Shown here: piece after piece, positions 1 to 64,000 of the stretch
Layout: every line of letters begins with the position of its first letter
Position numbering within the stretch: the stretch's first letter is position 1
Origin: a virus
Lineage: Duplodnaviria; Heunggongvirae; Uroviricota; Caudoviricetes
Reading direction: 5' to 3' (one strand)
Length of the DNA: 64,000 bases
Virus record (IMG/VR): IMGVR_UViG_3300046820_001896
Notes under the pieces: model-generated
Database searches by the model: none
The model's input: the letters and a program-made list of their open reading frames with translations, nothing else
What the model was told of the DNA's origin: nothing
Translations under genes and position numbers: made by a program

Positions 1-6708: not shown

Positions 6709-7043
6709 TGGATCTACTAATTGGTATAGTAACAGGAGTTATATTAACTCTTATTGTGTTAAATATTCTTGCTAAAGCTGTTGATGAAATTAGAAATAAA
6801 CAACTCGACAAGAAACTAGAAGAAGGGTTACAAAAGCTTAGAGAAGTTGTAATTCCTAGTCGCATCGAAGTAGTCAATGGCATGTTGTTTTTGTACAACA
6901 AAGAAAATGGCGAATTCATAGCACAAGGTAAAAACTTCATTGAGTTAAACGATAATGCAAAAGCTCGTTATCCTGAGAAACTATTTAATGTACCTCAAAA
7001 CGAGATTGATGCAGTAACTAAAGGAATATCAATAAAGGTATGA
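6708..7043 (+). CDS. N-terminally membrane-anchored protein (111 aa)
   Basis: In-frame ATG at 6708 (TAATG overlap) gives MDLLIGIVTGVILTLIVLNIL. The longer ORF-track start at 6642 overlaps the upstream gene. Confidence 0.55.
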   Translation: MDLLIGIVTGVILTLIVLNILAKAVDEIRNKQLDKKLEEGLQKLREVVIPSRIEVVNGMLFLYNKENGEFIAQGKNFIELNDNAKARYPEKLFNVPQNEIDAVTKGISIKV

Positions 7044-7315
7044 TTAACGATAATAAATTTTATACGATAGTTGTAGCTATTACTATTTTACTTGGTGGAT
7101 GCATTGCATGGGGAATTATTTCAAGTAATAATCGTGCAGAAGCTGTTAAGTTGGCTTTAGAAAAAGGTCAAAATCCATTATATGTTAAGTGTTCAATGAA
7201 TACTACAACAACAGAAGAGTGCCAATCTATGATTATGGCTATGTCACTCTCAGGTCAATTTAAGGACGCCTCAGCTCCTATTTCAGTCTCACCAGCAAGT
7301 TACCCTAAAAAGTAA
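7040..7315 (+). CDS. membrane-anchored protein (91 aa)
   Basis: ATGA overlap with the upstream gene. N-terminal TM segment FYTIVVAITILLGGCIAWGII. Confidence 0.55.
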   Translation: MINDNKFYTIVVAITILLGGCIAWGIISSNNRAEAVKLALEKGQNPLYVKCSMNTTTTEECQSMIMAMSLSGQFKDASAPISVSPASYPKK

Positions 7316-7323
7316 TATAAATA
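7316..7323 (+). promoter_or_regulatory. T4-type late promoter motif TATAAATA
   Basis: Exact TATAAATA 24 nt upstream of the PAAR gene ATG, followed by the hairpin cagatat...atatctg carrying the RBS in its loop. Confidence 0.5.
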
Positions 7324-7346
7324 CAGATATCTAAAAGGATATCTGT

Positions 7347-7673
7347 ATGCCAGGAATTGCTAGAGTTGGTGTTGACAAAGCCGGTGGAGTAGTCACCGGT
7401 AATTTAGCTCCCACAGTTTTCGTAAATGGTTCACCTATCGTAGTGATAGGTGCAACTATTGCAGGTCACGGACTTGCTCCTCACGCTTCTCCAACTATGG
7501 TTGAAGGAGCTGTTGACGTGTTTGCGAATGGTATAGGTATATGTAGAACTGGCGATTTGGCATCGTGCGGTCATGCTATTTCAGGTTCAGATAATGTATT
7601 AACAGGATTTTACCCAAATCCGGGACCTACACGATTTGGTATTTCGAAATTTGGTGTGGAGAAACAAGGATAA
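7347..7673 (+). CDS. PAAR-domain spike-tip protein
   Basis: Gly/Val-rich beta-rich 108-aa protein with GHGLAPHASP and TGDLASCGHAISG, typical of PAAR proteins (T4 gp5.4 class). Confidence 0.7.
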   Translation: MPGIARVGVDKAGGVVTGNLAPTVFVNGSPIVVIGATIAGHGLAPHASPTMVEGAVDVFANGIGICRTGDLASCGHAISGSDNVLTGFYPNPGPTRFGISKFGVEKQG

Positions 7674-7674
7674 T

Positions 7675-8094
7675 ATGGCATTAAAATATGCAGATAACGT
7701 TGGATCACAATTATTTGATCCTATTGGAGAAACAGATACTTTTGTAGTAGTAGAATCTGTTACATCATTTCCAGCAAATATATCACCAACTGATTTTGCT
7801 GTAGCAACTATTGCTAACGATGATAATAGTTTAACAGAATCGATTAAAATTACTTTTATTGATCGTCCTACTAGAACATTGACAATAGAACGAGGATACG
7901 ATGATTCGACACCGCGCAATTGGCCAAAAGGATCTAAATTAGAAATTCGTATTTCATCTGGTTTTTTCAGAGCATTTGAAGAACAGGTAAATACATATAC
8001 CGACGATGCAATTTCTGCATTAGAAACTTCATCGAATACAACAACAGAAGCTAAATCTAAAGCAGCATTTGCAGTTGCTTTTGTATTAAGCTAA
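7675..8094 (+). CDS. hypothetical (structural?) protein (139 aa)
   Basis: In-frame ATG at 7675, just after the PAAR stop. The ORF-track start at 7636 overlaps the PAAR gene. Confidence 0.6.
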   Translation: MALKYADNVGSQLFDPIGETDTFVVVESVTSFPANISPTDFAVATIANDDNSLTESIKITFIDRPTRTLTIERGYDDSTPRNWPKGSKLEIRISSGFFRAFEEQVNTYTDDAISALETSSNTTTEAKSKAAFAVAFVLS

Positions 8095-8103
8095 GGAGAT
8101 TAA

Positions 8104-8733
8104 ATGTCTTTTGATTTTGAATTTACGCAAGAAAAACTTGCACACGTTATTCCTAACGCAAAGTATGGAGTAGAAACATGGCACAAAGAATTGGTAGAAC
8201 TTTTACCAGTTTTTGAAATTACTACAGTTGGTCGTGTTGCTGCATTTGTTGCGCAAACTGCTCATGAATCTGGTGGTTATACAGCACTAAAAGAAAACTT
8301 AAACTATAGTGCTGAAGGTTTGCATAAACTATGGCCAAATCGTTTCCCAACGGTTGAGTCAGCTATGCCTTATAATCGTAATCCGCAAGCTATCGCTAAT
8401 AAAGTTTACTCATCACGTATGGGTAACGGAGATGAACATAGCGGTGAAGGTTGGTTGTATTGCGGTCGTGGTCTACTACAATTGACTGGTAAAGCAAACT
8501 ATTCTGCATTCGCACAATACGCAGGTATGTCAGTAGAAGATGCACCTGAATATATCGAATCTCCACGCGGTGCTGTACACTCAGCATGTTGGTTCTGGTA
8601 TTCAAATGACTTGAATACATACGCAGATGCTGGTGATTTCACTGGTATGACTAAGCGTATCAATGGTGGTACAATCGGTTTAGACGATCGTATCAAACAT
8701 TATAATCACGCTGTAGAGATTTTCTCAGCGTAA
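8104..8733 (+). CDS. endolysin, GH19 / chitinase-class-I-like lysozyme
   Basis: RVAAFVAQTAHESGGYTALKENLNYSAEGL ... YCGRGLLQLTGKANY is the conserved core of phage GH19-type muramidases. RBS aaggag. Confidence 0.8.
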   Translation: MSFDFEFTQEKLAHVIPNAKYGVETWHKELVELLPVFEITTVGRVAAFVAQTAHESGGYTALKENLNYSAEGLHKLWPNRFPTVESAMPYNRNPQAIANKVYSSRMGNGDEHSGEGWLYCGRGLLQLTGKANYSAFAQYAGMSVEDAPEYIESPRGAVHSACWFWYSNDLNTYADAGDFTGMTKRINGGTIGLDDRIKHYNHAVEIFSA

Positions 8734-8768
8734 CATAATATACACACTTTAACATAAGGAATGTTACA

Positions 8769-9002
8769 ATGAAAAAATTAATGTTAGCATTAGCGATTAC
8801 GTTTGGTATGACTAGTGTTTATGCTGCTGATCCAAAACCAGCACCGAAATTAGATTGCACAAAACCAGCAAATAAGAGTAAAGGTCCATGTCTTAAAGCA
8901 CCTGAGTCAAAAACAAAGGTAGAGATTAAGAAACCTGAGAAAAAGAAAGCTGCACCTGCTGCAACACAAAAGAAAGCTGCAGAAAATAACGCTAAACAAT
9001 AA
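8769..9002 (+). CDS. secreted Lys/Pro-rich small protein (77 aa)
   Basis: Signal peptide MKKLMLALAITFGMTSVYA followed by a low-complexity K/P/A-rich tail. Lies directly after the endolysin. Confidence 0.6.
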   Translation: MKKLMLALAITFGMTSVYAADPKPAPKLDCTKPANKSKGPCLKAPESKTKVEIKKPEKKKAAPAATQKKAAENNAKQ

Positions 9003-9058
9003 GCGTTGCAGAGAACAAGCTTTTTATAGATATCTCTATAAGGGCCGGGGGAAATAAT

Positions 9059-9084
9059 AAAGGGGACGAAAGTCCCCTTTTTTT
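9059..9084. terminator. bidirectional rho-independent terminator between convergent genes
   Basis: aaaggggac-gaaa-gtccccttt with T-rich flanks on both strands. Confidence 0.8.
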
Positions 9085-9098
9085 ATGCTTACTACTAT

Positions 9099-9653
9099 TT
9101 AAATAGTAATCGGTACAACTAACCATATACCTTGTGTTAGTAATAGAAGACCTATTACACCAACACCGAGGCTTGCATAATACATTCGCATATTGACAGC
9201 GATGATAGATGCGGATAATAAAACAATGGCGAGTTGGAATAACATTCCAGAGAATGTCAACCATGGACCATGTTTACGTGCTTCTTCACGTTCAGCTTCG
9301 TATGCTCTTGCTTTAGCTAAAAGTTCTTTCTTACCTTCACCAGATACTGGATCAGATTCGTATCTTTCGATCTTTGCTTTTAGTTTATCGGCTCTCGCAT
9401 GATCGCCTCTGTCTTTAGCTGTTTCGTATTCTGCTTCAGCTAATGATTGTTTCAATGATTTAGCTTGAAAGAATCCATACGTATTAGACGCTTTTAACAA
9501 ATTAGTCATCGCTGATCCGCTAAAGCTATTAGCAAAATATGTGTTTAATGCTAAGAACAATGCCATAATGACAATCACTAAACCAGCTTTGTCTTTAATT
9601 TGTGCTTCACGTTCGCTACGTGTCAATGGTTTCTTTTCTACAACTTCAGTCAT
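9099..9653 (-). CDS. DUF4337-like membrane protein (184 aa)
   Basis: TM helix, then FFQAKSLKQSLAEAEYE, a charged coiled coil and C-terminal TM helices. This matches the DUF4337 architecture (YYQAKGIKQNLAE) recalled from memory. RBS aagga. Confidence 0.6.
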   Translation of the reverse strand: MTEVVEKKPLTRSEREAQIKDKAGLVIVIMALFLALNTYFANSFSGSAMTNLLKASNTYGFFQAKSLKQSLAEAEYETAKDRGDHARADKLKAKIERYESDPVSGEGKKELLAKARAYEAEREEARKHGPWLTFSGMLFQLAIVLLSASIIAVNMRMYYASLGVGVIGLLLLTQGIWLVVPITI

Positions 9654-9663
9654 ATAATTTCCT

Positions 9664-10158
9664 TTATTTTCCTGCTAATGGGTTATCCAAAGCTTTCTGA
9701 ATCTTATTATCTATCTCTTTACGTACGTTACGGATTTCACGATCTACTTCTTTTTGAGCTTCTGTTGCTTCACGTGCAGATTGTTTAGCTGAACGTTCTA
9801 CTTGTTCAACAACTCCTTCTAAACGACGGATATCATTCTTAAGATCATTCTTGATATCACGTGTGTAGTCATTTGTCTTTGAGCTGTTTTCTTCGATGAC
9901 AGCTAACTTTTTATGCACTTCAGTCAAATCTGGTGTAACATACTCAGCAATCTTTTTCTTCATGCTTTGATAGTCTTTATATACTTCGAATACGCCGTAT
10001 AAACCACCAAGTGTTGATGATACGATTGTTGCTGCAATCATCAATTTAGCTGGAGTAAATTCATAACCACCAATACTAATTACAGTATTAGCACTCATGT
10101 ATTTTTCTTTAGCATCTGCTAAATCGTCTATCTTTTTGTTTAAGTTTTTATCTGACAT
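9664..10158 (-). CDS. single-pass membrane coiled-coil protein (164 aa)
   Basis: One TM segment (LMIAATIVSSTLGGLYGVF) followed by a long charged heptad-like region. RBS aaggga. Confidence 0.65.
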   Translation of the reverse strand: MSDKNLNKKIDDLADAKEKYMSANTVISIGGYEFTPAKLMIAATIVSSTLGGLYGVFEVYKDYQSMKKKIAEYVTPDLTEVHKKLAVIEENSSKTNDYTRDIKNDLKNDIRRLEGVVEQVERSAKQSAREATEAQKEVDREIRNVRKEIDNKIQKALDNPLAGK

Positions 10159-10167
10159 TTTCTTCCC

Positions 10168-10347
10168 TTATTTCCACACTATATGTGTGCTTTTCTTTGT
10201 TGAACTAGATTTAGCAACTGGTTTTACAGGTGCTTTTCGTTTTTGTGGTGATTGAGCCTTAGTACAATTCAATTCGTAAAGCGTATAAAGGGATAGTGCT
10301 AAGGATATCACTGAAATTACATAAGCTACAAATGGCATATAATCCAT
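10168..10347 (-). CDS. small membrane protein with basic tail (59 aa)
   Basis: In-frame Met giving MDYMPFVAYVISVISLALSLYTLY..., starting 1 nt after the stop of the 647-aa gene. The longer ORF-track version overlaps that gene. Confidence 0.5.
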   Translation of the reverse strand: MDYMPFVAYVISVISLALSLYTLYELNCTKAQSPQKRKAPVKPVAKSSSTKKSTHIVWK

Positions 10348-10348
10348 G

Positions 10349-12292
10349 TCAATCCTTTCTGTTATATTGTGAATCAACCATATCATAGTGCACTTTATCT
10401 GAAGGACCAAATAGTCCCATACTTGCACGACGATTATCAATAGTCTTTTGATTGTTGTATACTGTAAATGGTTTGTAACCTGCCACATCTGGCATTTTTA
10501 CTTGATAAGCATCAAATCCTGGAGTAAAACCCATTGCTTGGATAACTACGTTTTGAATTTGCTTTTGCTGTTCCATATCAGCAGCTTTACCCATGTTTCC
10601 AGCTAAATTTTTACCATCCTCAACTGCTTTAGCTTTTGCTGCTGCTTCACGTCTTGCTTGAAGTTCTTGGCGTGCAGTTGGTTTTGGACTATCTGAAGTT
10701 TTACTATTATTTGTTGATGCAGTTGTTGTAGATCCACCAGAAGATGCTTGTGTATTTGATGGAGCATTTTCTTTAGGTTCTTCTTTTTTGGCTGGTGCAG
10801 GTGCTGTAGCGACTGACGTAACAGAAGTTGGTGAAGATGTGCTCGTAGAACTAACTGAAGGTGTTAAACTAACAGCAGTAGTCGCTGCTGCCGCAGGAGA
10901 CGCAGATGTAGATGTTGATGTAACAACGTTATTAACAACTGGATCTGATATCACCGCTACAGGAGTTGATGATGTATTTGTATTAGATGCTACAACTACA
11001 GTTTCGGCAACAGTAGTTGTTGTCGTAGTAGTAGGTGTGTTTTGTCTTTGTAATGCTTGTTGAGTAGCATACGCTTCACCATAATTTGGGCAACGAGTAG
11101 AATACAAACCGCTTATTGTACATTGTTGACTAAAATATGCTTCTTGATATCCTGGACAATCTGTAGCATATAACGCATTGATAGAACATTGCTGTGCTTT
11201 GTAAGCTTGTTGATAACCACTACACGTTGTAGAATATAATGGATTTAATGAACATTGTAATTCTAAATAAGCTGTCGCATAACCTGGACAGTTCACAGAA
11301 TATAGTGTATTCAATGAACATTGTTGCTCGAAGTATGCTTGTTGATAACCACTACATGTTGTAGAATATAATGGATTAATAGAGCATTGTTGTTGTAAAT
11401 AAGCAGCTTGATAACCTGGACATTGTTGACTATACAATGGATTTGTAGAGCATTGTTGTGTTAAGTGTGCAGCTGCATATCCTGGACAAGATGGATCAAA
11501 TAATGCACTTATTGTACATTGTTGAGCAGTGTAAGCAACTTGATATCCTGGACATGTTGGTGATGATAATGGATTGATGATACACATGTCAACTGGACCT
11601 GTACCATTAGGTGCTTGCCAACTAAAAATACTTGCACTTCCAGGCGTAATGTTTAAACCTCGGCCGTGATAGTATTGATAATACTCACCATTTGCCAAGT
11701 TACCAGACATACCTGAAGTAACTGCATTCCATTGTACCATGGCACCAGCAATTCGTGTATCAACTAAACCAGCAGAGTTGATTTTAATCTCAAAACTATT
11801 ACCGCCTTGTGATGAACAACATTGACTTAAATTATACCAACCATATGTCATACTATTACCTTCACGCAGGTAATATTGGTTTTGGCCATTCCAAGAATAT
11901 AAATCTGTGTGTATACCAAAAATAGAGTAATTGTAACGAGGATCTGTTGTTGTTCTTAAATCAACACCTGTACAACATAATCCATAAGCACCGCTTTGCA
12001 TTGGATCTTGGAACGTTACAACGCCATTAGTCATTGCCCATGAATTATTGAACACTCTACCAAAAAATGGAAAATCAAAACCTAATGGAACATTGCGCCA
12101 ATCGTCATCAGCTGCAGTAATATTAACTGCATTTGGATTTGTGCGAATATTTTGTAAAGGTAAAGCATTAGCGCCTGTTCCAACTGTTATCGACAATCCA
12201 GGAGGAGCACCAGGAATTTGGATCGTAACAAGTTCAGCACGTGCAACAACCGTGCTTACTAATAATAGTAAGGACACAAGTAAGCGCTTCAT
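10349..12292 (-). CDS. secreted 647-aa protein: N-terminal beta-rich domain, 8 x 22-aa two-Cys repeats, Ser/Thr-rich mucin-like linker, C-terminal domain
   Basis: Signal peptide MKRLLVSLLLLVSTVVARA. Residues 237-412 are eight tandem repeats CSINPLYSTxCPGYQxAYxxQQ, followed by T7 and S/T/A/P-rich tracts. The N-terminal PLGFDFPFFGRVFNNSWAMTNGVVTF resembles the NIDO-domain core (tentative). Confidence 0.8.
   Translation of the reverse strand: MKRLLVSLLLLVSTVVARAELVTIQIPGAPPGLSITVGTGANALPLQNIRTNPNAVNITAADDDWRNVPLGFDFPFFGRVFNNSWAMTNGVVTFQDPMQSGAYGLCCTGVDLRTTTDPRYNYSIFGIHTDLYSWNGQNQYYLREGNSMTYGWYNLSQCCSSQGGNSFEIKINSAGLVDTRIAGAMVQWNAVTSGMSGNLANGEYYQYYHGRGLNITPGSASIFSWQAPNGTGPVDMCIINPLSSPTCPGYQVAYTAQQCTISALFDPSCPGYAAAHLTQQCSTNPLYSQQCPGYQAAYLQQQCSINPLYSTTCSGYQQAYFEQQCSLNTLYSVNCPGYATAYLELQCSLNPLYSTTCSGYQQAYKAQQCSINALYATDCPGYQEAYFSQQCTISGLYSTRCPNYGEAYATQQALQRQNTPTTTTTTTVAETVVVASNTNTSSTPVAVISDPVVNNVVTSTSTSASPAAAATTAVSLTPSVSSTSTSSPTSVTSVATAPAPAKKEEPKENAPSNTQASSGGSTTTASTNNSKTSDSPKPTARQELQARREAAAKAKAVEDGKNLAGNMGKAADMEQQKQIQNVVIQAMGFTPGFDAYQVKMPDVAGYKPFTVYNNQKTIDNRRASMGLFGPSDKVHYDMVDSQYNRKD
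11057..11584 (-). repeat. 8 tandem 66-nt coding repeats (22-aa C-x10-C-P-G-Y-x2-A-Y-x2-Q-Q units)
   Basis: Read directly from the translation: CIINPLSSPTCPGYQVAYTAQQ / CTISALFDPSCPGYAAAHLTQQ / CSTNPLYSQQCPGYQAAYLQQQ / CSINPLYSTTCSGYQQAYFEQQ / CSLNTLYSVNCPGYATAYLELQ / CSLNPLYSTTCSGYQQAYKAQQ / CSINALYATDCPGYQEAYFSQQ / CTISGLYSTRCPNYGEAYATQQ. Confidence 0.9.
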
Positions 12293-12294
12293 GC

Positions 12295-12768
12295 TTACTC
12301 TTTACTTTTTACTTTTTGTGGCTTGCGATCTGGATCTGCTTCCCAGATTTGTTTAGCCTGTTCACCGATTTTGCCATCTGCTGGACATGGTGTACCAGCA
12401 TTCATCATAGCTGTGAATACACGTTCATCTTGGCATAAAGTTGATACAGCTGCAACTTTCATACCCATATCGTATAATGAACGAGCTAATTTTAAGCGTT
12501 CGCAGTTCTTATCGGTAACACTACCGCCAAAAGAAATGCCCAACACTTGAGTTTGAGCAGCGCCTGAATATCCTACTGCACAGACGTCACTATTGATAAC
12601 TGTAATTGCTGGTGCAACTGCAGTTGGAGGAGGAGATTTTACTGTTGTTGTGCTATTTGAAGTAGAATCTGTTGTGGATCTACTTGTCGAGTCGGTAACA
12701 ATTGGTTGAGCAATTGTTAATGATGTAGTCATAACAAAAAGCACCGTTGCGGCGATCTTTTTGTACAT
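12295..12768 (-). CDS. secreted Ser/Thr-rich, four-Cys protein (157 aa)
   Basis: The ATG at 12768 has RBS aggaaa and yields the signal peptide MYKKIAATVLFVMTTSLTIAQP. Then an S/T-rich tract and a Cys-containing globular part. Confidence 0.65.
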   Translation of the reverse strand: MYKKIAATVLFVMTTSLTIAQPIVTDSTSRSTTDSTSNSTTTVKSPPPTAVAPAITVINSDVCAVGYSGAAQTQVLGISFGGSVTDKNCERLKLARSLYDMGMKVAAVSTLCQDERVFTAMMNAGTPCPADGKIGEQAKQIWEADPDRKPQKVKSKE

Positions 12769-12834
12769 GGTTTTTCCTGTTTTAGTTATTATAATGAAAC
12801 CAGTGGCATTTTTTGCCACCATGACACTTATTGT

Positions 12835-12846
12835 TATTTATAAATA
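12835..12846. promoter_or_regulatory. palindromic TATTTATAAATA: back-to-back T4-type late promoter motifs in a divergent intergenic region
   Basis: TATAAATA reads on the plus strand at 12839-12846 and on the minus strand at 12835-12842, between the minus-strand cassette and the gene at 12854. Confidence 0.4.
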
Positions 12847-12853
12847 AAAGCAT

Positions 12854-13363
12854 ATGAAAACGCACATTTTAGGCAATGGTCCTTCCAATATATTATATGA
12901 ACCAAGCGATGGATACGTAATCGGTTGTAATGTACAAACCCATCCAGTTGATATATCAATTGCTGTTGATATAAAACCATTCCATTTGTACATGGCAAAT
13001 AGGATGATTTTTCAAGGTAAACCTATCATCACTTCTCAATATGCTATGGATGGAATTAAACATAAAGACATTGAGAAAGAACTAGACATCATTTATAAGT
13101 TACCTTTTTTAGAAAAATATATGAGTGCAGGTCATATCGCTGCAAAATGGGCAATTGATAATGGATACACAGAAATTCATCTATGGGGATTTGACTCAAT
13201 TTGGTCAGATAGCCAAGAAACAAAAACTGACATACTAATTCCTAGAGATAGACGGCAACACGACTTACCTATCCATTGGAGAGAAAAATGGCAACAATTT
13301 AAAACATACAACATAATCGTGCATAACACAATAGAAGGCACACAACTGAAAGACTTAATATGA
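12854..13363 (+). CDS. putative glycosyltransferase-like protein (GNGPS motif; CstII/DUF115-like)
   Basis: N-terminal HILGNGPSN and later MSAGHIAAKWAIDNGYTEIHLWGFDS parallel the IIAGNGPSL and ITSGVYMCAVAIALGYKEIYLSGIDF motifs of Campylobacter CstII-type transferases. Recalled from memory; the protein is short (169 aa). Confidence 0.4.
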   Translation: MKTHILGNGPSNILYEPSDGYVIGCNVQTHPVDISIAVDIKPFHLYMANRMIFQGKPIITSQYAMDGIKHKDIEKELDIIYKLPFLEKYMSAGHIAAKWAIDNGYTEIHLWGFDSIWSDSQETKTDILIPRDRRQHDLPIHWREKWQQFKTYNIIVHNTIEGTQLKDLI

Positions 13364-13638
13364 ACAAGAACCAAATACAAGAGATTGATTTCGATTTCGG
13401 GTTTACTGCTGTCGATGAGGAAGAACTTGAAGCGGTACAAACAGTCACTGCACAAGTAGAAGCAACAAGCGGGGAAGTAGAGACACTTAAAGAAAAGTTG
13501 AAGACGCTACGTGCATGTATCGAACCACTACTAAAGAATCTGGAAGCAAATCCTGAGAAAGCATACATCCACTGGCCAGATCGTACAAGCAAGGTTAAGG
13601 CATTTAGGAGTAAATTAGACTCGATACAAAAGTTCTAA
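13360..13638 (+). CDS. hypothetical acidic coiled-coil protein (92 aa)
   Basis: ATGA overlap with the upstream gene. Confidence 0.6.
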   Translation: MNKNQIQEIDFDFGFTAVDEEELEAVQTVTAQVEATSGEVETLKEKLKTLRACIEPLLKNLEANPEKAYIHWPDRTSKVKAFRSKLDSIQKF

Positions 13639-13680
13639 TTTCACCTGGTGAAATGCACCACATCCAAGTCCCTCCGTGCA

Positions 13681-13705
13681 AGCCAATGATTTCATTGGCT
13701 TTTTC
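13681..13705 (+). terminator. rho-independent terminator
   Basis: agccaatg-attt-cattggct followed by ttttt. Confidence 0.7.
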
Positions 13706-13741
13706 TTGCTGAAAAAAAAGTGAAAATATTTCGCCCAGGCT

Positions 13742-13771
13742 ATGTACAAACTGCAGGAAACGCTGTATAAT
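13742..13771 (+). promoter_or_regulatory. early-type promoter, copy 3
   Basis: tgtaca 13743-13748, N17, tataat 13766-13771. Confidence 0.6.
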
Positions 13772-13802
13772 GGTTACATAAATTGAAAAAGCGAGGTAAA
13801 TT

Positions 13803-14150
13803 ATGAAATACACATTAGACGAAGGCATCTCAAAAGCTGTACAACTTATGCAAGATAGTTACATTAATTTGTACAAAGCTCGCGCTGATGACAATGCTGC
13901 ACGCAAAGTTTTTGCTGCAGAACAAGTAGAAAAGTTTATCAAAACTACACGTATTGAAAAAGGTCGTAACTATGTAAAAATTGCCGCTGATGGTAGCGTT
14001 AAATTTTTTGTCGTAGCAAAAGCAACAAAAGGTTTTAATGTCGGTGATATTTTGAAAGCTGCATCGTGGCGTGCACCAGCAACAAACTTTGCACGCGGTA
14101 ACGTTATCGATGGAGATTTTAGTCAAATTACATGGACAGGAGCATACTAA
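13803..14150 (+). CDS. conserved phage hypothetical protein (115 aa)
   Basis: RBS gaggt. KGRNYVKI...GDILKAASWRAPATNFARGN resembles a widespread phage family (from memory). Confidence 0.65.
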   Translation: MKYTLDEGISKAVQLMQDSYINLYKARADDNAARKVFAAEQVEKFIKTTRIEKGRNYVKIAADGSVKFFVVAKATKGFNVGDILKAASWRAPATNFARGNVIDGDFSQITWTGAY

Positions 14151-14302
14151 TGATTCGAGTAGTAATTGGTTTTCTGATAGTTTTTGGTGCAGTTGGTGGC
14201 ATGGACAGTGGTACTGATGCGCAATTACCTGCACAGATCGCTCTGGCGGTTACAGGATTGGCATTGATGTACTTTGGTACTAAAAAAATAAATGCGAATT
14301 AA
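14150..14302 (+). CDS. small two-TM membrane protein (50 aa, below the ORF-track cutoff)
   Basis: TAATG overlap. Hand translation: MIRVVIGFLIVFGAVGGMDSGTDAQLPAQIALAVTGLALMYFGTKKINAN. Confidence 0.5.
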   Translation: MIRVVIGFLIVFGAVGGMDSGTDAQLPAQIALAVTGLALMYFGTKKINAN

Positions 14303-14314
14303 TTCGCAAAAAGC

Positions 14315-14344
14315 ATGTACAAACAAGAAAAAGTGTGGTATAAT
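14315..14344 (+). promoter_or_regulatory. early-type promoter, copy 4
   Basis: tgtaca 14316-14321, N17, tgtggtataat ending at 14344. Confidence 0.65.
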
Positions 14345-14349
14345 TAATC

Positions 14350-14508
14350 ATGACAAAACGAAAGGTAACTCGCAAAGCAAATCCGATAGCGAAAGATTTG
14401 CGTACACCGAAGTACCGCATGCGTGTTGTCAAAAGCAAGAAAGCTTACACACGTAAGCAACGTAGTGAAATCATTAACATTGAAATGGAGTTAAATCATG
14501 GGTCGTAA
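14350..14508 (+). CDS. ArfA-like small basic protein (52 aa; possible alternative ribosome-rescue factor)
   Basis: Hand translation MTKRKVTRKANPIAKDLRTPKYRMRVVKSKKAYTRKQRSEIINIEMELNHGS. The core P-x-(F/Y)-R-x-R-V-x-K-x-K-K...Y-x-R-K parallels E. coli ArfA [21 protein letters not shown]. Starts 6 nt after promoter copy 4. Confidence 0.45.
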   Translation: MTKRKVTRKANPIAKDLRTPKYRMRVVKSKKAYTRKQRSEIINIEMELNHGS

Positions 14509-14983
14509 AGCACGTGTTTATCAAGCAGAATTTGTTCAAAAGTTCGAAGACAAGTTCTATTCAGAATTCCCTCAAGTAAAGAGTGGTGGTACATTCCTTT
14601 GGAAAGATGCAGTTAAAGTCATGCGTCAACTTGGTTTGAATCCACGTAACGGTAACGAATATCCGTTTTACTTCTTTACTAACAAAGTTTCGAAAGGCGT
14701 TTACAAAATGCCAACGAAACCAGCATTGATCGCTGGTACACCTGCAGCAACTGCAGCAAGCATCGTTAAATCGAAGCAACCAAAGGTAGCGAAGACGCCT
14801 AAAGCGACAGTAGCTCGCGTGTCCGCACCGAAAGTCACCACAGCTGTGACACGTATTAAGAAGTCAGATAAGTCCGATTCAGATATCGGCACTGGTGGAT
14901 TCGACAACGATGTATCATTCGATGACGTAGCATCTCTGCGCGGCGAATTTGGTCTCGGCGAATTCCGTAACACACTAGACTAA
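14498..14983 (+). CDS. hypothetical protein (161 aa)
   Basis: RBS ggag. 11-nt overlap with the mini-ORF upstream. Confidence 0.65.
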   Translation: MGRKARVYQAEFVQKFEDKFYSEFPQVKSGGTFLWKDAVKVMRQLGLNPRNGNEYPFYFFTNKVSKGVYKMPTKPALIAGTPAATAASIVKSKQPKVAKTPKATVARVSAPKVTTAVTRIKKSDKSDSDIGTGGFDNDVSFDDVASLRGEFGLGEFRNTLD

Positions 14984-15082
14984 GCTCCTTTCCTTTCGCT
15001 TAGACTGACCACCACATTCGGGAGAATCTGGCTATATAGGTCGCCGCATTAGAGTAAGCGGCTCCATTTATTGAAAGGCTAT

Positions 15083-15259
15083 ATGATTAGACTTTGGTTG
15101 GCATTTTTCGTAATATTTTTTCTGTTTTATGTTGGTATTCCTACATTCCATAAACTCACTGGTCGTGAGAAGTGGGCTGTAACGAAGATCGCATTGTACA
15201 GTTTTGTGTGCTCTTTGCTTGCAATCGGCGCAATGATTTTGATCGTGATTTTATTTTAA
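15083..15259 (+). CDS. small two-TM membrane protein (58 aa)
   Basis: ATG at 15083 with RBS aaagg (the ORF track uses TTG at 15071). MIRLWLAFFVIFFLFYVGIP... Confidence 0.5.
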   Translation: MIRLWLAFFVIFFLFYVGIPTFHKLTGREKWAVTKIALYSFVCSLLAIGAMILIVILF

Positions 15260-15267
15260 GGATTTAT

Positions 15268-16065
15268 ATGAAGACATCTATGAAACTCTTGGCTATCGCA
15301 ATGGCCGTCGCTGCACTCCCAGCATGTACACGTATTGAGACTGGCGAAGTCGGTGTACGAGTTGGTTTCGATAAACAAGTTCAACAAGGCGAACTCTTGC
15401 CTGGTTCGTTCAATCAAGTGTTGATTGGTGATGTGCTTACATTCCCAATCAAAGATGTGAACGTTAAGCTCGAAGATATGACACCTGTTGCAAAAGACAA
15501 TAGCACAATGAAAGACTTCGATGCTGTTGTAATCTATAACATCAATCAAGCACAAGTCGCTGAGCTCTATAGCCAAAAGAGTCAAGCATTCCACGCTCGT
15601 CATAACGGCGACATCTATCTGATGTACAACTATATCGTTCAAACTACTCGTAATGCTATTTACAAAGAAGCACGTAAATACGAAGCATTAGACATGGCTG
15701 ACAATCGTCAAGCAATGGAACAAGCAATCAAAGAACAGATCCAGAAATCACTCGCTGAAGAAAAGCTTGATGGTAGTTTGATGATCGGTCAAGTGTTGAT
15801 TCGTAACATCGTTCCTGCTGATTCAGTCGTTGAGAGTGCAAACGCATTGGTTCGTGCAAAGAACGAACTAAAGCAAAAAGAAGTTGAAGTGCGTACAGCT
15901 AAAATGGAAGCTGAACGTATGCAAGCATTGTCCAATCAAGGTGCAAGTTCTATCGCATACATGAATGCTCAAGCTGCATTGAACATCTCTGAAGGTATTA
16001 AGAACGGTAAAGTGCAAACCATCGTTGTACCTAGCAACATGACTGGCTTGATGATTGGAAAATGA
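15268..16065 (+). CDS. SPFH/band-7 (prohibitin-like) domain lipoprotein
   Basis: The ATG at 15268 (RBS aagga) gives MKTSMKLLAIAMAVAALPAC with the lipobox LPAC. TGEVGVRVGFDK...PGSFNQVL and a long Ala/Glu-rich C-terminal helix are typical of SPFH proteins. Confidence 0.7.
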   Translation: MKTSMKLLAIAMAVAALPACTRIETGEVGVRVGFDKQVQQGELLPGSFNQVLIGDVLTFPIKDVNVKLEDMTPVAKDNSTMKDFDAVVIYNINQAQVAELYSQKSQAFHARHNGDIYLMYNYIVQTTRNAIYKEARKYEALDMADNRQAMEQAIKEQIQKSLAEEKLDGSLMIGQVLIRNIVPADSVVESANALVRAKNELKQKEVEVRTAKMEAERMQALSNQGASSIAYMNAQAALNISEGIKNGKVQTIVVPSNMTGLMIGK

Positions 16066-16310
16066 TGATTATTAATAAAGATACACTCCGCAAAGAACTT
16101 AAAGAAGGTGTGAAAACGATCACCTTCACTAAGACTGATGGCACTCAACGTGTATTGAAGTGCACTCTACAAGAATTTGTGTTGCCACAAGTAGATGCTA
16201 CTAAATTAGTAACTGCCAAAAAGCAGAACGATGAAGCACTTGCAGTGTGGGACATTGAGAACGCAGGGTGGAGATCATTTAGGTATGATTCAATCATCAG
16301 CGTCGTATAA
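16062..16310 (+). CDS. conserved phage small protein (82 aa)
   Basis: ATGA overlap. ITFTKTDGTQRVLKCTL...WDIENAGWRSFRYDSI resembles a common phage small-protein family (from memory). Confidence 0.6.
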   Translation: MMIINKDTLRKELKEGVKTITFTKTDGTQRVLKCTLQEFVLPQVDATKLVTAKKQNDEALAVWDIENAGWRSFRYDSIISVV

Positions 16311-17046
16311 AGCTTTTGTCATTCATAAAGAAGATCAAGAGATAAGCAGTAAACTTGCTCAGGCTTGTGTAAACACGGGTAAAAAATTTGGTATACATGT
16401 TGAGAAGGTCAATGGACTATATCAACAAACTGCACAAGAATTTTTAGCTCATCACAACCTAAGACCTTATTTAGAGAATGGCAAAGAGACTCTACTAACA
16501 AAACAATTCCCACGAAAGGGTGTTTTGGCGAGTCATTATATGATGTGGTTGAAGTGTGCAGAGTTGGACGAACCAATCATCATCTTAGAACATGATGCTT
16601 TCTTTGTTCGACCTCTGCCAGAGGTTCATGGAAAGTTTACAGACTTTCTATCGCTTGATCCTCACACGAATGATCCTACTCAAGACACAGCTGAGTCACG
16701 TGCCACTTTCATAATGAATCCTAAATTATATGGAGAAAAAGTTATGAAAGATGGACCACAGACGATCGAACGTTTCTATGGTTATGGTAATTATACAGAT
16801 GAAATTAACTTCGAGCAGTTGAGGAATAGGTTCATTCGTGGTTCTCATGGATATATCATTACACCTGATGCATGTAAAAAACTTTTTAAAGTGATTGAAG
16901 AAATTGGTTATGTTACTAGTGATGTACAACTCAATTCATTATTCATAGAGATGTACATACTACAACCAAACGTAGTGCGAGTTAATGATTTTTTCTGCAA
17001 TACTTTTAATCATCAACGATATTCACATTGTAGTACCACAGTATAA
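16285..17046 (+). CDS. glycosyltransferase family 25-like protein
   Basis: YKAFVIHKEDQEIS... start and IILEHDAFF match the GT25 pattern (VINL...R, LEDD). I prefer the ATG at 16285 over 16231, which lies deep in the upstream gene. Confidence 0.55.
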   Translation: MIQSSASYKAFVIHKEDQEISSKLAQACVNTGKKFGIHVEKVNGLYQQTAQEFLAHHNLRPYLENGKETLLTKQFPRKGVLASHYMMWLKCAELDEPIIILEHDAFFVRPLPEVHGKFTDFLSLDPHTNDPTQDTAESRATFIMNPKLYGEKVMKDGPQTIERFYGYGNYTDEINFEQLRNRFIRGSHGYIITPDACKKLFKVIEEIGYVTSDVQLNSLFIEMYILQPNVVRVNDFFCNTFNHQRYSHCSTTV

Positions 17047-17048
17047 GC

Positions 17049-17078
17049 ATGTACTGCAGGAAATTAATGTGGTATAAT
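17049..17078 (+). promoter_or_regulatory. early-type promoter, copy 5 (-35 variant TGTACT)
   Basis: atgtact 17049-17055, N17, tgtggtataat ending at 17078. Confidence 0.6.
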
Positions 17079-17097
17079 AATACAATGAGGAGAAAAT

Positions 17098-18294
17098 ATG
17101 GCAACAGTAAAGATTAATGGTAAGGCTTTCAAGCCACCAAAAAAGCGTATCACAAACCCATTGATGGTTGATGAGAAGTACACTGGAGAGGAACCGATCT
17201 TTGCTGGTGTCGAATTCAAAGACGAGACTCATCGCAAAGTCTCGTTAATGAGAGCTTTTAATTATTACAACTACTTCAATAGCGGTAAACACTTTAAGAA
17301 AGACTTGATTAAATATGCTAAAGACGAACTTAAATTCAGTAAAGACAAGCTTGAATTGTTGGATAGCTCGCCTGATTGGACTGCTGAACTACAATCTGGA
17401 GCTCTTTTGCGTATGCGTAGTCGCGGTCTTGTTCTTCGCGATGCAGAGTTTAAATACATAAACAACGTTCTCGAAAAAATGATGCTTGCGACTACACGCA
17501 AGATCAAAGAAGATGCTGTTGAAGATGCAAAAGATGCAGCAAACGGTCATGTTAAACGTGAAGTCATATCAGTACAAGAACGTCTTCGAATGAAAGTGGA
17601 TGCAACTGTATTAGGCGATCTCGAAGACATGCTCGATCAATGGATTATGGGAGAATCACCATTCATTGATGTATACGAAGCAATGAAAGCAGCCATTTTA
17701 CCTGCAATGGCATCTAAACATATCATTGATTGGTCTCAAAGGCATCTTGTGGAGATTCAAGGTGCTATAAATAAGACAGATCCTCAGTTAGTTGAGGGTT
17801 ATTCTCATCTTACATTAAAACGTAAGAAAGAATTTGCATCATGGTTCGAGGGTATTATTGCAGATGCTCAGCGTTTTGGTACTAACACTAAGACTGTCCG
17901 CAAAGCCCGTACGAAAAAACCTGTATCTCTCGAGAAACAAGTCTCGAAGCTCAAATACTTGAAGGAGTCGCCCGAGCATAAATTAGTTTCGATCAATCCG
18001 TCTCTGATAATCGGTGCCACAGAGTTGTGGACTTACAATGTTAAGTACAAATCTCTAACGCGCTATATCGCTGAGTCAGGTCTTGGGTTTGAAATCAAGG
18101 GCACTTCCCTTATCAAGTTTAATACTTCCGAATCCCAAACACGTACACTACGTAAGCCTGAAGAAACGTTATCAGAGGTGCTGTCGTCTTCAAAAACGAA
18201 AGCAGCCAAACTTTTTGCTTCACTTACTACGAAGCCTAAAGAACCAAATGGACGGATCAACGAAGATACGATCATTTTAAAGGTAACTAAATGA
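17098..18294 (+). CDS. hypothetical protein (398 aa)
   Basis: RBS gaggag, long ORF. Confidence 0.7.
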   Translation: MATVKINGKAFKPPKKRITNPLMVDEKYTGEEPIFAGVEFKDETHRKVSLMRAFNYYNYFNSGKHFKKDLIKYAKDELKFSKDKLELLDSSPDWTAELQSGALLRMRSRGLVLRDAEFKYINNVLEKMMLATTRKIKEDAVEDAKDAANGHVKREVISVQERLRMKVDATVLGDLEDMLDQWIMGESPFIDVYEAMKAAILPAMASKHIIDWSQRHLVEIQGAINKTDPQLVEGYSHLTLKRKKEFASWFEGIIADAQRFGTNTKTVRKARTKKPVSLEKQVSKLKYLKESPEHKLVSINPSLIIGATELWTYNVKYKSLTRYIAESGLGFEIKGTSLIKFNTSESQTRTLRKPEETLSEVLSSSKTKAAKLFASLTTKPKEPNGRINEDTIILKVTK

Positions 18295-18821
18295 CAGAAA
18301 TATTAATCGCGATCACTACATGGATATCGGCGTTGGTAAACCCGATTCCATTAAATGAGCAAGATGTATATTGTCTAACACGTAACGCATACTACGAAGC
18401 GAAAGGGGATTCGCAGATGTCACAGATCGCTGTGACACACGTAGTTTTAAATCGCATGAAAGATCCAGGTTTTCCTAAGAGTGCCTGCGATGTAGTCTAT
18501 CAAAAGACTAAACACGAAGCAAAGACTACATGTCAGTTTTCGTGGACATGCGATCGCCGATTAATGGGTCAACTTGCACCGCAAGAATCCGATATTTGGC
18601 AAGATTCTTTAGAATCAGTTCGTCAAGCACTAAAGATGTATTATCATCGCAATGTTGACGTAACACAAGGATCTACATTTTATCATGCGCACTATGTCAA
18701 TCCACAATGGAGAGGCGTAGAACGAGTAACAACAATTGGTAGCCACATATATTATAAGGTAAATGAAAAATGTCAGAACAACCAGAAGGCATGTTCACAA
18801 AAAAGTCGTTCAGCGATTTAG
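18291..18821 (+). CDS. SleB-like cell-wall hydrolase
   Basis: CLTRNAYYEAKGDSQMSQIAVTHVVLNRMKDPGFPKSACDVVYQ...QFSW is the conserved core of the SleB / Hydrolase_2 family. Confidence 0.7.
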   Translation: MTEILIAITTWISALVNPIPLNEQDVYCLTRNAYYEAKGDSQMSQIAVTHVVLNRMKDPGFPKSACDVVYQKTKHEAKTTCQFSWTCDRRLMGQLAPQESDIWQDSLESVRQALKMYYHRNVDVTQGSTFYHAHYVNPQWRGVERVTTIGSHIYYKVNEKCQNNQKACSQKSRSAI

Positions 18822-19006
18822 TTCAAGAACGAGTTAAGAAGGATCGATCAACATACCTCGATGCAATCATGGATATTTGCAAAGAGCGTATGTTAGATCC
18901 AGAAGACGTGGCAAAAATGTTGAGTAATCCTATTAAAGCCAAACTCGAGGCTGAAGGGATGAATCTTGGTTATTTAAAGAAAAAGAATGAGTTACAGTTC
19001 GATTGA
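18770..19006 (+). CDS. hypothetical protein (78 aa)
   Basis: RBS aaggt. 52-nt overlap with the upstream gene. Confidence 0.5.
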   Translation: MSEQPEGMFTKKSFSDLVQERVKKDRSTYLDAIMDICKERMLDPEDVAKMLSNPIKAKLEAEGMNLGYLKKKNELQFD

Positions 19007-19607
19007 TGGCTTCACAGCATACCAAAAGTATATTGCAATTAAGTTGCACTTTGAATCAAAGACGTATGACTATTTCAAATACAATGGTAAATCGAGCGTA
19101 ACTCCTAAATCATTCTTTGCTCGTAGAGATAAGTACTTCTTTGCGAAACTAGTGAGGACGTATGGCATCGACGAGTTACCATACTTTTTTGCTTGTAACT
19201 TTGCACATCATGGTACGAAGTGGGTTGGTGGATTAACTGACGATCAAGCTGATGAGACGTATAAGTCTTATAAAAGTTTGTTAGAAAGTTTCACATATCG
19301 CTTCAAAAATGATATAGATAAAATTATATCGGTGAACGACTTCAAAAGTTTGTTTGTGGTAGAGGATGGACAACATCCTAAACTCGTTAAGATGTTAATT
19401 CAAAACGAGATACCACTCGAGACCTTTGTTGTCCTTAATCGATACATAGACTTCATGCCGAAGTTCGACAAAGAGATAACAGATCCCATCATGTGGCCTG
19501 ATATCTCGCTGAAGATCAGAAAGTATGATAAGTTTATTTCGGTGAATAACAAAAAAGTCGCAGAGGCGTTAAAAGATTGTTTACAATCGAATGCCGTTGT
19601 GGTATAA
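18987..19607 (+). CDS. gp59: T4 gp59-like helicase loader
   Basis: RRDKYFFAKL (T4 gp59 RRDKYFFQKL) and IPLETFVVLN (T4 ISFETFILLD), similar length, located immediately upstream of the gp32 homologue as in T4. Confidence 0.75.
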   Translation: MSYSSIDGFTAYQKYIAIKLHFESKTYDYFKYNGKSSVTPKSFFARRDKYFFAKLVRTYGIDELPYFFACNFAHHGTKWVGGLTDDQADETYKSYKSLLESFTYRFKNDIDKIISVNDFKSLFVVEDGQHPKLVKMLIQNEIPLETFVVLNRYIDFMPKFDKEITDPIMWPDISLKIRKYDKFISVNNKKVAEALKDCLQSNAVVV

Positions 19608-19608
19608 T
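19580..19608 (+). promoter_or_regulatory. early-type promoter, copy 6 (-35 variant TTTACA)
   Basis: tttaca 19580-19585, N17, tgtggtataat ending at 19608, inside the 3' end of gp59. Confidence 0.55.
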
Positions 19609-19653
19609 AGTTATTCCATACAATGTTAAACACTGCTATATAAGGAACATAAT

Positions 19654-20550
19654 ATGTCATTAGCAAATCTCAAAGCAAATCGCGTTTCAGCGATCAACAA
19701 ACTAGTTGCAGCAGCCGAAAAAGTCGGCGGTGGTCAGCAACAATCTTTCGAAGACAATCGCATGTGGAAACCTGAGGTCGACAAAGCTGGTAACGGTTTT
19801 GCGGTCATTCGTTTCTTGCCAGCACCCGAAGGTGATGATTATCCATGGACTCGTTATTGGGACCACGGTTTTCAAGGTCCTGGTGGTTGGTACATCGAAA
19901 AGTCTTTGACTTCCATCGGTGGTCAAGATCCAGTTTCTGAAATCAACTCTAAACTATGGAATAGTGGTTTAGAATCTGATAAGGATATCGCACGTAAACA
20001 GAAGCGTCGTCTTCACTACGTATCGAACATCCTCGTTGTTTCAGATCCAGCTCATCCCGAAAATGAAGGTAAAGTATTCCTCTTCCAATATGGTAAGAAG
20101 ATCTATGACAAGATGATGGATGTTATGCAACCACAATTCCAAGACGAAACACCGGTTAATCCTTTCGATCTATGGGAAGGTGCAAACTTTAAGTTGAAGA
20201 TTCGCAACGTTGAAGGTTATCGTAACTATGACAAATCAGAGTTCGATAAGCAAAGCGCTGTTGCAAATGGCGATGAAGAAGAACTTGAAGCAATCTATTC
20301 TAAGTGCTACTCACTCAAAGAGTTCACTGATCCTAAGACTTACAAAACTTATGATGAATTGAAAGCAAAGCTCGAGCGTGTATTGGGTGGTTCCGCACCA
20401 CGTACTACTGCTGAGTCCATCACTCTTGATGAATCAGCTACTGCACCATCAGTTGGTAAGACTAAGTTCGCACCAGTTGAAGCATCAGATGACGAAGCAG
20501 GTGACGACGAAACTTTGTCATACTTCTCACGTCTAGCTAAAGAAGCTTAA
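19654..20550 (+). CDS. gp32: T4 gp32-like single-stranded DNA-binding protein
   Basis: Long colinear similarity to T4 gp32: [12 protein letters not shown] (AGNGQAVIRFLP), WYIE, [29 protein letters not shown] ([29 protein letters not shown]), WEGANFKLK, acidic C-terminus. Confidence 0.92.
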   Translation: [298 protein letters not shown]

Positions 20551-20559
20551 TTGAGTTAT

Positions 20560-20586
20560 GGGTGGGGGAAACTCCACCCATTTTAT
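20560..20586 (+). terminator. rho-independent terminator after gp32
   Basis: gggtgg-gggaaact-ccaccc followed by attttat. Confidence 0.55.
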
Positions 20587-20589
20587 ACT

Positions 20590-21003
20590 ATGAATGAACA
20601 CGACGAATTTTTCCCCTTCGAAATCAACCACGATATGATTATGCGCGCCGATATGATGACGTGCACACATGACTGTGTCCGTATGATTCAGAAGAACGAA
20701 TACCTAACTGTAGGTGAATACTTACAGAGCATTACAACAAGTCAACTCGACGAGATGCTAGATGTTGCAGAGAATGAAGACAATCCAAAGATGGAGGAAT
20801 TCCTTCTTATTGCAGAGATGCTAGCACGAGCAGAAGGTTTAGAAGGATCAGAGGATTTTGATGTACTTCATAAACGACTAAATATTTTCCTTGCATTGAT
20901 TGCAATTGAGAGTCTCTATCGTAGAGGTATGATTAGAATCTATCGCGAGAATATGTCATTCGGCGATGATATGAATACGAAGAAAATAGCAGAGAAGTTG
21001 TAA
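20590..21003 (+). CDS. hypothetical acidic protein (137 aa)
   Basis: I prefer the ATG at 20590. The ORF-track TTG start at 20551 would run through the terminator hairpin. Confidence 0.6.
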   Translation: MNEHDEFFPFEINHDMIMRADMMTCTHDCVRMIQKNEYLTVGEYLQSITTSQLDEMLDVAENEDNPKMEEFLLIAEMLARAEGLEGSEDFDVLHKRLNIFLALIAIESLYRRGMIRIYRENMSFGDDMNTKKIAEKL

Positions 21004-21318
21004 ATGGCTGGTGTTTACAAGCAAAAAGAATGTAAGCAGTGCGGAGAGGTTCACAGAAAACGTGGACCTTTTTGCTCTCAAGCTTGTTCTAATTCTTTTC
21101 GTGAAGTAGGCATAAAGACAAAGCTATTGCATTCTCATAATGCTAAAGAATGGAAGAAAACACCCGAAGGTGTAGCGAGTACAAAGAAGTTTGCGCGTGA
21201 TATTGAGACTCATAAGAAGAATGAGGAACGTAGAGCAAACGGTGAATATGTATTACAAGAAGATGATTGGTATGTGCTACCACCATCTGATTATGATGAC
21301 GATGGTATTGAACTATGA
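21004..21318 (+). CDS. hypothetical zinc-ribbon protein (104 aa)
   Basis: CKQCGEVH...CSQACSN Cys cluster. Abuts the upstream stop. Confidence 0.6.
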   Translation: MAGVYKQKECKQCGEVHRKRGPFCSQACSNSFREVGIKTKLLHSHNAKEWKKTPEGVASTKKFARDIETHKKNEERRANGEYVLQEDDWYVLPPSDYDDDGIEL

Positions 21319-21509
21319 CAAACAGAGATAAACAAAAAGCAAGATGTGAGTTGATGGTTGAAGCATTAGTTGGTAAAGAAATGGCACCAAAATGGTGGGC
21401 ATCTCCAAATAAAGCATTTAAAGATCAAACACCATTCGTTGCTTTTGAATTAAATTCAGATGAAGTGCATGATTATTTGGCATGGCATTGTTACGGAGGA
21501 TTCGCATAA
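21315..21509 (+). CDS. hypothetical protein (64 aa)
   Basis: ATGA overlap. Confidence 0.55.
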   Translation: MTNRDKQKARCELMVEALVGKEMAPKWWASPNKAFKDQTPFVAFELNSDEVHDYLAWHCYGGFA

Positions 21510-21673
21510 TGGTACCATGGATTGATGTGATTAATTTTTTAGGATTTAACATCTCATACGTAAAAAGTGATCGTATGTGGAATTGGGGTTTCCACATAGG
21601 ATGGGCATATAAACGATTTAATATTTCGTTAAATATAAATCCCACAATTAAAGATGATTATGGGTTGTCATGA
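21509..21673 (+). CDS. hypothetical Trp-rich protein (54 aa)
   Basis: TAATG overlap at 21509. The ORF-track start at 21482 overlaps the upstream gene. Confidence 0.4.
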   Translation: MVPWIDVINFLGFNISYVKSDRMWNWGFHIGWAYKRFNISLNINPTIKDDYGLS

Positions 21674-21921
21674 TGTATGTAATAGCAGGAACTTATGAAG
21701 AATATAATAATTTCATAAAAGGTAGAAATTACAACACTAGTGAATATAAGTATGTTACCAACGCAAATAGTTTGCGAGGTGTGACAGATCCCCATGGTTT
21801 TTTTGTGGGAACTTGGGAGAAAAGACTCGATCGTGATGATATTCTCTCTCAATTGTGGATGTGTACACGTACACGAAATCCTTTACTCGACGATATCATC
21901 GAAGAAGTCGATAAAGGTTAA
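21670..21921 (+). CDS. hypothetical protein (83 aa)
   Basis: ATGA overlap. Confidence 0.55.
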   Translation: MMYVIAGTYEEYNNFIKGRNYNTSEYKYVTNANSLRGVTDPHGFFVGTWEKRLDRDDILSQLWMCTRTRNPLLDDIIEEVDKG

Positions 21922-21936
21922 TTAAAGGAAATAAAA

Positions 21937-22518
21937 ATGAATGTATATATTTTGTTAGATCGTAGTGGCTCAATGCAAACCATGTGGGGAGAAGCATTAG
22001 GTTCAATCAATGGTTATGTTAAGAAGTTAAACAAAAAAGATAAAGTGCACTTAGCCGTATTTGATAGCGTATCGCATGATGTAGTACGTGATTGCACAGT
22101 TGAGAAGTGGAAAGATATCAACACTGAAGAAGTATCTCCAAGAGGTGGTACACCATTATATGACTCATGCGGCAAAGTCATGTCATTGGCTGAAGAAGCA
22201 GACGCACGTAAAACATTAATGGTTGTAATGACTGATGGATTTGAGAACGCATCACATGAGTATACACAAGCAGCGATCAAAGCTAAAGTAGAATCATGGA
22301 CTGATAAGAAATGGGAAGTAGTATTCCTTGGTGCAAACTTTGATGCAGTTGAATCCGTATCGAACTCTATCGGTGTAGTTGGTTCTAAGACATTGAACTA
22401 TGGTGTCGGTAATTTTGCTCGCGGTATGGATACATTGATGGCATCTACTATGGCATACGCTAGTGGTGCATCAATCAACTTTAGCGACGCAGATAAGCAA
22501 GCAGCAGCAGGAAAATAA
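21937..22518 (+). CDS. von Willebrand factor A (vWA) domain protein
   Basis: ILLDRSGSM (DxSxS MIDAS motif) ... GGTPLYDS ... VVMTDGFEN. Confidence 0.75.
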   Translation: MNVYILLDRSGSMQTMWGEALGSINGYVKKLNKKDKVHLAVFDSVSHDVVRDCTVEKWKDINTEEVSPRGGTPLYDSCGKVMSLAEEADARKTLMVVMTDGFENASHEYTQAAIKAKVESWTDKKWEVVFLGANFDAVESVSNSIGVVGSKTLNYGVGNFARGMDTLMASTMAYASGASINFSDADKQAAAGK

Positions 22519-22539
22519 CTCGCAACGCAATTACATGCA

Positions 22540-22562
22540 GCCACCTTCGGGTGGCTTTTTTA
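22540..22562 (+). terminator. rho-independent terminator
   Basis: gccacc-ttcg-ggtggc followed by T6. Confidence 0.8.
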
Positions 22563-22565
22563 TTG

Positions 22566-22595
22566 GTGTACAGCAGAGAATAAATGTGGTATAAT
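22566..22595 (+). promoter_or_regulatory. early-type promoter, copy 7
   Basis: tgtaca 22567-22572, N17, tgtggtataat ending at 22595. Confidence 0.65.
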
Positions 22596-22626
22596 ATACC
22601 CATAACTGCAATTTTTAAGGATTACA

Positions 22627-22938
22627 ATGAGTGAATATACACCCGATCGATGGGTTTTGGTTGAATTGACTGTCACAGAGACAGGTGAGACACACACGAA
22701 AGTGTTTGCTGGTTGGTACGGCGGATACGGTGGTGCAGACTCATGGAAATTATCTTCGGGTGTTGTGAACACTGAAGATCGTGATGACTATTATGAATTC
22801 ACCAATCATAGTGGATCTGTCTATCGATGCTATAAGAATGCACAAGGAATGGGTGCATATATGAGTAGCGTTTACAGCGGTTTCCAACGTGATGCTGAGA
22901 AGACCGGTAAGTTTACCATGAATGTATTGAACATGTAA
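22627..22938 (+). CDS. hypothetical protein (103 aa)
   Basis: RBS aagga. Confidence 0.6.
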   Translation: MSEYTPDRWVLVELTVTETGETHTKVFAGWYGGYGGADSWKLSSGVVNTEDRDDYYEFTNHSGSVYRCYKNAQGMGAYMSSVYSGFQRDAEKTGKFTMNVLNM

Positions 22939-22939
22939 T

Positions 22940-23221
22940 ATGTTGACACTATTTAAAACTGTTACAGAAGATGAAGCACGACCAGTGCCTCAAGAATCTC
23001 TTGATGAGATACTCATAGAACTATTAAATTATGGACAACCACGAATTGGTGTCTATGGTAGTGATATGAAATGGCATTGTAACGTTGAAATGAATACTAA
23101 CACAATCGGATCAGATTTTAAAGTACGTTCAGAATGGAATCATGCAACTCCGATTGAAGCAGCAAAAATATGCAGAGATCGTGTAGTGAAAGCAGTAGCA
23201 ATCTATAAGGAAATCAAATGA
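22940..23221 (+). CDS. hypothetical protein (93 aa)
   Basis: Starts 1 nt after the upstream stop. Confidence 0.55.
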   Translation: MLTLFKTVTEDEARPVPQESLDEILIELLNYGQPRIGVYGSDMKWHCNVEMNTNTIGSDFKVRSEWNHATPIEAAKICRDRVVKAVAIYKEIK

Positions 23222-23469
23222 TTTTAGATTATGAGAATCGTATCTATCTGAGCAAGCGCAACTTGCTGACCCTTCTATCCAAACTCGAGCGATTCGAGAA
23301 AGGTGAGGAGACTAAGTGTACGATCATTAAGAATGCCAATCCATTAGATCCATATTGTCAAACCATTGACGAGATCGCAGTCATTGCCATTCCCGATGAA
23401 CACTACTATACAAAGAGAAGTGCTGGACCTATGCACCCATCAGATGAAGCAAACATTAAAGGTAAGTGA
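23218..23469 (+). CDS. hypothetical protein (83 aa)
   Basis: ATGA overlap. Confidence 0.55.
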   Translation: MILDYENRIYLSKRNLLTLLSKLERFEKGEETKCTIIKNANPLDPYCQTIDEIAVIAIPDEHYYTKRSAGPMHPSDEANIKGK

Positions 23470-23813
23470 TGTTACAATACTCTGAAGAATACGATGCGTA
23501 TTATGACGACCAAACCAATGAATGGGTTGATAGTCGGTGTTGTGATCCCGCATGTGAATATTGTAGCAATAGACCAAAGAAACCTATGCATGAGACAAAC
23601 ACTGACAATCCTATTGATTTCCCACCTGTAAAGAATGATCTCGTATATCGGCTAAACAAACGAGCTGAGATTCGCCGTCAAATCACCACACGAAAATCAG
23701 TACAGGAAGGTGCACCTGATAGGATTGCAGACCTATTAGAGGAAGCAGCACAGAGGATCGCCATCCTCGAGAAGAACATTGCTATGATGAAGGAAGAAAA
23801 CAATGGAAAATGA
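23466..23813 (+). CDS. hypothetical protein (115 aa)
   Basis: ATGA overlap. Confidence 0.55.
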   Translation: MMLQYSEEYDAYYDDQTNEWVDSRCCDPACEYCSNRPKKPMHETNTDNPIDFPPVKNDLVYRLNKRAEIRRQITTRKSVQEGAPDRIADLLEEAAQRIAILEKNIAMMKEENNGK

Positions 23814-24138
23814 ATGTAAGCGCGAATTGAATTGGTGGGAACACTACCCACTACATCAACTATGGTGCAATGATCTGTGCCCACTAGTCCCACGATTCTC
23901 ATATCGACCTAAGGATGAATGGAATGCCGCAGATGTGAGTGTGCATTGGCTTATTTTCCACGTATGGACACTCAGTCATGTAAGCATTCAATTTGACCTT
24001 GAAATCTCCCCATCCTGTATCGGGTTCGGTGCCATCCTTCCGTATCTTCGTGTGTTTGTTGGTCCTCGTCATATGCATGGACCAATCGGCCAGTTTTTCT
24101 ATAAGTACCTCACACGTAAAGGAACCTCAAGATGGTAA
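23803..24138 (+). CDS. hypothetical protein (111 aa)
   Basis: 11-nt overlap with the upstream gene. Confidence 0.45.
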   Translation: MENECKRELNWWEHYPLHQLWCNDLCPLVPRFSYRPKDEWNAADVSVHWLIFHVWTLSHVSIQFDLEISPSCIGFGAILPYLRVFVGPRHMHGPIGQFFYKYLTRKGTSRW

Positions 24139-24332
24139 AATCATTCCTTCATACAGAAGACATAGATCGCATCAAGGCACTGATGGAAGCCATTGATTAT
24201 GATGGTAACTTTGAGATCGAGATCGATGAATCCTCAGGCATAGGAAGGACAGTCATTGTACATGTACCATATTCAGTCAATTCATTGCGTGGTACATTTT
24301 CTTATATTATTTCAAATGTGGAGAACTGGTAA
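24132..24332 (+). CDS. hypothetical protein (66 aa)
   Basis: Short overlap with neighbours on both sides. Confidence 0.5.
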   Translation: MVKSFLHTEDIDRIKALMEAIDYDGNFEIEIDESSGIGRTVIVHVPYSVNSLRGTFSYIISNVENW

Positions 24333-24841
24333 TGAGTAACTATGAAAAACATGCATTGATGGAATTCCGTGCTGCAGGATGGATAGATGAGAATGGTAAT
24401 TATATCGATGAGATGCAAGAGATGATTTGTCGTCATGTACTTGCATTACTTGATGTATTCGATGGTGAGGGACATAGTGGATCCTCTGCACCGTATGCTA
24501 TCAATTTATTCTCCAAACTTGCTAAGTTTGATCCTGTTGTGCCATTGACTGGTGAAGATTGGGAATGGACTGAGGTAAGCGAACGAATGGGTAGCAAGTG
24601 TTGGCAAAACAAACGATGCGGTAAGGTGTTCAAGGATGAGGATGGACGAGCATACGATATCGATGGGAAAGTTTTTTGGGAATGGAGTGGTACGAAGGAA
24701 GATCCATATAAGTCGCACTACACATGCCGAGAATCTCGTGTGTATGTCACCTTCCCATATACTCCATCGACTGAGTATGTGTATCGATACTCTGATGCCA
24801 CTCCACCTGCCCCACCACAAACAGAGCAAGGGTTACTATGA
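24332..24841 (+). CDS. hypothetical protein (169 aa)
   Basis: TAATG overlap, long ORF. Confidence 0.6.
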   Translation: MSNYEKHALMEFRAAGWIDENGNYIDEMQEMICRHVLALLDVFDGEGHSGSSAPYAINLFSKLAKFDPVVPLTGEDWEWTEVSERMGSKCWQNKRCGKVFKDEDGRAYDIDGKVFWEWSGTKEDPYKSHYTCRESRVYVTFPYTPSTEYVYRYSDATPPAPPQTEQGLL

Positions 24842-25017
24842 GCATAAGTTATGTAACCATTATGGTTGTAATATGGATGAACTCCGCGGGCCCTCAGATC
24901 ACAGTCACAGAGGTCAGTTCAGCATCTAATTGTTATGAGGCAAAAATGCAGATCGAGGCCTATGGCAAAAAGTTTAGGAAAGACTGGGATGTCAACGTAT
25001 TATGCATCAAGAAGTAA
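24838..25017 (+). CDS. hypothetical small protein (59 aa, below the ORF-track cutoff)
   Basis: ATGA overlap. Hand translation MSISYVTIMVVIWMNSAGPQITVTEVSSASNCYEAKMQIEAYGKKFRKDWDVNVLCIKK. Confidence 0.4.
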   Translation: MSISYVTIMVVIWMNSAGPQITVTEVSSASNCYEAKMQIEAYGKKFRKDWDVNVLCIKK

Positions 25018-25154
25018 AGAAGTGGTGTAATCGGTGTCAGAGGTACCACGATGCCAAACCGGTCGATCCACAAAAAATCATAGAACAACATGCCATGGAT
25101 CTTGCCAAACACATAGATCGTATGGTCATAGAGGAACTAAAGAATGAAAAATGA
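25002..25154 (+). CDS. hypothetical small protein (50 aa)
   Basis: Hand translation MHQEVKKWCNRCQRYHDAKPVDPQKIIEQHAMDLAKHIDRMVIEELKNEK. Confidence 0.35.
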   Translation: MHQEVKKWCNRCQRYHDAKPVDPQKIIEQHAMDLAKHIDRMVIEELKNEK

Positions 25155-25255
25155 CGCAATATTCTATGGATCAATTGTAGCTATGTTTGCATTCATGACA
25201 GGTAGTCCATTCATTGCACTAACGATCTTCCTCCTCTCCCTCTTGGCATCATAAT
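25145..25255 (+). CDS. hypothetical small membrane protein (36 aa)
   Basis: Hand translation MKNDAIFYGSIVAMFAFMTGSPFIALTIFLLSLLAS. Confidence 0.35.
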
Positions 25256-25293
25256 AATAGTCTATCGTTTTGCATGTAATACTATCTTCCTAC

Positions 25294-25323
25294 ATGTACA
25301 AACTCACCCATTGTGATAGAATA
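25294..25323 (+). promoter_or_regulatory. early-type promoter, copy 8 (-10 variant TAGAAT)
   Basis: tgtaca 25295-25300, N17, tgtgatagaat ending at 25323. Confidence 0.55.
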
Positions 25324-25355
25324 GGTTCTAACAGATTAAGAAAAGGACTAAGAAA

Positions 25356-25541
25356 ATGTACGGATACCTGCAAAGCTCATATGAACAAGACTTGGAAGTA
25401 GTCAAAGCCAAACTCGCCGAGGAAGGCATTCTCCACTACACAACATATAAGGCTAATCACTGTGTTGGTGTAAATTATGGTCGAGTCAGTGCATATTATA
25501 TTGTTCGTAATGGTAAGGTTGTAGATGTCCAAATCGATTGA
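25356..25541 (+). CDS. hypothetical protein (61 aa)
   Basis: RBS aagga. Confidence 0.55.
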   Translation: MYGYLQSSYEQDLEVVKAKLAEEGILHYTTYKANHCVGVNYGRVSAYYIVRNGKVVDVQID

Positions 25542-25607
25542 AAATTTCCTCGCTAAACTCGCCTCTGATAAAGAGATCATGAACGTATTGAAAAGAATGG
25601 CTAATAA

Positions 25608-25850
25608 ATGAATACTAAGACTCGCACCCTCTACTCCCTCGAACTCGACATTTGCTCAGAATACCCAACCTCTGAACTCGATCAGGACATGTCAAACTAT
25701 GGATTAGTAGCTGAACTCATCGATCCAAATGGACCAGGAGGAGGCAATCCAGTCTACAAATTCTCATCATATAATAAGGACGACCTTCTCGCCTTCGCCG
25801 AGGTATGTGGATATGATGATGCAGAGGAATACCTCGAGGAAACAGTATGA
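25608..25850 (+). CDS. hypothetical acidic protein (80 aa)
   Basis: ORF in the operon frame pattern. Confidence 0.55.
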   Translation: MNTKTRTLYSLELDICSEYPTSELDQDMSNYGLVAELIDPNGPGGGNPVYKFSSYNKDDLLAFAEVCGYDDAEEYLEETV

Positions 25851-26026
25851 ACAAAATAGAATACGATAACACCACCTCTCTTACCCATTTCATGGACCTA
25901 TTCACTATCAATAGATTAGAGAGAACGATCTACTTTGAGGAGAACTGCACTCCCCAAAACACCGAACTCATTAATTCATGTAAAGTAGTAGTAGAACATC
26001 TAAAAGCTGTATGGGGGATCAAGTAA
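25847..26026 (+). CDS. hypothetical small protein (59 aa)
   Basis: ATGA overlap. Hand translation MNKIEYDNTTSLTHFMDLFTINRLERTIYFEENCTPQNTELINSCKVVVEHLKAVWGIK. Confidence 0.4.
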   Translation: MNKIEYDNTTSLTHFMDLFTINRLERTIYFEENCTPQNTELINSCKVVVEHLKAVWGIK

Positions 26027-26238
26027 TGGATGCAGCACTAAAAGTAGTCTTCGCAGCATTGATCATCACGTTCATTGGCTTCTTCGTGTATGTCATCCCA
26101 TTAGACATGGATAGGACAAAAAGAGCAGAACAATTAGCCACAGAGATGGGATGTACGTATATCGGTAATGCAAGGGATTTAAACTCGGTCAAGTTCTTCC
26201 AGTGCGGTGAGAATATAGTACTAAGGAGAGTGAAATGA
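26026..26238 (+). CDS. small membrane-anchored protein (70 aa)
   Basis: TAATG overlap at 26026. TM segment VVFAALIITFIGFFVYVIPL. Confidence 0.5.
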   Translation: MDAALKVVFAALIITFIGFFVYVIPLDMDRTKRAEQLATEMGCTYIGNARDLNSVKFFQCGENIVLRRVK

Positions 26239-26396
26239 CAGACTTCGAACAAGATTGCCTCCATCATTATGGGAAGATCCTCATAGGCAAGTACAAACAT
26301 TATTGCTGTGAATGGGATTTCTTACCCATAGACGAAACATGTCAAGAATTCTTTGCATGCACATGCTTTGATGATAAGGAATCTAATGTCAGATAG
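26235..26396 (+). CDS. small Cys-rich protein (53 aa)
   Basis: ATGA overlap. Hand translation MTDFEQDCLHHYGKILIGKYKHYCCEWDFLPIDETCQEFFACTCFDDKESNVR. Confidence 0.4.
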   Translation: MTDFEQDCLHHYGKILIGKYKHYCCEWDFLPIDETCQEFFACTCFDDKESNVR

Positions 26397-26556
26397 AAAG
26401 AACAGAGACATAGGCAACAAAAGAGAACATCAAAAGAATAAGCCACAATGTGATTGTTGGTTATGTCGAGAAGGTAAGACAAAAAAGCGTGTCATAAGGG
26501 ATAAGGACATAAGAAAGGAACTCGGTTATGCAAGAATCGGACTCAATAACATATAA
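26386..26556 (+). CDS. small basic protein with CDCWLC motif (56 aa)
   Basis: In-frame ATG at 26386 of ORF 26353..26556. Confidence 0.4.
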   Translation: MSDRKNRDIGNKREHQKNKPQCDCWLCREGKTKKRVIRDKDIRKELGYARIGLNNI

Positions 26557-26719
26557 GTGTATAGAATGTGGTAATGATGCCACATGGATTAGATCAACAC
26601 AATTTGCAGGGGATCATCCATTTTGTGAGGAACATGCAAAGCAAGAGGAAGGATTTGGTATAAACGACTCATATGAGTATTGGTACCAGATAGAAACAAA
26701 GGTTCTAGGTAGCAACTGA
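26528..26719 (+). CDS. zinc-ribbon small protein (63 aa)
   Basis: CIECGN...HPFCEEH four-ligand pattern. Confidence 0.5.
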   Translation: MQESDSITYKCIECGNDATWIRSTQFAGDHPFCEEHAKQEEGFGINDSYEYWYQIETKVLGSN

Positions 26720-26852
26720 AGCTCGCTCCCATGCCATCCTGTGAAATAAAGGGATTAAATGAGTAGTCCCCAGAGCCAAGAAGACCCGTGTAAGCCAATG
26801 ATCTGTATAGACAAATAATACTGTACTGAAACGGTAGACTACTCAAATAAAC

Positions 26853-26882
26853 ATGTACAAGGGGCTGTGGGTGTGGTATTAT
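26853..26882 (+). promoter_or_regulatory. early-type promoter, copy 9 (-10 variant TATTAT)
   Basis: tgtaca 26854-26859, N17, tgtggtattat ending at 26882. Confidence 0.55.
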
Positions 26883-26915
26883 CTATCCATAGATTGAATA
26901 ACATAAGGATAGTAA

Positions 26916-27839
26916 ATGACTCAAGTTTCTGTAATGATCGCCTTTGACAAGGCTGCTGGCAAGTTCAAGTGTTCTATTAATGGTCAGAAGTTTACCACGA
27001 CCAAACAGTCTTACATCGAATACATGTTCAAGCAAATCACTGGTCAAAAGCGTACATTCAAAGACATCGAGGCAATGCAAAAAGCCACTGTTGAGAAGTT
27101 TGGCATCAACGAACGATTTGGTTTCGTGGAGAAGATCGTAGGCATGGTCGCCACTGGCATCCAGCCATCTACAGTGATCACCGGTCAAGGTGGTTTGGGC
27201 AAGACATACACTGTCATGAAGACTCTCAAGGCTTCTGGTCTCCAAGACTACAATGAATTAATCCAACGTTTGCCTTCTGGCTCTACGATCCAAATGTCTA
27301 AGGTGTATGTCACTGTCAAAGGTTACTCTACTCCTAAGGGTTTGTACCGTACTCTGTTCGAGAATCAGAATGCAACCATTGTGTTCGATGACTGTGATTC
27401 TATCCTCAAAGACCCTGTTGCCCTTAACTTGCTCAAAGGTGCTTTGGACTCCTATGGCAAGCGCATCATCTCTTGGAATGCAGAGTCCTTTGGCAAGGAC
27501 GACGAGTTGCCACGTAGCTTCGAGTTCAAAGGTCGTGTAGTGTTCATCTCTAACATGGACCAAGACAAGATTGACCAGGCAATCCGTAGTCGTTCTATGA
27601 TGATTGACTTGTCCATGACAGACGATCAGAAAATCGACCGTATGGCTCACATTGCAGACAGCGAAGAATTCATGCCAGAATACGACGCTAAAGTCAAGTC
27701 CGATTCACTTGCTCTGATCCGCGAAGTTAAAGACGATGCTAAAGAAATCAGTCTCCGTACTTTGATCAGTGTTTGTAAGATCCGCGCAGCTAACCCTGTG
27801 GACTACAAAGACCTCGCAACTTACATCTTGACTAACTAA
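26916..27839 (+). CDS. P-loop AAA-type ATPase
   Basis: Walker A GQGGLGKTYTV and Walker B IVFDDCDS. RBS aagga. The gene is visibly more GC-rich than its surroundings. Confidence 0.75.
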   Translation: MTQVSVMIAFDKAAGKFKCSINGQKFTTTKQSYIEYMFKQITGQKRTFKDIEAMQKATVEKFGINERFGFVEKIVGMVATGIQPSTVITGQGGLGKTYTVMKTLKASGLQDYNELIQRLPSGSTIQMSKVYVTVKGYSTPKGLYRTLFENQNATIVFDDCDSILKDPVALNLLKGALDSYGKRIISWNAESFGKDDELPRSFEFKGRVVFISNMDQDKIDQAIRSRSMMIDLSMTDDQKIDRMAHIADSEEFMPEYDAKVKSDSLALIREVKDDAKEISLRTLISVCKIRAANPVDYKDLATYILTN

Positions 27840-27851
27840 TTGGGAGTTTTT

Positions 27852-28004
27852 ATGTTGACAGACAAAGAGATATGCGACCTCAGGGATGAGATCCAGATCA
27901 TGATTATTCAGAAGGTCCAGGAGAGACTCGATCCGAACTTGTCTATTGATGAATGTGTCGAGCAGACAGACGAGATCATGGACTTTATTAAGGAGATGAT
28001 GTGA
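27852..28004 (+). CDS. hypothetical small acidic protein (50 aa)
   Basis: Hand translation MLTDKEICDLRDEIQIMIIQKVQERLDPNLSIDECVEQTDEIMDFIKEMM. Confidence 0.4.
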   Translation: MLTDKEICDLRDEIQIMIIQKVQERLDPNLSIDECVEQTDEIMDFIKEMM

Positions 28005-28195
28005 AGCTGTTCAGGGAGACGACTAAGGATTGGCAGCAGCCTACCCCCAATCATGCCTATGTACTGTCAGATGACAAACAGTGGATGTATGGGTATGTCA
28101 AGGCTGGTACACGGGACCTGATCACCCTCTCCAAGAGGATTAGGTTTGATGCCAGGTACAGGACATTTGTAGCATTAAAGAAAGGACAAATATGA
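28001..28195 (+). CDS. hypothetical protein (64 aa, GTG start)
   Basis: GTGA-type overlap with the upstream mini-ORF. Confidence 0.45.
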   Translation: MKLFRETTKDWQQPTPNHAYVLSDDKQWMYGYVKAGTRDLITLSKRIRFDARYRTFVALKKGQI

Positions 28196-28329
28196 AACTA
28201 TTCAATGCAGTGACAGACATGATCCAGGCACGGATGTACATGTGTCTATTAGGAGTAATCATTGTTGTGGTAGGGATGCTCTCCCCACAATTAGCGCTTA
28301 AGTGTGTACAGACAGGAGTCAACAGATGA
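28192..28329 (+). CDS. small membrane protein (45 aa)
   Basis: ATGA overlap. MKLFNAVTDMIQARMYMCLLGVIIVVVGMLSPQLALKCVQTGVNR. Confidence 0.4.
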   Translation: MKLFNAVTDMIQARMYMCLLGVIIVVVGMLSPQLALKCVQTGVNR

Positions 28330-28520
28330 AGAAATACACAGCATCCACCAGATGGACACAACCGTATCATTACATCACCGGATGGAGAAAACGTCAGACC
28401 ATCAATAGAGTATTAGATGATCTACATACACAGCAACTAGACTTCATTGATGCAGCAGTAGATCAGTCAGATTTGTCAGATGCAAAGACAATCATTGCTC
28501 ATATCATGCAGAAACAATAG
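28326..28520 (+). CDS. hypothetical protein (64 aa)
   Basis: ATGA overlap at 28326 (in-frame Met of ORF 28302..28520). Confidence 0.45.
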   Translation: MKKYTASTRWTQPYHYITGWRKRQTINRVLDDLHTQQLDFIDAAVDQSDLSDAKTIIAHIMQKQ

Positions 28521-28530
28521 TATACAGGCA

Positions 28531-28563
28531 GGGGTACCTATAGGAAACTAAGGTACCCTTTTA
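28531..28563 (+). terminator. rho-independent terminator closing the early plus-strand block
   Basis: gggtacc (28532-28538) pairs with ggtaccc (28552-28558), followed by tttt. Confidence 0.6.
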
Positions 28564-28981
28564 TTAAGGTTCCATATTAATAGGAGACCATCTATAAGTT
28601 ACATACTCGGTTAAACCGTTGTCGTCCGTCACAAAGACAAAAAATAAAAAATTCCCCCCATGGGCAGAATATCCCCAGGATGTCAGTCCCTTCCAAGGAT
28701 GAACAGTAACCAATTATCTTTTTCCAGATAATTACAGATAATTCGCCATAGAAAAATTCCCCCCAGGGTTTATCCCTTCTCCTGGGGGTAATACTGTATC
28801 CAAGAGATTAATACTATACAACCTTCACATTGTTCCCCCCTTAGGTTGTTTGTTTCTCATGATACAGAATGTATCCCATTGTATACAGAATACTGCAGTT
28901 TGTATACTATAAGAAACAATATTGTATCATTAATGAGTCCCTAAGCTACTTAATGACTACTATATGATCCATTACAATACC
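28564..28981. repeat. repeat-rich non-coding region (C6 boxes x3, AGATAATT x3, ATACAGAAT x2)
   Basis: aaaaattcccccca at 28647-28660 and 28753-28766, a third C6 at 28835-28840, agataatt at 28712-28719 (inverted), 28727-28734 and 28737-28744, atacagaat at 28862-28870 and 28883-28891. No ORF. Confidence 0.7.
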
Positions 28982-29011
28982 ATGTACAACAATATATTTC
29001 TATGGTATAAT
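28982..29011 (+). promoter_or_regulatory. early-type promoter, copy 10
   Basis: tgtaca 28983-28988, N17, tggtataat ending at 29011. Confidence 0.6.
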
Positions 29012-29055
29012 ATAACCATCAGTAAAAAACCGGCGGGAACCCCTTAGCAGGATAT

Positions 29056-29103
29056 ATGTCTGATTTATTAGAGCGTCGTGGGGGTCCTCTGCCTAATTAT
29101 TAA
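29056..29103 (+). CDS. 15-codon upstream mini-ORF (MSDLLERRGGPLPNY) duplicating an internal segment of the next gene
   Basis: ATG at 29056. The stop TAA at 29101-29103 overlaps the RBS aaggag of the downstream gene. The 17 nt at 29068-29084 are identical to 29188-29204. Confidence 0.3.
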   Translation: MSDLLERRGGPLPNY

Positions 29104-29112
29104 GGAGTGCGC

Positions 29113-29343
29113 GTGGGATATATTACAGTAAACGTAGATGTGGATGTAGATCTATATGACATCGATACAGAAGACTTAAGGGAAGAGTTAGAGCGTCGTG
29201 GGGGCTCTCTGTCTGATAATGATTGGGAGGACGGCGATAATAAGAACTTGCTCAATATCATCTATGAATCTCGAAGATTAGGGAAAGACTATCAAAAAGA
29301 ACTAGATACCTTAATCTTTAGGGTATTAGGGAGAATCATATAA
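29113..29343 (+). CDS. hypothetical acidic protein (about 76 aa, GTG start)
   Basis: GTG at 29113 lies 5 nt after aaggag (the ORF track uses GTG at 29107). Confidence 0.5.
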   Translation: MGYITVNVDVDVDLYDIDTEDLREELERRGGSLSDNDWEDGDNKNLLNIIYESRRLGKDYQKELDTLIFRVLGRII

Positions 29344-29345
29344 TA

Positions 29346-29372
29346 AAAAAGGGACCTTTCGGTCCCTTTCTA
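29346..29372. terminator. bidirectional rho-independent terminator between convergent genes
   Basis: aaagggacc-tttc-ggtcccttt. An A/T run follows it on the minus strand. Confidence 0.8.
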
Positions 29373-29433
29373 ATATCCAGGAATATTTTTCCCGTCTGTC
29401 TTTGGTAAGTTATCTAAAAACTTCCTAATCTTC

Positions 29434-31176
29434 TTAACGTGCGCCACGAGCCATTGCATCTTCTGGATCCCATTTAGTTGTACGTGCTGTGAGTGGAACA
29501 ATCTGAGGTTGGCTATACTTACCTCCCTCTGGACGTGCTCTATCAAAGCTTGGGCGGCGACCTTCTGCCATGGCTTGAACGTTTGCCTCAGCTCTTGATA
29601 CCTCAGCAACAGTAGTACCTTGAACGTTCTTACTTTGAACATTACTTAGTTCGGCGGCCGCAGGTGGTTGAGGAGCAGCTATCGGTGCTTTACCTACTGT
29701 AGCACCATTCACCGTCATTTGTCCACCCGCTTGTGCAAAGGCAGTCATTCTAACCCATGGGAATTCATTGATTGCCTTCATACTATCAGGACTAATCGCA
29801 GCAAACTTAGCCATCGCATCAGCAATTCTACTTAGACCTTCAGCAGTTTTTAATAAACCATCACCAGCTCTTGATAACTTTAAAATCTGATCAACAGGAG
29901 AATCTTGACCAATAGTTAATAGGTTAGAGATTAATGTGCCTAAACCTGCTGCTGCTTGACCTACGGCGAATGCAGCCATAGCAGCACCTAATGCACCAAG
30001 TGCACCAGCTGTAGTTAATAATCCTGTTCCATCTACCTTAGCAAGTCTTTCTAGACCAGCTGTAAATGTGTCCATTGTTCCTGCGACTACTTCAAATGCC
30101 TTCGCAGCAATATACAATGCACCAGCAACAGCGATCATGGCCGCAGCACCAAGTAATGCAACAGGTGCAGTTGCGCCTAATAATAACACTGCTGCTACTA
30201 ATCCGCCTAATACTACAACACCTTTAGCTATACCTTCCCAATCAAGAGCAGCAAACTTACCCATTGATTCGCTTAAGATAAACATCGCACCTGCAACAGC
30301 TAAGATTGTTAATGCGCCTGTGGCTCCGTTCATTAGTTTAGTAGCGATAGCCAATGCACCTAATACTACAATACCTTTAGCTACTTCTGACCAATCTAAT
30401 TTACTAAACTGTCTAAATGATTCTGCTAAGATAAGCATAGCACCACCGATTGCTAAGAGTGGTTTCCAACTATCTTTACCGTTTCCTTTACCAATTACAG
30501 CACCAGCAACAGTTAATGCACCAAGGGTTAATAATCCCTTAGACATATCTGACCATGAAAGTTTACTAAAATCACCAAATGCTTTTGCTAAGACCCAAAT
30601 TGCAGCAGCCATAGCAAGTAAACCTTTACCTGCATTGAACATGCCTTCGCCAAGATCTTTCATCATGGAGCCGAAGTTACCCTTCTTAGCATCCTTCTCT
30701 TTATCACCCTTCATAGCTTTTGCTTGAGGAGATTCTTTAGGATTTTGAAGCGCAGCAAGGATAGCTTCGTTATGCTTTGTCTGTTCAGCAGTTAATTCTT
30801 TTTGTTTTAGTCTATCTGCTTCAGCCGCTTCATGCATGGCTTTCATACTTTCTGCAGAGTCAACCATTTCATTGTTGATTTTCTGCAAAGCATAGTTAGA
30901 ACTAGTCGCTAAGTCTAATATTGCGTCTTGATGTTCGCGAATAAATCCAGCTAAAACAACAAGATTATCGTTAAAAGCTTTAGTATTATAAGCAGTAGCC
31001 CAAGTTTCAGATGCTATGGAAGCTATATTTGTTTTTATATCTTCAGCAATACTTTTTAAAGAAGCATTACGCTCATCATCTTTTGGCTGTGCCTCGATCA
31101 TGAGCGCATTGGTTTTTTGCACCTCTTGAATAAGAGCTGCAATATTTTCTTTAGACGTTACGTACTTGGTTGCCAT
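29434..31176 (-). CDS. tail tape-measure-like protein (580 aa)
   Basis: N-terminal coiled coil, then a Gly/Ala-rich hydrophobic core with three internal repeats (FGDFSKLSWSDMSKGLLTLGAL / FRQFSKLDWSEVAKGIVVLGAL / MGKFAALDWEGIAKGVVVLGGL). Lies downstream of a tube-fold gene. Confidence 0.65.
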   Translation of the reverse strand: MATKYVTSKENIAALIQEVQKTNALMIEAQPKDDERNASLKSIAEDIKTNIASIASETWATAYNTKAFNDNLVVLAGFIREHQDAILDLATSSNYALQKINNEMVDSAESMKAMHEAAEADRLKQKELTAEQTKHNEAILAALQNPKESPQAKAMKGDKEKDAKKGNFGSMMKDLGEGMFNAGKGLLAMAAAIWVLAKAFGDFSKLSWSDMSKGLLTLGALTVAGAVIGKGNGKDSWKPLLAIGGAMLILAESFRQFSKLDWSEVAKGIVVLGALAIATKLMNGATGALTILAVAGAMFILSESMGKFAALDWEGIAKGVVVLGGLVAAVLLLGATAPVALLGAAAMIAVAGALYIAAKAFEVVAGTMDTFTAGLERLAKVDGTGLLTTAGALGALGAAMAAFAVGQAAAGLGTLISNLLTIGQDSPVDQILKLSRAGDGLLKTAEGLSRIADAMAKFAAISPDSMKAINEFPWVRMTAFAQAGGQMTVNGATVGKAPIAAPQPPAAAELSNVQSKNVQGTTVAEVSRAEANVQAMAEGRRPSFDRARPEGGKYSQPQIVPLTARTTKWDPEDAMARGAR

Positions 31177-31177
31177 A

Positions 31178-31627
31178 TTAACTTACCTTTGGTGGTACTG
31201 CAATAACTGGTGGTGGTTTTGCCACCGCTGGTGCAGCCACTGATGGTACAGCTACAGATGGTACAGACACTGATGGTGCTGGAACTGCAGGTGTTACTGA
31301 TGGAGTTACTGGAGTTGGAACTGCTGCACCACCATTATTAGCACCACCTAATTTTTCTTGTGTACGACCATAAGCTGCGATACCAAGGATTGCACCCATA
31401 GCCATATGGAAAAGTCCTGCGCCTTGTAAAGTAATAGGCGACCATTGTGTTTCAACTTTTCCACCACCAATAACTTGAACTAAAGACCAAAGAATAGGGA
31501 ATAAAACAAAGTCGGCTGTACAAACAACCATGTACATCCATCCCATCATTGGACGCCATTTGCTGTTCATCCAATCTTCTTTTTTCTTTTCGCTTTCGCT
31601 CATTTGTGGTTTGACTTCTTCTGTCAT
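31178..31627 (-). CDS. three-TM membrane protein with Pro/Val/Ala-rich tail (GTA-type 3TM holin-like)
   Basis: WRPMMGWMYMVVCTADFVLFPILW and two further TM helices resemble the 3TM holin family of gene-transfer agents (from memory). RBS aggaaa. Confidence 0.45.
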   Translation of the reverse strand: MTEEVKPQMSESEKKKEDWMNSKWRPMMGWMYMVVCTADFVLFPILWSLVQVIGGGKVETQWSPITLQGAGLFHMAMGAILGIAAYGRTQEKLGGANNGGAAVPTPVTPSVTPAVPAPSVSVPSVAVPSVAAPAVAKPPPVIAVPPKVS

Positions 31628-31636
31628 ATTAGTTTC

Positions 31637-31783
31637 CTACATCTTTCCGTATTTGGAATTTACTTGTTTTATTCTATCATTTTCTTCTTTAACATATTCA
31701 ACTAACATAGCAACGTAAACTTCTCTCTCCCATGGCAACATCTCGTTCAATTCAGTCAAACTATACTTGTGATGTTGCATCAT
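31637..31783 (-). CDS. hypothetical small protein (48 aa)
   Basis: The in-frame Met at 31783 has RBS gaggt. The longer ORF-track form overlaps the upstream gene. Confidence 0.45.
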   Translation of the reverse strand: MMQHHKYSLTELNEMLPWEREVYVAMLVEYVKEENDRIKQVNSKYGKM

Positions 31784-31830
31784 AATGAAATTACCTCGAT
31801 AATGGTTAGCGAGGTCGTCATGTGAGAGAG

Positions 31831-32541
31831 CTATGCGAAAAAATGCTGCAAACCTTCGACAGTGATGTCGTTGTCTGAGCCACATTTCTCACATTTAAAA
31901 CTAACCTGATGGGATAGTTTTGGAATCGATACGAAGAATTCTTGGATCTTAGCAAACTGCTGAGAGTTTAATGAATCAATAAATTCTTCAATATCTTTTT
32001 TCTGCATATCTTTTGCTTGATAAACGTTCTCTGTATCAAAGATTGATTCTACACAAGCAGTAATAATATTAAATGTTGTCTTAATATCACTTGAATCAGA
32101 GGACATAGTCTTAGACACATCTTCTGAGTTTGGATATTTAAGTGTAATACCAACTGTATCTGTCAACATAATCTTTGGATCAACTTTCTCACCAAATTTA
32201 ATCTCAACATCATTCAAGTTGATAGTAACATTATTAGTAGTTTTACATTCTCCGCACTCATAACCAACCGTAGATGTTTCACCTACAGATTTAGCACGAA
32301 GCTTTAAGAATAATAATTCTAATTCAGATGTTGGTAATGCTTTGATGTTTAGTTCACCAAATGTACATGTACCAATAACTTCTTGAATTGTCTTAAGGAT
32401 ATGTTTTTGATCCTTAGACTCTAACGCCATCATTAATAGTTTTTCTTCCTTAACTAAGTAAGGACGATATGAAACCGTTTTCTTTGAAATCGGCAATTCA
32501 ACTTCATATTTCGGTGTGTTTAAAATAATAGGTAAAGACAT
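31831..32541 (-). CDS. tail-assembly-associated protein with two CxxC pairs (236 aa)
   Basis: The ATG at 32541 is preceded by ggag. CGECK...CEKCG zinc-ribbon-like pairs. Position between the tube-fold gene and the tape measure suggests a chaperone or assembly role. Confidence 0.55.
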   Translation of the reverse strand: MSLPIILNTPKYEVELPISKKTVSYRPYLVKEEKLLMMALESKDQKHILKTIQEVIGTCTFGELNIKALPTSELELLFLKLRAKSVGETSTVGYECGECKTTNNVTINLNDVEIKFGEKVDPKIMLTDTVGITLKYPNSEDVSKTMSSDSSDIKTTFNIITACVESIFDTENVYQAKDMQKKDIEEFIDSLNSQQFAKIQEFFVSIPKLSHQVSFKCEKCGSDNDITVEGLQHFFA

Positions 32542-32559
32542 AATATACTCCAATAAAAA

Positions 32560-33210
32560 TTAAAAACCAAATGTTTTTCCAACTGATCCAAGAAGCACTT
32601 TGCCTTTGGATAGAATAGATTCTACAAAACCCTCTTCATACCAATCATCGTACGCTAGGGTAATTTGCATACGTTGTGTTTGATTCTCACCGCTATTAGT
32701 TACTTCATAACCTGCAATAGTAGTAGGAAATGCATTGCGTAATGTACATGTGTAAACAGGAACATCGCGTTGATCCAATTGCTGGATAATAACATCCGTA
32801 GCATATTGAGACTTATATTTAATTGTCATCGAACGACGGTCAACGATCTGATTAAACCACTTTTCGAAATACTTTTTCATAAAGTGGTCATTTGTAATAT
32901 GGAATGAGAATGTAACATCATCATTCATATATGTGTATGGCATCTTTACAGCCAATAAGTTATTCTGTAAATCATTAGTTGCAATTTGGCGACCTGGCAT
33001 TGTCACTGAATCACACAAAATTGATACATCTCGTGGATCATTGATACCCAATAAACCACCACCAGTGTTTGCGCCTTGGTCAAATACTTTTGCAATTAGA
33101 TCTTGTGGATCAAAACTAATTAATGGCAATGCCATGTAGACTGCAAAACGGTTTTGCGGAGCTAGTCCACCGCGTTTGCTAATTACTGATTTAAACTTGT
33201 CGATTTGCAT
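32560..33210 (-). CDS. T4 gp19-fold tail tube family protein (tube or tube-baseplate junction, gp48/gp54-like)
   Basis: N-terminal RGGLAPQNRFAVYM (T4 gp19 FARPNLFQVEI) and C-terminal MQITLAYDDWYEE (gp19 FEVTLALDYWE). Confidence 0.65.
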   Translation of the reverse strand: MQIDKFKSVISKRGGLAPQNRFAVYMALPLISFDPQDLIAKVFDQGANTGGGLLGINDPRDVSILCDSVTMPGRQIATNDLQNNLLAVKMPYTYMNDDVTFSFHITNDHFMKKYFEKWFNQIVDRRSMTIKYKSQYATDVIIQQLDQRDVPVYTCTLRNAFPTTIAGYEVTNSGENQTQRMQITLAYDDWYEEGFVESILSKGKVLLGSVGKTFGF

Positions 33211-33812
33211 TATGCTCTGTATCCTGTAACCATTTGTTTAGATTCTCTCCAAACTTTGGTCTTATTTGCACCAACGAACTTTTCAGTTGGTAAAAAGATG
33301 GCAATTTCCCATTCAGATGAAGGAATTAACATAATCCTAGAATCGACTTGGGAGAACAAGTATTTTTTAAAGCACGGTCTAAACCATCTAAACTTTGCTG
33401 CAGAATTTAAGATATTATAATTAATTTTAAACTTTGTAGTCTCGTCATAATTGTCATTATTATTGGTTAACATTAAATTATCCAATAAACGAGCTCGTGG
33501 TGCTGGAGCAATATAATGTAAATTCATGCCATAGAATCCGCCTTCTGCAGGCGCTACGGCAACGATCAAAGGAAAACGGTCAAAATATGGTAATGTATCT
33601 TTATTCAATGCATCATAAATGAAATGATACATGAAACCTGGTCTGAATTTTGTTTTTCTGATGAAGTGTGGATCTTTTAGGAATTGCAACGAATTGATGT
33701 TGCCCTTAAGACTTTTTACCTTCTCGCCAAACCATTTTTTAGATGCATTAGAACGTTCAGGCACTGTCATGCCTTTGCGCATCTTGTCGAATAAACTTGT
33801 TGTTGTAGCCAT
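33210..33812 (-). CDS. conserved virion-associated protein, possibly T4 gp2-like DNA end protector
   Basis: Lies next to the gp4 homologue as gene 2 does in T4. The motif YFDRFPLIVAV...GFYGMNLHYI is recalled as gp2-like, with low certainty. Confidence 0.35.
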   Translation of the reverse strand: MATTTSLFDKMRKGMTVPERSNASKKWFGEKVKSLKGNINSLQFLKDPHFIRKTKFRPGFMYHFIYDALNKDTLPYFDRFPLIVAVAPAEGGFYGMNLHYIAPAPRARLLDNLMLTNNNDNYDETTKFKINYNILNSAAKFRWFRPCFKKYLFSQVDSRIMLIPSSEWEIAIFLPTEKFVGANKTKVWRESKQMVTGYRA

Positions 33813-33820
33813 ACTTCTAT

Positions 33821-34264
33821 TTATGTAAGTAATCTGATGCCCATGGATTTAATTGTGTCTTCAGTCCAAATAACAAATTGCCAATTACGGTCATTTGCGT
33901 AGTCTGTAGCAGCTTTCCATTTGCATTGATTTTTAACGAATGTTCTAGCTTCCTCTAAATACTTTTTGGTTTGTCTAGAAGGTTTCTTTGGAGGTAGTGT
34001 TTGAGACTTTGGTTTAATCTCTACTAGGAATGTGCCTTGGGCAGTAGTGTACTTGACATCAACAAAGTATCGATGCCATTTTTTATCTAGTGGGAGATAA
34101 TAAGGCACAACTATCTCCTCAGAACTCCATTTAAGGACCTGATCATTTGAGTCGCACCATCGAAATACTTGCATCTCCCAATGGGATCTGTAGACGACAT
34201 TCTTAAAATCGCCATCATATTTCGCAGGGTTCTTCACCCTATAAAAACCTTTGTAAGTTGCCAT
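33821..34264 (-). CDS. gp4: T4 gp4-like head completion protein
   Basis: YKGFYRVKNPAKYDGDFKNVVYRSHWEMQVFRWCD...KWSSEEIVVPY...HRYFVD...LVEIKPK parallels T4 gp4 as recalled. Diverges from a gp53 homologue as in T4. Confidence 0.65.
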   Translation of the reverse strand: MATYKGFYRVKNPAKYDGDFKNVVYRSHWEMQVFRWCDSNDQVLKWSSEEIVVPYYLPLDKKWHRYFVDVKYTTAQGTFLVEIKPKSQTLPPKKPSRQTKKYLEEARTFVKNQCKWKAATDYANDRNWQFVIWTEDTIKSMGIRLLT

Positions 34265-34271
34265 ATAAATA
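34264..34271 (+). promoter_or_regulatory. T4-type late promoter motif TATAAATA
   Basis: Exact TATAAATA 34 nt upstream of the ATG at 34305, in the 40-nt divergent gap. Confidence 0.55.
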
Positions 34272-34304
34272 CTAGAAAGAGAAATTTCACCTTATAGGGT
34301 ATCT

Positions 34305-35204
34305 ATGGCAATTCTTACAGATCTAGTTGGCAGTGTAAAGTCAACAATTACTAAAATTTTAGGTGTCGACCTATTCACAAATCCATTTGGAGCTCAGGTA
34401 AGTTACCGATATCCTCTTGGAGACGTGGCAAAATATGAGAACGTTATTAAGTTTTCAGCTTTAGCTCGTGTGAAGAAAAGCAGTGTAGTAGATGTGCGAG
34501 TTCCTAAGCTAGCTGAAAAGCCATTAGGAAGTGTTACACTATACATGCCAGCTGGTGTTTCAGTTAATGATAACTTATCATACGATAATGCTGATACAGG
34601 TCTTGGCGGTATGGCACTTAATGCAGCAGGTTCATCAGCAAACCCTGGTGAATTTATTGATAAAGTAAAAGAAAACGCTAAACCACTTGCTCAAACAGCA
34701 GTTATTGCTGGTCTAAGCAGATTATCCCAAGAAAAAGGTTTAGGCGGTGCAGCTCAACAAGCACAAATTAATGCTGGTGTTGTTGCTAACCCTCACACTC
34801 AAATGTTGTTTAAGACTCCTGCGCTTAGACAGTTTACATATAGTTTTAAGATGATCCCTCGTTCACAAGCAGAAGCTCGTGAAATTATTAAGATTGTACA
34901 ATTTTTCCGTATTGCTGCATATCCAGAACTTGGTGGCGGTGGTGGTGATACTAGTGGAGAAGGTACTCTTGAAATGGCAACGTTCAAGTTCCCAGATATT
35001 TTCGAAATCACTTATTTAAATAGAGGTGTTGAAAACGAAAATATGATTGCTGTTATGAATTCATATCTTACTTCTGTTACTGTAACATATAACACAAATA
35101 GTCCAACATTCCATAAAGATGGTATGCCAGCTGAAGTTGATTTACAGCTTACATTCCAAGAATCTAAAGCACTCAACAGAGCGCTTATCAAAAAAGGTTA
35201 CTAA
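34305..35204 (+). CDS. baseplate/tail-tube junction protein (gp48/gp54-like, tentative)
   Basis: 299-aa late ORF at the head of the baseplate operon. The call rests on position and a beta-rich sequence only. Confidence 0.4.
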   Translation: MAILTDLVGSVKSTITKILGVDLFTNPFGAQVSYRYPLGDVAKYENVIKFSALARVKKSSVVDVRVPKLAEKPLGSVTLYMPAGVSVNDNLSYDNADTGLGGMALNAAGSSANPGEFIDKVKENAKPLAQTAVIAGLSRLSQEKGLGGAAQQAQINAGVVANPHTQMLFKTPALRQFTYSFKMIPRSQAEAREIIKIVQFFRIAAYPELGGGGGDTSGEGTLEMATFKFPDIFEITYLNRGVENENMIAVMNSYLTSVTVTYNTNSPTFHKDGMPAEVDLQLTFQESKALNRALIKKGY

Positions 35205-35205
35205 A

Positions 35206-35922
35206 ATGTCAGTGTATTTCCAAGGTTTTCCTACAATTCAATATGACGTCGATGATGATAGACACTTCATCGAAGTCACTGATATTTTTAGAACTGTTAG
35301 ACCAAAGCAATCATTAAAAGATGATCTGTTATTGTATAGCAAATATACAATTAAAGACGGAGAACGTCCAGATCATGTTTCGCAAAAGCTTTATGGTTCT
35401 ATTGATTATTATTGGACATTCTTTATGGTTAACGAGAAGTTAGTTAACTACCACACAGATTGGCCATTATCACGTCAAGAATTAGAAGATCATATTGCAT
35501 TGAAATATGATGGATATGCACTAACAGTTGATAGCGACATATCTACTTTATTCACTAAAAATGAAACAATCCAAGGTTTAGTATCTGGTGCAACTGCAAC
35601 AATAACTCAAAAAGATTGCAATACAGATACTATTCGAATACTTAATGTAGTTGGTCAATTTAGAGCTAATGAATTAATTAGAGGATTGACAAGCAACGAT
35701 ACAGTTCAAATTACGGGTCAAATTCCATTCTATGATGCAACTCATCATTATGAAGGACCGAATTCTACAATTACAGATAAAGCTCATGGAATTCCAATAA
35801 CAAATTCAGAATACGAATTCAACTTGAATGAAGAAAAAACTGAAATTAAAGTTATTCGACCACAATACATAATGCGTGTATCTGAGCAATTCTTCCAACA
35901 AATTAATCCGACAGCAGAATAA
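35206..35922 (+). CDS. gp53: T4 gp53-like baseplate wedge protein
   Basis: VTDIFR...YTIKDGERPDHVSQKLYGSIDYYWTFFMVNE...W parallels T4 gp53 MTDIFR...YYIKGSPRPEELANAIYGNPQLYWVLLMCND. ATG at 35206. Confidence 0.65.
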   Translation: MSVYFQGFPTIQYDVDDDRHFIEVTDIFRTVRPKQSLKDDLLLYSKYTIKDGERPDHVSQKLYGSIDYYWTFFMVNEKLVNYHTDWPLSRQELEDHIALKYDGYALTVDSDISTLFTKNETIQGLVSGATATITQKDCNTDTIRILNVVGQFRANELIRGLTSNDTVQITGQIPFYDATHHYEGPNSTITDKAHGIPITNSEYEFNLNEEKTEIKVIRPQYIMRVSEQFFQQINPTAE

Positions 35923-37181
35923 TGGCAGCATTAGGTAAATTAGACTATTCGATAGATGAAGCAACACTGACTTCGTCTACTGGTGAAGTATTCAAATTTA
36001 AAGATTTGATTAGTGGTATAGACATATATGAATCATTATTATCTCCATATATTAAAGTGGATTTAACAATTGGTGATGCCGCAAACTTATTTGAAACTGC
36101 TCCAATTATTGGACAAGAAAAAGTTGAATTGACTATCACTGAAGGTCCACATAAAATTACTAGAACATTTTATGTTGCTGGTATGTCAAACTTTATCAAA
36201 GGCAATAATCAAGCCACAATGTATGTGTTGAAATTGATTACGCCTGAACAAATGATGAATAGTTTGTTATTGGTTTCGCAATCATTTAGCGGTACTATCG
36301 ATCAATCTATCGAACAAATTGTAAAAGATTATTTAAAAAGTAAAATTGCCAATAAAGAACAATCTGCTGGTAATTACAGCGTTGTCATTCCAAATTGGAA
36401 TCCATTTCAAGCTATCGATTGGTTAGCTCGTAGAGCAATGACTGCAAAGAAAATGCCATTTGCTTTTTATGAAACATGGAAAGATGGTTTTCAGTTTGAA
36501 TCATATGAATCTATGTTCAAAAAGAAAGTGTACAATAAATTTGTTCATAAAGGTGGTACAACTGCAGAGAGTGATGCTGAAAACCAAGCTGCATCATATA
36601 ACGTTGCATTTGAATATGATTTAGCAGACTATGCTAATACGCATAAAAATACATTACGTGGAACGTTTGGTTCTGGTATGTGGGTAATTGATATTGCAAC
36701 TAAGACATATAAGTTTGTTCAATATAATTATGAAAAAGATTTTGATAAAAAAGATCATTTAGATAAAAAAGCTTTCGTTAACCCAGATTTTAAAGTAAAT
36801 GGTAAAAAAATATCTGAATACGATTCTATTCATCATGTAGTTAATAAAAATACAAAAGCATTTGGTGAAAAAGCTACTAATAATTATAACAATGAAGCAG
36901 AATACACAAAACTTGAAGGCGATCCATTCATTTATCAACTAACATTAAACAAAATGAACTTAGCTGTTCGTGGAAGATGTGATTTAAGCCCAGGTAAGAT
37001 TATTGATTTTGCTGTAGATAGAGCTAAACCTTCTGTATATGGTAATACTAAAGATGAGAACGAATATATTTCTGGCAAGTATCTTGTATTAAATACTCAC
37101 CACAAATTAGCATCTGGTAAATTTGTAACTATTTTTGATGCTGTTCGTGATTCTCTTGGTAAGAAAGTGAAAAAAGCATAA
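35922..37181 (+). CDS. baseplate hub protein (gp27-like, tentative)
   Basis: 419 aa (T4 gp27 is about 390), immediately upstream of and start/stop-coupled to the gp5 homologue. Confidence 0.45.
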   Translation: MAALGKLDYSIDEATLTSSTGEVFKFKDLISGIDIYESLLSPYIKVDLTIGDAANLFETAPIIGQEKVELTITEGPHKITRTFYVAGMSNFIKGNNQATMYVLKLITPEQMMNSLLLVSQSFSGTIDQSIEQIVKDYLKSKIANKEQSAGNYSVVIPNWNPFQAIDWLARRAMTAKKMPFAFYETWKDGFQFESYESMFKKKVYNKFVHKGGTTAESDAENQAASYNVAFEYDLADYANTHKNTLRGTFGSGMWVIDIATKTYKFVQYNYEKDFDKKDHLDKKAFVNPDFKVNGKKISEYDSIHHVVNKNTKAFGEKATNNYNNEAEYTKLEGDPFIYQLTLNKMNLAVRGRCDLSPGKIIDFAVDRAKPSVYGNTKDENEYISGKYLVLNTHHKLASGKFVTIFDAVRDSLGKKVKKA

Positions 37182-38422
37182 TGAAAAACTATATGAATTG
37201 GTGGACTGGTGTTGTAGAAGATCGCGCAGATCCACAAGAATTGGGTCGTGTGCGTGTTCGTATTTTTGGACATCATACCGATGATATTGATAAAATTAAA
37301 TTAGGTGATTTGCCATGGGCTCATGTGATGATGCCTACTACATCTGCATCTATTTCAGGTTTAGGTTGGTCACCGACAGGTTTAGTTGAAGGTTCATGGG
37401 TTGTTGGTTTCTTCGCTGACGGAGAAAATTGCCAAGATCCTATTGTGTTAGGTTCTATTCATGGATATCCAACTCAACCAGGTGAAGAGAAAAAAGCTTT
37501 TAAGGATTACACAGGTGCATATCCTCGTTGGTTAAATGACACCGATGTATCATATACTGCGCGTGGAAAATGGAAAGAACACCAATCGTATTTTGCAAGA
37601 TATGGTGAAATGGTTAAAGGCATTGAGCAATCAACAAAGCCCACATTAAAAACTGTTGATGCTGATGCAACTGATGAAGCACGTCAAACTTGGGATGAAC
37701 CAGAACCAAGACGTGGAGTTCCAGGAGCATATCCGTTTATTCATACTTACGAATCTGAATCTGGAATTGTCAGAGAAATAGATGATACTAATGCTGCTTC
37801 GCGTATTACTGAATATCATCCAGCTGGCACATTTTATGAAATTTTACCAGATGGCGATAAAGTAACTAAAGTTTCAGGTGATAATTATGAAATTATTATT
37901 GCATCTGATAATATTTTAGTTCGTGGCACTAGAACAACTACTATTGAAGGTGATTGTCGTCATCTTGTAAAAGGTGATTACATCGTCGAAGTAATGGGCG
38001 ATTATAATTTAAAAGTGCATGGTAATAGAAATACTAAAGTTACTTTAAATGATAATATGGAAGTAGTAGGTAATTATAACTTAAACGTTGCTGAAGATTT
38101 TTTAACACGTGTTGGTAAAAACCAAACATTATTAATTGACGTTGATAAAACTGAAAGTATTGGTGGAAAATCTACATTAACTGTAACTGGTACAGTTGAT
38201 TTGGTGCTTTTAGATACGTATAGTATGTTCTCTAATGGAGCACAACAAATATCAACAAATTCTACACAACAATTTTTATCAAAAGATGGATTAAATATTG
38301 GATCTGAAGCTGCAACAGTTGTTAAGTGTAATTCAAATATGACTTATGAAGTTTCTGGAACATTCAATATTAATGCTGGTCCAACATTCCAAGTTTTAGC
38401 AGATAAGATAGAGTTGAACTAA
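37181..38422 (+). CDS. gp5: T4 gp5-like central spike protein lacking the lysozyme domain
   Basis: N-terminal NWWTGVVEDRADPQELGRVRVRIFGHH (T4 NWFVGVVEDRMDPLKLGRVRVRVVGLH). C-terminal YPFIHTYESESGIVREIDDT...YHPAGTFYEI plus beta-helix repeats (T4 YPYVHTMETESGHIQEFDDT). No lysozyme segment between them. Confidence 0.88.
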   Translation: MKNYMNWWTGVVEDRADPQELGRVRVRIFGHHTDDIDKIKLGDLPWAHVMMPTTSASISGLGWSPTGLVEGSWVVGFFADGENCQDPIVLGSIHGYPTQPGEEKKAFKDYTGAYPRWLNDTDVSYTARGKWKEHQSYFARYGEMVKGIEQSTKPTLKTVDADATDEARQTWDEPEPRRGVPGAYPFIHTYESESGIVREIDDTNAASRITEYHPAGTFYEILPDGDKVTKVSGDNYEIIIASDNILVRGTRTTTIEGDCRHLVKGDYIVEVMGDYNLKVHGNRNTKVTLNDNMEVVGNYNLNVAEDFLTRVGKNQTLLIDVDKTESIGGKSTLTVTGTVDLVLLDTYSMFSNGAQQISTNSTQQFLSKDGLNIGSEAATVVKCNSNMTYEVSGTFNINAGPTFQVLADKIELN

Positions 38423-38423
38423 T

Positions 38424-39713
38424 ATGACAAATAAAGTTTGTGGTGTAAATGCCGCTTTAGATGAAGCAAAAGCAGGAATTAATTCTTTAAAAGATAAAAT
38501 TTCTGGTGGATTAGACTCGATTGGAGATTTAGGTGGTTTAGCAACTACTATTAAAAATAAACTTGCTGAGGTAAATGTACCTCAACTTCCAACAATAAAT
38601 CTTCAAGCAGAATTAGCTAATTTACCTAAATTAACTCCTGAAGAATATGCAGCCAAAGTAGCTGAATTAAAAAAAGCTTTTGGAGATGCAGTTCCAAATT
38701 TAGATAATATTATTTCTAAAATTCCTAAACCAGCAGGCGTGGATGGAGTTGGCCAAAAAGATATTTTTGCAGATTTAAAAGCTTTAGCTGGTGATGTTGG
38801 TGCTGCTGTTAGAAAGGCACAAGAAGAACTCGCAAACTTAAGCATTGATTCTGTTGTTGCTGATGTATGTAAAGAAGTACCAAACGTAGAAGTAGTTACT
38901 ACTACTGAAACTGTTAAAATTGCTGATCCAAAAACTGGTAAAGAAACTAAAGTTGAAGTTCCTGTAACATCTCCACCAGTTGAAAAAGCAAAACCACCTA
39001 CAACACCAAAAGAAAATCCTAAAAAAGAAATACCACCTTCAGAACCTCCTGCAAAAGGTTTTACTTTTAATTTTACAAGAGAAAAATTAATTGCTGCAGG
39101 TGGAAAAGAAGCAGGACCATGGTATGATGCTATGGTAGAAATGTTGCCAAAATATAACATCACAACTCCTGAAAGAGTTGCCGCATTTATTGGTAACGTA
39201 AGAGCTGAATCTACATGGACTAAGTTGTCTGAAAATTTAAATTATGGAGCTAAGTACTTATTTGAAAGATTAAATCCTGGACGTATTCGTTTTCCAACTT
39301 ATGAGGATGCTGTTAAAGTAGAAAGAAAACCAGAACCTATTGCTAACATAATTTATATGGTTGGTCGTAAATTGCTAGATCCACAACCAGGTGATGGTTG
39401 GAAATTTAGAGGGCGTGGATTGATTGGTTTAACCTTTAAAGATGAATATTTAAGAGCTTCTAAAGCAATCTATAATGATGATAGATTGGTACAAAATCCA
39501 GATTTAGTTGCAACTGATAGAACTACAGCAATCTTAACTGCATGTTATTTCTTTAAACGCAATAATATGAATCCATGGGCAGATAAACAAGATTGGGGAA
39601 ATTGTAGAAGTATCGTTAATGCTGGTTCTCCTGGTAAAGATCCTAAAATTATTCACGGATATGAGTCTGGAGTAAAATTTCAACAAGATGCATATAACGT
39701 TCTGAAAGGTTAA
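38424..39713 (+). CDS. tail-associated lysin: coiled/Pro-Lys linker plus C-terminal GH19-type muramidase domain
   Basis: C-terminal ERVAAFIGNVRAESTWTKLSENLNYGAKYL...FRGRGLIGLTFKDEY is paralogous to the endolysin at 8104-8733. The linker is VTSPPVEKAKPPTTPKENPKKEIPPSEPP. Confidence 0.75.
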   Translation: MTNKVCGVNAALDEAKAGINSLKDKISGGLDSIGDLGGLATTIKNKLAEVNVPQLPTINLQAELANLPKLTPEEYAAKVAELKKAFGDAVPNLDNIISKIPKPAGVDGVGQKDIFADLKALAGDVGAAVRKAQEELANLSIDSVVADVCKEVPNVEVVTTTETVKIADPKTGKETKVEVPVTSPPVEKAKPPTTPKENPKKEIPPSEPPAKGFTFNFTREKLIAAGGKEAGPWYDAMVEMLPKYNITTPERVAAFIGNVRAESTWTKLSENLNYGAKYLFERLNPGRIRFPTYEDAVKVERKPEPIANIIYMVGRKLLDPQPGDGWKFRGRGLIGLTFKDEYLRASKAIYNDDRLVQNPDLVATDRTTAILTACYFFKRNNMNPWADKQDWGNCRSIVNAGSPGKDPKIIHGYESGVKFQQDAYNVLKG

Positions 39714-39724
39714 TAAATAGGATC

Positions 39725-40162
39725 ATGCGTACACAACATCCATCAGATTTATTAACACCAAAAGCTTCTATCGTAGCAAAAAGTTATGTTCACACTGATT
39801 TAGATTTGACTTTTACACCAAATCCAGTCACTGGCGATATTAATGCTATTAAAGATATTGAAGCTATTAAGCGTTCTGTTAAAAACTTAATCTTAACTAA
39901 CTTCCAAGAGCGTCCATTTCAACCTGAAATAGGTTCTGGAGTGCGTGGATTGCTATTTGAATTAGCAGATCCAATTACGATGCATGATATTAAGCAAGCA
40001 ATTGCTCGTACTATTAAAAACTTTGAACCAAGAGTTAACTTGATTGATGTATCGGTAAACGATGATTTTGATAATAATTCATATAATGTCGACATAACAT
40101 TTCAAATTATTGCTAATGAATTAATTGGCAATGCAACAATCATACTAGAGAGATTACGATAA
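39725..40162 (+). CDS. gp25: gp25-like baseplate wedge protein (GPW/gp25 family)
   Basis: 145 aa. IKRSVKNLILTNFQERPFQPEIGSGVRGLLFE is the conserved gp25/W core. Confidence 0.75.
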   Translation: MRTQHPSDLLTPKASIVAKSYVHTDLDLTFTPNPVTGDINAIKDIEAIKRSVKNLILTNFQERPFQPEIGSGVRGLLFELADPITMHDIKQAIARTIKNFEPRVNLIDVSVNDDFDNNSYNVDITFQIIANELIGNATIILERLR

Positions 40163-42090
40163 TGGCATCTAACCTAAGAGTTACTGAGTTAGATTTTTTC
40201 CAAATTAGAGAAAACTTCAAAACTTATCTAAAAGCTCAACAAGATAAAGGTAAATTCACCGACTATGACTTCGACGGGTCAGGTATGTCTGTGCTTTTAG
40301 ATATTTTAGCATATAATACTCACTACAATGCGGTGAATGCTAATATGGCACTTAATGAAGTGTTCTTAGATACTGCAGAACGTCGCAATAACGTTGTTTC
40401 TCTAGCTAAAATGATTAGTTATGTACCTCGTTCTGTTACAGCACCATTTTCATCAGTTGATATTGTAGTAAATTCTCCAACTGGTGCACCGGTATCATTA
40501 ACGTTAGATCGTGGTACAGTTTTTAATACTACTATTGATGATCAACAATATACGTTTGTTAATTTAGAAGGCATCACAATTACACCACAAGACGAAGTTA
40601 TTACCACAATTAGTGGTCAACAAACTTTGACTACTACGAACTATAACGTTTATCGTTTCCCAGAAGTAAAATTATACGAAGGCACTTTAACTAATATTGA
40701 ATATACTGTTGATTCATTTGATGAAGGATTCTATTTCCAAATTCCAGATGAAAAAGCTGATATCACAACTTTAGTAGTTAAAGTAAAAGCAAATTCTGCT
40801 TCAACAAGACAAGAAGTGTTTACACTGGCAACAGATTTTACTACTATTCGTGAAGACACAGCAGCATATTTCTTACAAGAAGGTCTTGATGGAAAATTTG
40901 AAGTATATTTTGGCGATGGTGTTACTGGTAAAGCATTAGAAGGCGGTAACGTAGTAACTTTAGAATGGTTAAGCACTAATGGTATTGCTGCAAATGGTGC
41001 TTCGGTATTCGTTTTAGCTGATACGATTTCAGGCAATTCAGATGTTGATGTTGCAACAATTAATAAAGCAACTGGCGGTGCTGAAAGAGAAGATCTAGCA
41101 TCTATCAAATTTAATGCTCCTTTATCATATTTGGCACAAAATAGAGTTGTTACAGCTGAAGACTATAAGTCAATGGTTGCTAATAACTATGGTGATGTTG
41201 AAACAGTAACTGTTTGGGGTGGTGAAGAGAATGATCCACCACAATATGGTAAAGCATATATCTGTATCAAACCTAAAACAGCGGCTGCGTTAAATGATGT
41301 TGAGAAAAAATTCATTATTGATAATATTTTAAGAACAAAAAATGTGGTTTCTATCACTCCAGTATTAGTAGATCCGCAATATACGTATTTGTTTTTCAAT
41401 GTTAATTTTAAATATAATCCAAACTTAACAGATTCGACTTCTGGACAATTAAAAACGATCGTAAATGACGTAATTGTCAATTATAATAACACAGATTTGA
41501 AAAAATTCGATGGAGTTTTCCGTCATTCTAAGATGACTCGTTTAATTGACTCGTCCGACGCTGGTATTTTAAGTTCTTCTGTGCGAGTATTCATGCAAAA
41601 GCGCTTACAACCTACTTTGGACGTGAAAAAACGCTATGAAATGCAATTTTCAGCTCCAATTGTGGGCGCAAGAAGCAATCCAAATGAACCTATCTTAAAA
41701 TCTAGCGGTTTTACACACAATGGAGTAACACAATACATCGAAGATCGTGTTTTATTAGCGGGAGAAGTAAATTCTCATGCTGATGAGAATGCAACGCATG
41801 TTTTACAAATGTATCGTATAGTAAACAACCAAAAAGTCATTTCAAACTCAGATGTTGGTTATATTAACGCTGATACAGGTTTAGTTGTATTAACTGGATT
41901 ACAGATTTCAGCTGTGCCAAACACATTTGTTAATTTTACAGCTATCCCAGCTTCTGATGATATTGCTCCTAAGCGTGAACAATTATTAGAAATTGATATT
42001 GCTCTTTGTACTGTAACTCCTACAATTGATACTATCGCAGTTGGTAGTTCAAATGCTGGTATCGGTTATACAACTACTAAGCGTAACTAA
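40162..42090 (+). CDS. gp6: gp6-like baseplate wedge protein (baseplate J family)
   Basis: 642 aa, start/stop-coupled to gp25. DFDGSGMSVLLDILAYNTHY near the N-terminus is typical of the J/gp6 family. Confidence 0.65.
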   Translation: MASNLRVTELDFFQIRENFKTYLKAQQDKGKFTDYDFDGSGMSVLLDILAYNTHYNAVNANMALNEVFLDTAERRNNVVSLAKMISYVPRSVTAPFSSVDIVVNSPTGAPVSLTLDRGTVFNTTIDDQQYTFVNLEGITITPQDEVITTISGQQTLTTTNYNVYRFPEVKLYEGTLTNIEYTVDSFDEGFYFQIPDEKADITTLVVKVKANSASTRQEVFTLATDFTTIREDTAAYFLQEGLDGKFEVYFGDGVTGKALEGGNVVTLEWLSTNGIAANGASVFVLADTISGNSDVDVATINKATGGAEREDLASIKFNAPLSYLAQNRVVTAEDYKSMVANNYGDVETVTVWGGEENDPPQYGKAYICIKPKTAAALNDVEKKFIIDNILRTKNVVSITPVLVDPQYTYLFFNVNFKYNPNLTDSTSGQLKTIVNDVIVNYNNTDLKKFDGVFRHSKMTRLIDSSDAGILSSSVRVFMQKRLQPTLDVKKRYEMQFSAPIVGARSNPNEPILKSSGFTHNGVTQYIEDRVLLAGEVNSHADENATHVLQMYRIVNNQKVISNSDVGYINADTGLVVLTGLQISAVPNTFVNFTAIPASDDIAPKREQLLEIDIALCTVTPTIDTIAVGSSNAGIGYTTTKRN

Positions 42091-42104
42091 TAAAGGTAAG
42101 AAGT

Positions 42105-43028
42105 ATGGCTGACGTCACTAAAAGAATAAGTCCATCGAATCCAAAGTTTTATTCTTTGGATTCAATTTTACCTGAGCACTTAAAAGAAAATACAAAATTT
42201 ACACAATTTTTACAAGAGTATTTTAATTGGATGCAACTTGATGAGACTTCACCGGTCTCAGTCATCAATACACTTGATAAATTTCGTGATGCAGATTTAA
42301 TTAATGAAAATTTTCTAAAGTATTTAGAGCGTGAACTTGCAATTTCTATTCCTGGTAATTTACCAAATACTGACAAGCGAAAACTTTATAAACAAGTAAA
42401 CGACATCTATCGAGCTAAAGGTTCAATTCCTTCGTTCGAAGCATTGTTCAATTTGTTATACGGCGATGATATTGAACTATATTATCCTCGTATTGACCTG
42501 ATGAAGTTATCTGATGGTAATTGGAGCGAAGATGAAAATCGTTATTTGAATAAAGGTAGCTTTTTATCTGATTATAACTACATTCAAGACAGTTATTACT
42601 ATCAAGATTATTCATATGTTATTAAAACAAGAAAACCATATGAACAATGGCAAGCTGCAGTTAGAAAAATGCTACATCCTTCTGGATTTGCATTATTTGG
42701 TAGAGTAACTATTGTAAGTCAAGCCACTGTTAAAAGATTGAAGTCACCAAAACTTCAACCTGGAAGTAGATTTACAAGTTATGACAGAGTAATTCCAATC
42801 AGATTAGCTGTTGTAAAAGCAACTACTACTGTTGTTGAGATAGATTCATTCTTAGAAACGACATACTTTTCAGTTGGTGCAAAATTTGGGCCATCTTTCA
42901 GTTTATTAGACAAAATTAAGTTTATCATCGATCAACCAATCAATGCTTATATGCAATTTACATTGAAGGATGCTAGAGATGGTAATGGATTCAACGTATT
43001 ACCAGGTTCTGTAATAACGGTATCCTGA
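42105..43028 (+). CDS. baseplate wedge-associated protein (307 aa)
   Basis: Position between the gp6 and gp8 homologues. Confidence 0.5.
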   Translation: MADVTKRISPSNPKFYSLDSILPEHLKENTKFTQFLQEYFNWMQLDETSPVSVINTLDKFRDADLINENFLKYLERELAISIPGNLPNTDKRKLYKQVNDIYRAKGSIPSFEALFNLLYGDDIELYYPRIDLMKLSDGNWSEDENRYLNKGSFLSDYNYIQDSYYYQDYSYVIKTRKPYEQWQAAVRKMLHPSGFALFGRVTIVSQATVKRLKSPKLQPGSRFTSYDRVIPIRLAVVKATTTVVEIDSFLETTYFSVGAKFGPSFSLLDKIKFIIDQPINAYMQFTLKDARDGNGFNVLPGSVITVS

Positions 43029-43031
43029 GCA

Positions 43032-43039
43032 TATAAATA
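43032..43039 (+). promoter_or_regulatory. T4-type late promoter motif TATAAATA
   Basis: Exact TATAAATA 27 nt upstream of the ATG at 43066. Confidence 0.55.
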
Positions 43040-43065
43040 GTTAAAGTACATAATAAGGACATAAA

Positions 43066-44394
43066 ATGTCAGCAATCATCACTACAAAATTTCGTTATCA
43101 AACTGCCGTAAATCTCATCAACGCGATGGGTGGCAATGGTTCTCAAGCCGACGACAAATATTACTTATTCATTGGTCGCACAGAAGAATGGCAAGATGAC
43201 GATAATCCTCCATTACCTGAAGACAGCGTAAGTCAAGAAAATGACGCACGCTTTAATATGCTTTCGCTAAAGCTTATTACTGCACCTAAGATTAGTCACG
43301 TTATTCCACGTTACAACTGGACTTCTGGTCAAACATACACAGAATTTGATGATCAAGATGAAGCTTTAACTACTAAACGTTTCTATGTTTACACTGAAGA
43401 TGATTTAAGCGTTTATAAGTGTATTAAAGCTGGTGCTGGTGCATCAGTTGTCAAACCTAGTGGAACAGATTTAACTATTGGTAATGTATTGTCTGATGGA
43501 TATCAATGGAAATATATGTTCACGTTGACTGGTTCAGCGATTGGAACATTTACTACTTCTCAGTTTATCCCTGTTAAAACTCTTGCTACAGACGATCTAA
43601 CTTATCAATGGGATGTACAACAAGCAGCTATTCCTGGTGCTATTTGGAGAATCAAAGTTACTAATGGCGGTACAGGTTATCAATCAAAGCCAACTGTAAC
43701 AATTGAAGGTAACGGTACAGGTTGTGTTGTACAAGCTGATGACATCACGCTAACTGGTGGTGTTATTACACAAATTTTAGTAAAAGCTGCGAATGTTGGT
43801 CAAGATTATTCACAAGCAAAAGTTGTATTCACAGGCGGTGGTCCAACTTCAACAGCTTCAGCACGTGCAATCATTACACCTAATGGTGGTCATGGTTCAG
43901 ATCCTATCCAAGAACTTGGCGGATATTATGCTATGATTACATCTACTTTAGCTGGTGATGAAGGTACAGGAGACTTTATTATTGATAATGGTTTCCGTCA
44001 AATTGGCATCTTGCGCAATCCTATAGATACTGCTACAGATGAAATTGGCGAAGCTACTACTTACTTAGCATGTACAAAGTTAGAATACTCTAATTTAGTT
44101 GGTGGTACATTTGCAGTAGGTGATACTGTGATTGGTGCAACATCTGGAGCAGAAGCAATTATTGATTCAGTTGGTACTGGATTTATTTTAGTACACCAGA
44201 ATATTGGTACAGGATTTACTGCATTTACTGCAACAGAATCTATTGAAGTTGGTTCAGTAAGCGCAACGTTAGACACAATTACAGAACCAGAAATCGATTT
44301 AAATAGCGGTGAAGTATTGTATATTGAAAACATTTCTCCTGTTACTCGTAACGAAAACCAAACAGAAGATATTAAATTAGTTTTAGAGCTATAA
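43066..44394 (+). CDS. gp8: T4 gp8-like baseplate wedge protein
   Basis: IITTKFRYQ...YYLFIGRTEEWQDDDNPPLPEDSV...MLSLKLI...VIPRYNW...GYQWKYMF...FRQIGILRNP...GEVLYIEN parallels T4 gp8 blocks (IVTSKFR, FITFGRSEPW, PPYPTDSV, VIPRRDW, GYVWEYLF, FRQISIITNP, GEMIYMEN). Confidence 0.8.
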   Translation: MSAIITTKFRYQTAVNLINAMGGNGSQADDKYYLFIGRTEEWQDDDNPPLPEDSVSQENDARFNMLSLKLITAPKISHVIPRYNWTSGQTYTEFDDQDEALTTKRFYVYTEDDLSVYKCIKAGAGASVVKPSGTDLTIGNVLSDGYQWKYMFTLTGSAIGTFTTSQFIPVKTLATDDLTYQWDVQQAAIPGAIWRIKVTNGGTGYQSKPTVTIEGNGTGCVVQADDITLTGGVITQILVKAANVGQDYSQAKVVFTGGGPTSTASARAIITPNGGHGSDPIQELGGYYAMITSTLAGDEGTGDFIIDNGFRQIGILRNPIDTATDEIGEATTYLACTKLEYSNLVGGTFAVGDTVIGATSGAEAIIDSVGTGFILVHQNIGTGFTAFTATESIEVGSVSATLDTITEPEIDLNSGEVLYIENISPVTRNENQTEDIKLVLEL

Positions 44395-44409
44395 CACAAA
44401 GGCAAAAAC

Positions 44410-47400
44410 ATGTCACTGAAGATTTTTTCACAAGCTCCTTACAACGATGACTACGATGAAACGAAGAAATATCTTCGTATGTTGTTTCGTCCAGGAGTTT
44501 CATTACAGGTACGAGAGTTAAATCAGCTACAAACTTATCTGCAAACTCAAATTCAGCGTTTAGGTTTACATTTATTTAAAGAAGGCTCAATGGTCATTCC
44601 AGGTCAAACTGCGATTGACACAAAAATTGTATATTTAAAAATTCAACCTGAAACAAACGGCGTTGAAATTAGTACTATTCTTGCAGATTTGGTTGGTAAG
44701 ACTATTACCGGTGCTAGCGGTGTACAAGCTCAGGTTCTTACATACGCTGCAGAAGAAGATACAGATCCTATTACATTATTCGTGCGTTATGTTGCATCTT
44801 CTGATGATGAAGAAACAAAAACATTTTCTGCCGAAGAATTATTAACTACTACTATCGATAGTGAAGAATACACATTACAAATTCTTCCATCGACTGATAC
44901 TCCAGTTGGTTTTGGTTCTATTGCATCTATCGAAGCTGGTGTTTATTTTATTAAGAGTCAATTTGTACAAGTTGATTCTGCTACAATCATTCTTTCTAAA
45001 TATAGCAATACACCGACATATCGAGTTGGTTTATTGGCAACAGAAAACATTGTAACATCTAATTCTGATGCTTCACTAAATGACAACGCCAATGGTTCTC
45101 CAAATGAGAATGCTCCTGGTGCTCATCGTTACCAATTATTATTAACATTTGCAAAATTAGCAGTTGATTCAGAATTAGACGAAAACTTTATTGAATTACT
45201 TCGTATTGAAAATGGTGAACTAAAGAGTAAAGTAGAAACATCTACATATTCTGAACTTGCTAAAACATTAGCACGTCGTACATTTGACGAATCTGGTAAC
45301 TATACAGTTCGTCCATTCAAATTAGCAATTCGCGAACATCGTAATAACGATCGCGGGCAATGGCAAGCATTTACTGAATATCGTTTAGGTGACATTGTAA
45401 AGAGCGGTGATAATTATTTCACAGCTATGGAAACTGCTACGTCTGGTAGTATCGAACCAGCTACTACTTTCTCTGAAACAAATCCATATCAAATCTATTC
45501 AGATAATAACATGGATTGGAACTATACTCCACGACCATCGTTTAATCGTGGTTACAAAACACCAGAAAACGGTGGTTCAGAATCTTCATTTGCAGTTGCT
45601 ATTGAACCTGGTAAAGGTTATGTACAAGGTTATGAAATCGAGAAGATTGCTACTGAATTCTTAGAAGTTCCTAAGTCAAGAGAATTTGCACGCATTGATA
45701 GTGATTCAATCGATATCAAGTACGGAAACTATGTTTATGTTTCTAACGTACGTGGTGTACCTGATTGCACAACATATCCAACAATCACTTTATACGATCA
45801 ATTAACTCCATCAACAAATTCTCAAGCTTCTGGTGCAGGTAATGCGATTGGTACCGCTCGTCTTCGTGCATTCGAATATGATTCAGGTACTCCTGGTGCA
45901 TCTGCAGTTTATAAAGCATATTTGTTCGACCTTCAAATGGAAGCTGGTTATACATTTGAACGTGATGTTAAACAATTCTTTTATGATTCAGGAACAACAT
46001 TAAGCAACTTCGTTGCAGATGTTTCACAAATTTATACTACATTAAGCGGTACAGTTAGCGGATCATCTACAACTGTTACAGGCGTTGGTACAAAGTTTAC
46101 AACTGAATTAAAAGTTGGAGATTATATTCGTGTTGAAGATTCTGCTGGAGCATTAGAAGTTCGCAGAGTTACTTCAATCACAAATAACACAACACTTGCT
46201 ATTGCTTCTGCTTTTAGCGGTACAGTTACTGGTAAAACATTTCAACGTGTGATGACACAAGTGCAAGATCCAAGTTTCACTGGATTGATTTTCCCTCTTG
46301 CACAATCATTTATTCGCAAAGTTCGTGGTGGTGAAAATGATGCTACATTTGCAACATCATACACAACTACACAAAAATTCACAGGTTCTACTTCATCAGG
46401 TCAATCAACACTGACAATTTCAGTTGGTGCTGCATCTGGTGCAACAACTCTTGGTACAGAATTTAATCCTTCAGCAAATAAAAATGAATTCGTTGTAATT
46501 AATAGATCAACTGGACGTCCAGTTAATCCAACTGCAATTAATTTATTAAATAATGGCGCGGATGCACAAATTACTGGTTTAAGTCAATCTTCTTCATATA
46601 CTGTATTTGCTCCAGTTCGTAAAGCTGGCACAATTGCACAAGAAAAGAAGAAAACACTTGTAAGCAATGCAGTAAAAGACTTCACTTCTATTGGTGCAGT
46701 TCAACCATTAACATTGTCTCTTGGTAAAGCTGACGGCTATCGCATTGTTGCTATTCGCATGAAGAATAGCGGATTCACTGCATCATCTAATCCAACTGAA
46801 ACTACTGATATTACTGATTGGTACACATTTGATAATGGTCAACGTGAAACACACTATGATGTAGCTACAATCACACGTAAACCTGGATATCCAGTTCCAA
46901 AGGGTGCTGTTCGTGTAATTTTTGATTATTTCGATCACACAGCTGGTACTGCCGGTGACTACTTTACAGTAGACTCATATTCAGATATTCCATTTGAAAA
47001 TATTCCATACTTCACGCCTGCTGGTGGCATGATTGCTCTTGCTGATGTTATGGATTTCCGTCCACGTATTAATGATGTTGGTACAGGTTATAGTAGCACA
47101 GGTGCTTCTCCATCAGAGTTGCCAAAACTTGGATTTGAAACAATTGCAAGTTACTCACACTATCTTGCACGTCGCGATAAATTAGCATTAGATATCGAAG
47201 GCAGATTCTTTACAATTTCTGGTGTAGCAAGTACTGCTCCGCAAGAACCAAAAGATCCAGCTCTTGGAATGATGTTAGCTAAGTTAAATGTTTCTCCATA
47301 CACAGCTTTCCCAAGCGATGGTTCTGTTACAATTGAAACTATCGATACTAAACGTTACACAATGCGTGATATCGGTAAGTTAGATAAGCGTATCGAAAAC

Positions 47401-50400
47401 TTAGAATACTACACAGCGCTTTCATTGTTAGAAAACGAAACAAAATCTCTTGCAATTAAAGACGATGTTGGCTTAGAACGTTTCAAAAATGGTTTCATTG
47501 TCGATAATTTCAAAGGTCAAGACTTAGGTGACGTAGCTTCTATTGACTATCGTTGCTCTATCGATATGACTGCACAAGAATTACGTCCATTTTACACAAT
47601 GGATAACGTAAACCTTGTTGAAGAAAACCAGATTAATGCTGATAGAACTTCTGACGGTTACCAATTGACAGGCGATATCATCACATTGCCATATACACAC
47701 TTTAAGTTTATCACTCAACCATTTGCGTCACGCACTGAGAACGTTAACCCATTTGCGGTGTTTACATTCTTAGGTCAAATGTCATTGAATCCACCATCTG
47801 ATGATTGGTTTGAAACAGATCGTCGTCCAGATATTATTACAAACGTAGAAGGTAACTTCTCTGCTGTACAAACACAACTTGAAAAACAAGGTGTTCTTGG
47901 CACAGTGTGGAATGCATGGCAAACAACATGGACAGGTCAAACACGTAATATTGATCGCTTAGTTGTTTCACGTGGCTTCGATAGTACAAACTATGGTCTT
48001 GGCGCTGGTCGTTGGATGGATCGTCGTACATTTACTGCTGCTGAACTTCGTGCTATTGGTGGTGATGCTCCATCATTTGGTAATGGTGCTGCTGGTGCTC
48101 GTGTATTGACATTCCAAACACAAGCTACAACAATTGGACAATCACGTTCAGGTATCACAACATCTGTTGTTCCTAAGGTAGACTATGAAGTTGTTGGAGA
48201 TAAAGTTCTTCAAACTTCTGTTATTCCTTACATTCGTGCACGTGAATTATTATTTGTTTGCCGTGGTTTAAAACCTAACACTAAATTAAATCCATTCTTT
48301 GATGATGCATCTATTCAAGCATATGTAACTCCTGCTACTCGTCTTCCAATTACTCAAAATGGTTCATTAGAATTCGATACAGAAACTAATGCTGGTGCGG
48401 CAGCAAATGACATTGGTCGTCAAGTTGGTGGTAAACCAGAAGTATCATTCAACAAGGGTGATGTTGTGTATGTTAAAACGCGTGGTGGTACAACATACAA
48501 CTCACAAGTAACATCGCCAGCTCGTGGTGTTGCAGTGTTGAAAGAAAAAACTACTGACACTGGTGCAGAAGCTGTTTATGTTCTAAACGTAACTGGTACT
48601 TTCCAAGGTGGAGACGTTATCAAAGGTTCTCTATCAGGTGCTGAATATATTATTCAAGGATCTGGTTCAATTGCTACTGCAACTCAAGGTTCAAACTTAG
48701 TAACTAACTTTAACGGTAACTTAGCTGGTGTATTCTCAATTCCAAATACAGATAGCATGCGCTTCCGTACAGGTGTTCGTGAATTTAAGTTAAGCGATAG
48801 CGTAACTGGTGGTAACGATTTTACAACACAAGGTCGTGGCACATATCGTGCTCAAGGTACATTAGAAACTAAACAGCGTTCTGTTAATGCTGTGCGTAAC
48901 TCTGAAATTGTTACACGTCCTGCATCAGAAACACGTACACAAGAGATCTTCTCTCCTGAACGTATCGTACGTGATACTGGTTGGTATGACCCTCTTGCCC
49001 AAACTATTATGATTGGTTCTAAGGGCGGTGCATTCTTAACTAAAGTTGATATCTTCTTCTCTACTAAAGATGCAAACATTCCAGTTAACTTACAAATTCG
49101 TGAATCTGTAAACGGTTACCCAGGTCCAGGTATTCTACCTTTCTCTAAGGTTACATTAAACCCAGATCAAATCATAACATCTAATGATGCATCTTTAGCA
49201 ACTACATTTACATTTGAATCTCCAGTTTATGTTCAAGACGAGACTGAATACTGTATCGTTCTTCTATCTGATTCAAACAACTATCGTGTTTGGATTTCAC
49301 AACTTGGTGAAAAAAATATTGGTACAGATCGTTTCATCTCTGAACAACCATACGCAGGTGTATTGTTTAAATCACAAAACGCTTCTACATGGACTGCTAA
49401 CCAAGAACAAGATTTGAAGTTCACAGTATATCGTGCTGAGTTTAATACAAACACAGAAGGCGTGGCTACATTCACTAATGATATCCTTCCTCCTGCTGTA
49501 TTAGATGGAAATCCATTTAAGACAACACTAGATTCGTCTAAGGTTCGTGTATCACATCGTAATCACGGCATGCCAGCAGGTTCAACAGTAATCATTTCTA
49601 ACGTTGCAGATGGAGACTATAACGGTATCGTTACAACATCTACTTCTGGTCTAAACGGTGAATTCATTATTAGCAACCCAGAACCAGATTCATATGTTAT
49701 CGATACTGGTACTGATGCTGATGCAACTGGTTTTGTTGGTGGTACAGATGTGGTTGTTTCTGAGAACGTTCCAATGGATGCTGCTCAGTTAATTACTCAA
49801 TCACAAACATTCTCTGACACAACATTATCATATGAAATGTTGACAACAGATTTATCATATAATCTTGCGACTGAAGCAACTAGCGTAATTCCAAATGAAA
49901 CAGTATACTTTGGCACATCTCAACAAGTTGCTTCTGCTATTAACGAAGAAACTGCTACTCCATTAAATGGTTCAAAGTCATTGAAAGTTATTGCAAGATT
50001 GAATACAGATAATTCTGCATTATCTCCAATCATTGATACTTCACGCTTATCAGTTGCAACAATCAAAAACCGTGTTGATAATTTCACATACGCTACTAAG
50101 AACGTTGCAGGTTTAGATGATATCATCGTAGCAGATGCAATTTCTGGTTTCACTTTCGATTCTGGAAGCCCTGGTACAATCTTTGTTCCAAGTACAGCAA
50201 GATCTGCGGTGCGTTCTATCACAGTTGGAAAATATGTTTCTGTAAGTGGTACAACAAGCAATAACACAACAATTCCTGTGTTAGTCACAGCAGTTGCAGC
50301 AAATGGTTCATCAATCACGACTAATTATGCTGGATTTACAACAGAATCTCCAGCAAATACTACTATCACATTGAAAGATAATTTCATCGATGAAAGTGTA

Positions 50401-50766
50401 CCAATTGGTGGTTCTGCGACATCTAAGTACTTAACTCGTTTAATTAACTTAGAACAACCTTCAACGTTCTTGAAAGTTATGTTCGCAGCAAACATTCCTG
50501 CGGTCACTGATTCAGACATTGAAGTTTGGTACAAGTTAATCCCAACTGGTACAAACGGTGATATCTCTCAACATTCATTTGTGCGTGCTACAACTCCTCT
50601 TAAGAACGTTAAGAGAACATCTAACCCAGACGAGTTCGTAGATGTACAATACGATTTGACAGATCTTCCAGCATTTGATGGTGTTGTTGTTAAGTTAGTA
50701 TTTAAGTCTGGCAATAGTGCTCAACCTCCACGCGTTAAAGAGTTGAGAGTAATTGCTTGTGCATAA
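44410..50766 (+). CDS. giant virion structural protein (2118 aa; DUF4815-like N-terminus, probable baseplate/fibre component)
   Basis: Single uninterrupted ORF. The N-terminal YDETKKYLRMLFRPGVSLQVRELNQLQ resembles the conserved start of large marine-myovirus structural proteins (from memory). Confidence 0.8.
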   Translation: MSLKIFSQAPYNDDYDETKKYLRMLFRPGVSLQVRELNQLQTYLQTQIQRLGLHLFKEGSMVIPGQTAIDTKIVYLKIQPETNGVEISTILADLVGKTITGASGVQAQVLTYAAEEDTDPITLFVRYVASSDDEETKTFSAEELLTTTIDSEEYTLQILPSTDTPVGFGSIASIEAGVYFIKSQFVQVDSATIILSKYSNTPTYRVGLLATENIVTSNSDASLNDNANGSPNENAPGAHRYQLLLTFAKLAVDSELDENFIELLRIENGELKSKVETSTYSELAKTLARRTFDESGNYTVRPFKLAIREHRNNDRGQWQAFTEYRLGDIVKSGDNYFTAMETATSGSIEPATTFSETNPYQIYSDNNMDWNYTPRPSFNRGYKTPENGGSESSFAVAIEPGKGYVQGYEIEKIATEFLEVPKSREFARIDSDSIDIKYGNYVYVSNVRGVPDCTTYPTITLYDQLTPSTNSQASGAGNAIGTARLRAFEYDSGTPGASAVYKAYLFDLQMEAGYTFERDVKQFFYDSGTTLSNFVADVSQIYTTLSGTVSGSSTTVTGVGTKFTTELKVGDYIRVEDSAGALEVRRVTSITNNTTLAIASAFSGTVTGKTFQRVMTQVQDPSFTGLIFPLAQSFIRKVRGGENDATFATSYTTTQKFTGSTSSGQSTLTISVGAASGATTLGTEFNPSANKNEFVVINRSTGRPVNPTAINLLNNGADAQITGLSQSSSYTVFAPVRKAGTIAQEKKKTLVSNAVKDFTSIGAVQPLTLSLGKADGYRIVAIRMKNSGFTASSNPTETTDITDWYTFDNGQRETHYDVATITRKPGYPVPKGAVRVIFDYFDHTAGTAGDYFTVDSYSDIPFENIPYFTPAGGMIALADVMDFRPRINDVGTGYSSTGASPSELPKLGFETIASYSHYLARRDKLALDIEGRFFTISGVASTAPQEPKDPALGMMLAKLNVSPYTAFPSDGSVTIETIDTKRYTMRDIGKLDKRIENLEYYTALSLLENETKSLAIKDDVGLERFKNGFIVDNFKGQDLGDVASIDYRCSIDMTAQELRPFYTMDNVNLVEENQINADRTSDGYQLTGDIITLPYTHFKFITQPFASRTENVNPFAVFTFLGQMSLNPPSDDWFETDRRPDIITNVEGNFSAVQTQLEKQGVLGTVWNAWQTTWTGQTRNIDRLVVSRGFDSTNYGLGAGRWMDRRTFTAAELRAIGGDAPSFGNGAAGARVLTFQTQATTIGQSRSGITTSVVPKVDYEVVGDKVLQTSVIPYIRARELLFVCRGLKPNTKLNPFFDDASIQAYVTPATRLPITQNGSLEFDTETNAGAAANDIGRQVGGKPEVSFNKGDVVYVKTRGGTTYNSQVTSPARGVAVLKEKTTDTGAEAVYVLNVTGTFQGGDVIKGSLSGAEYIIQGSGSIATATQGSNLVTNFNGNLAGVFSIPNTDSMRFRTGVREFKLSDSVTGGNDFTTQGRGTYRAQGTLETKQRSVNAVRNSEIVTRPASETRTQEIFSPERIVRDTGWYDPLAQTIMIGSKGGAFLTKVDIFFSTKDANIPVNLQIRESVNGYPGPGILPFSKVTLNPDQIITSNDASLATTFTFESPVYVQDETEYCIVLLSDSNNYRVWISQLGEKNIGTDRFISEQPYAGVLFKSQNASTWTANQEQDLKFTVYRAEFNTNTEGVATFTNDILPPAVLDGNPFKTTLDSSKVRVSHRNHGMPAGSTVIISNVADGDYNGIVTTSTSGLNGEFIISNPEPDSYVIDTGTDADATGFVGGTDVVVSENVPMDAAQLITQSQTFSDTTLSYEMLTTDLSYNLATEATSVIPNETVYFGTSQQVASAINEETATPLNGSKSLKVIARLNTDNSALSPIIDTSRLSVATIKNRVDNFTYATKNVAGLDDIIVADAISGFTFDSGSPGTIFVPSTARSAVRSITVGKYVSVSGTTSNNTTIPVLVTAVAANGSSITTNYAGFTTESPANTTITLKDNFIDESVPIGGSATSKYLTRLINLEQPSTFLKVMFAANIPAVTDSDIEVWYKLIPTGTNGDISQHSFVRATTPLKNVKRTSNPDEFVDVQYDLTDLPAFDGVVVKLVFKSGNSAQPPRVKELRVIACA

Positions 50767-50992
50767 AGCTGTTAAAGTTGAAAATGAAGTAGGTCTCTAC
50801 CGAGACCTATCTTCTGGTGCTATTGTAAATACAGACGATAGCGGTAGAAATGCATATTTAAAACAGCGCAAAGCATTGCTTAAAGCTAGAGAAGAAACTG
50901 AACAAAACACTAGGGACATTCAAGAGCTTAAAGGGGAAGTTCAAGACATTAAGCAGATGCTAAGTCAGATTTTAGCACATGTCCAAAAATAA
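50753..50992 (+). CDS. small coiled-coil protein (about 79 aa, non-ATG start)
   Basis: Only TTG (50753) or GTG (50759) starts are available. Fills the gap before the fibre gene. Confidence 0.4.
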   Translation: MLVHKAVKVENEVGLYRDLSSGAIVNTDDSGRNAYLKQRKALLKAREETEQNTRDIQELKGEVQDIKQMLSQILAHVQK

Positions 50993-51003
50993 GAGAGAAG
51001 TAA

Positions 51004-52095
51004 ATGTCTGTCATAAACGTAAGTTTAGAAGATACATTCGAACAATGGAGAATTAAGACTAATCAGCTTGGTTCTACCATTGGTGATGCAGCTTCTCTTC
51101 AAACAACTTCAACAAATTTAGTTGCAGCAATCAATGAAGTTCGCAGTAATGCGGTCGTTGATGGTATCGTCACGACTTATGGCAATATATTTCAAATTAA
51201 TATTGATGAAGGCGATTCAGCTGAATTAATATTAGATTTGGACGGTAACTTAACATTAGCTGGTGATTTAATTGCTGACGTTACAGGTAACCTAAATGGT
51301 AATGCTAATACAGCAACGAAACTTCGTAATGGTCGTATTATCTCTATTACTGGTGATGCGACATGGGATGTAGTATTTGATGGATCTGCTAATGCAACCG
51401 GTCAATTGCAAATCAATCCAACAGGTGTTGTACCAGGAACATTTACTAAAGTTACTGTTGATGGAGATGGTAGAATATATGAAGGTTTTGATTTAGAAGA
51501 TACTGATGTTATTGCTGCTCTTGGATATACACCAGTAAGTGAAGATGCAGGTTATGATAATCCAAGTTGGCTGACTTCTATTAATGGTAATAAAATTAAT
51601 AGTGCAAGCAATATTACAATTGCTAACTTAACTGTTGGAAGTAGAGTATATCTTGGAAACGGTTCTGCAACTGCTCCAAGTATCGGGTTTTCTTCTGATG
51701 CTGCTCAAGATACTGGAATTTATTGGGGTGGAGATGGTTACACTTTCTTCACCAACAATGGTGTAAAAAGCGGTGAGATTCAACCTGGCGGAAACTTAGT
51801 GATGGTTGGTAACGTTGGTGGTTATTCAGATATTCGTCTTAAAAGGGATATTGAAACTATCAAAGGCGCTCTTGATATTGTTAATCAGTTAAGAGGCATC
51901 TATTATACGTCTATAGATACTAATGAACGTAGCGTTGGTGTTGTAGCTCAAGAAGTACAAAACAAAATTCCAGAATTAATTAGAGTTGGTGAAAATGGAA
52001 TGCTTTCAGTTTCATATGGAAACATGGGAGGTCTTCTTTTACAAGCTATCAATGAATTGACAGAGAGAGTAAAAGCTATCGAAGCTAAATTATGA
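51004..52095 (+). CDS. tail fibre/spike protein with C-terminal S74-type intramolecular chaperone domain
   Basis: C-terminal YSDIRLKRDIETIKGALDIVNQLRGIYYT...VGVVAQEVQNKIPELI...LSVSYGNMGGLLLQAINEL is the auto-cleaving chaperone module of endosialidase-type fibres. Confidence 0.8.
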   Translation: MSVINVSLEDTFEQWRIKTNQLGSTIGDAASLQTTSTNLVAAINEVRSNAVVDGIVTTYGNIFQINIDEGDSAELILDLDGNLTLAGDLIADVTGNLNGNANTATKLRNGRIISITGDATWDVVFDGSANATGQLQINPTGVVPGTFTKVTVDGDGRIYEGFDLEDTDVIAALGYTPVSEDAGYDNPSWLTSINGNKINSASNITIANLTVGSRVYLGNGSATAPSIGFSSDAAQDTGIYWGGDGYTFFTNNGVKSGEIQPGGNLVMVGNVGGYSDIRLKRDIETIKGALDIVNQLRGIYYTSIDTNERSVGVVAQEVQNKIPELIRVGENGMLSVSYGNMGGLLLQAINELTERVKAIEAKL

Positions 52096-52502
52096 CTTTA
52101 CAAACAACAGGATTAATCACTCTTAGAGATATAGCAAATGAGGCTGGGCAACCAACCTCATTTTCGCCTTCCCTATCGTGGGTTAAATCAATCGTAAAAC
52201 CCGCAAATAGACTTCCAACTAATGAGATTGACGATGTCTATGGATTTGCATATTTCCAAAAAAATTCTGAAGGCAACTGTGCTAACGGAAATTGTACAGC
52301 AAATTGTAATTGTGGAAATATTCAATGTACTAACTGCGCTATTACTGGAACAGTAAATTGTACAAACTGCGATACACAAGCTTGGTTACAACCAAATTGT
52401 AATTGTGCTTGCACATATAATTGTAACCAAACACAAATTAGCTATAACTGTGCGTGTGCTTGTGCATGCGCTTGTGCTTGTGCTGATGGTGGCGGTGGAT
52501 AA
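52092..52502 (+). CDS. Cys/Asn-rich protein (136 aa), putative substrate of the adjacent radical SAM enzyme
   Basis: ATGA-coupled to the fibre gene. Residues 1-62 have no Cys; residues 63-130 have 18 Cys, 11 of them as Asn-Cys. Ends NCACACACACACADGGGG. Confidence 0.75.
   Translation: MTLQTTGLITLRDIANEAGQPTSFSPSLSWVKSIVKPANRLPTNEIDDVYGFAYFQKNSEGNCANGNCTANCNCGNIQCTNCAITGTVNCTNCDTQAWLQPNCNCACTYNCNQTQISYNCACACACACACADGGGG
52449..52484 (+). repeat. (TGY-GCN)6 hexanucleotide coding repeat = (Cys-Ala)6
   Basis: tgt gcg tgt gct tgt gca tgc gct tgt gct tgt gct, read directly. Confidence 0.95.
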
Positions 52503-52523
52503 ATAGTTATTTGAGGCGATATT

Positions 52524-53957
52524 ATGATATTTGAAATTTTAGCAGAACGCAGTGAAAAAGATAGAAAAACATTTTTTTACGATAATATAAAAAATGTCTT
52601 ATCTTCAGAGGATGGTTTCATATTTAGTGTGGAAAATAAAAAAACACACAATCATATTGCTATACCATTTTCTAAAAAATCCCCATTGAAAAAATCAAAG
52701 AATATTACAAAACTAAAGATCCAAATGGGTCTTTCGTGTAACTATTCTTGCGACTATTGTTCTCAAAAGTTTGTTGGTCGTCCACCAGAAACCAATAAAA
52801 AAGACATTGATGACTTTATGAAAAAGTTAGAGGTGTTAGAATTCACAGAAGAACAAGGTTTATCAGTAGAATTTTGGGGAGGAGAGCCATTCGTTTATTG
52901 GAAAACTATGAAGCCTCTCGCAGAAGCTATTATGGAAAAGTTTTCTCATTGGAAAAATAGACCTAAGTTTTCAGTGATCACAAACGGTTCTATCTTAACA
53001 AGAGACATTTGTGCTTGGTTATATTACATGGGGTTTTATGTTTCAATTAGTCATGACGGTCCAGGGCAAAGTGTCAGAGGTCCTGATCCATTCGAAGACG
53101 AAGAAGCAAAAAAGATCGTATTAGAATTTTACAAAATAATGAAGCCACAAGGTAGAATTAGTTTTAATTCTATGCTTAATTCTAAAAATAAAAATCGGAA
53201 AGCAATTCACGAATGGTTTATCAATTTTACTGGAGATCCCGAAGTTCCTTTAGGAGAAGGTGCTTTAGTTGATGCATATGATTTAGATGGTATGAATAAT
53301 TCACTATCTACTAAAGAAGAACATTTTGAATTTAGAAGAAATTCTTTTAATGATATTAGATCGAATAATGGTTATATTGGATTTGGAACTATATTACAAA
53401 AAATAGATGGTTTTACTAATTCAGTGATGAATCAACTACCAGCTTCTGGATTAGGACAAAAGTGTGGAATGGATGATCAACATGTTTTAGCGATTGATAT
53501 GAAAGGCAATGTATTAACTTGTCAAAATGTATCTGCTGTTGAAACTGCAATGAATGGTGAATCTCATTTAGGCGGAAACTTAGATGACTACGATAATGTA
53601 GAGTTAAAATCTTCTACTCATTGGGCAAATAGAGAAGAGTGTTCAAAGTGCCCAGTTTTGCATCTATGCAAAGGTTCTTGTATGTTTTTAGATGGTCAGT
53701 TTTGGAAAACAACATGCGATAATGCTTATTCTGATAACATTTCACTTTTTGCTTTAGCATTCGAAAAGATGACATCAGGGTATATTCCATTGTACATAAA
53801 TAGTAATGAATTATCCCCAGAAAGAAAAGATATTTGGGGAACAATATTAAGCCATAAAGAAGAACCTACTAAAAAAATTATTCCTATTATTGCTGTAAGC
53901 GAAAAAACAGTATTAAATGATGTAGAAGTCTATACACAAGCAAAGGTAACACAATGA
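52524..53957 (+). CDS. radical SAM enzyme with C-terminal SPASM domain (peptide-maturase / anSME-like)
   Basis: C72-x3-C76-x2-C79 (SCNYSCDYC), GGEPF, VITNGS. SPASM signature C314-x13-G-x4-C333 and C373-x2-C376-x5-C382-x3-C386, then C398. RBS gagg. Confidence 0.88.
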   Translation: MIFEILAERSEKDRKTFFYDNIKNVLSSEDGFIFSVENKKTHNHIAIPFSKKSPLKKSKNITKLKIQMGLSCNYSCDYCSQKFVGRPPETNKKDIDDFMKKLEVLEFTEEQGLSVEFWGGEPFVYWKTMKPLAEAIMEKFSHWKNRPKFSVITNGSILTRDICAWLYYMGFYVSISHDGPGQSVRGPDPFEDEEAKKIVLEFYKIMKPQGRISFNSMLNSKNKNRKAIHEWFINFTGDPEVPLGEGALVDAYDLDGMNNSLSTKEEHFEFRRNSFNDIRSNNGYIGFGTILQKIDGFTNSVMNQLPASGLGQKCGMDDQHVLAIDMKGNVLTCQNVSAVETAMNGESHLGGNLDDYDNVELKSSTHWANREECSKCPVLHLCKGSCMFLDGQFWKTTCDNAYSDNISLFALAFEKMTSGYIPLYINSNELSPERKDIWGTILSHKEEPTKKIIPIIAVSEKTVLNDVEVYTQAKVTQ

Positions 53958-54274
53958 TATTAATTGATGTAGAAAGTCAAAATTTGCCTGAATTAATTCG
54001 TTTATATAAGACTATTCCTTATGTTGTCCAAATAAGATGCAATAAAATATTAAGACAGCATTATAAAGATTTTGTAGGAGAAGATGGTTTGTATGTTGCA
54101 TGTTTAGTGCAGGTGAAGTCAGGCGAAGACAAATATTTAAAGTTTGAAGATATCTTATCTAAAGAGGTGTGGGATGATCCCATGCAATATCAATATTGTC
54201 TGCAGAATATGAAATTAAAAATAGATGATTACATAGAAAATGATGTTCTTCCAAAAACACCATATAGCGAGTAA
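53954..54274 (+). CDS. small protein, paralogue A of a tandem pair (106 aa)
   Basis: ATGA overlap with the rSAM gene. Shares NL..L......V.Q.R....L.Q...D.VG.DG....CL and K..IDDYI..D..P with the next ORF. Confidence 0.65.
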   Translation: MILIDVESQNLPELIRLYKTIPYVVQIRCNKILRQHYKDFVGEDGLYVACLVQVKSGEDKYLKFEDILSKEVWDDPMQYQYCLQNMKLKIDDYIENDVLPKTPYSE

Positions 54275-54276
54275 TT

Positions 54277-54573
54277 ATGGAAACACCTAATTTATTAACT
54301 TTAGTAAATCGTCTTAGACAAACTGAACATGTTACGCAAGTTAGATATCACCAAGTTTTAAAACAACGTTTTAGAGATTTAGTTGGAGTAGATGGTATTT
54401 CAATTGTATGTTTACTTACTAATAAAGCTAATCCTGAAAATTTTGTGAAAATTGTAACTATTTTAGAAGCTTCAGTAATTGAGAATTTAGAACGACATGA
54501 TGCTATCATAGAAGATATTAAAACAAGAATCGATGATTATATCATCAGAGATATAAGGCCACCAAAATTCTAA
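54277..54573 (+). CDS. small protein, paralogue B of the tandem pair (98 aa)
   Basis: See paralogue A. 2-nt gap. Confidence 0.65.
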   Translation: METPNLLTLVNRLRQTEHVTQVRYHQVLKQRFRDLVGVDGISIVCLLTNKANPENFVKIVTILEASVIENLERHDAIIEDIKTRIDDYIIRDIRPPKF

Positions 54574-55307
54574 TGTTAACAGATCAAGAAATTAATGACT
54601 ATTACGATAGTCTTGTGCCAGTTATGCCAAGACCAGAAGATCGTGTCGTAGATATGTCATTTAAAAATACTAATACCAACATTCTAATATCTGCCGGTAG
54701 ATTATTAGCTGTTGCCAATTATTCTGCAAGCGTAAAAGCATTAGCAGAATTTAATAAATCTAATATTTTTACATTTCAATTAGTAGGAATGGAAGAACGT
54801 CCAAATTTATATTTTCAAAAAAATAAATGTTGGAGAATTCGTGTTACTGAAGATGGTAAAGCTTGGCAAGATTCGCCTAATATTGAATCAATCGAACAAT
54901 TATATGATTTTATTTTAATCTCTCAAAAAGCTGCAGTCTTAGATGTTATTCATCGTCGTTTAGATATGAATAGACGTAGAGAAATTAAAGCTGCACAAGG
55001 TCAAAATCACATCTATTTTGCAAAATATTTAGAAGCAAAAGAAATCCTTGAAAAAGGAATTACTGAAGATCCTATTTGTAAATATCCATTTGTTACTGGA
55101 TATGCTGATTTAGTCGGAATGGATATTGTAGAAGCATCTAAGCGCATTAAATTTAAGTATGAAACTCGTGCATCATTTTTAGCAGAAAATGAAACGCTTA
55201 GATTAAAATATACTGCATTCGTTAAACAGCAAACTACTCTGGAAGATTTAGGTGCTGTGTTAGAACAATTTAAAGCTGAAAGCACAAAGTACGGCGATTC
55301 ACTATGA
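54573..55307 (+). CDS. hypothetical protein of the cassette (244 aa)
   Basis: TAATG overlap upstream and ATGA overlap downstream. Confidence 0.65.
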   Translation: MLTDQEINDYYDSLVPVMPRPEDRVVDMSFKNTNTNILISAGRLLAVANYSASVKALAEFNKSNIFTFQLVGMEERPNLYFQKNKCWRIRVTEDGKAWQDSPNIESIEQLYDFILISQKAAVLDVIHRRLDMNRRREIKAAQGQNHIYFAKYLEAKEILEKGITEDPICKYPFVTGYADLVGMDIVEASKRIKFKYETRASFLAENETLRLKYTAFVKQQTTLEDLGAVLEQFKAESTKYGDSL

Positions 55308-56425
55308 GCACTATATTTTATAATAGTTATGATATCTTCGTAAATGAAGCATATCATGAAAAACGCAATCAAATTCCAGGTGGTCATGCATTTGGTGGTT
55401 ATTTTCAATTATTTTCTAGCAATATTACATCTATTGACAGAACGAATACATTTAGTATACCACTAAAGACTACTGTATTACCTCATCTTCAAATGCCAAA
55501 AATGAGAACATTCACTAAATCATTTAGTGATATTTGTGATGATAGAGCCATTGAATTGATGAATAAAGCTAAGACAGATAATCGTAAGATTGCGGTTATG
55601 TACAGCGGAGGAATTGATTCTACTGTTATTCTGTGTGCTTTATTAAAGAACTGCACAGAACAAGATTTAAAAAACCATGTAATTGTGCTTTTGACAGATC
55701 ATAGTATTTTAGAAAATCCTAATTTTTATAATGACTATATTATCAAAAAGTTTGAATGTGTTTCAAGTTATAGATTTCCATATTTCCTAGGGAATGATGA
55801 TTACATCGTAATTTCTGGTGAAAATGCAGATCAATTGTTTGGTTCACAAGTAGTTGCTAAATTTATTGCATATCGTTCGTTTGATTATTTGTTTACTCCA
55901 TTAGATCAAGCTGCTGGGGATATCATTGATTGGATGACTATGAAATTGCAAGATGAATATAAAAAATATGCGCCTTATTATTGGCAAATGTTTAGACATC
56001 TTTGCAATGCTGCTCCGATTCCTATTGATAACGTATATAAATTTTTCTGGTGGATTAACTTTACAAACAAATGGCAATCAGTATATGTTCGTATTTTACC
56101 ATACGCTAAAAATAGAAGTAATATTAAATTAGAAGATAATTACACTACGTTTTTCTGCCCGCAAGATTTCCAATTGTGGTCATTAAATAATCCAGATAAT
56201 CTAGTAAAAGAATCTTTAGATAATGTAAAATATATCGCAAAAGATTATATTTTAGATTTTAATGGAGATCAATCTTACTATAAAAAACCTAAGATTGGTA
56301 GCTTAACTAATATTGTGAAGCAAAAAGAAATTGTTATGTTATTAAATGATGATATGACATTTACAAATGACTACCCAGATAGTCAACACTGGAATGAAAC
56401 AAACACTTTTTCGGAGATGATGTAA
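55304..56425 (+). CDS. PP-loop ATP pyrophosphatase, asparagine synthetase B synthetase-domain-like (lasso-cyclase-like)
   Basis: IAVMYSGGIDST (SGGxDS, residues 101-106) and ISGENADQLFG (AsnB GEGADELFGG). No N-terminal glutaminase Cys. Confidence 0.7.
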   Translation: MSTIFYNSYDIFVNEAYHEKRNQIPGGHAFGGYFQLFSSNITSIDRTNTFSIPLKTTVLPHLQMPKMRTFTKSFSDICDDRAIELMNKAKTDNRKIAVMYSGGIDSTVILCALLKNCTEQDLKNHVIVLLTDHSILENPNFYNDYIIKKFECVSSYRFPYFLGNDDYIVISGENADQLFGSQVVAKFIAYRSFDYLFTPLDQAAGDIIDWMTMKLQDEYKKYAPYYWQMFRHLCNAAPIPIDNVYKFFWWINFTNKWQSVYVRILPYAKNRSNIKLEDNYTTFFCPQDFQLWSLNNPDNLVKESLDNVKYIAKDYILDFNGDQSYYKKPKIGSLTNIVKQKEIVMLLNDDMTFTNDYPDSQHWNETNTFSEMM

Positions 56426-57069
56426 TGATTATTGAAAACAAGATTGATGTGCTAGATACGATGTATCCTTGTTATGCTGAAAAAGTAGTAAATGCATTAT
56501 ATCACTCTAAAGCATATTGTACATTATATGGATATATTATGTCAGGAGAAGTTACATTTCCTAATGGAAGTGTAGCTGTAGAAGGGCAATATTTTTGTTA
56601 TTGGACTGGTGAAGGTGATTCTATTAGAACTACTGGTGAAGTTTACATATTCACACGCTTTGGATTCAAAGGACAAAACACCATTGGTGGTCCAATTGAA
56701 GAAAGCGGTCGTTTAGTTTATATAGATTCTTGTTCTGATAGTTTATTGGTGTATCCTCCTAGAATGGGAGATCCATCTTTAAACTTATTACAATTTCCTT
56801 CTGCTGTCAAACAATCGTATCATATCCATCCGAGCATTAGACTTGGAGTAGTTGTAAAAGGTAAAGGATATGCTTGTATCAAAAAAGCATATGAAGAAGA
56901 ACAAATTGAATTAAAGCCAGGTGTTATGTTCTGTATAGAAGAAAGAGAACAACATCGTTTTATGACAACATACGATGAAATGACAGTTATAGCATTCCAT
57001 CCAGACGGTGATTGGGGTCCAACTGATCATAATCACACAATGTTAAACAGAACATATATTACGAAATAA
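56425..57069 (+). CDS. cupin-fold protein (tentative)
   Basis: SYHIHPSIRLGVVVKGKG and KPGVMFCIEEREQHRF resemble the two cupin motifs. TAATG overlap. Confidence 0.45.
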   Translation: MIIENKIDVLDTMYPCYAEKVVNALYHSKAYCTLYGYIMSGEVTFPNGSVAVEGQYFCYWTGEGDSIRTTGEVYIFTRFGFKGQNTIGGPIEESGRLVYIDSCSDSLLVYPPRMGDPSLNLLQFPSAVKQSYHIHPSIRLGVVVKGKGYACIKKAYEEEQIELKPGVMFCIEEREQHRFMTTYDEMTVIAFHPDGDWGPTDHNHTMLNRTYITK

Positions 57070-57081
57070 TCGGAGAAAAAT

Positions 57082-57441
57082 ATGGCAGCGCCAAATATCG
57101 TTAACGTTTCAAACATTACTGGAAAAACAGCTGTAATGTTTGTTACTACATCTGCGCAAGATCTTATCACAAATCCTGCATCTAGCAATAAAGTTTTAAA
57201 ACTAAATAGTTTGACTATTGCTAACGTTAACGGAACTGCAGCTGCATCTGTGACTGTTAGTATTTTTAGAAGTTCATCAGAGTATAAACTTGCACATACT
57301 GTTTTCGTTCCAGCAAATGCTACTTTAGTTGTAGTATCAAAGGATAGTGGAATTTATTTAGAAGAAGGCGATAGTTTACGCATTGTCGGATCAGCAAATA
57401 ATTATTTGCATGCAGTATGTGGATATGAGAGCATTAGTTAA
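57082..57441 (+). CDS. small beta-rich structural protein (119 aa), distant paralogue of 62650-62991
   Basis: RBS ggag. Shared VSNIT.K start and L.IANV...V.VS......Y...V.V.PN.S pattern. Confidence 0.6.
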   Translation: MAAPNIVNVSNITGKTAVMFVTTSAQDLITNPASSNKVLKLNSLTIANVNGTAAASVTVSIFRSSSEYKLAHTVFVPANATLVVVSKDSGIYLEEGDSLRIVGSANNYLHAVCGYESIS

Positions 57442-58073
57442 TGTCTTTACGCAACAAAGGTAAAGCTGGTTATATTGGATACGACCGTGTTAGTAGTCCT
57501 GATGTTGGAAGCGGTATATGGAACTTAAACCAACATCACACAGCTGTATCTGATTATAGTTGGGCTGGTCAGTCTGTATACACAAACTATGATGGAAATT
57601 TAAATGGTTTTACTGTTAGCGGAGCTACTACTAGCAGTAATGCCATATATGTTCCAGGAAATAGTTATGCATATAGAGATATGATATCTCCGTTCACTAG
57701 TTTATTATTTAAAACAATGACTTTTGAAGTTTATATTAGCGGCGGAGTATGTGGTGTATTAATTGGAAGTTCTACTGCCGGTAGAGGACCTTTATTAAAA
57801 CTAGATGCACGTGGCGGCAGTAATTATAGCGGTATGATGTTCCAAACTTCTTGGACTGTTAGAGGTGATCCTCCAGTTACCGGTGTGCAATTACCAGCGA
57901 ATTCATGGGTACCTGTGCGACTAGAAGTTAATAATGCGATGCGTATTGACTGGTCTGCAAATAATAGGTATGATCGTCAACCTATTCTTTTATCTGGTCC
58001 ATTTATTACATTCCTTGGATTAGGCGGCGGCGGTTATTTTAGAAATATTAGAGTTTATAATGGTGTATCATAA
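57441..58073 (+). CDS. structural protein with GIWNLNQ N-terminal motif (210 aa)
   Basis: TAATG overlap. GSGIWNLNQHH shared with GIWHLKQVG of the next ORF. Confidence 0.6.
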   Translation: MSLRNKGKAGYIGYDRVSSPDVGSGIWNLNQHHTAVSDYSWAGQSVYTNYDGNLNGFTVSGATTSSNAIYVPGNSYAYRDMISPFTSLLFKTMTFEVYISGGVCGVLIGSSTAGRGPLLKLDARGGSNYSGMMFQTSWTVRGDPPVTGVQLPANSWVPVRLEVNNAMRIDWSANNRYDRQPILLSGPFITFLGLGGGGYFRNIRVYNGVS

Positions 58074-59266
58074 TGTATAACGGCGGAATATTTGGTAAAA
58101 AAAATTATCCAAACGTTTTTAATGCTAATGGTATATGGCATTTAAAACAAGTTGGGGATTTTATACATCGTGGTGAATGGTATTTTGCAAGAAGCGCAAC
58201 TGTTAATGCTACTTCATTTTTAGAAGGTGATACTATCACTGTTACAATTAATGCTCCAAGCTTACCAGACGGTACAAAACTATATTGGACTATTAATACT
58301 GTTTCAGGAACTATTCGTACAGATGATTTCGATAATCGTATTTTGAATGGTCCGCTTTCTATTATTAATGGAAAAGATACGACTAGTAGAAAATTAGAAA
58401 CAAGTAAACAAGGAGATGGTAATAGATCATTTACTATTGCTATTAGAACTGAATCTGTAGAAGGTCCAATTATTGCAACTACTCCTGTTTTAACACTAGA
58501 CGACGTAGCTCGTGGCGGTAATGCCATTTTTGATAGAGGTGGATATCGATATCATAAATTTACTTCTTCTGGTAATTTCCTTTGTAATCGTTCTCTCGGT
58601 TTAACTGTATTTGCAGTTGGCGGAGGCGGTGGCGGTGGCGGTAATGGTGGAGGTGGCGGCGGTGGCGGAGGTATCGTATATACAAATATCTCTGTTGGAG
58701 CTGGAACTTATTTTATTGGAATAGGTGGAGGAGGAAGCGCAGCTCCTAATGGTAGTGTACACGGAGGAAACGGTGGAGCTACCACATTTCAAGGATTTAT
58801 AACTGCTAATGGCGGTGGCGGTGGTGGCTCTCGAGACACAGATCGTAACGGTTATTATGGTGGTTCAGGTGGTGGTGGATCTAGTAATGGTGGAGGAGGT
58901 GGCGGTACTCCTGGCCAAGGTAATAATGGTGGTAATGGTATTATTGCTGGTTCTGGTGAAGTCCAATCTACTGGCGGTGGTGGCGGTGGATATGGCGGTG
59001 GTGGACAAAACGGTGCTGCTAAAGATGCTGGTAATGGTGGACCAGGAGGTGCATTTGATCCAACTGCCGACGGTACTGCAGAATATTATTCTGGCGGCGG
59101 AGGTGGAGGTAGAACTGTTTTCGGTACTACTGGTTCAAATGGTCAAGGGCAAGGTGTCAATAGAGGTGGAGGAGGTAAAGGCGGTTCTGGAGGATCGACT
59201 TCATTTGCTGCTCAAGCTGGAGACACAGGCTATTGTGTAATTCGTTATTTGATTCCGAGTAATTAA
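58073..59266 (+). CDS. glycine-rich domain protein (397 aa)
   Basis: N-terminal GIWHLKQ motif. C-terminal half with G7NG9 and repeated GGGGxG/NGG tracts interrupted by short beta-like segments (IVYTNISVGAGTYFIGIGGGG). Confidence 0.7.
   Translation: MYNGGIFGKKNYPNVFNANGIWHLKQVGDFIHRGEWYFARSATVNATSFLEGDTITVTINAPSLPDGTKLYWTINTVSGTIRTDDFDNRILNGPLSIINGKDTTSRKLETSKQGDGNRSFTIAIRTESVEGPIIATTPVLTLDDVARGGNAIFDRGGYRYHKFTSSGNFLCNRSLGLTVFAVGGGGGGGGNGGGGGGGGGIVYTNISVGAGTYFIGIGGGGSAAPNGSVHGGNGGATTFQGFITANGGGGGGSRDTDRNGYYGGSGGGGSSNGGGGGGTPGQGNNGGNGIIAGSGEVQSTGGGGGGYGGGGQNGAAKDAGNGGPGGAFDPTADGTAEYYSGGGGGGRTVFGTTGSNGQGQGVNRGGGGKGGSGGSTSFAAQAGDTGYCVIRYLIPSN
58619..58672 (+). repeat. (GGN)18 low-complexity coding repeat
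   Basis: ggc gga ggc ggt ggc ggt ggc ggt aat ggt gga ggt ggc ggc ggt ggc gga ggt. Confidence 0.9.
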
Positions 59267-59267
59267 T

Positions 59268-59636
59268 ATGGCAACATACGCTCAAATAGATGAAAATGAT
59301 TTTGTAGTAAATGTTATAGTTGCTGAAGAAGAATTTATTGCTTCTTTACCTAATACTGCTGAATTTATACAAACATCCAGAAATACGTATGGAGGAGTAC
59401 ATGTATTAGGCAAAACTCCGCTTAGAAAAAATTATGCAGCTATTGGTTATTTTTACGATAGAAATAGAGATGCATTTATTCCGCCAAAGCTTTTTGATTC
59501 ATTCGTATTTAATGAAGATACATGTCAATGGGATCCTCCTATTCCATGTCCAAATAAAGATGGATACATGTATAAATGGAATGAAAATACAATCTCATGG
59601 ATAGAGCAATTAATTCCTCCAGATGATTCGGCGTAA
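59268..59636 (+). CDS. conserved phage hypothetical protein (122 aa)
   Basis: MATYAQIDENDFVVNVIVAEEEFI is a common phage N-terminus (from memory). Confidence 0.6.
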   Translation: MATYAQIDENDFVVNVIVAEEEFIASLPNTAEFIQTSRNTYGGVHVLGKTPLRKNYAAIGYFYDRNRDAFIPPKLFDSFVFNEDTCQWDPPIPCPNKDGYMYKWNENTISWIEQLIPPDDSA

Positions 59637-59647
59637 GCAGTAAATCA

Positions 59648-59655
59648 TATAAATA
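59648..59655 (+). promoter_or_regulatory. T4-type late promoter motif TATAAATA
   Basis: Exact TATAAATA 34 nt upstream of the ATG at 59689. Confidence 0.55.
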
Positions 59656-59688
59656 AAGCCAGAATAACAATATTTTGGATTTGCATTA

Positions 59689-60027
59689 ATGTCTCAGTTA
59701 GTTAACCTAGTTATCGACCAAGGATCAGACTTCGTAGCCACGTTGGATATCGAAGATTCCATTGGTACTGCATTGGATTTAGCTCCATACACAGTGCGTG
59801 GTCAAATTAGAAAGACATACACTTCGCTTACAGCAACAGTAATTGGTTGCACAAAAACAGATAACAGAGGCGAAGTAAAATTAACGCTGACAAATGAACA
59901 AACGTCAGCTATGCGTGACGGTCGTTATGTGTATGATATTGAGATTGTCCATTCAATTTTAGGCACAGTAATTCGTGTTGTTGAAGGACAAGTAACAGTA
60001 ACTCCTAGAGCAACTCGACCAGCGTAA
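59689..60027 (+). CDS. Ig-like/beta-sandwich structural protein (112 aa)
   Basis: ORF after a late promoter. Alternating beta-strand pattern. Confidence 0.55.
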   Translation: MSQLVNLVIDQGSDFVATLDIEDSIGTALDLAPYTVRGQIRKTYTSLTATVIGCTKTDNRGEVKLTLTNEQTSAMRDGRYVYDIEIVHSILGTVIRVVEGQVTVTPRATRPA

Positions 60028-60036
60028 GAGGCATAA

Positions 60037-60261
60037 ATGACAACATTAAGATCAAGAATTAAACTTGACACACCAGTCACAGTACGTACTTTTGCTCTTG
60101 GTATCACATCGTTAAATTTACTAGATTTAAATGACGTAGATTCCACTGAATTAGAAGATGGTGCGATGATGATATATGATGCTGATACTGCAAAATTCAA
60201 ACTAACAGCTACGATCGATCATCCTCGATCAAAAGTAAAAATCATCGGAGGAAAGTACTAA
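60037..60261 (+). CDS. hypothetical structural protein (74 aa)
   Basis: RBS agagg. Confidence 0.5.
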   Translation: MTTLRSRIKLDTPVTVRTFALGITSLNLLDLNDVDSTELEDGAMMIYDADTAKFKLTATIDHPRSKVKIIGGKY

Positions 60262-60264
60262 ACC

Positions 60265-61656
60265 ATGGCAACGATTATTAAAATCAAAAACTCGGGCACA
60301 AGCGGCTCACCAAGTACGCTTGCAACAGGAGAGTTAGCCTATTCATATCTATCACAAGATTCTATTGAAGGTCTTGTTGTTGCCAATGGCGGTGATCGCT
60401 TATATATTGGTACTGGTGACGAAGTTGCTGGTGAAGCAACAAACATCGTACATATTGGCGGTAAGTATTATATGGATATGTTGGATCACCAAAACGGTGT
60501 TCTAACAGTTAATTCTGCAGTAATTACAGATTCTAACAATAAAGTAAATCAATTTAACGTTGATAACTTACGTTTAGATGCTAATACACTTTCTATCACA
60601 GAAACAAACGGTGATTTACGTTTAGCAGCTAATGGTACTGGTAAAATCCGTTTTGACTCTGACTTAGTATTAGACACATCTGCTGTTGATACTATCAGTT
60701 CTTCACGTGAAGATGGTAATATTTTTATTGCCCCAGGTTCTACTGGTTATGTTCAGTTCTCTTCACAAAACGCTATTCGTTTACCAGTAGGTAATACATC
60801 AACACGCGACTCATCACCTTTACAAGGTATGGTACGTTATAACACTACGGATGGTTGGTTTGAAGGTTATGACGGTACAGACTGGATTTCGTTAAATCGT
60901 TTAATTGATTCAGCATCTTCTGGTAATGATACAAAGATTACTGTTGAAAATGCAACAGGTGTAAACAATGATCAAATCCGTATGTGGACTGACGGTGTTG
61001 AACGTCAACGTGTTGAAGCAACTGGTGAAACAAAGTTCTCTGATGATTTAACAGCAGTATCTCCAGTTGGTACACAAATCAAGAACAATAGAATTTCTAC
61101 ATTCGGTTCTGACATTCTTTACCTTGATCCATCAACAGGTGTATCAAATACTGGTTCTGTTGTTATTGAAGGTAACTTAACTATCAAGGGTGTTACAACA
61201 ACAGTTTCAGCTGCATCAGCACAGTCAAATAATCCTACAATGATTTTAGGTTATCAATCTGATGCTGAAGGTGCAGAAACTGCAATGACTGCGCCTGATG
61301 GTCTTGATAAAGGTATTGAATTTAGATGGCACAATGGTACTGCAGCTAAATCAGGTTTCTTTGGTTATGATTCATCTGCAAAGCGCTTCACATTCATTGA
61401 AGATGCTACTAACTCAGACGATGCATTCTCTGGTACACCATCAGATGTACGTTTCGGTAATGCATTACTAACAGAACTATCATTCTCTGTATTCACAGCT
61501 AACTCAGTACCTTGGGTTGATGTGAACGGTGACACATCATTTATTACTGGCGATGATGCTAGCGTATATAATGGTGGTGACACAACTGGTCAAGTTTTAC
61601 AAATGAATTCATCTGGTCTTCCAGTATTCAGCCATATTGATTGTGGCACATATTAA
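60265..61656 (+). CDS. tail-fibre-like protein (463 aa)
   Basis: N-terminal IKIKNSGTSGSPSTLATGELAYSY is the conserved fibre N-terminus seen in many myoviruses (from memory). Confidence 0.65.
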   Translation: MATIIKIKNSGTSGSPSTLATGELAYSYLSQDSIEGLVVANGGDRLYIGTGDEVAGEATNIVHIGGKYYMDMLDHQNGVLTVNSAVITDSNNKVNQFNVDNLRLDANTLSITETNGDLRLAANGTGKIRFDSDLVLDTSAVDTISSSREDGNIFIAPGSTGYVQFSSQNAIRLPVGNTSTRDSSPLQGMVRYNTTDGWFEGYDGTDWISLNRLIDSASSGNDTKITVENATGVNNDQIRMWTDGVERQRVEATGETKFSDDLTAVSPVGTQIKNNRISTFGSDILYLDPSTGVSNTGSVVIEGNLTIKGVTTTVSAASAQSNNPTMILGYQSDAEGAETAMTAPDGLDKGIEFRWHNGTAAKSGFFGYDSSAKRFTFIEDATNSDDAFSGTPSDVRFGNALLTELSFSVFTANSVPWVDVNGDTSFITGDDASVYNGGDTTGQVLQMNSSGLPVFSHIDCGTY

Positions 61657-61675
61657 TTAATTATAAGGATATATT

Positions 61676-61879
61676 ATGTCAGCTATTGAAGCGAGTCAAG
61701 ATTTTGTTAATAAGTTTGTAGAGAGACAACAACGAGCTATTGCGGATCTAATGAATAAAGTAATTTTATTAGAAACGCAATTAGCAGTTGCACAAGATAG
61801 AGTTAAAGCTTTAGAAGCTGTAGCTCAAAAAGAAGATAAAAAAGAAGACTTTAAGTCGTCAGAAATTAAAGAAGACTAA
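61676..61879 (+). CDS. small coiled-coil protein (67 aa)
   Basis: RBS aagga. Confidence 0.5.
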   Translation: MSAIEASQDFVNKFVERQQRAIADLMNKVILLETQLAVAQDRVKALEAVAQKEDKKEDFKSSEIKED

Positions 61880-62349
61880 TGGCAACTAATGGTACAACAG
61901 TAACGCTAAAGAAGAATACTACACATGATGTAGAACCTACTTCTTTATATCAAGCTGAATTAGCAATTAATACAGCTGATGCAAAAATCTTCGCGCAACG
62001 TGATGATGGTGTTATTTTGTCCCAATCTATTGGTACAGTTCAAGCTAATTATTATGTAGCTAGTACTACTACATCAAATCAAGTTATTGATTCATTTGAT
62101 GCAACGATTTATCGTTCTGCAAAATATGTAGTACAGTGTACACATGCAACGCTAGGTTATCAAACAATTGAAATTTTAGTAATGCACGATGGTACAAATG
62201 TTTATATTACTCGTTATGGTTTAATGTTTACTGCTAATGAATTAGCAGAATTTAGTGTAGCTAAAGATGATGATCAAATACAACTCTTAGCAACACCAAC
62301 AAATACCAATACAACGTTTAAATTCACAAGAACCGTTGTTCAGGCATAA
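61879..62349 (+). CDS. fibre-associated structural protein (156 aa)
   Basis: TAATG overlap. TLKKNTTHDVEPTSLYQAELAINTADAKIF echoes the fibre N-terminal motif. Confidence 0.55.
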   Translation: MATNGTTVTLKKNTTHDVEPTSLYQAELAINTADAKIFAQRDDGVILSQSIGTVQANYYVASTTTSNQVIDSFDATIYRSAKYVVQCTHATLGYQTIEILVMHDGTNVYITRYGLMFTANELAEFSVAKDDDQIQLLATPTNTNTTFKFTRTVVQA

Positions 62350-62350
62350 G

Positions 62351-62358
62351 TATAAATA
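62351..62358 (+). promoter_or_regulatory. TATAAATA motif only 7 nt before an ATG (function doubtful)
   Basis: Exact motif, but the spacing leaves no leader. Confidence 0.25.
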
Positions 62359-62364
62359 CAAGAT

Positions 62365-62646
62365 ATGGCAACAATTAATAAAGCATTCATCGTAAAAGAT
62401 AACTTAGTTATTGATCAAGCACCTGGTCGACAATTTGTCATTCCAGTTGGGCTTGACGCCGATAGACCAGGTGTTAATGGTTTACCTGAACCAATTCCTG
62501 GAACTATTCGTCTTAATGAAAATAGAGGCGTTGTAGAAATTTTTAATAGTTCTGAAGAATGGCAATCTGTTGCTTCTGCTGGTGATGCTGTCAACGCTCA
62601 AGGTGCTGAAGAAATTGCTTTAGTACAATCAATTATTTTTGGATAA
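62365..62646 (+). CDS. hypothetical structural protein (93 aa)
   Basis: ORF in the fibre operon. Confidence 0.5.
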   Translation: MATINKAFIVKDNLVIDQAPGRQFVIPVGLDADRPGVNGLPEPIPGTIRLNENRGVVEIFNSSEEWQSVASAGDAVNAQGAEEIALVQSIIFG

Positions 62647-62649
62647 GAT

Positions 62650-62991
62650 ATGGCATCAGTAAGTAATATCACAAATAAAGTACTTAAGAATTTAGGTAAA
62701 GATGAACAAACATTGATTTCAACATCATCTGTTCAAAAAGGCGCATGCGTTGGTTTAAGTCTTGCTAATTTAACACAACAAGTTGTTAAAGCATCGGTAT
62801 TTGTTACCGATGCGACTGATGTTAAAGGTTACTATATTAAAGATTTAGAGATTGCTCCTAATAGTAGTGCACGAATTATTAACGGTGGTGAAAAGTTATT
62901 GCTAGCACCATCTAATTCTGTAAGCGTTGTATGTGATACGTGGGATGCATTAGATGTTGTATTCTCTCTTGTTGTTATTACATACTCATAA
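62650..62991 (+). CDS. small beta-rich structural protein (113 aa), distant paralogue of 57082-57441
   Basis: See 57082-57441. Confidence 0.55.
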   Translation: MASVSNITNKVLKNLGKDEQTLISTSSVQKGACVGLSLANLTQQVVKASVFVTDATDVKGYYIKDLEIAPNSSARIINGGEKLLLAPSNSVSVVCDTWDALDVVFSLVVITYS

Positions 62992-63000
62992 GGTTAATAT

Positions 63001-63798
63001 ATGACAACACCATACGTTTTAGGTCAATCAGTAGGAGATTTTGAAAATTCTCCTGGCGTATATCTTTTTGCTTTGCGCCGCACAGAAGAAGGTGATTTAT
63101 ATCTTCTTAAAGTAAATTTAAATGATCCAAATGATTCAGCACAATTATTTGGTGACGATATGCCTGCAGAATTTGCAGACTATACATTTCCTGGCGACGA
63201 CTATTTCGATGGTCGTGACGAAGCCAGATTATTAGAATATAGTACAGATGATGTAAAATATGAGCAATGGAAATGGGAAGATTCAATTAGATCTTACTAC
63301 ATTGACACGGAAGGTAATTTTGTATTAGTTACTGGTGAAAATATTGAATTGCCAGCAATCGAAGATATACAAATTCCAACTGGTCATGAACAAACGTTTG
63401 ATATTGTTGGAGAAAACTTCAATATTAATTTATACGATAAACTAATTTCAATGGGTTGGAATGGTTTATCTGAAGTAACTGTGAATATTACTGGTAATAT
63501 CGGTTCTACGAATCCAGTAAAACCTGCATTATTGATCACTAAACAATTTAAGAATGGTTTGACGATCATAAATACAGGTAATATCATAGGATGTAACGGC
63601 AATTTACAACACGATCCTGTAGATAATAGATATAATGGCGTTGCTATTGTAGTTGAAACTACAGTTGATTCATTTACAAACAGCGGACTTGTCAAGGCTG
63701 GCTCATTTAATAGAGCTTACGCTAATGTTTTCAGAGGATTTAATAATATTGATTCTTGGCAAAACAACGGTGGATCTTGGATAGGTTACGACGATTAA
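63001..63798 (+). CDS. hypothetical structural protein (265 aa)
   Basis: RBS aaggt. Confidence 0.6.
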   Translation: MTTPYVLGQSVGDFENSPGVYLFALRRTEEGDLYLLKVNLNDPNDSAQLFGDDMPAEFADYTFPGDDYFDGRDEARLLEYSTDDVKYEQWKWEDSIRSYYIDTEGNFVLVTGENIELPAIEDIQIPTGHEQTFDIVGENFNINLYDKLISMGWNGLSEVTVNITGNIGSTNPVKPALLITKQFKNGLTIINTGNIIGCNGNLQHDPVDNRYNGVAIVVETTVDSFTNSGLVKAGSFNRAYANVFRGFNNIDSWQNNGGSWIGYDD

Positions 63799-63838
63799 TT
63801 TTAGAGCACTCAAACTGCAATATCAAAGGGAATAACAA

Positions 63839-64000
63839 ATGGCAGAGTTTAAACTAGGTAGACTTAAATTCGTATGGAAAGGTCAGTGGACTGCTTCTGC
63901 TACGTATGTAAAAGATGACATCGTTCGTCACGGTGGTAAATCTTATGTGTGCGTACAAGGACACGTTGCTGGTGGTACTCTATACTCAGATTCTGCCAAA
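63839..64000 (+). CDS. tail-fibre-like protein, 5' fragment (runs off the window)
   Basis: The ATG at 63839 gives MAEFKLGRLKFVWKGQWTASATYVKDDIVRHGGKSYVCVQGH, an N-terminal repeat type common in fibre proteins. The ORF is open to the window end. Confidence 0.6.
   Translation, partial: MAEFKLGRLKFVWKGQWTASATYVKDDIVRHGGKSYVCVQGHVAGGTLYSDSAK

Follow-up and report, generated by a model that had tools for sequence, protein, structure and literature searches.

We analysed a 64,000-nt stretch of DNA (the window) that comes from a divergent T4-like myovirus. Five tightly packed ORFs were found on its minus strand: gene A (9099-9653), encoding a DUF4337 protein of 184 aa; gene B (9664-10158), a bitopic membrane protein of 164 aa; gene C (10168-10347), a single-TM protein of 59 aa; gene D (10349-12292), an exported protein of 647 aa; and gene E (12295-12768), an exported protein of 157 aa. 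The initial annotation had described them as a closely spaced minus-strand cassette of secreted and membrane proteins within a plus-strand region. We confirmed the coordinates and the short gaps (10, 9, 1 and 2 nt), found a leader or hydrophobic segment in every product, and found all long ORFs outside the cassette, from 1366 to about 28000, on the plus strand. GC skew falls over the cassette, as an inversion is expected to cause, and GC content (0.37-0.38) is the same as in the flanks.

The cassette ends, as had been proposed, at a GC-rich hairpin (9059-9080; 9-bp stem with 5 GC pairs, fold energy -15 kcal/mol). It has T-rich tails and scores as terminator-like on both strands, and it reads as a putative terminator for both the cassette and the plus-strand genes converging on it. 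At the other end, the palindrome TATTTATAAATA yields TATAAATA on both strands (12835-12842, minus; 12839-12846, plus), which bears out the late-promoter motif annotated there; TATAAATA and CTAAATA are late promoters of T4 type and of cyanomyoviruses. The minus-strand box lies 67 nt upstream of the E start codon. The plus-strand copy stops just 7 nt short of the ATG at 12854, which would make it a poor promoter for that gene. TATAAATA was not enriched in the window (8 copies, 7.8 expected); 7 of the 8 copies lie directly upstream of gene starts. Among 26 distinct relatives, 13 carried CTAAATA or TATAAATA 42-81 nt upstream of E, with 0.32 expected. The E start at 12768 is preceded by AGGA 7 nt upstream and homologue lengths back the 157-aa product; the ORF can alternatively be read from 12822. 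A second hairpin (12801-12821, minus strand, z=-2.6) would fall in the 5' leader of the E transcript, and comparable hairpins were found only in relatives L006, L010 and L039.

Comparison with relatives showed that the cassette consists of a core triad, E-D-B, and two optional membrane-protein genes, A and C. The order E-D-B was kept in all 30 IMG/VR relatives spanning the triad. In a survey of 35 E-containing loci, each with at least 3.5 kb of downstream sequence, a large ORF directly followed E in 29, and a B-like ORF (N-terminal TM, ending in NPL plus 0-6 residues) was present downstream in 32. The earlier view of a single five-gene unit was not upheld, since A occurs in about a third of relatives and C in three only. 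Opposite-strand placement also proved not to be a feature of the module: it is due to a local inversion that only the window and L005 show, and in most relatives the module is co-directional with its neighbours, which vary between lineages. The triad is carried by HTVC115P, HTVC033P, HTVC023P, HTVC202P, Mosig, CRP-810 and CRP-207; these cultured phages, which infect Pelagibacter or Roseobacter, represent several unrelated genome types, and the triad recurs in thousands of aquatic phage sequences. Pelagibacter-type hosts are the ocean's most abundant bacteria. Among cellular genomes, homologues were confined to MAG or SAG contigs whose taxonomy is scattered, and these look like mis-binned phage. 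To judge from its distribution, the triad appears to be a conserved envelope-acting system rather than a one-off block of cargo.

Of the three triad proteins E is the best conserved, with more than 8000 homologues among the matches listed. It was found to consist of a signal peptide (aa 1-20, cleavage between TIA and Q), a Ser/Thr/Pro linker (aa 21-58, 45% S+T) and a 4-Cys domain (aa 60-150) made up of a beta-hairpin and four helices; four Cys in E are conserved. D (more than 2800 homologues) begins with a signal peptide (aa 1-19), and hydrophobic signal-like segments also open the D-like ORFs whose leaders were inspected. Behind the leader come a beta-sandwich head, itself conserved (aa 20-235); a set of eight helix-loop repeats of 22 aa, C-x9-C-x-[GN]-Y (aa 237-412, nt 11057-11584); a linker that is disordered and rich in Ser/Thr (aa 419-537, nt 10682-11038); and, at aa 538-647 (nt 10352-10681), a helical C-terminal domain that is also conserved and finishes with VDSQYNRKD. 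The protein contains 20 Cys. Both D and E thus have the hydrophobic leader and AXA-type signal-peptidase-I site of signal-peptide proteins, as annotated, and the long Ser/Thr tracts noted in both are real (45% S+T also in D aa 419-540). In other lineages the D linkers are acidic or Gly/Asn-rich and therefore look like spacers, not glycosylation substrates. The D motif DDxxxxVPLGFxFPFFG, which we took as a lead to a NIDO-like extracellular domain, was followed up and set aside, as the Pfam NIDO profile was not matched.

B was confirmed as a single-pass coiled-coil protein, with an N-terminal segment of about 38 aa, one TM (aa 39-57), a coiled coil of about 100 aa and the invariant C-terminal motif ALDNPLAGK (conserved form NPLxx); it is 40% identical to HTVC115P gp49. 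The charge distribution weakly suggests an N-in orientation. In its predicted size and layout B has the appearance of an i-spanin or a single-TM holin. We found that the type of B follows the type of D. D proteins ending in DxQ[YW] always pair with a long B (142-207 aa, AL[DE]NPL) and those with a coiled-coil end always pair with a short one (96-132 aa), often followed by a DUF7201 tail-anchored protein. E is common to both module types (52-65% identity).

Searches with E, D and B gave no match in Pfam, NCBIfam, PHROG functional families or PADLOC, nor to PDB sequences or folds, in line with the earlier statement that the function fits no recognised phage system. Database matches of B were generic coiled-coil ones, and in PADLOC they amounted to coiled-coil noise (e.g. 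the ZorA tail, E=1.8e-5 over the coiled coil); no PADLOC model of a known anti-phage defence or exclusion protein was matched. The Pfam, NCBIfam and PHROG lysis families, T-holin and RI included, were likewise not matched by B, E or D. Csg-family Pfam matches were absent from the five cassette proteins and from 67 E-family and 18 D-like members. We found no description of the triad in PMC7029224, PMC9599517 or the other literature searched.

The genes around the triad provided a further line of evidence. In HTVC023P, B lies immediately upstream of, and overlaps, an M15 peptidase endolysin gene, the usual place of a holin. The triad of HTVC033P follows at 0.9 kb an Amidase_2 lysozyme with TM proteins on both sides; that of CRP-810 directly follows an i-spanin-like gene (gp54) and a lipobox ORF (LLSAC); and in CRP-207 a 2-TM protein comes right after B. 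A GH19 lysin gene was found 0.4-1.5 kb from the triad in the window and in L001, L005, L010 and L011. Ahead of the window GH19 gene lie a PAAR gene and a gene of tail-fibre type, and its product is therefore possibly a virion lysin; a second GH19 homologue lies in the baseplate block. In most T4-like relatives the triad sits among nucleotide-metabolism and small uncharacterised genes, and 3 of 108 neighbours (within about 4 kb, about 22 diverse loci) encode peptidoglycan hydrolases. Adjacency to endolysin, spanin or holin-like genes is thus recurrent but not universal, and not statistically secured.

The exported or membrane nature of all five products makes an envelope-acting function, the class suggested earlier, a reasonable one. 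Within that class we tentatively favour, with a probability of roughly 0.4, a late-made, inner-membrane-anchored, periplasm-spanning complex of E, D and B that acts in the lysis/exit programme; the topology of B, the contacts within E-D-B and the role in lysis are what we infer. The module would be transcribed late from the T4-type promoter, and E and D would be exported by Sec, their many cysteines forming disulfides in the periplasm. B would sit in the inner membrane with its coiled coil of about 100 residues in the periplasm, where the conserved C-terminal domain of D may dock onto it. E, near-invariant among phage lineages, could bind either the invariant NPL tail of B or else a part of the envelope that does not vary, for instance peptidoglycan. 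The disulfide-stapled repeat rod of D, together with its flexible linker of about 120 residues, would reach towards the wall or outer membrane and hold the head, a beta-sandwich of the carbohydrate-active-enzyme type, far from the inner membrane. The outcome would be a tether, anchored in the inner membrane and spanning the periplasm, that works on the envelope at the end of infection, most likely as an accessory of the lysis/exit programme.

Such an accessory might couple the envelope layers in the manner of spanins, or it might control lysis timing as do holin T and antiholin RI of T4, with B as the membrane partner and E and D as exported regulators. Like T and its antiholins RI (periplasmic) and RIII, the triad includes what looks like a single-TM protein with a large periplasmic part (B) and a small companion exported by a signal sequence, in a T4-like genome with late promoters. 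It differs from them in that there is no homology, in that the predicted periplasmic part of B is a coiled coil and that of T a globular domain, in the 4-Cys domain of E, which has no known fold, and in D, which has no counterpart. Against the lysis reading, no known lysis protein resembles D in its size of 647 aa and its long disordered linker, and a lipobox was found in no component of the triad.

More speculatively, and with some doubt, the triad may be a new kind of phage envelope machine, a periplasmic sensor or tether, anchored in the inner membrane, that governs the time and manner of cell opening. If so, this machine would have spread by exchange among unrelated phages whose hosts are streamlined aquatic bacteria (SAR11, Roseobacter and freshwater ones), would work on a principle unlike those of holins, endolysins, spanins and known exclusion proteins, and could be a timer of the lysis-inhibition type that senses the state of the envelope via the D head. 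E would then represent a new fold, stabilised by disulfides, whose binding target in the envelope is invariant.

The main rival to the lysis/exit reading, which we consider rather unlikely, is superinfection exclusion or receptor masking, in which the B-anchored D head binds a host glycan or receptor. Positioned on the periplasmic side, or carried by debris that has been released, the head would block the entry of competing phages or spare progeny from binding to lysed cells. Every part being an exported or membrane protein is consistent with this, as is the finding that D heads vary from one phage lineage to another, with E and B remaining alike. The head shows a weak likeness to sandwich domains of carbohydrate-active enzymes, and HTVC202P D gave a sub-threshold CBM_4_9 match (E=0.02). 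D also evolves faster than its neighbours (67% against 85-99% identity between the window and L005), and in many T4-like relatives the module lies within a variable region; a region of this kind has been tied, in a study of pelagimyophages, to host recognition and coinfection avoidance (PMC7029224). Within the clade, however, the head is the best-conserved part of D (87%) and the linker is the part that diverges. The exclusion genes already known, T4 imm and sp among them, are early genes, while the motif conserved here is that of a late promoter. Imm and Sp resemble the triad as phage-encoded inner-membrane or periplasmic proteins, but they are products of single genes, not of a three-gene unit, and share no homology with it. 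Exclusion also leaves no obvious role for E, the most conserved part, and PADLOC, Pfam and PHROG offered no match in its favour.

Improbable in our view is a role in cell-surface adhesion or aggregation ('sibling capture'), with a purpose like that of the curli operon reported from pelagiphages; D, on the surface or set free, would form a sticky fibre, Ser/Thr-rich or acidic. The length of D, its repeats and its many low-complexity stretches speak for this, and the triad is distributed across families in the way of the multi-gene envelope modules that pelagiphages exchange between families (PMC9599517). The pelagiphage curli/T8SS operon (CsgG, CsgF, CsgA/B, FecR; PMC7029224, PMC9599517) is, like the triad, a multi-gene envelope module common to SAR11 myoviruses and podoviruses, lacking in the host and frequent in ocean metagenomes. 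The triad proteins are, however, entirely different from those of curli, no outer-membrane pore or translocator (CsgG, autotransporter barrel) is encoded, and B anchors the system at the inner membrane.

We likewise give little weight to a non-canonical two-component spanin, with B as i-spanin and E (or D) as an outer-membrane partner lacking a lipid anchor. As is predicted for the triad, spanins (lambda Rz/Rz1, T4 PseT.3/PseT.2) combine an inner-membrane protein that has a periplasmic coiled coil with an exported partner and are expressed late; in some phages the triad lies beside endolysin/holin genes. B has the i-spanin arrangement of an N-terminal TM and coiled coil (TM, helix, linker, helix), clearest in the short, type-2 B; the conservation of its C-terminal tail hints at a partner contacted end to end, and the cysteines of the partners recall disulfide-linked o-spanins. 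An o-spanin, however, is a small outer-membrane lipoprotein with a lipobox Cys whose gene adjoins that of the i-spanin or is nested in it, and E, D and C have no lipobox. Sequence similarity to spanins is absent, and a unit of three genes with a 450-850-aa member and its long disordered linker does not fit the family. Nor is the triad the sole candidate device for outer-membrane disruption: it coexists with the candidate canonical pair that lies directly upstream in CRP-810, and the window has a candidate spanin pair at 6705-7315, so the triad is not a simple spanin replacement.

The initial annotation had proposed a moron-like module, for example a secreted or O-glycosylated adhesin. Taken as a host-derived cargo cassette whose adhesin works with the neighbouring glycosyltransferases, this reading is largely refuted by the conservation data, and we now regard it as very improbable. 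The module has its own promoter box and terminator, the Ser/Thr tracts exist, and the GT25 gene nearby was confirmed (16231-17046, E=4.6e-14). The second glycosyltransferase-like gene, at 12854, does contain the GNGPS motif but had no Pfam, NCBIfam or PHROG match, and its homologue adjoins the module only in L005. The glycosyltransferase neighbours are not conserved with the module, and O-glycosylation is therefore without support; the linkers of other lineages argue against it as well. Neither the sporadic presence nor the deviant base composition of a moron was found, the triad being conserved in all spanning relatives and in cultured phages, and its cellular homologues are probably phage.

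We give almost no credence to a role of the triad in virion structure or morphogenesis. Podoviruses do carry it behind tail-fibre genes (HTVC115P, CRP-810) or ahead of terminase (HTVC202P), and B has weak tail-fibre coiled-coil matches, but virions assemble in the cytoplasm, from which E and D would be removed to judge by their cleavable signal peptides and multiple disulfide cysteines. Fixed synteny with morphogenesis genes, named earlier as counter-evidence to an envelope module, was not found, the position of the triad differing between lineages.

Finally, A and C individually behave as optional inserts. C, which has one hydrophobic segment as annotated, sits between D and B, which in most relatives are 16-34 nt apart. 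Its homologues were found only in L005 (78% identity) and in L009 and L024 (45% identity); the single Cys of C is absent from the latter two, so C is not a lipoprotein. A has three hydrophobic segments and a central charged helical region and matched Pfam PF14235 (E=1.4e-30; 107 bits, gathering cut-off 27), making it a clear DUF4337 member, as had been suggested, and an optional neighbour of the triad rather than part of its conserved core. To our knowledge no function has been assigned to this family. Of about 25 relatives 8 carry A, which there either follows B or precedes E; it has more than 3600 homologues, including a 73% identical copy on a 348-kb phage-like contig that lacks the triad.

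Five close-packed ORFs on the minus strand (gaps of 10, 9, 1 and 2 nt) lie within a long plus-strand region of the window, as the initial annotation had described. By coordinate these are A (9099-9653, 184 aa), B (9664-10158, 164 aa), C (10168-10347, 59 aa), D (10349-12292, 647 aa) and E (12295-12768, 157 aa). A carries three hydrophobic segments and its proposed DUF4337 identity was confirmed (E=1.4e-30). A single hydrophobic segment is present in B and in C, and D and E both start with a signal-peptide-like leader. Ser/Thr tracts had been ascribed to the two secreted proteins and were found at 45% Ser+Thr in D residues 419-540 and E residues 21-58. On either strand, a hairpin at 9059-9080 resembles a terminator, in agreement with the bidirectional terminator suggested earlier. 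When all five proteins were searched against Pfam, NCBIfam, PHROGs and PADLOC, only DUF4337 (A), phrog_20531 of unknown function (E) and coiled-coil noise (B) were returned. Nothing was found by tblastn of D and of the DUF4337 protein against phages, and at nucleotide level the block matched none of the INPHARED phages.

To compare gene order, we mapped the window proteins by tblastn on two NCBI T4-like contigs and 30 IMG/VR loci. Order and orientation of E, D and B were identical in every mapped locus that spans the region. The view of the five genes as one unit did not hold, as A was present in about one third of the loci (mostly after B, but before E in L013 and L032) and C only in L005, L009 and L024. 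We therefore refer to E, D and B as the triad, and to A and C as optional add-ons. C was considered as an o-spanin lipoprotein and rejected because its cysteine is not conserved. In most relatives the triad is co-directional with homologues of the window genes at 16062 and 17098, and it was inverted beside a GH19 gene only in the window and its close relative L005.

The triad proteins are abundant. More than 2849 D homologues were found, many on 100-200 kb contigs, together with at least 8000 E homologues among the matches listed; the E family forms 1623 clusters at 50% identity. An exact-sequence contig look-up with the window D protein gave no record. A pattern-based count covered 35 E-containing loci that extend far enough downstream; a B-type ORF was detected in 32 and a large ORF after E in 29. 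A host origin of E was also considered and rejected. The genome-collection search gave only MAG/SAG contigs of scattered taxonomy (two Alphaproteobacteria single-cell genomes among them), in keeping with phage DNA rather than with a cellular homologue.

The 4-Cys domain of E is 52-65% identical to proteins of the Pelagibacter podoviruses HTVC115P, HTVC033P, HTVC023P and Baldr, of HTVC202P and of the myovirus Mosig; more distant relatives of this domain occur in Roseobacter phages CRP-207 and CRP-810 and in Ralstonia phage RSP15. In the seven cultured phages whose downstream genes were read (Baldr left out), the gene after E codes for a large signal-peptide protein and is followed, 1-4 genes further on, by a TM and coiled-coil protein ending in NPL plus 0-6 residues. 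B is 40% identical to HTVC115P gp49, and the C-terminus of D aligns with that of HTVC115P gp53 (E=2e-7). An HMM built from the last 110 residues of D picked out the ORF that follows E in HTVC115P and eight MAG contigs; these ORFs measure 302 to 853 aa.

Two forms of the module could be distinguished, with E common to both. In type 1, D ends in ...DxQ[YW] and B is long (142-207 aa, with AL[DE]NPL), with no extra gene noted. In type 2 the D C-terminus is a coiled coil, B is short (96-132 aa), and a DUF7201 coiled-coil protein comes after B in Mosig and in the MAG contigs L058, L060 and L068. This protein is tail-anchored and encoded directly after B, at 4318-4746 of L003 (Mosig) and in the same three MAG contigs (E down to 1.9e-17); to our knowledge, no function has been described for DUF7201. 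D type and B type were strictly paired across modules, and it is chiefly on this ground that we regard D and B as physical partners; the pairing could also reflect two old module lineages. A 2-TM protein of 114-118 aa with an EF-hand-like motif (DxDGDGxIT) is another optional membrane partner, found inside the triad in the T4-like contig L002 (12137-12481) and directly after B in the Roseobacter podovirus CRP-207 (L070 3870-4226).

Three GenBank labels look wrong in the triad regions of CRP-810 (L036 3319-5587) and CRP-207 (L070 1834-3873). CRP-810 gp51 ('lysozyme') and CRP-207 gp73 ('putative lysozyme') are homologous to B, having a TM segment, a coiled coil and a C-terminal NPLGR or NPL. CRP-810 gp53 ('OmpA family protein') is an E homologue without an OmpA Pfam match, and its reading as an OmpA fusion of E was rejected. 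The triad analysis would thus correct the database on both kinds of protein.

In the AF2 model, D consists of a beta-sandwich head (aa 22-226, pLDDT 60-89), eight 22-residue helix-loop repeats with two cysteines each (aa 236-417, pLDDT above 90), a disordered stretch (aa 419-537) and a helical C-terminal domain. The repeats are visible in the DNA as a 66-nt period, and homologues carry between 5 and 15 of them. When the D model was searched against PDB with Foldseek, no match had E<0.04, and PDB sequence searches with D and with E returned nothing. Pfam assigned no family to 18 diverse D-like proteins and 67 E-family members; a sub-threshold CBM_4_9 match was seen for the HTVC202P D-like protein. 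Between the window and L005 (10349-12292 and 8001-9971), D is 67% identical whereas the flanking proteins are 85-99% identical. The divergence is mostly in the disordered linker (31% identity, versus 87% for the head, 73% for the repeats and 72% for the C-terminal domain).

The palindrome reported upstream of E is present, TATTTATAAATA yielding TATAAATA on both strands. This octamer is not over-represented in the window (8 copies seen, 7.8 expected), and seven of the eight copies immediately precede gene starts. On the minus strand the copy lies 67 nt 5' of the E start. The plus-strand copy stops 7 nt short of the ATG at 12854 and, being so close, is probably a by-product of the palindrome; the gene starting there does contain the GNGPS motif, without a family match to back the suggested glycosyltransferase likeness. 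Out of 26 distinct upstream regions, 13 carry CTAAATA or TATAAATA 42-81 nt 5' of E, against 0.32 expected; the p-value of this comparison exaggerates independence because the loci are kin. Both sequences are known late-promoter boxes of T4 and cyanomyoviruses, and on this basis we infer that the triad is transcribed late. The leader between box and E start (12769-12842, minus strand) contains a hairpin at 12821-12801. Hairpins were also seen in L006, L010 and L039, though not as a universal feature, since only some of the L001-L039 leaders have one. Many E leaders (window and L001-L039) carry TTATAAT/C about 20-30 nt 5' of the ATG, possibly a second -10 element, of the sigma-70 type.

The window belongs to a divergent T4-like myovirus and codes for a gp32-type single-strand DNA-binding protein, baseplate wedge and hub proteins, a PAAR protein and two GH19-type lysins. 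Among deposited phages it is related only to Sinorhizobium phiM12, Stenotrophomonas IME-SM1 and Caulobacter Cr30, in each case distantly (25-30% protein identity). Upstream of the PAAR gene (7347-7673) lie three small genes for membrane proteins, namely a 65-aa, 2-TM holin-like protein (6511-6708), a candidate i-spanin with an N-terminal TM segment (6705-7043) and a 91-aa candidate o-spanin with a lipobox-like LLGGC (7040-7315, 4-nt overlap with the preceding gene). By sequence the latter two resemble a separated i-/o-spanin pair; Pfam and PHROG searches with all three gave no match. One GH19/phrog_181 lysin gene (8104-8733) is preceded by PAAR and a tail-fibre-N-terminus-like gene (7672-8094) and may therefore encode a virion enzyme. 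The other (38424-39713) is within the baseplate block, adjoining the gp5-like hub gene.

Several loci speak for a link between the triad and lysis genes. A GH19 gene is found within 1.5 kb of the triad in the window, L001, L005, L010 and L011. HTVC023P has the order E, D, small basic protein, B and M15 peptidase endolysin, the endolysin start overlapping the B stop. In HTVC033P, E-D-B is preceded by genes for a tail-anchored TM protein, an Amidase_2 lysozyme and a further TM protein, and then by two small genes. In CRP-810 the i-spanin-like gp54 and, after it, an unannotated lipoprotein ORF with a lipobox (3561-3821, LLSAC) are directly 5' of the triad, and in CRP-207 the 2-TM protein with the EF-hand-like motif adjoins B. 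Against such a link, the triad sits amid metabolic and small unknown genes in most T4-like relatives, and the GH19 gene beside it in the window may, as said, encode a virion enzyme. Only three peptidoglycan hydrolases were counted among 108 triad neighbours (about 22 diverse loci), not clearly above chance for small genomes, so enrichment was not demonstrable among the loci compared and was set aside.

The best-supported reading is a late-made complex in which B would be the inner-membrane anchor and E and D its exported partners, with the D rod and linker holding the head domain far from the membrane. We give a role in the exit programme, either lysis control or envelope-layer coupling, a probability of about 0.4, favoured by late timing, the likeness of B to an i-spanin or T-type holin and the repeated adjacency to lysis genes. 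Superinfection exclusion or receptor masking, the main rival, appears less probable. Adhesion, a virion role and a plain moron are less likely still; against the moron reading of the initial annotation, E-D-B is kept in every spanning relative and the GC content of the block is the same as in its flanks.

In working terms the triad comes closest to spanins and to the T4 T/RI pair, without homology to either. Membership of the spanin family fails, because the triad has no lipoprotein and coexists with canonical spanins. The nearest precedent for a cross-family envelope module is the pelagiphage curli operon, a multi-gene module common to several phage families (PMC7029224, PMC9599517); its proteins differ from those of the triad, and it was rejected as the triad's identity. 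No description of the triad was found in the searchable literature on DUF4337, DUF7201, pelagiphage lysis genes and the carrier phages. We rate the triad as a late phage envelope or lysis-associated complex of a known kind in a new form, and consider it less likely than not that its mode of action is one so far undescribed.

In phages that kill the most abundant bacteria of the ocean, lysis and exit genes are nearly all unannotated, and lysis timing sets the amount of carbon freed by such infections. The triad is conserved, predicted to be envelope-acting and late-made, and widespread (thousands of homologues in public metagenomes, in SAR11 and Roseobacter myoviruses and podoviruses), and its parts are without known family or fold, which makes it a concrete candidate for one of the missing parts of the lysis and exit apparatus. 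It is directly testable, since it is present in cultured phage-host pairs (HTVC023P, HTVC033P, HTVC115P, HTVC202P, Mosig, CRP-207 and CRP-810).

Near the block, the GT25-like gene noted earlier was confirmed, at 16231-17046. An SPFH/Band 7 protein (15071-16065, Pfam E=2.5e-18) is preceded by a 62-aa 2-TM ORF, an arrangement that resembles bacterial NfeD-SPFH gene pairs and is also kept in L005. On a 348-kb phage-like contig (L071, 6001-7231), a DUF4337 gene 73% identical to A occurs with no triad nearby. It is followed by a secreted outer-membrane beta-barrel-like protein ending in ...GLGFSF, and a homologue of the window gene at 6705-7043 lies close to it.

Follow-up and report, generated by a model that had tools for sequence, protein, structure and literature searches.

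A conserved two-cysteine repeat array in a modular exported phage protein encoded by an envelope-targeted operon

The window, that is, the whole stretch of 64,000 nucleotides analysed from IMG/VR record IMGVR_UViG_3300046820_001896, comes from a T4-like myovirus, as indicated by homologs of gp5, gp6, gp8, gp25, gp32, and gp59. This agrees with a preliminary description, made from the DNA letters alone, which had taken the protein studied here to be phage-encoded. The host of the phage is probably a SAR11-type bacterium. The gene of interest, which encodes a large protein of 647 aa, is the second of a conserved operon of tightly spaced genes, all products of which are targeted to the envelope (Table 1). 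The large protein consists, in this order, of a signal peptide, a beta-sandwich head, a Cys-repeat array, a disordered S/T/P/A linker, and a conserved C-terminal domain. The first gene encodes a small secreted protein with four cysteines; its open frame runs further upstream, to a second possible start codon (ATG at 12822). A GH19 endolysin-like gene lies in convergent orientation to the operon.

Table 1. Features of the operon and of the large protein, with positions in the window
Feature	Coordinates	Strand	Basis or remark
Small 4-Cys protein (upstream partner), 157 aa, secreted: signal peptide, S/T-rich and SPPPTAVAP segment, invariant 4-Cys domain	12295..12768	-	
TATAAATA, T4 late-promoter consensus	12835..12842	-	67 nt upstream of the ATG of the small gene
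Large protein, whole ORF, 647 aa and stop	10349..12292	-	ORF list; signal peptide, head, Cys-repeat stalk, linker, C-terminal domain
Predicted signal peptide, aa 1-19 (MKRLLVSLLLLVSTVVARA, followed by ELV)	12236..12292	-	Read from sequence
N-terminal beta-sandwich head, aa 20-236	11585..12235	-	
Array of eight tandem 22-aa units, aa 237-412	11057..11584	-	Pattern scan, shuffles, AF2, family alignment
Low-complexity T7 and S/T/P/A "mucin-like" linker, aa 413-537	10682..11056	-	AF2 pLDDT, homolog identity
Conserved C-terminal domain, aa 538-647 (...QNVVIQAMGFTPGFDAY...YKPFTVY..Q..DN...H.DMVDSQY)	10352..10681	-	65% identity among homologs
59-aa single-TM ORF with basic tail, 1 nt past the stop codon of the large gene	10168..10347	-	Sequence reading
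TM coiled-coil protein (downstream partner), 164 aa, predicted type-II membrane protein	9664..10158	-	N-terminus cytoplasmic, one TM, coiled coil, C-terminal ...ALDNPLAGK
DUF4337 membrane protein, 184 aa, last gene of the operon	9099..9653	-	Pfam PF14235, E 1.4e-30
Bidirectional terminator-like hairpin AAAGGGGAC-GAAA-GTCCCCTTT, closing the operon	9059..9080	.	Sequence reading

The array is a genuine and conserved repeat. The pattern C-x9-C-x-x-Y starts at residues 237, 259, 281, 303, 325, 347, 369, and 391, that is, with a spacing of exactly 22, and the longest in-register run was eight in the large protein versus two at most in 20,000 shuffles of it. The eight head-to-tail units previously proposed were thus borne out, and their motif had to be amended. 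Indeed, the consensus unit reads C-S-[IL]-N-P-L-Y-S-x-x-C-P-G-Y-x-x-A-Y-x-x-Q-Q, wherein nine residues, and not ten as first given, separate C1 from C11. Across the eight units, C1, L6, C11, Y14, A17, and Q22 were invariant: all but L6 had already been listed as such. G13, which had been listed with them, is replaced by N in unit 8, and Y18, part of the motif first given, by H in unit 2. At the DNA level, the units shared 52-82% pairwise identity, and different codons were used in 34% of the same-residue codon pairs between units. TRF reported two periods, 66 (70% match) and 132 (80% match), and the identity between units 4 and 6 was 82%. This indicated that the array is old overall and contains one younger two-unit duplication. 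Among 60 homologs, identity was 70% in the repeats and 65% in the C-terminal domain versus 37% in the linker, in keeping with the earlier view of an old and selected array, and the first, second, and last units retained position-specific signatures.

AF2 modelled the array with a pLDDT >90 over aa 237-412 and a regular helix-loop pattern. Each unit comprises a 12-residue helix, running from Y14 to I3 of the next unit, and a 10-residue Pro-containing loop (residues 4-13, including P5, C11, and P12), and DSSP assigned no beta strand to the array model. A regular structure with two invariant cysteines per unit, as initially suggested, is therefore confidently predicted from the model and the family alignment. 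Both cysteines were present in 1,767/1,767 in-register units from the 259 arrays of the family. Since most arrays begin at C1 (215/259) and end at C11 (232/259), pairing between units would leave two cysteines free. Such cysteine bookkeeping over the 1,767 units implies one putative C1-C11 disulfide per unit. We infer, rather than see directly, the geometry and the rod shape that would follow: the disulfide, formed in the oxidising periplasm, would close each loop and yield a rigid, solenoid-like stalk, the length of which would be set by the number of units (5-16 in close homologs). The array is thus predicted to be a stiff and previously undescribed type of stalk.

Searches of Pfam, NCBIfam, PHROGs, and PADLOC with the large protein returned no family match, save one insignificant PHROG match. 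In the PDB, neither the protein nor the head profile had a match by sequence, and the model had none by structure. Neither megablast nor tblastn matched the whole protein or its C-terminal domain to any GenBank phage, and we found nothing on the family in the literature on pelagiphage spanins or signal peptides and on DUF4337. The repeat, which the preliminary description did not recognise, belongs to no described family, though it occurs in thousands of phage proteins.

We compared the array with known repeats. Like LRRs (e.g., those of internalins), it has a period within the LRR range, one helix and one loop per unit, N/S at position 4, conserved aliphatic/aromatic core positions, and a location in a modular binding protein. 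In contrast with LRRs, it contains no LxxLxLxxN motif, Pfam LRR match, or beta strand (DSSP), and the invariant Cys pair implies one disulfide per repeat, a trait that LRRs lack. As regards the curved LRR solenoid, which makes one turn per repeat, a Foldseek search of BFVD aligned about 210-270 columns of the full-length model with phage entries named "leucine rich repeat", at E 4e-3 to 2e-2, a probability of 0.96-0.97, and a TM of at most 0.25. Membership of the LRRs by sequence was ruled out, as no Pfam family matched at E ≤ 1 and the consensus lacks LxxLxLxxN/CxL. The twin Cx9C/CHCH proteins of the mitochondrial intermembrane space have the same C-x9-C spacing and also need an oxidising compartment for folding. 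In the CHCH fold, every Cx9C forms part of an alpha helix, and two disulfides tie a pair of such helices together. This fold was rejected since the Cx9C studied here is a Pro-containing loop between helices and since the units come in tandem, 1-16 of them, single or in odd numbers; the resemblance is only numerical. Finally, curlin repeats (CsgA/CsgB) span about 19-23 aa, form beta strands, are devoid of Cys, and follow the pattern S-x5-Q-x-G-x-G-N-x-A-x3-Q. They were considered because related pelagimyophages encode CsgGF (PMC9004378). A curli substrate was ruled out, the units being predicted helical, with two cysteines each, and having no Pfam match.

The head contains two vicinal Cys pairs, C106-C107 and C158-C159, and the motifs FPFFG...TNGVVTF...HTDLY. 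The FPFFG...TNGVVTF core, present as FDFPFFG...TNGVVTF at aa 72-94, had prompted a tentative comparison with the core of the NIDO domain. Likeness there is: five motifs occur in the same order as in NIDO (DD.., FxF(Y/F)G, TNGvvsF, (I)APlW(T/A)DL, NTF..(E)I), and both the head and the NIDO proteins nidogen, MUC4, and TECTA are extracellular or exported and lie beside mucin-like tracts. Yet, Pfam NIDO (PF06119, gathering score 25 bits) had no match at E ≤ 1 in 28 sequences, namely, the large protein and 27 diverse family heads, whereas the same search recognised nidogen-1 at E 2.6e-61. With a single validated nidogen-1 NIDO sequence as template, hhalign of head profile A2 yielded a probability of 0.5% and an E of 0.12 over 100 columns, with the motifs in the same order, and the PDB searches returned no NIDO entry. 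A NIDO identity of the head is thus not statistically supported by these sequence comparisons.

Past the array come a T7 run (aa 421-427) and the S/T/P/A tract, as initially reported, and the linker is predicted to be disordered, with an AF2 pLDDT <50 for aa 418-537. At the other end of the protein, a basic N-terminus, a hydrophobic core, and an A-x-A site, recognised by eye, make up a predicted Sec-type signal peptide, consistent with the initial view of a secreted protein; the region was modelled as a helix at residues 2-16, and nearly all 150 family representatives have the same start. In both the small and the large proteins, the cleavage site is of the A-x-A type with Q/E/D next after it, and a lipobox Cys is lacking. 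For a protein with a cleavable signal peptide, and with two other envelope-targeted proteins encoded alongside, the projection from the virion surface that had been envisaged becomes unlikely. A location in the periplasm or the cell envelope is better supported.

The large protein has at least 2,849 homologs, in 701 clusters at 50% identity, one of which (P0001) is 100% identical to it. We defined the family by a signal peptide, at least one Cx9C unit of 22 aa, the C-terminal domain, and a 4-Cys neighbour, all of which the large protein has; the family signature in the C-terminal domain is QNVVIQAMGF...YKP..Y..Q..DN...H..MV..QY. Loci of this kind numbered 191 in IMG/VR versus one among 185,579 GTDB species: the family is phage-specific and hardly occurs in bacterial genomes. 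Its members have between 1 and 16 units, odd numbers and single units included. Heads are exchanged between members, and some proteins have two. Between related loci, the large protein is 40-76% identical versus 59-92% for its partners, so that it evolves much faster than they do.

The partners are retained across loci. The small 4-Cys protein, modelled by AF2 with low confidence (pLDDT 47), adjoins a homolog of the large protein in 80/83 related loci; it has 4,686 homologs and matches phrog_20531 (E 6e-16). The TM coiled-coil protein, found in 72/83 of these loci, has a single hydrophobic segment at aa ~37-57, a heptad-rich stretch after it, and only generic coiled-coil matches, with no similarity to Rz families. 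Its coiled coil varies in length while its ends are conserved, and the C-terminal motif ...ALDNPLAGK, with its ...NPLAG(K) tip, is invariant. The 59-aa TM ORF has a homolog of 78% identity in one related locus (L004), and in many loci the slot between the large gene and the TM coiled-coil gene is occupied by small TM ORFs, related or unrelated. DUF4337 and GH19 genes lie near the module in 15/83 and only 10/83 loci, respectively. Neither stalk unit number nor linker length covaried with the length of the coiled coil in the TM partner (rho -0.19 to +0.19, p >0.06, not phylogeny-corrected; for unit number, rho -0.19, p 0.14), which lends no support to a fixed-span complex.

The TATAAATA motif was found ≤150 nt upstream of the small gene in 20/77 related loci versus 0.5% of background windows; in the other 57/77, the exact motif is absent from these 150 nt. 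Its count in the whole window was at chance level (8 versus 7.8 expected), so that the evidence for it lies in its position and its enrichment upstream of the module.

Relatives of the module exist in cultured phages, which surfaced only via the small partner protein and the TM protein. The small protein shares 55-65% identity with its counterparts in cultured Pelagibacter phages, 65% in HTVC115P. This phage encodes homologs of all three proteins, gp54 (small), gp53 (large), and gp49 (TM), in the same gene order: the C-terminal domain matches the C-terminus of gp53 (BLASTP E 2e-7; hhalign probability 95%, E 3e-8), and gp49 shares 40% identity with the TM coiled-coil protein (E 4e-27). Mosig 00202-00200 and HTVC202P gp24-26, which together with the HTVC115P genes rank as the closest relatives of the module in culture, are syntenic, analogous trios wherein only the small protein matches by sequence. 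BLASTP and hhalign detected no homology between Mosig_00201 and the C-terminal domain, nor did BLASTP between Mosig_00200 and the TM protein; since they share the syntenic position and homology went undetected, we treat both as analogous only. The large and TM proteins of HTVC202P were likened by eye only, from their topology and a C-terminal KNPLG motif. The counterparts in the three phages are all annotated as hypothetical. The large proteins of these phages, among them HTVC115P gp53 and HTVC202P gp25, carry other heads and a long acidic linker, with neither Cys repeats nor an S/T/P/A tract. The stalk may thus be one interchangeable answer to the need for a spacer, a need met by the acidic linker in the large proteins of cultured pelagiphages. 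The preliminary description had not noted that the putative repeat rod would be an exchangeable spacer, nor that it belongs to a conserved envelope module of several genes.

What might such a module do? We consider, with a probability of about one half, that the array serves as a spacer in an envelope complex of late infection that acts at the lysis or release step and is spanin-like or holin-associated. The array would then be one variant of a rigid spacer, holding a variable and probably glycan-binding head away from the C-terminal domain; the latter would dock, at the inner membrane, onto the conserved partner proteins. The late-promoter motif upstream, the slot for small TM ORFs, the converging GH19 gene, and the HTVC202P trio, which lies directly upstream of the terminase gene, are all consistent with this reading. 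A lysis or release role is our leading guess, and a speculative one. The module recalls two-component spanins (lambda Rz/Rz1 and T4 PseT.3/PseT.2) and phage lysis cassettes in general. Its TM coiled-coil protein is a candidate i-spanin-like component, predicted to sit in the inner membrane with type-II topology and to carry, on the periplasmic side, a coiled coil and a conserved tip at the C-terminus; the partners are exported and disulfide-rich, a late-promoter motif stands in front, small TM ORFs are diverse and, in this window, an endolysin-like gene adjoins the module. Canonical o-spanins are small outer-membrane lipoproteins with a lipobox Cys. The module differs from spanins in having neither a lipobox nor an outer-membrane lipoprotein partner, and on account of their A-x-A cleavage sites the small and large proteins were both rejected as o-spanins. 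It further differs in having a modular partner of 450-900 aa with a swappable head, not known for spanins, and no spanin or holin family resembled it in sequence. As for HTVC202P, its M15 endolysin and four small ORFs are encoded elsewhere than the trio, which is therefore not obviously the lysis cassette of that phage. Weighing against a lysis role are also the lack of homology to any protein of known function, the missing lipoprotein partner, the small share of loci with a GH19 gene nearby, the many loci devoid of the exact late-promoter motif, the lack of covariation between stalk and coiled coil, and the swapped, carbohydrate-binding-like heads on a fast-evolving large protein, which fit an arms race better.

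A rival reading is superinfection exclusion or receptor masking. The variable, glycan-binding-like head of the exported protein would bind or occlude a host envelope structure, be it a phage receptor, its periplasmic precursor, or a receptor on the debris of lysed cells, and so block rivals or protect progeny, with stalk and linker as reach and the partners as anchor. We regard this as possible and rather doubtful. Head exchange and double heads, the weak CBM_4_9 match of the HTVC202P head (E 0.02), the faster evolution of the large protein and of its mucin-like linker, and the phage specificity of the family all fit it. Exclusion genes described so far, e.g., imm and sp of T4, are early genes, whereas this operon carries a late-promoter motif. 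Besides, a Sec signal alone does not deliver a protein to the outer surface, PADLOC returned no defence-model match beyond coiled-coil noise, and the retention of an analogous trio in the 32-kb genome of the siphovirus HTVC202P suggests a core rather than an accessory role.

It is improbable that the large protein is a virion-associated or released adhesin, exported, oxidised in the periplasm, freed at lysis, and then carried on virions or acting as an extracellular, fibre-like protein. Its head-stalk-linker-anchor layout does recall surface adhesins, the marginal BFVD matches to phage LRR proteins point the same way, and the late-promoter motif also occurs at structural genes (34264 and 43032). 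However, T4-like virions assemble in the cytoplasm, and we know of no structural protein of the T4-like lineage that needs a Sec signal, such as this protein has; moreover, its obligate partners include an inner-membrane protein, it resembles no PHROG structural family, and its gene lies outside the baseplate/tail block at 34-51 kb. Least probable is a tolerated, low-complexity slippage expansion without structural role in a gene of marginal function, since, despite the widely varying unit number, the younger two-unit block, and the acidic linker used in place of repeats by other members, the cysteine pair is never lost, the repeats are as conserved as folded domains, synonymous codon differences abound, the AF2 confidence is high, and the first, second, and last units keep their identities.

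Returning to the lysis or release reading, a bolder version of it can be proposed, for which we hold little confidence: the operon would be an unrecognised envelope-spanning apparatus common to myo-, podo-, and siphoviruses of SAR11-type bacteria and performing or controlling outer-membrane disruption and release, with the Cx9C array as a new class of disulfide-stapled solenoid that sets its reach. Its parts would be the 4-Cys secreted protein, the head-stalk-anchor protein, the type-II coiled-coil protein with its NPLAG tip, and the small TM proteins, in hosts whose phages have no recognisable spanins.

Few bacteria are known to be as abundant as SAR11 and its freshwater relatives, and the ways in which their phages breach or manipulate the envelope are, to our knowledge, little understood. 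The analysis brings to light a repeat of no described family, present in thousands of phage proteins. It would be one of the exchangeable types of spacer in a modular exported protein, which in turn is encoded in a conserved operon with envelope-directed products only. If the C1-C11 staple holds true, the repeat would also lend itself, as a compact unit, to the construction of rigid spacers of tunable length for the periplasm or the extracellular space. Because relatives of the module exist in cultured Pelagibacter phages, what was metagenomic "dark matter" becomes a question open to experiment in phage-host pairs already available.

A pattern scan of the 647-aa protein found C-x9-C-x-x-Y eight times between residues 237 and 391, spaced by exactly 22 residues. 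The longest in-register C-x9-C run in 20,000 shuffles of the same protein was 2, as compared with 8 in the protein itself. This bore out the eight units of the preliminary description, made from the sequence alone, and corrected its C-x10-C spacing. C1, L6, C11, Y14, A17 and Q22 were invariant across the units. G13, also listed as invariant earlier, is N in unit 8, and unit 2 has H at Y18. The T7 run and S/T/P/A tract described 3' of the array were present, as was the FDFPFFG...TNGVVTF stretch (aa 72-94) in the head. At the DNA level, units were 52-82% identical, 34% of same-residue codon pairs differed synonymously, and TRF returned periods of 66 (70% match) and 132 (80% match). Therefore, the array is old, as had been proposed, but for a duplication of two units (4 and 6) that is younger. 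Searches against Pfam, NCBIfam, PADLOC and PDB sequences gave no family match, and a single PHROG match was insignificant (E 0.45), in keeping with the initial failure to recognise the repeat.

We built an AlphaFold2 model with 60 homologs. The repeat region had pLDDT >90, each unit comprising a 10-residue loop and a 12-residue helix that runs from Y14 into the next unit, as far as its position 3. The head (aa ~20-230) was beta-rich, with block pLDDT mostly 75-94 and dips to the low 60s; aa 418-537 were disordered, and the C-terminal domain was helical and weakly modelled. Mean pairwise identity among the homologs was 74% in the head, 70% in the repeats, 37% in the linker and 65% in the C-terminal domain. 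The first, second and last units kept their own signatures, number variation being confined to internal units.

Both cysteines were present in all 1,767 in-register units (259 arrays, 270 family proteins). Of the 259 arrays, 215 began at a C1 that had no cysteine among the 14 residues before it, and 232 ended at C11; isolated single Cx9C units were also found. Pairing C11 with C1 of the next unit would leave two cysteines unpaired per array, whereas C1-C11 pairing within the unit would use all cysteines, at the same time closing the Pro-containing loop. For this reason, the sequences argue for one intra-unit C1-C11 disulfide per unit. Incidentally, members with an additional N-terminal domain (e.g. 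P0132, P0142-P0144) and some fragments had a single unit (e.g. DPCVSNPQSSPSCPGYRTYY) directly upstream of the head core; family proteins of this kind include P0218 and P0225 as well. There, the lone unit seems to serve as a connector between domains.

The head had been likened to NIDO. The Pfam NIDO model matched 0 of 28 sequences (the target and family heads), while finding nidogen-1, the positive control, at E 2.6e-61. Aligning the head profile with the single nidogen-1 sequence by hhalign was not significant (probability 0.5%, E 0.12), with motifs in the same order in both (DD.., FxFYG, TNGvvsF, APlWtDL, NTF). NIDO likeness is thus a lead, not membership.

Clustered at 90%, the homologs of the protein numbered at least 2,849, every one annotated as hypothetical; at 50% identity, the family formed 701 clusters. 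Nearly all members carried a signal peptide, with 1 to 16 units. Among 150 representatives, 87 had a head core like the target's, some had a further domain at the N-terminus, and the rest had a different head starting ...TPNLITN...; the C-terminal domain was recovered in about half of the 150, which include several fragments. IMG/VR yielded 191 loci on contigs up to ~175 kb. Scanning 185,579 GTDB species, with patterns that favour close relatives and could miss distant bacterial members, gave one locus (L003, JBBARF010000095.1), a 14-kb contig in a Bacteriovoracaceae MAG with the same phage trio, most likely a mis-binned phage contig.

The window encodes homologs of T4 gp5, gp6, gp8, gp25, gp32 and gp59 and 12 tRNAs. 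Its gp6 was nearest to those of Methylophilales phage Melnitz and Pelagibacter phages HTVC008M and Mosig (40-42% identity). The best host clue, albeit indirect, was the small secreted protein encoded 5' of the target, which shared 55-65% identity with proteins from six cultured Pelagibacter phages that differ in morphotype. A SAR11-type host is thus probable for this phage and the family's phages.

The target lies in an operon of envelope-targeted proteins. The small protein was found in 80 of 83 related loci and has 4,686 homologs; the type-II membrane coiled-coil (TM) protein occurred in 72 of 83. Between target and TM genes, other loci carried assorted unrelated small TM ORFs, sometimes a second TM protein copy. 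Tandem TM paralogs, both ending ...ALDNPLS/A, occurred in loci L032-L035, L037, L041, L053, L065, L068, L069 and L075, and in some of these a protein of ~260 aa, with a TM segment (MDPLTLFALANGAVSA...) at its C-terminus, was encoded between target and TM gene as well. The first gene is preceded, at a distance of 67 nt, by the T4 late-promoter motif TATAAATA. This motif was found upstream of the module in 20 of 77 related loci vs 0.5% of background windows. The palindrome TTTATTTATAAATAA, which gives TATAAATA on both strands, may be a bidirectional late promoter. One of the 72 window ORFs in alignment A3 matched Pfam Tad3 (type I Thoeris inhibitor, E 2.7e-36).

Features of the operon and its surroundings in the window
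Feature	Position	Strand	Remarks
tRNA array	53-2891	+	12 genes: Met, Thr x2, Pro, Gly x2, Leu, Arg, Ile(tat), Trp, Lys, His
Ile-tat tRNA gene	1207-1301	+	unusually long, 95 nt
GH19 endolysin-like gene	8104-8733	+	free-standing; phrog_181 E 4e-78; convergent on operon
77-aa secreted protein	8769-9002	+	Pro/Lys-rich, two Cys, no lipobox; convergent on operon
Bidirectional hairpin	9059-9080		separates operon from GH19 gene
DUF4337 gene		-	last in operon
TM protein		-	164 aa; ends ...ALDNPLAGK; next after 59-aa ORF
59-aa single-TM ORF		-	starts 1 nt past target stop codon
Target ORF	10349-12292	-	647 aa
Repeat array	11057-11584	-	eight 22-aa units
Small protein		-	157 aa, secreted; S/T-rich, SPPPTAVAP segment; almost invariant 4-Cys domain; 2-nt gap 5' of target
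TTTATTTATAAATAA	12835-12846		in 31-nt divergent gap between operon's upstream open frame (alternative ATG 12822) and + strand ORF at 12854
SPFH/Band-7 membrane protein	15172-16065	+	few kb from operon; envelope-related accessory gene
Family-25 glycosyltransferase	16231-17046	+	few kb from operon; envelope-related accessory gene
TATAAATA, further copies	upstream of 34264 and 43032		just upstream of baseplate genes at these positions
Second GH19 domain	38424-39713		fused to baseplate-region protein
2,118-aa ORF	44410-50766	+	directly 3' of baseplate wedge genes; presumably giant baseplate or fibre protein

Cultured phages carry related trios. In HTVC115P, the trio is gp54 (the small protein, 65% identical), gp53 and gp49 (the TM protein, 40% identical, E 4e-27). 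BLASTP (E 2e-7) and hhalign (probability 95%) showed the gp53 C-terminus to be homologous with the C-terminal domain of the target, but in gp53 a long acidic linker replaces the Cys repeats between this domain and the head. This indicated that the Cys-repeat stalk with its mucin-like tract is one variant of a spacer. At 4380-4460 of HTVC115P (L085), gp54 is annotated to end ...IIPMVITALAFGVAF and gp53 to start from GTG as VSPSKAE...; joined, they resemble one signal peptide (cf. Mosig ...FLISPSKAQ). The annotated start of gp53 may be wrong, or a frameshift may lie at the junction. Analogous trios, with the window's gene order, are found in Mosig and in the siphovirus HTVC202P. In HTVC202P, the trio is directly upstream of the terminase gene, and its large protein has a weak CBM_4_9 match (E 0.02).

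Collectively, the target is a modular, exported protein. Its repeat array is conserved and predicted with confidence, and its gene lies in a conserved operon. The array would be a disulfide-stapled rigid spacer, holding a variable, probably glycan-binding head apart from a C-terminal docking domain, in a complex active at the envelope late in infection. We favour a role in lysis or release, on circumstantial grounds: a late-promoter motif precedes the operon, one partner resembles an i-spanin, the small TM ORFs resemble holins, an endolysin-like gene is a neighbour, and a small genome retains an analogous trio. Several points count against it: none of the partners is a lipoprotein, the HTVC202P endolysin is encoded away from the trio, and an arms-race function would account better for the swapped heads. 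The main rival to lysis or release is superinfection exclusion or receptor masking.

The array is real, well conserved and outside every described family. Modular secreted proteins with tandem-repeat stalks are a known kind; the repeat itself and the surrounding operon are both undescribed. The finding is of moderate interest: the family numbers thousands of proteins, its phages probably infect SAR11-type hosts, and the cultured pelagiphages open a route to experiment.

What the first reader, a model, noticed from the sequence alone, without database searches (positions are those of the whole stretch)
14350..14508. 52-codon ORF resembling the alternative ribosome-rescue factor ArfA, right after an early promoter
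Seen: MTKRKVTRKANPIAKDLRTPKYRMRVVKSKKAYTRKQRSEIINIEMELNHGS. The segment NPIAKDLRTPKYRMRVVKSKKAYTRK parallels the conserved ArfA core (E. coli [28 protein letters not shown]; P-x-F/Y-R-x-R-V-x-K-x-K-K...Y-x-R-K). Its stop overlaps the next gene start by 11 nt. Established: ArfA recruits RF2 to non-stop stalled ribosomes. Inference: together with the large tRNA array and GroES, the phage may carry its own ribosome-rescue factor. This would be useful if host tmRNA is inactivated or mRNA is cleaved by defence nucleases during infection. The assignment is by motif only.
Basis: partly seen in the sequence, partly recalled or inferred. Interest (0 to 1): 0.55.

Follow-up and report, generated by a model that had tools for sequence, protein, structure and literature searches.

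The report
Phage copy of a short ArfA-like protein
A 52-codon early gene of an uncultured T4-like phage encodes a stripped-down distant relative of the bacterial ribosome-rescue factor ArfA, so it probably acts on ribosomes stalled at the ends of broken mRNAs, though that activity is untested.

Summary
The ORF at 14350-14508 (+) is real, conserved and under purifying selection. The ArfA resemblance is distant homology, not chance. The curated Pfam ArfA profile scores it only 11.8 bits (cut-off 25.5). Profile-profile comparison of its family with 44-112 diverse ArfA cores gives Prob 87-91% and P 1-4e-6, against a maximum score of 18.5 in 200 column shuffles. Natural bridging sequences also exist: one phage protein passes both the ArfA and DUF7230 cut-offs, and several sequences combine the phage-type "AKDLRTPKY" motif with ArfA's "KKGKGSY/F". 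The ORF belongs to a large family (Pfam DUF7230, phrog_20887; about 2,900 proteins) found in many phages and in SAR11 and SAR86 chromosomes.

It keeps ArfA's A-site and mRNA-tunnel half (P20, Y22, R23, R25, V26, K30, Y33, R35, K36). It lacks the N-terminal minidomain that activates RF2, two of the three hydrophobic RF2 contacts, the GKG of KGKGS, the KH motif, and non-stop-mRNA regulation. In this phage clade the ATG lies 5-6 nt after an extended -10 promoter with no Shine-Dalgarno, which implies a leaderless mRNA.

Release-factor-dependent rescue is the most likely function but remains inferred. Phage ArfA genes are already annotated elsewhere, so this is a new variant of a known kind.

The parts
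14316..14344 (+). Sigma-70-type promoter with an extended -10: -35 TGTACA (14316-14321), 17-nt spacer, TG (14336-14337), -10 TATAAT (14339-14344).
   Evidence: Found by the consensus scan. It is one of 9 copies of TGTACA-N17-TATAAT in the window, all on the + strand, against 1.36 expected. It is conserved at the same spacing in relatives L005, L007, L008 and L010.
14345..14349 (+). The only 5 nt (TAATC) between the -10 hexamer and the ATG, with no Shine-Dalgarno. The transcription start is predicted at or next to the A of the ATG, giving a leaderless mRNA.
   Evidence: Read directly from the sequence. The spacing is 5-6 nt in all five clade members. The other 8 promoter copies have 19-45-nt leaders with AGGA/GGAG. 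The position of the transcription start is inferred from the usual sigma-70 spacing and was not measured.
14350..14508 (+). 52-codon gene for a short ArfA-like protein (DUF7230 / phrog_20887 family).
   Evidence: 73 homologues; phrog_20887, E=9.4e-7; excess of synonymous changes; profile-profile match to ArfA.
14380..14457 (+). Conserved core, residues 11-36: NPIAKDLRTPKYRMRVVKSKKAYTRK. It aligns to ArfA residues 14-42 (E. coli numbering), which form the decoding-centre helix, the A-site strand and the start of the mRNA-tunnel tail.
   Evidence: hhalign alignments, the per-column comparison and the structural roles described in PMC5378476.
14458..14505 (+). Variable C-terminal tail (QRSEIINIEMELNHGS). 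It lacks the KH motif and is acidic and hydrophobic. Its last codons are constrained by the ribosome-binding site and start of the overlapping downstream gene.
   Evidence: The family alignment shows no conservation here. The GGAG...ATGGGTCGTAA stretch is identical in L005, L007 and L008. AlphaFold2 predicts a low-confidence helix at residues 38-50.
14498..14983 (+). Downstream 161-aa gene, overlapping by 11 nt and probably co-transcribed. It has no recognisable family and is not a conserved partner.
   Evidence: No Pfam or PHROG hit. It is unrelated to the genes that follow ArfA-like genes in other phage clades.

Best explanation
The ORF encodes a phage-borne, minimal member of the ArfA superfamily. 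It is made early in infection from a host-type promoter, probably as a leaderless mRNA. By analogy with ArfA, I infer that the basic segment K28-R38 enters the empty mRNA tunnel of ribosomes stalled at the 3' end of truncated mRNAs. The P20-K-Y22-R-M-R25-V segment would lie in the vacant A site, where ArfA's equivalent strand pairs with the beta-sheet of RF2 domain 2 and its aromatic residue fills the RF2 V198/F217 pocket. A host class-I release factor would then be recruited, the peptide released and the ribosome recycled, without tmRNA tagging and without ArfA's tmRNA-controlled expression. For a T4-like phage this would return ribosomes trapped on degraded host or cleaved mRNAs to phage translation.

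Shown here: the gene is real, its core is under purifying selection, it is homologous to ArfA, the promoter arrangement is conserved, and specific ArfA positions are retained or lost. Inferred: ribosome binding, release-factor recruitment, the leaderless transcript and the benefit to the phage.
For: - **Homology to ArfA.** hhalign of 156 family members against 112 ArfA cores gives Prob 90.8, P=1.2e-6 and score 30.9 over 35 columns. 200 column shuffles give a mean of 8.4 and a maximum of 18.5, and the reversed alignment scores 10.3. The tool's own hhalign run gives Prob 87.4 and E=3.7e-6.
- **Bridging sequences.** An unannotated ORF of Roseobacter phage CRP-212, MRQKNPVAKILRTPRYRQRKVMPKKGKGSYKR..., scores 38.7 bits against my ArfA HMM and 40.3 against the phage-family HMM, and passes Pfam's ArfA cut-off at 33.3 bits. 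The Pseudoalteromonas phage J2-1 protein passes both ArfA (41.3) and DUF7230 (28.6). P0206 is a tandem of a KGKGS-type and a window-type repeat.
- **Retained ArfA positions.** N14/N11, P23/P20, F25/Y22, R26/R23, R28/R25, V29/V26, K33/K30, Y39/Y33, R41/R35 and K42/K36. These cover the residue packed against A1492/A1493, the strand that pairs with RF2 and the tunnel-binding tail (PMC5378476; PMC6299226).
- **Cellular members.** The same subfamily sits in housekeeping chromosomal contexts of SAR86 (after tatC) and SAR11 (after polA, or next to nth and pfkB). A conserved chromosomal location suggests a cellular function and makes a phage-specific poison less likely.
- **Precedent.** ArfA-like genes are annotated in other phages, and the one in pelagiphage HTVC027P is highly expressed at 3 hpi and again at 12-15 hpi.
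- **Expression signals.** The promoter motif is repeated 9 times, and the promoter-to-ATG arrangement is conserved in diverged relatives.
Against: - The curated Pfam ArfA profile gives only 11.8 bits (cut-off 25.5), and NCBIfam gives nothing. The family profile does not retrieve E. coli ArfA from the PDB sequences.
- ArfA's N-terminal minidomain (H6, G9, I11, D13) has no counterpart. In ArfA its ordering is coupled to RF2 opening.
- A18, where the A18T mutation abolishes RF2 activation, aligns to K15.
- Two of the three hydrophobic-patch residues that bind RF2 W319 are replaced by invariant charged residues (L19 to D16, L24 to K21) (PMC5378476).
- G35-K36-G37 of KGKGS is deleted. The KH motif is replaced by R-S in this clade. 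The tail turns acidic after R38, and ArfA truncated after M40 loses ribosome affinity.
- The AlphaFold2 model is low-confidence (pLDDT 67, pTM 0.24).
- The host is unknown, and there is no biochemical or genetic evidence for any member of this subfamily.
Confidence: 0.55

Rival explanations
1. Same binding site, different outcome. The peptide occupies the vacant A site and mRNA tunnel but does not activate a release factor. It would behave like the ArfA(A18T) mutant, which binds the ribosome and recruits RF2 without hydrolysis. It would then act as a competitor or blocker: keeping tmRNA-SmpB or host ArfA off stalled ribosomes so that phage products are not tagged, parking idle ribosomes, or recruiting a different partner.
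For: The RF2-activating N-terminal minidomain and A18 are missing, and L19 and L24 are replaced by invariant D and K. The literature shows that binding and RF2 recruitment can be separated from activation (PMC5378476; PMC8012679). These invariant charged residues are themselves strongly conserved, which suggests a specific new contact.
Against: The subfamily is also encoded in streamlined SAR11 and SAR86 chromosomes in housekeeping contexts. A constitutive blocker of rescue would be costly there, although a hibernation-type role is not excluded. The strand and aromatic residue that contact RF2 are retained (Y22, R23, R25, V26). ArfT and BrfA show that release factors can be activated by peptides lacking ArfA's N-terminal fold.
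Confidence: 0.22
2. Convergent similarity. The ORF encodes a small basic nucleic-acid-binding or ribosome-associated peptide unrelated to ArfA, and the shared motif reflects lysine/arginine-rich composition.
For: Matches of the single sequence to curated profiles are weak: ArfA E=0.17 and DUF7230 E=0.015. A comparably short resemblance exists to the N-terminus of type-Z uS14 of Bacillus and Listeria (E=0.71; hhalign Prob 20.6). This shows that such motifs can recur.
Against: Column-shuffled controls that preserve composition never exceed 18.5, against an observed 30.9. The order and spacing of 10 or more conserved positions match. Bridging sequences pass the curated cut-offs of both families. 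The uS14 resemblance is not conserved in S. aureus or E. faecalis uS14.
Confidence: 0.1
3. The reading frame matters mainly as a regulatory leader for the downstream 161-aa gene, through translational coupling across the 11-nt overlap, and not through its peptide.
For: The stop codon overlaps the next start, the next gene's Shine-Dalgarno lies inside the ORF, and both genes are served by one promoter.
Against: The peptide core is nearly invariant across about 2,900 proteins in unrelated genomic contexts, with different or no downstream partners. Changes in the core are mainly synonymous. In L010 the two genes do not overlap.
Confidence: 0.03

Closest known systems
ArfA (YhdL; Pfam PF03889), the alternative ribosome-rescue factor A of gamma- and beta-proteobacteria
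   Same: It is a small, basic and probably disordered peptide. The core N-x-[ILV]-x(3)-[LV]-x(2)-P-x-[FY]-R-x-R-[VI]-x-K-x-K-K...Y-x-R-K matches in order and spacing. The profile-profile match gives P about 1e-6. The residue packed against A1492/A1493 (P), the aromatic residue that fills the RF2 pocket, the RF2-pairing strand and the start of the tunnel-binding tail are all retained.
   Different: It fails the curated profile cut-off (11.8 against 25.5 bits). It has no N-terminal H-x-K/R-G-x-I-x-D minidomain. A18 aligns to K, L19 to D and L24 to K, and E30 to V. The GKG of KGKGS is deleted, and this clade has no KH motif. It has a normal stop codon with no internal hairpin, so its expression is not coupled to tmRNA activity. 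It is phage-encoded and appears to be leaderless.
Pfam DUF7230 (PF23876) / PHROG phrog_20887, uncharacterised small phage proteins such as Acinetobacter phage Ac42 gp Ac42p003
   Same: This is the ORF's own family. phrog_20887 matches at E=9.4e-7. 59 of its 74 closest homologues match DUF7230. They share the core RNPIAKDLRTPKYRMRVVxSKxxYxRK. Most members lie in early-gene regions of T4-like genomes.
   Different: The window ORF itself scores below the DUF7230 cut-off (15.8 against 27 bits). Its clade has a different N-terminus (MTKRKVTRKA rather than MYNKxxKPR), lacks the KH motif that about 70% of the family carries, and has its own promoter with a leaderless arrangement. Other members have a Shine-Dalgarno or sit inside an operon.
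Phage-encoded ArfA genes already annotated: Citromicrobium phage RXM g10, pelagiphage HTVC027P gp30, Pseudoalteromonas phage J2-1, Brevundimonas phage Bambus. Unannotated or misannotated examples occur in Pseudomonas phage pf16 and Salmonella phage Arash.
   Same: These are ArfA-family genes carried by lytic phages, often large and tRNA-rich. J2-1 links the two Pfam families.
   Different: Most of them are canonical enough to pass the ArfA profile, with an N-terminal H-x-RG motif and usually KGKGS. None has been tested for function either.
ArfT (Francisella) and BrfA (Bacillus), other release-factor-dependent rescue peptides
   Same: They work on the same principle: a short basic peptide senses the empty mRNA tunnel and recruits a class-I release factor. 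ArfT lacks a hydrophobic residue at the F25 position and yet activates RF1 or RF2. This shows that ArfA's exact RF contacts are not the only solution.
   Different: No sequence relationship to either was detected here. The ArfT family as described (PMC6514570) consists of charged alpha-helical repeats, present in one to eight copies. BrfA is reported only from the Bacillus genus.

Membership tests
ArfA (Pfam PF03889) | Scores above the curated profile's gathering threshold (25.5 bits). | tested here: not met
   11.8 bits, E=0.17, aligned over residues 18-39 to profile positions 19-43. Only 3 of the 74 closest homologues match at all. There is no NCBIfam hit.
ArfA superfamily (remote homology) | A significant profile-profile match, plus intermediate sequences that link the two families. 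| tested here: met
   hhalign gives Prob 90.8 and P=1.2e-6, against a shuffle maximum of 18.5 for an observed 30.9. The replicate gives Prob 87.4 and E=3.7e-6. The J2-1 protein passes both the ArfA and DUF7230 cut-offs. The CRP-212 ORF and a SAR11 35-mer carry the phage-type motif and pass the ArfA cut-off.
ArfA | Mid-region P23-x-F25-R-x-R-V that lies in the A site, packs against A1492/A1493 and pairs with the RF2 beta-sheet, with F25 in the V198/F217 pocket. | tested here: met
   P20-K-Y22-R23-M-R25-V26. P, Y and R25 are invariant in the family. Structural roles are taken from PMC5378476 and PMC6299226. Only sequence equivalence was tested, not binding.
ArfA | Hydrophobic patch L19/L24/F25 that binds W319 of the RF2 switch loop. 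| tested here: not met
   L19 aligns to D16 (100% D) and L24 to K21 (100% K). Only the aromatic position is kept.
ArfA | N-terminal minidomain (residues 2-16: H6, G9, I11, D13) and A18, whose ordering activates RF2. | tested here: not met
   The ORF has only 10 residues (MTKRKVTRKA) before N11, and the H/G/I/D pattern is absent. A18 (99% A in ArfA) aligns to K15 (95% K).
ArfA | KGKGS motif and a basic tail with a KH motif in the mRNA tunnel (residues 31-48). | tested here: inconclusive
   K28, K30, K31, Y33, R35, K36 and R38 align to K31, K33, K34, Y39, R41, K42 and K44. However, G35-K36-G37 is deleted, H45 aligns to S39, and the tail is acidic beyond R38. The wider family keeps KH in about 70% of members. 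Individual KGKGS residues are reported to be non-essential.
ArfA | Made from a non-stop mRNA (an internal hairpin that is an RNase III site or terminator lies before the stop codon), so that tmRNA controls its level. | tested here: not met
   The ORF has a normal TAA stop, and its 3' end overlaps the next gene. Only a 6-bp hairpin lies inside it (14443-14458). The fold z-score is -1.76. The cellular SAR11 and SAR86 members also have ordinary stop codons and no internal terminator.
ArfA | RF2-dependent peptidyl-tRNA hydrolysis on non-stop ribosomes, and synthetic lethality with ssrA. | not testable with these tools
   This needs biochemistry or genetics.
DUF7230 (Pfam PF23876) / phrog_20887 | Match to the family profiles. 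| tested here: inconclusive
   DUF7230 gives 15.8 bits, below the cut-off of 27. phrog_20887 gives E=9.4e-7. 59 of 74 nearest homologues match DUF7230. A profile of the ORF's homologues retrieves 2,894 proteins, most of them labelled PF23876.

The most novel reading that the evidence does not exclude
A previously unrecognised minimal ArfA subfamily of 35-52 aa may exist, with core [NL]-x-[IV]-A-K-D-L-R-T-P-K-Y. It is now filed as DUF7230 or left unannotated. It is widespread in T4-like and other phages and is chromosomal in SAR11 and SAR86. It may act on empty-tunnel ribosomes by a mechanism different from ArfA's: it could activate a release factor without the N-terminal minidomain and with charged residues in place of hydrophobic contacts, possibly with RF1/RF2 promiscuity, or it could act as a competitor of trans-translation. 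In this phage clade it would be translated from a leaderless mRNA. This would place ArfA-type factors in alphaproteobacteria, where a 2024 survey found arfA in 0 of 2,376 genomes (PMC11633108).
Probability: 0.3. Interest if true: 0.75.

Novelty: new variant of a known kind. Interest (0 to 1): 0.55.

Why it matters
- **A link to ribosome rescue.** It ties a large family of unknown function (DUF7230/phrog_20887, about 2,900 proteins in my search) to a well-understood rescue mechanism. It also suggests that many phages bring their own sensor of empty-tunnel ribosomes. T4-like phages are known to degrade host mRNA, which should strand ribosomes on truncated messages.
- **A natural experiment on ArfA.** The subfamily keeps the half of the protein that senses the ribosome and discards most of what activates RF2. 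Testing it would show how little peptide is needed to trigger stop-codon-independent release.
- **Wider distribution.** Chromosomal members in SAR11 and SAR86 would extend ArfA-type factors beyond the beta- and gamma-proteobacterial range given in reviews and surveys.
- **Expression.** The conserved leaderless arrangement gives a concrete, testable case of leaderless expression of a translation factor in a phage.

Tried and rejected
- **Near-identical phage DNA.** A megablast of 13000-16000 against GenBank phages found nothing. The phage is novel: its gp32 is at most 56% identical to those of cyanophage, Methylophilales and Pelagibacter T4-like phages.
- **Family profile against PDB sequences.** This gave no ArfA hit, only the N-terminus of uS14 type Z at E=0.71. 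I followed that up. The resemblance (IAKxxRTPK[FY]...YTR) is confined to Bacillus and Listeria uS14 and scores at the upper edge of the shuffle range, so I set it aside as probable chance.
- **First ArfA homologue search.** It returned only near-identical enterobacterial proteins, useless for a profile. I replaced it with the search of 50%-identity representatives.
- **A conserved partner gene.** The downstream 161-aa gene has no family match and is unrelated to the downstream genes in other clades. The upstream neighbours are uninformative.
- **An ArfA-like regulatory hairpin or RNase III site.** None was found.
- **Rfam scan.** It found only tRNAs.
- **AlphaFold2 of the peptide with its alignment.** The model has pLDDT 67 and pTM 0.24, too weak for a fold search. 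No complex with RF2 or the ribosome could be modelled with these tools.
- **ArfT as an alternative assignment.** I rejected it. The ArfT family is described as charged alpha-helical repeats, present in one to eight copies (PMC6514570), and no Pfam family other than DUF7230, DUF7152 and ArfA matched the ORF.
- **Literature.** No paper in the library mentions DUF7230. Phage ArfA appears only as an annotation in two papers.
Full report
**1. The observation**

The ORF is exactly as described. It runs from ATG 14350 to TAA 14506-14508 and encodes 52 codons, MTKRKVTRKANPIAKDLRTPKYRMRVVKSKKAYTRKQRSEIINIEMELNHGS. An in-frame TAA at 14344-14346 rules out a longer N-terminus. The only other methionine before the conserved core ends is M24, inside the core, so 14350 is the start.

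The next gene (161 aa) starts at 14498. That gives the stated 11-nt overlap, and a GGAG lies at 14487-14490.

Directly upstream is a sigma-70-type promoter with an extended -10: TGTACA, a 17-nt spacer containing TG, then TATAAT, spanning 14316-14344. The same motif occurs 9 times in the window, always on the + strand, against 1.36 expected by chance. It is therefore a genuine promoter class of this phage. The host-like consensus fits early expression, but timing was not measured.

The tRNA array is confirmed (12 genes by ARAGORN, 14 by Rfam). So is a GroES-like gene at 785-1042 (Cpn10, E=7.5e-10).

**2. Is it a real gene?**

Yes. A database search found 73 homologues at E<=0.01, mostly 45-52 aa. 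Their core is almost invariant, RNPIAKDLRTPKYRMRVVxSKxxYxRK, with invariant A14, D16, L17, R18, P20, K21, Y22 and R25. A profile of these retrieves 2,894 proteins.

Syntenic metagenomic contigs carry the gene at the same place (L005-L010). They are T4-like, with gp59, gp32 and a late-transcription coactivator downstream. Across the 29-codon core these relatives differ from the window by 7-12 synonymous codon changes against 1-7 non-synonymous ones. The stretch NP[IV]AKDLRTPKYRMRVV is essentially unchanged.

The window phage itself is novel. It has no nucleotide match in GenBank phages. Its gp32 is at most 56% identical to those of cyanophage, Methylophilales and Pelagibacter T4-like phages.

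**3. Is the ArfA resemblance real?**

Pfam ArfA gives 11.8 bits (E=0.17, cut-off 25.5). DUF7230 gives 15.8 bits (cut-off 27). NCBIfam gives nothing. phrog_20887 gives E=9.4e-7. A profile of the family does not retrieve E. coli ArfA from PDB sequences. On curated thresholds the ORF is not an ArfA.

*Profile-profile comparison.* I obtained 149 diverse ArfA representatives, trimmed 111 of them to the core, added E. coli ArfA and aligned the 112 sequences. hhalign of 156 phage-family sequences against this alignment gives Prob 90.8%, P=1.2e-6 and score 30.9 over 35 columns. Two hundred column shuffles, which preserve composition, give a mean of 8.4, an sd of 1.8 and a maximum of 18.5. The reversed alignment scores 10.3. 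The session's own hhalign tool, run on independent alignments A1 and A3, gives Prob 87.4% and E=3.7e-6.

*Bridging sequences.*
- An unannotated ORF in Roseobacter phage CRP-212 reads MRQKNPVAKILRTPRYRQRKVMPKKGKGSYKRNTKH....
- Metagenomic P0206 is a tandem of NLIAKDLRTTKYKPRIVKPKKGKGSFKRKKK and NPIAKDLRTPKYKQRSVKSKKIYNRKKK.
- CRP-212 scores 38.7 bits on my ArfA HMM and 40.3 on the phage-family HMM. P0206 repeat 1 scores 28.5 and 40.2.
- With Pfam's own models, CRP-212 (33.3 bits) and a 35-aa SAR11 protein (31.6 bits) pass the ArfA cut-off although they carry the phage-type motif. The Pseudoalteromonas phage J2-1 protein passes both ArfA (41.3) and DUF7230 (28.6). Acinetobacter phage Ac42 gp003 is a clear DUF7230 member (51.6 bits).

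Together these show that DUF7230 and the window clade form a divergent branch of the ArfA superfamily.

**4. What is kept and what is lost**

I mapped the two alignments column by column and took the structural roles from Demo et al. 2017 (PMC5378476) and Goralski et al. 2018 (PMC6299226).

Kept (ArfA residue / window residue):
- N14/N11, I16/I13 and L20/L17.
- P23/P20. In ArfA this proline packs against A1492/A1493.
- F25/Y22. In ArfA this aromatic residue sits in the RF2 V198/F217 pocket.
- R26/R23, R28/R25 and V29/V26. [quoted passage not shown]
- K31/K28, K33/K30, K34/K31, Y39/Y33, R41/R35, K42/K36 and K44/R38. These form the mRNA-tunnel tail.

Lost or changed:
- The whole N-terminal minidomain (H6, G9, I11, D13), whose ordering is coupled to RF2 opening.
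- A18 (99% A in ArfA; the A18T mutation abolishes activation but not binding) aligns to K15.
- L19 and L24, which with F25 bind W319 of RF2, align to invariant D16 and K21.
- E30 aligns to V27.
- G35-K36-G37 is deleted.
- The KH motif, kept by about 70% of the wider phage family, is R-S in this clade.
- The tail after R38 is acidic and hydrophobic.

ArfA's hallmark regulation is also absent. ArfA is made from a non-stop mRNA produced by an internal hairpin or RNase III site (PMC8012679). Here there is a normal stop codon, only a 6-bp hairpin inside the ORF, and a fold z-score of -1.76.

AlphaFold2 gives a low-confidence model (pLDDT 67, pTM 0.24). It has a short helix at residues 12-17, where ArfA has its decoding-centre helix. 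This fits a peptide that is disordered off the ribosome, but it settles nothing.

**5. An unexpected feature: a leaderless arrangement**

Only 5 nt (TAATC) separate the -10 hexamer from the ATG, and there is no Shine-Dalgarno. Sigma-70 holoenzyme usually starts about 7 nt downstream of the -10 hexamer and prefers a purine after a pyrimidine. The start is therefore predicted at or next to the A of the ATG. This step is inference from established promoter knowledge and was not measured.

The arrangement is conserved in relatives whose promoter-flanking sequence has diverged. L007 and L008 have T[GT]TACA-N17-TATAAT followed by 5 nt, and L010 has 6 nt. In each case a pyrimidine precedes the ATG.

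The other eight copies of the promoter in the window have 19-45-nt leaders with AAGGA or GGAG. Outside this clade the gene has a normal Shine-Dalgarno (Ac42) or sits inside an operon (L013, L016). Leaderless expression is thus specific to this clade.

**6. Distribution**

*Phages.* tblastn finds the family in 86 GenBank phages: 63 Acinetobacter phages (those examined are about 165-kb T4-like genomes with the gene near rIIA), Sinorhizobium phiM12-type phages, and Agrobacterium, Rhizobium, Roseobacter and Pelagibacter phages. More canonical ArfA genes occur in Salmonella phage Arash (annotated as "ribosomal protein L2"), Pseudomonas pf16 (unannotated), Pseudoalteromonas J2-1, Brevundimonas Bambus, Citromicrobium RXM, Caulobacter Cr30 and others.

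*Literature.* Two papers mention phage ArfA, as an annotation only. They are RXM g10 (PMC8953757) and pelagiphage HTVC027P gp30, which was highly expressed at 3 hpi and again at 12-15 hpi (PMC12753301). No paper in the library mentions DUF7230.

*Bacterial genomes.* A scan of one genome per bacterial species found 27 loci with the KDLRTPKY motif.
- SAR86 single-cell genomes carry it on 182-322-kb contigs, always just after tatC, with ubiB upstream and acetyl-CoA synthetase downstream.
- Pelagibacteraceae carry it after polA, or beside a response regulator, pfkB and nth.
- An Alcanivorax MAG carries it on a 554-kb contig.

These are chromosomal housekeeping contexts. Reviews and a 2024 survey place ArfA only in gamma-proteobacteria, some beta-proteobacteria and a few species of the Bacillus subtilis group. 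That survey found arfA in 0 of 2,376 alphaproteobacterial genomes (PMC8012679; PMC11633108). The SAR11 genes therefore appear to have been overlooked.

**7. Mechanism**

*Best explanation (confidence about 0.55).* The peptide senses ribosomes with an empty mRNA tunnel through its basic K28-R38 segment. It lays P20-V26 in the vacant A site and recruits a class-I release factor to free the peptide. This would recycle ribosomes stranded on truncated mRNAs early in infection, independently of tmRNA and without ArfA's tmRNA-gated expression. Three things support it: homology, retention of exactly the half that contacts the ribosome and the RF2 sheet, and the existence of chromosomal members.

*Main rival (about 0.22).* The peptide binds in the same way but does not activate a release factor, like ArfA(A18T). 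It would then compete with trans-translation or park ribosomes. The missing activation elements make this plausible. Against it, ArfT and BrfA show that release factors can be activated by peptides lacking ArfA's N-terminal fold.

*Other rivals.* Convergence (about 0.1) is disfavoured by the shuffle controls and the bridging sequences. A purely regulatory leader ORF (about 0.03) is disfavoured by protein-level conservation across unrelated genomic contexts.

**8. Verdict**

The ORF is a true but divergent ArfA relative, not a canonical ArfA, and its rescue function is inferred.
- Phage-borne ArfA genes are already annotated, so the general idea is not new.
- What is new is the link between DUF7230 and ArfA, the minimal architecture that lacks the RF2-activating elements, the leaderless promoter arrangement, and the chromosomal SAR11 and SAR86 members.
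- I rate it a new variant of a known kind, with interest 0.55.

Noticed in passing
L034:2998-3105, L035:2992-3114, L038:1424-1534, L019:~3001-3105; L020/L021/L027:~3001-3135: Chromosomal ArfA-like mini-genes of 35-44 aa occur in SAR11 (Pelagibacteraceae) and SAR86 genomes, for example MKKKNLIAKDLRTPKYRSRIVKPKKGKGSFKRKKR. That protein passes Pfam's ArfA cut-off at 31.6 bits. The contexts are housekeeping ones: after polA, after tatC, or next to nth and pfkB. Published surveys report no arfA in alphaproteobacteria.
   Followed up: partly
window 14339-14352 and L005, L007, L008, L010: The ATG of the ArfA-like gene lies 5-6 nt after an extended -10 promoter with no Shine-Dalgarno, in all five clade members. 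This predicts a leaderless mRNA. The other 8 promoter copies in the window have normal leaders.
   Followed up: yes
L001:1489-1614 (CRP-212), L002:~1489-1614 (CRP-13), L003:1495-1638 (pf16), L012:1417-1641 (Arash gp99c): Published phage genomes contain unannotated or misannotated ArfA-like ORFs. In CRP-212 and CRP-13 they lie out of frame inside larger annotated CDSs. In pf16 the ORF overlaps a CDS annotated on the opposite strand. In Salmonella phage Arash the gene is labelled 'ribosomal protein L2'.
   Followed up: partly
P0206 (70 aa, metagenomic): This protein is a tandem fusion of two ArfA-like units. One is a KGKGS type and one a window-type SKKxYxRK. They match two separate SAR11 paralogue types.
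   Followed up: no
window 24332-24841 (+): A 169-aa protein matches Tad3, a type I Thoeris inhibitor (Pfam PF25185, E=2.7e-36). It is a likely anti-defence gene.
   Followed up: no
window 785-1042 (+), within the tRNA array at 53-2971: A GroES-like gene (Cpn10, E=7.5e-10) is embedded between tRNA genes. An HNH endonuclease (3011-3568), a 2OG-Fe(II) oxygenase (3587-4162) and a metallophosphoesterase (4225-5157) follow the array.
   Followed up: partly
window 1207-1301 (+); 1044-1116 and 2901-2971: ARAGORN calls a 95-nt tRNA-Ile(tat), which is unusually long and may have an intron or a long arm. Rfam finds two further tRNA-like sequences that ARAGORN missed; the one at 2901-2971 is barely above threshold (29.9 bits).
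   Followed up: no
window residues 9-36 of the ORF compared with PDB 7nhn_o / 3j9w_AN (uS14 type Z): The N-terminus of Bacillus and Listeria uS14 (SMIAKQKRTPKYAVQAYTRC) resembles NPIAKDLRTPKYRMRVV..AYTRK (E=0.71; hhalign Prob 20.6). The motif is not conserved in S. aureus or E. faecalis uS14, so this is probably chance.
   Followed up: yes
window 16062-16310 (+); L013:4369-4668, L016:4345-4641: A small WYL_2 (Sm-like SH3) gene lies a few genes downstream of the ArfA-like gene, both in the window clade and in DUF7230-type T4-like contigs. This suggests loose synteny of this early region.
   Followed up: no
L044:3612-4316 (-): In the Alcanivorax MAG the ArfA-like ORF lies next to a DarT1-associated NADAR antitoxin gene (E=1.9e-87). 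The locus may therefore be a mobile or defence island and not core chromosome. A Micavibrio MAG (L042) holds a near-identical peptide.
   Followed up: no

Follow-up and report, generated by a model that had tools for sequence, protein, structure and literature searches.

A selectively conserved, single-copy non-coding element with a same-direction C-box array at the early/tail gene junction of uncultured T4-like phages, a candidate cis-acting DNA site

What is the function of the long, repeat-filled gap that separates the early genes from the tail genes in the genome of a distant, uncultured T4-like myovirus? In the 64,000-nt stretch of this genome that was analysed (the window), the gap, here called the hub, had been proposed in a first-pass annotation as a replication origin, a pac site, or an operator cluster, and as the largest ORF-free stretch. 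The latter claim holds at ORF cut-offs of 50, 60, and 75 aa, with the longest such stretch running from 28521 to 29099 or 29106. To its left lies a long plus-strand block of early genes, which includes those for a gp59-type helicase loader and a gp32-type single-strand binding protein and also encodes a 307-aa protein that falls in PHROG 1250, a family of unknown function, and has T4-group homologues annotated as nrdC.10. To its right, on the minus strand, are genes for tape-measure-like, holin-like, T4 gp26-type hub, and tail-tube-family proteins and for a gp2-type DNA end protector, and beyond this minus-strand tail block T4-type baseplate and tail genes follow on the plus strand. The plus-strand early genes stop at 28520 and the minus-strand tail and baseplate genes stop at 29434, so that the modules on either side, which had been described as divergent, are instead convergent. 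The late promoters of the phage are of the T4 type (TATAAATA), its protein matches to cultured phages fall below 60% identity, and neither near nor distant DNA searches gave a DNA match between the hub region and cultured phages. Elsewhere in the window, ARAGORN called at least 12 tRNA genes at the start, and two further tRNA-like sequences that it left uncalled (1044-1116 and 2901-2971) scored 41.0 and 29.9 bits with the Rfam tRNA model, giving 14 candidates in the cluster rather than 12. The ORF at 3011-3568 has a strong match to many HNH endonuclease families (best E 5.8e-22), and that at 21937-22518 has a weak, partial HNH-family match (E 2.3e-5), its best match being to a family of unknown function.

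The individual motifs of the hub are, apart from small slips in coordinates, as the first-pass annotation had described them. At the left edge there is indeed an intrinsic terminator of the upstream early operon on the plus strand (28530-28567, stem 28530-28560; GGGGUACCU...AGGUACCC, then UUUUAUU), with a folding energy of -17.9 kcal/mol, a z-score of -3.2, and a U-tract, and the early promoter at the right edge is a true member of the early promoter family. The three C6 runs reported for the hub are exactly the three present in the 64 kb with both strands counted (28654, 28759, and 28835, all on the plus strand). As a count, three is unremarkable, with 3.59 expected in the window by chance; it is their placement that is non-random, all three lying within 187 nt and on one strand. 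The shorter motif WTCCCC occurs four times in the hub against 0.08 expected per 535 nt, and AAAWTCCC twice against 0.01. The 14-mer AAAAATTCCCCCCA is present in two identical copies, at 28647-28660 and, one nucleotide away from the coordinate first given, at 28752-28765, and no further copy was found in the window even with 2 mismatches (0.35 expected). The inverted repeat CCCCCAGG (28760-28767) / CCTGGGGG (28781-28788) is real and folds at -17 kcal/mol, with a z-score of only -1.1 to -1.5. Also present as described are the triplet of AGATAATT at 28712 (inverted), 28726, and 28736 and the pair of ATACAGAAT, found only at 28862 and 28883, with GTATAC at 28881 and 28902.

To place these motifs in context, we drew relatives from IMG/VR by a protein-anchored scan, two DNA-pattern scans, and an exact-protein look-up, which together gave 17 distinct alignable copies of the element, all on uncultured phage contigs (designated by L numbers); box counts refer to 18 copies, with the truncated L098 included. 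The copies have a common layout in which a core is followed by an A-tract, a first C-box at a near-fixed distance from the core, and one to five further boxes. Next come the inverted repeat AATTATCT/AGATAATT in some copies, the block GAAAAATTCCCCCWGGGG-TAATACTGTATCC, and an ACAACCT/AGGTTGT dyad, and at the right end an AT-rich zone with one or several early promoters is followed by a common leader. Judged from sequence, this repeat grammar is clearer across the relatives than is visible from the window alone. The shortest version, in L005, consists of the core and three boxes in ~150 nt.

The core is a block of ~72 nt on the plus strand (28563-28637), and within it a 22-nt patch at 28581-28602, TAGGAGACCATCTATnnGnTAC, is invariant in 17 of 17 distinct copies. 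It also holds a small dyad, GGTTCC-N9-GGAGACC (28568-28589). From 28566 to 28632 the core is 100% identical to that of L001, and its identity to the other relatives is mostly 70-82%. In L118, of the same lineage as L001, core identity is unbroken for ~72 nt with both flanks 74-79% identical, and across 28002-28923 this lineage averages ~74% identity with indels. In the 307-aa gene, by comparison, the window and its relatives are 78-80% identical at the nucleotide level over the whole gene and 45-56% identical at 4-fold degenerate sites. Core identity of 70-100% against 45-56% at such sites points to purifying selection on the sequence itself, to which frequent exchange at the hub junction probably adds. 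A profile of the core finds a single copy in the window and at each close-clade locus and no copy in more distant relatives; bacterial genomes gave only three chance matches, inside coding genes. As the window holds no second core copy, a reading of the core as an inversion site was rejected. In L005, a 12-mer, GGGCAGAATATT, stands on both sides of the core (7403-7414 and 7510-7521), so that in this relative the core either has repeat units on its two flanks or arrived by insertion into the array.

Protein coding was rejected as the basis of this conservation, given the stop codons, a lack of third-position bias in substitutions, and indels in the box region that are not multiples of three; one minus-strand frame, although open in the window, is interrupted in L012 by a TGA. 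The hub contains no tRNA or tmRNA. Rfam gave no match at E≤1 in the window region and, in seven relatives, one chance-level match only (Histone3, 18 bits against a gathering score of 34). The idea of a G-quadruplex or i-motif was set aside, there being too few runs and overlong loops, and no sequence similarity to any described element was found. On these comparisons the hub is a real, single-copy, selectively conserved non-coding element.

Immediately behind the core, A-tracts at 28634-28651 (AAAAAATAAAAAA) lead into the first C-boxes, and the A-rich positions -2 to -5 are part of the box consensus. The first zone of boxes (28647-28719, plus strand) comprises box 1 at 28652-28664 (TTCCCCCCATGGG), box 2 at 28671-28679 (ATCCCCAGG), and a degenerate box 3 at 28691-28698 (TTCCAAGG), and can be read as three tandem units of ~19 nt each (28662-28681, 28682-28700, and 28701-28719); many relatives conserve a GCAGAAT between boxes 1 and 2. 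A lineage-specific 25-nt insertion, GGACTTCAGGCCTTCAGTCC, lies between the core and box 1 in L009 (3756-3790) and L105. Across the relatives the box consensus is AAAA[T/A]TC4-6[A/T]GG(G). Conservation of the boxes in related genomes had been suggested as a check on their significance, and strict boxes (an A-tract plus TCCCC(C)(C)WGG) do recur, every one of the 15 full-length copies having two to four and the three truncated ones one or two. When all TC4-7 boxes in the 18 copies are counted, 52 are on the plus strand and 2 on the minus strand, and their start-to-start spacings cluster at 19-25, 44-48, 64-68, and 86-87 nt with a best period of ~22 nt (Rayleigh R 0.62), figures that overstate independence in that the copies are phylogenetically related. 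Exact tandem copies of a box occur in L005 (18 nt apart) and in L016 (18 and 15 nt apart), the latter a relative in which the boxes are retained and the core is replaced by other sequence. A general promoter motif was rejected as an explanation, since the 64 kb contain no C-box outside the hub.

In every relative the element stands directly after the last plus-strand early gene with its boxes on the sense strand, an arrangement that favors a possibility not raised in the first-pass annotation, namely that the element acts in RNA, where the early operon ends. In the transcript, the C-boxes would then form a rut-like zone of termination at which Rho loads, or would be recognized by an RNA-binding protein, and the core would be a linear RNA recognition site, loosely like lambda nut plus tR1; the task of the element would be to stop early transcription from entering the converging tail genes antisense or to regulate read-through. 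A Rho-dependent terminator or lambda nutR-tR1 shares with the hub a sense strand that is rich in C beyond the final gene of an early operon and a conserved site ahead of it. The strand is C-rich here too: the plus-strand GC skew between 28600 and 28880 is -0.19 to -0.35, and the C/G ratio over the 200 nt after the core is 1.1-2.0 among the copies against a background median of 0.84. The top values belong to L012-type relatives, in which no intrinsic terminator precedes the element, so that it is probably transcribed there, and both small hairpins of the core contain G-U pairs on the plus strand. Outside the boxes, however, the C/G ratio is 1.04, which ascribes the C-richness to a discrete motif and not to the overall compositional bias typical of rut sites. 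G-runs able to pair follow each C-run, similarity to boxA or boxB is lacking, a strong intrinsic terminator precedes the element in the window and in L001-type copies, and no promoter and terminator pair delimits a small RNA. Nor do the folds speak for a structured RNA, in that RNAalifold predicts two small hairpins in the core with 0 compensatory pairs on either strand and the z-scores for 28566-28900 are only -2.3 and -2.0. We regard this RNA-level explanation as unlikely but nonetheless as a serious rival to the DNA-level one proposed below.

Farther along the array, the boxes are interspersed with inverted repeats. The first of these, AATTATCT and AGATAATT separated by 6 nt and followed by the third, direct AGATAATT (28712-28743), folds with a z-score of -3.3, and its sequence is identical in L003 and L111. 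It is followed on the plus strand by a segment (28752-28801) made up of the second copy of the 14-mer, the box CCCCCCAGGG, the CCCCCAGG/CCTGGGGG repeat, and a conserved TAATACTGTATCC, a block common to the window, L001, L009, L011, and L012. The third C6 box (28833-28845) is enclosed by the ACAACCT...AGGTTGT dyad (28818-28849, plus strand), whose arms are retained in L001, L009, and L105 and shifted in register in the L012 type, with no clean compensatory change seen among the relatives. In the hairpin loop of L001/L118 the sequence GCACGGGCC-CTTGG-GCACGGGCC is inserted inside this dyad, and the 9-mer GCACGGGCC recurs at the end of L111. Beyond the dyad, a second conserved island (28861-28918) carries both copies of ATACAGAAT, which is also present in L001, L003, and L016, together with two palindromes, TGTATACA and ACTGCAGT. 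Each strand of the island also has a weak promoter-like site, TGTATA-17-TATACT on the plus and TATACA-17-TACAAT on the minus strand (28906-28878). Between 28876 and 28918 this island is near-identical to the L118 lineage, with diverged surroundings.

The right-hand part of the hub is an AT-rich, easily melted segment (28878-29027, 27-31% G+C), which belongs to the least stable 0.3-0.4% of windows along the 64 kb, yet ranks only 5th to 8th and is not the minimum. Within it lies the early sigma-70-type promoter (28983-29011, plus strand), TGTACA-17-TATAAT with a TG extension. The family to which this promoter belongs has the consensus (C)ATGTACA-N17-GTGGTATAAT and eight plus-strand copies, found by two pattern searches, with -35 elements that start at positions including 1312, 4172, 13743, 14316, 22567, and 28983. 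A -10 box, GGTATAAT, is repeated in four or five tandem copies with a 10-nt period in L013 (6917-6970) and in the promoter zone of L001/L118, where the window has one promoter.

With a genuine early promoter and the weaker promoter-like site at 28879-28907 so placed, the hub could be a cluster of operators or an insulator, at which a phage or host regulator bound to boxes and palindromes controls the adjacent early promoter or promoters and the small downstream gene. Short palindromes are 2.4-fold enriched in the element, the palindromes and inverted repeats concerned including AATTATCT/AGATAATT, TGTATACA, ACTGCAGT, and CCCATGGG, and odd promoter arrangements in relatives, such as the tandem -10 boxes, would suit such control. 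The boxes, however, lie 140-330 nt upstream of the promoter, and the downstream gene varies among relatives while the element is constant. The array is also retained in L003, L087, and L016, where no plus-strand promoter or gene follows (in L016 with a different core), so that a purely local operator fits poorly; we consider control of this kind decidedly unlikely as the function of the hub.

Downstream of the promoter, the leader (40-49% G+C) and the gene it serves occupy 29057-29343 on the plus strand, with a 15-codon uORF (29057-29104), the motif CGTGGGGGTCCTCTGCCT..AAGGAG, and a 78-aa early ORF (29107-29343) for which no family match was found. A 33-nt direct repeat (29068-29100 and 29188-29220, 85% identical) indicates that the leader with its possible 15-codon uORF (MSDLLERRGGPLPNY) is a duplicate of sequence from within the 78-aa ORF downstream. 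At 29346-29371, a bidirectional terminator (-14.4 kcal/mol, z-score -4.2) ends both this small plus-strand unit and the converging minus-strand tail operon. In relatives, the leader motif TTTCGTGAGCTGGCTATCTGCCTGG..AAGGAG stands behind early promoters before unrelated genes (L011 ~2270-2360; L013 ~6970-7050; L009 ~4060-4110). In L011 and L013, promoter and leader run directly into a terminator with no ORF between, an arrangement that could be an empty cassette or could encode a ~70-nt small RNA.

Reuse of promoter and leader before unrelated genes is one of several features that recall the PeSL cassettes described in T4-like phages, in which a conserved intergenic sequence also lies between variable small early genes (PMC2839356, PMC4122927). 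The hub might accordingly be a recombination linker at a hyperplastic junction, its islands mediating or recording the exchange of early cassettes and having no dedicated function beyond their promoter and terminator parts. The flanks are mosaic: the small genes upstream and downstream differ between relatives (the adjacent 72-aa ORF has a protein identity among them of only 43-67%), and the core is common and even 100% identical between lineages. Independently assembled contigs moreover break right behind it. PeSLs, however, are promoter and stem-loop units repeated many times per genome, whereas the core and the C-box array occur once and are neither promoter nor terminator. Being single-copy, the hub is not a PeSL cassette, and only its right-hand promoter and leader resemble a reusable one. 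Moreover, a 22-nt patch that is invariant in 17 diverged copies needs selection on the sequence itself, and we think it quite unlikely that the hub is a linker and nothing more.

The breaks themselves lie just after the core or inside the box array in contigs from independent assemblies (L117/L004, L123, L098, L100, and L104). They suggest strain-level mosaicism at this point and mark it as a likely assembly break point, the ends being attributable to branching of the assembly graph where variable flanks adjoin a conserved island. The contig ends, several of them no more than 130 nt past the core, and the short repeated motifs with A-tracts, which resemble the pac sites of P1 or SPP1, would also be compatible with a pac site or a physical genome terminus. 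But branching already accounts for the contig ends, and the phage is T4-like, with a gp2 DNA end protector and T4-type baseplate genes; T4 packages circularly permuted DNA with no defined ends (PMC3016281). A pac site would be expected within or beside the gene for the small terminase, and no terminase gene was found among the window ORFs screened. For a T4-like phage of this gene content, a packaging site at the hub is highly improbable.

We propose that the hub is a cis-acting DNA site bound by a sequence-specific protein and, most plausibly though tentatively, an iteron-type replication origin. A protein encoded elsewhere in the phage, or by the host, would bind the invariant 22-bp core and the same-direction box array; the resulting nucleoprotein complex would sit beside the AT-rich, easily melted stretch that carries the early promoter, and complex and melted stretch together would serve as the origin, with early transcription helping to open or prime it. 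What favors an origin is the combination of a single-copy, asymmetric, invariant core beside same-direction repeats with a meltable flank that carries an early promoter, together with the position at a change of transcribed strand and the precedent of T4 oriE. The suggestion of iteron-like protein-binding sites in the first-pass annotation thus stands as regards the C-box repeats, with their 52:2 strand bias and ~22-nt spacing, the constrained core, and the AT-rich neighbor; binding itself, like the initiation of replication, is what we infer from them. Of the three functions first put forward, an origin is, on sequence alone, the tentative favorite, a pac site is unlikely, and a local operator is a poor fit.

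The hub resembles T4 oriE, an origin that requires an early promoter, in its evenly spaced cluster of direct repeats and in a promoter of the early and not the middle mode, as well as in lying near a transcribed-strand change by baseplate and tail genes and in repeats that are conserved in position among close relatives (PMC3016281). In oriE, however, the repeats recur every 24 nt within the coding sequence of gene 5, and the origin is annotated antisense, with repEA and repEB; the hub does not code for protein, combines C-rich boxes with a separate invariant core, and has no sequence in common with oriE, the repeats of which have an unproven role as iterons even in T4. Synteny of the hub with T4 oriC or oriE was rejected, as nrdC.10 and genes 2 and 3 of T4 are collinear and oriE lies within gene 5. 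The R-loop origins of T4, oriF and oriG, likewise place a promoter beside easily melted DNA. There, the promoter is a MotA-dependent middle promoter with the unwinding element downstream, whereas in the hub an early promoter has AT-rich DNA at its own position and upstream, with a leader downstream that is not AT-rich, so that the hub lacks the combination of MotA-type middle promoter and downstream A+T-rich element that defines this class.

Like lambda ori, R6K gamma, and pSC101, the hub combines repeats in the same direction, spaced by about two helical turns, with inverted repeats and a promoter to one side, and its adjacent AT-rich segment may correspond to the unwinding region of those origins. 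The array has the three or more direct repeats in one orientation, about two helical turns apart, by which iterons are recognized, a spacing that tandem duplication alone also gives. In contrast to those origins, the hub has no adjacent gene for a Rep or O-like initiator, its boxes are shorter, with ~9-17 conserved nt, and differ between relatives in number and spacing. DnaA boxes (TTATCCACA, ≤1 mismatch), the host-factor sites expected of such origins, have a density of 0.64 per kb across the elements and 0.33 per kb in background sequence, which was called not enriched, and the hub of the window has 0. Among the ORFs neighboring the element, none matched an initiator, Rep-like, or DNA-binding family; the 307-aa neighbor has only a weak match to AAA_22, and sequence searches were uninformative on this protein as a candidate initiator. 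The hub comes closest to T4 oriE or to the iteron origins of plasmids and lambda and cannot, on this analysis, be filed as a member of either.

Further observations weigh against the iteron-type origin. The ~22-nt spacing and the strand bias would also be expected from tandem duplication of an RNA motif, the element is probably transcribed in L012-type relatives, and the core is, as far as the sequences compared extend, confined to a narrow clade, with other sequence at this position in distant relatives. We know of no need for a conserved sequence in T4-type origins, and T4 replication can run on recombination alone. In two of the distant relatives, the non-coding DNA downstream of the homologue of the 307-aa gene contains other motifs with G5/C5 runs and repeated units of an A/T-run plus a GC-box (L020 7190-7330; L039 8720-8790), which may be functional analogues without sequence similarity.

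A more specific version of the origin would make the hub a new kind for T4-like phages, in which the core nucleates a specific protein and an rG:dC hybrid formed by a leftward transcript is the fixed primer of replication. Such a transcript would start in the AT-rich island, from the promoter-like TATACA-17-TACAAT on the minus strand, and, through G6 runs that match the C-boxes as their complement, it would stay paired with the DNA in a persistent rG:dC hybrid up to the U-runs that follow (GGGGGGAAUUUUU). ColE1 RNA II and mitochondrial CSB II are the systems with which a primer of this type can be compared. We consider this version very unlikely.

Few cis-acting sites of T4-like phages, origins included, are well defined, and the repeats of T4 oriE themselves have no proven role. 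Against this background, the hub offers a compact, single-copy, constrained element with a clear repeat grammar, common to a narrow clade of uncultured T4-like phages, that also marks a junction of gene-cassette exchange, where assemblies of these phages are prone to break. As such, it is a testable candidate for sequence-specific initiation of replication or for termination of the early operon in these phages.
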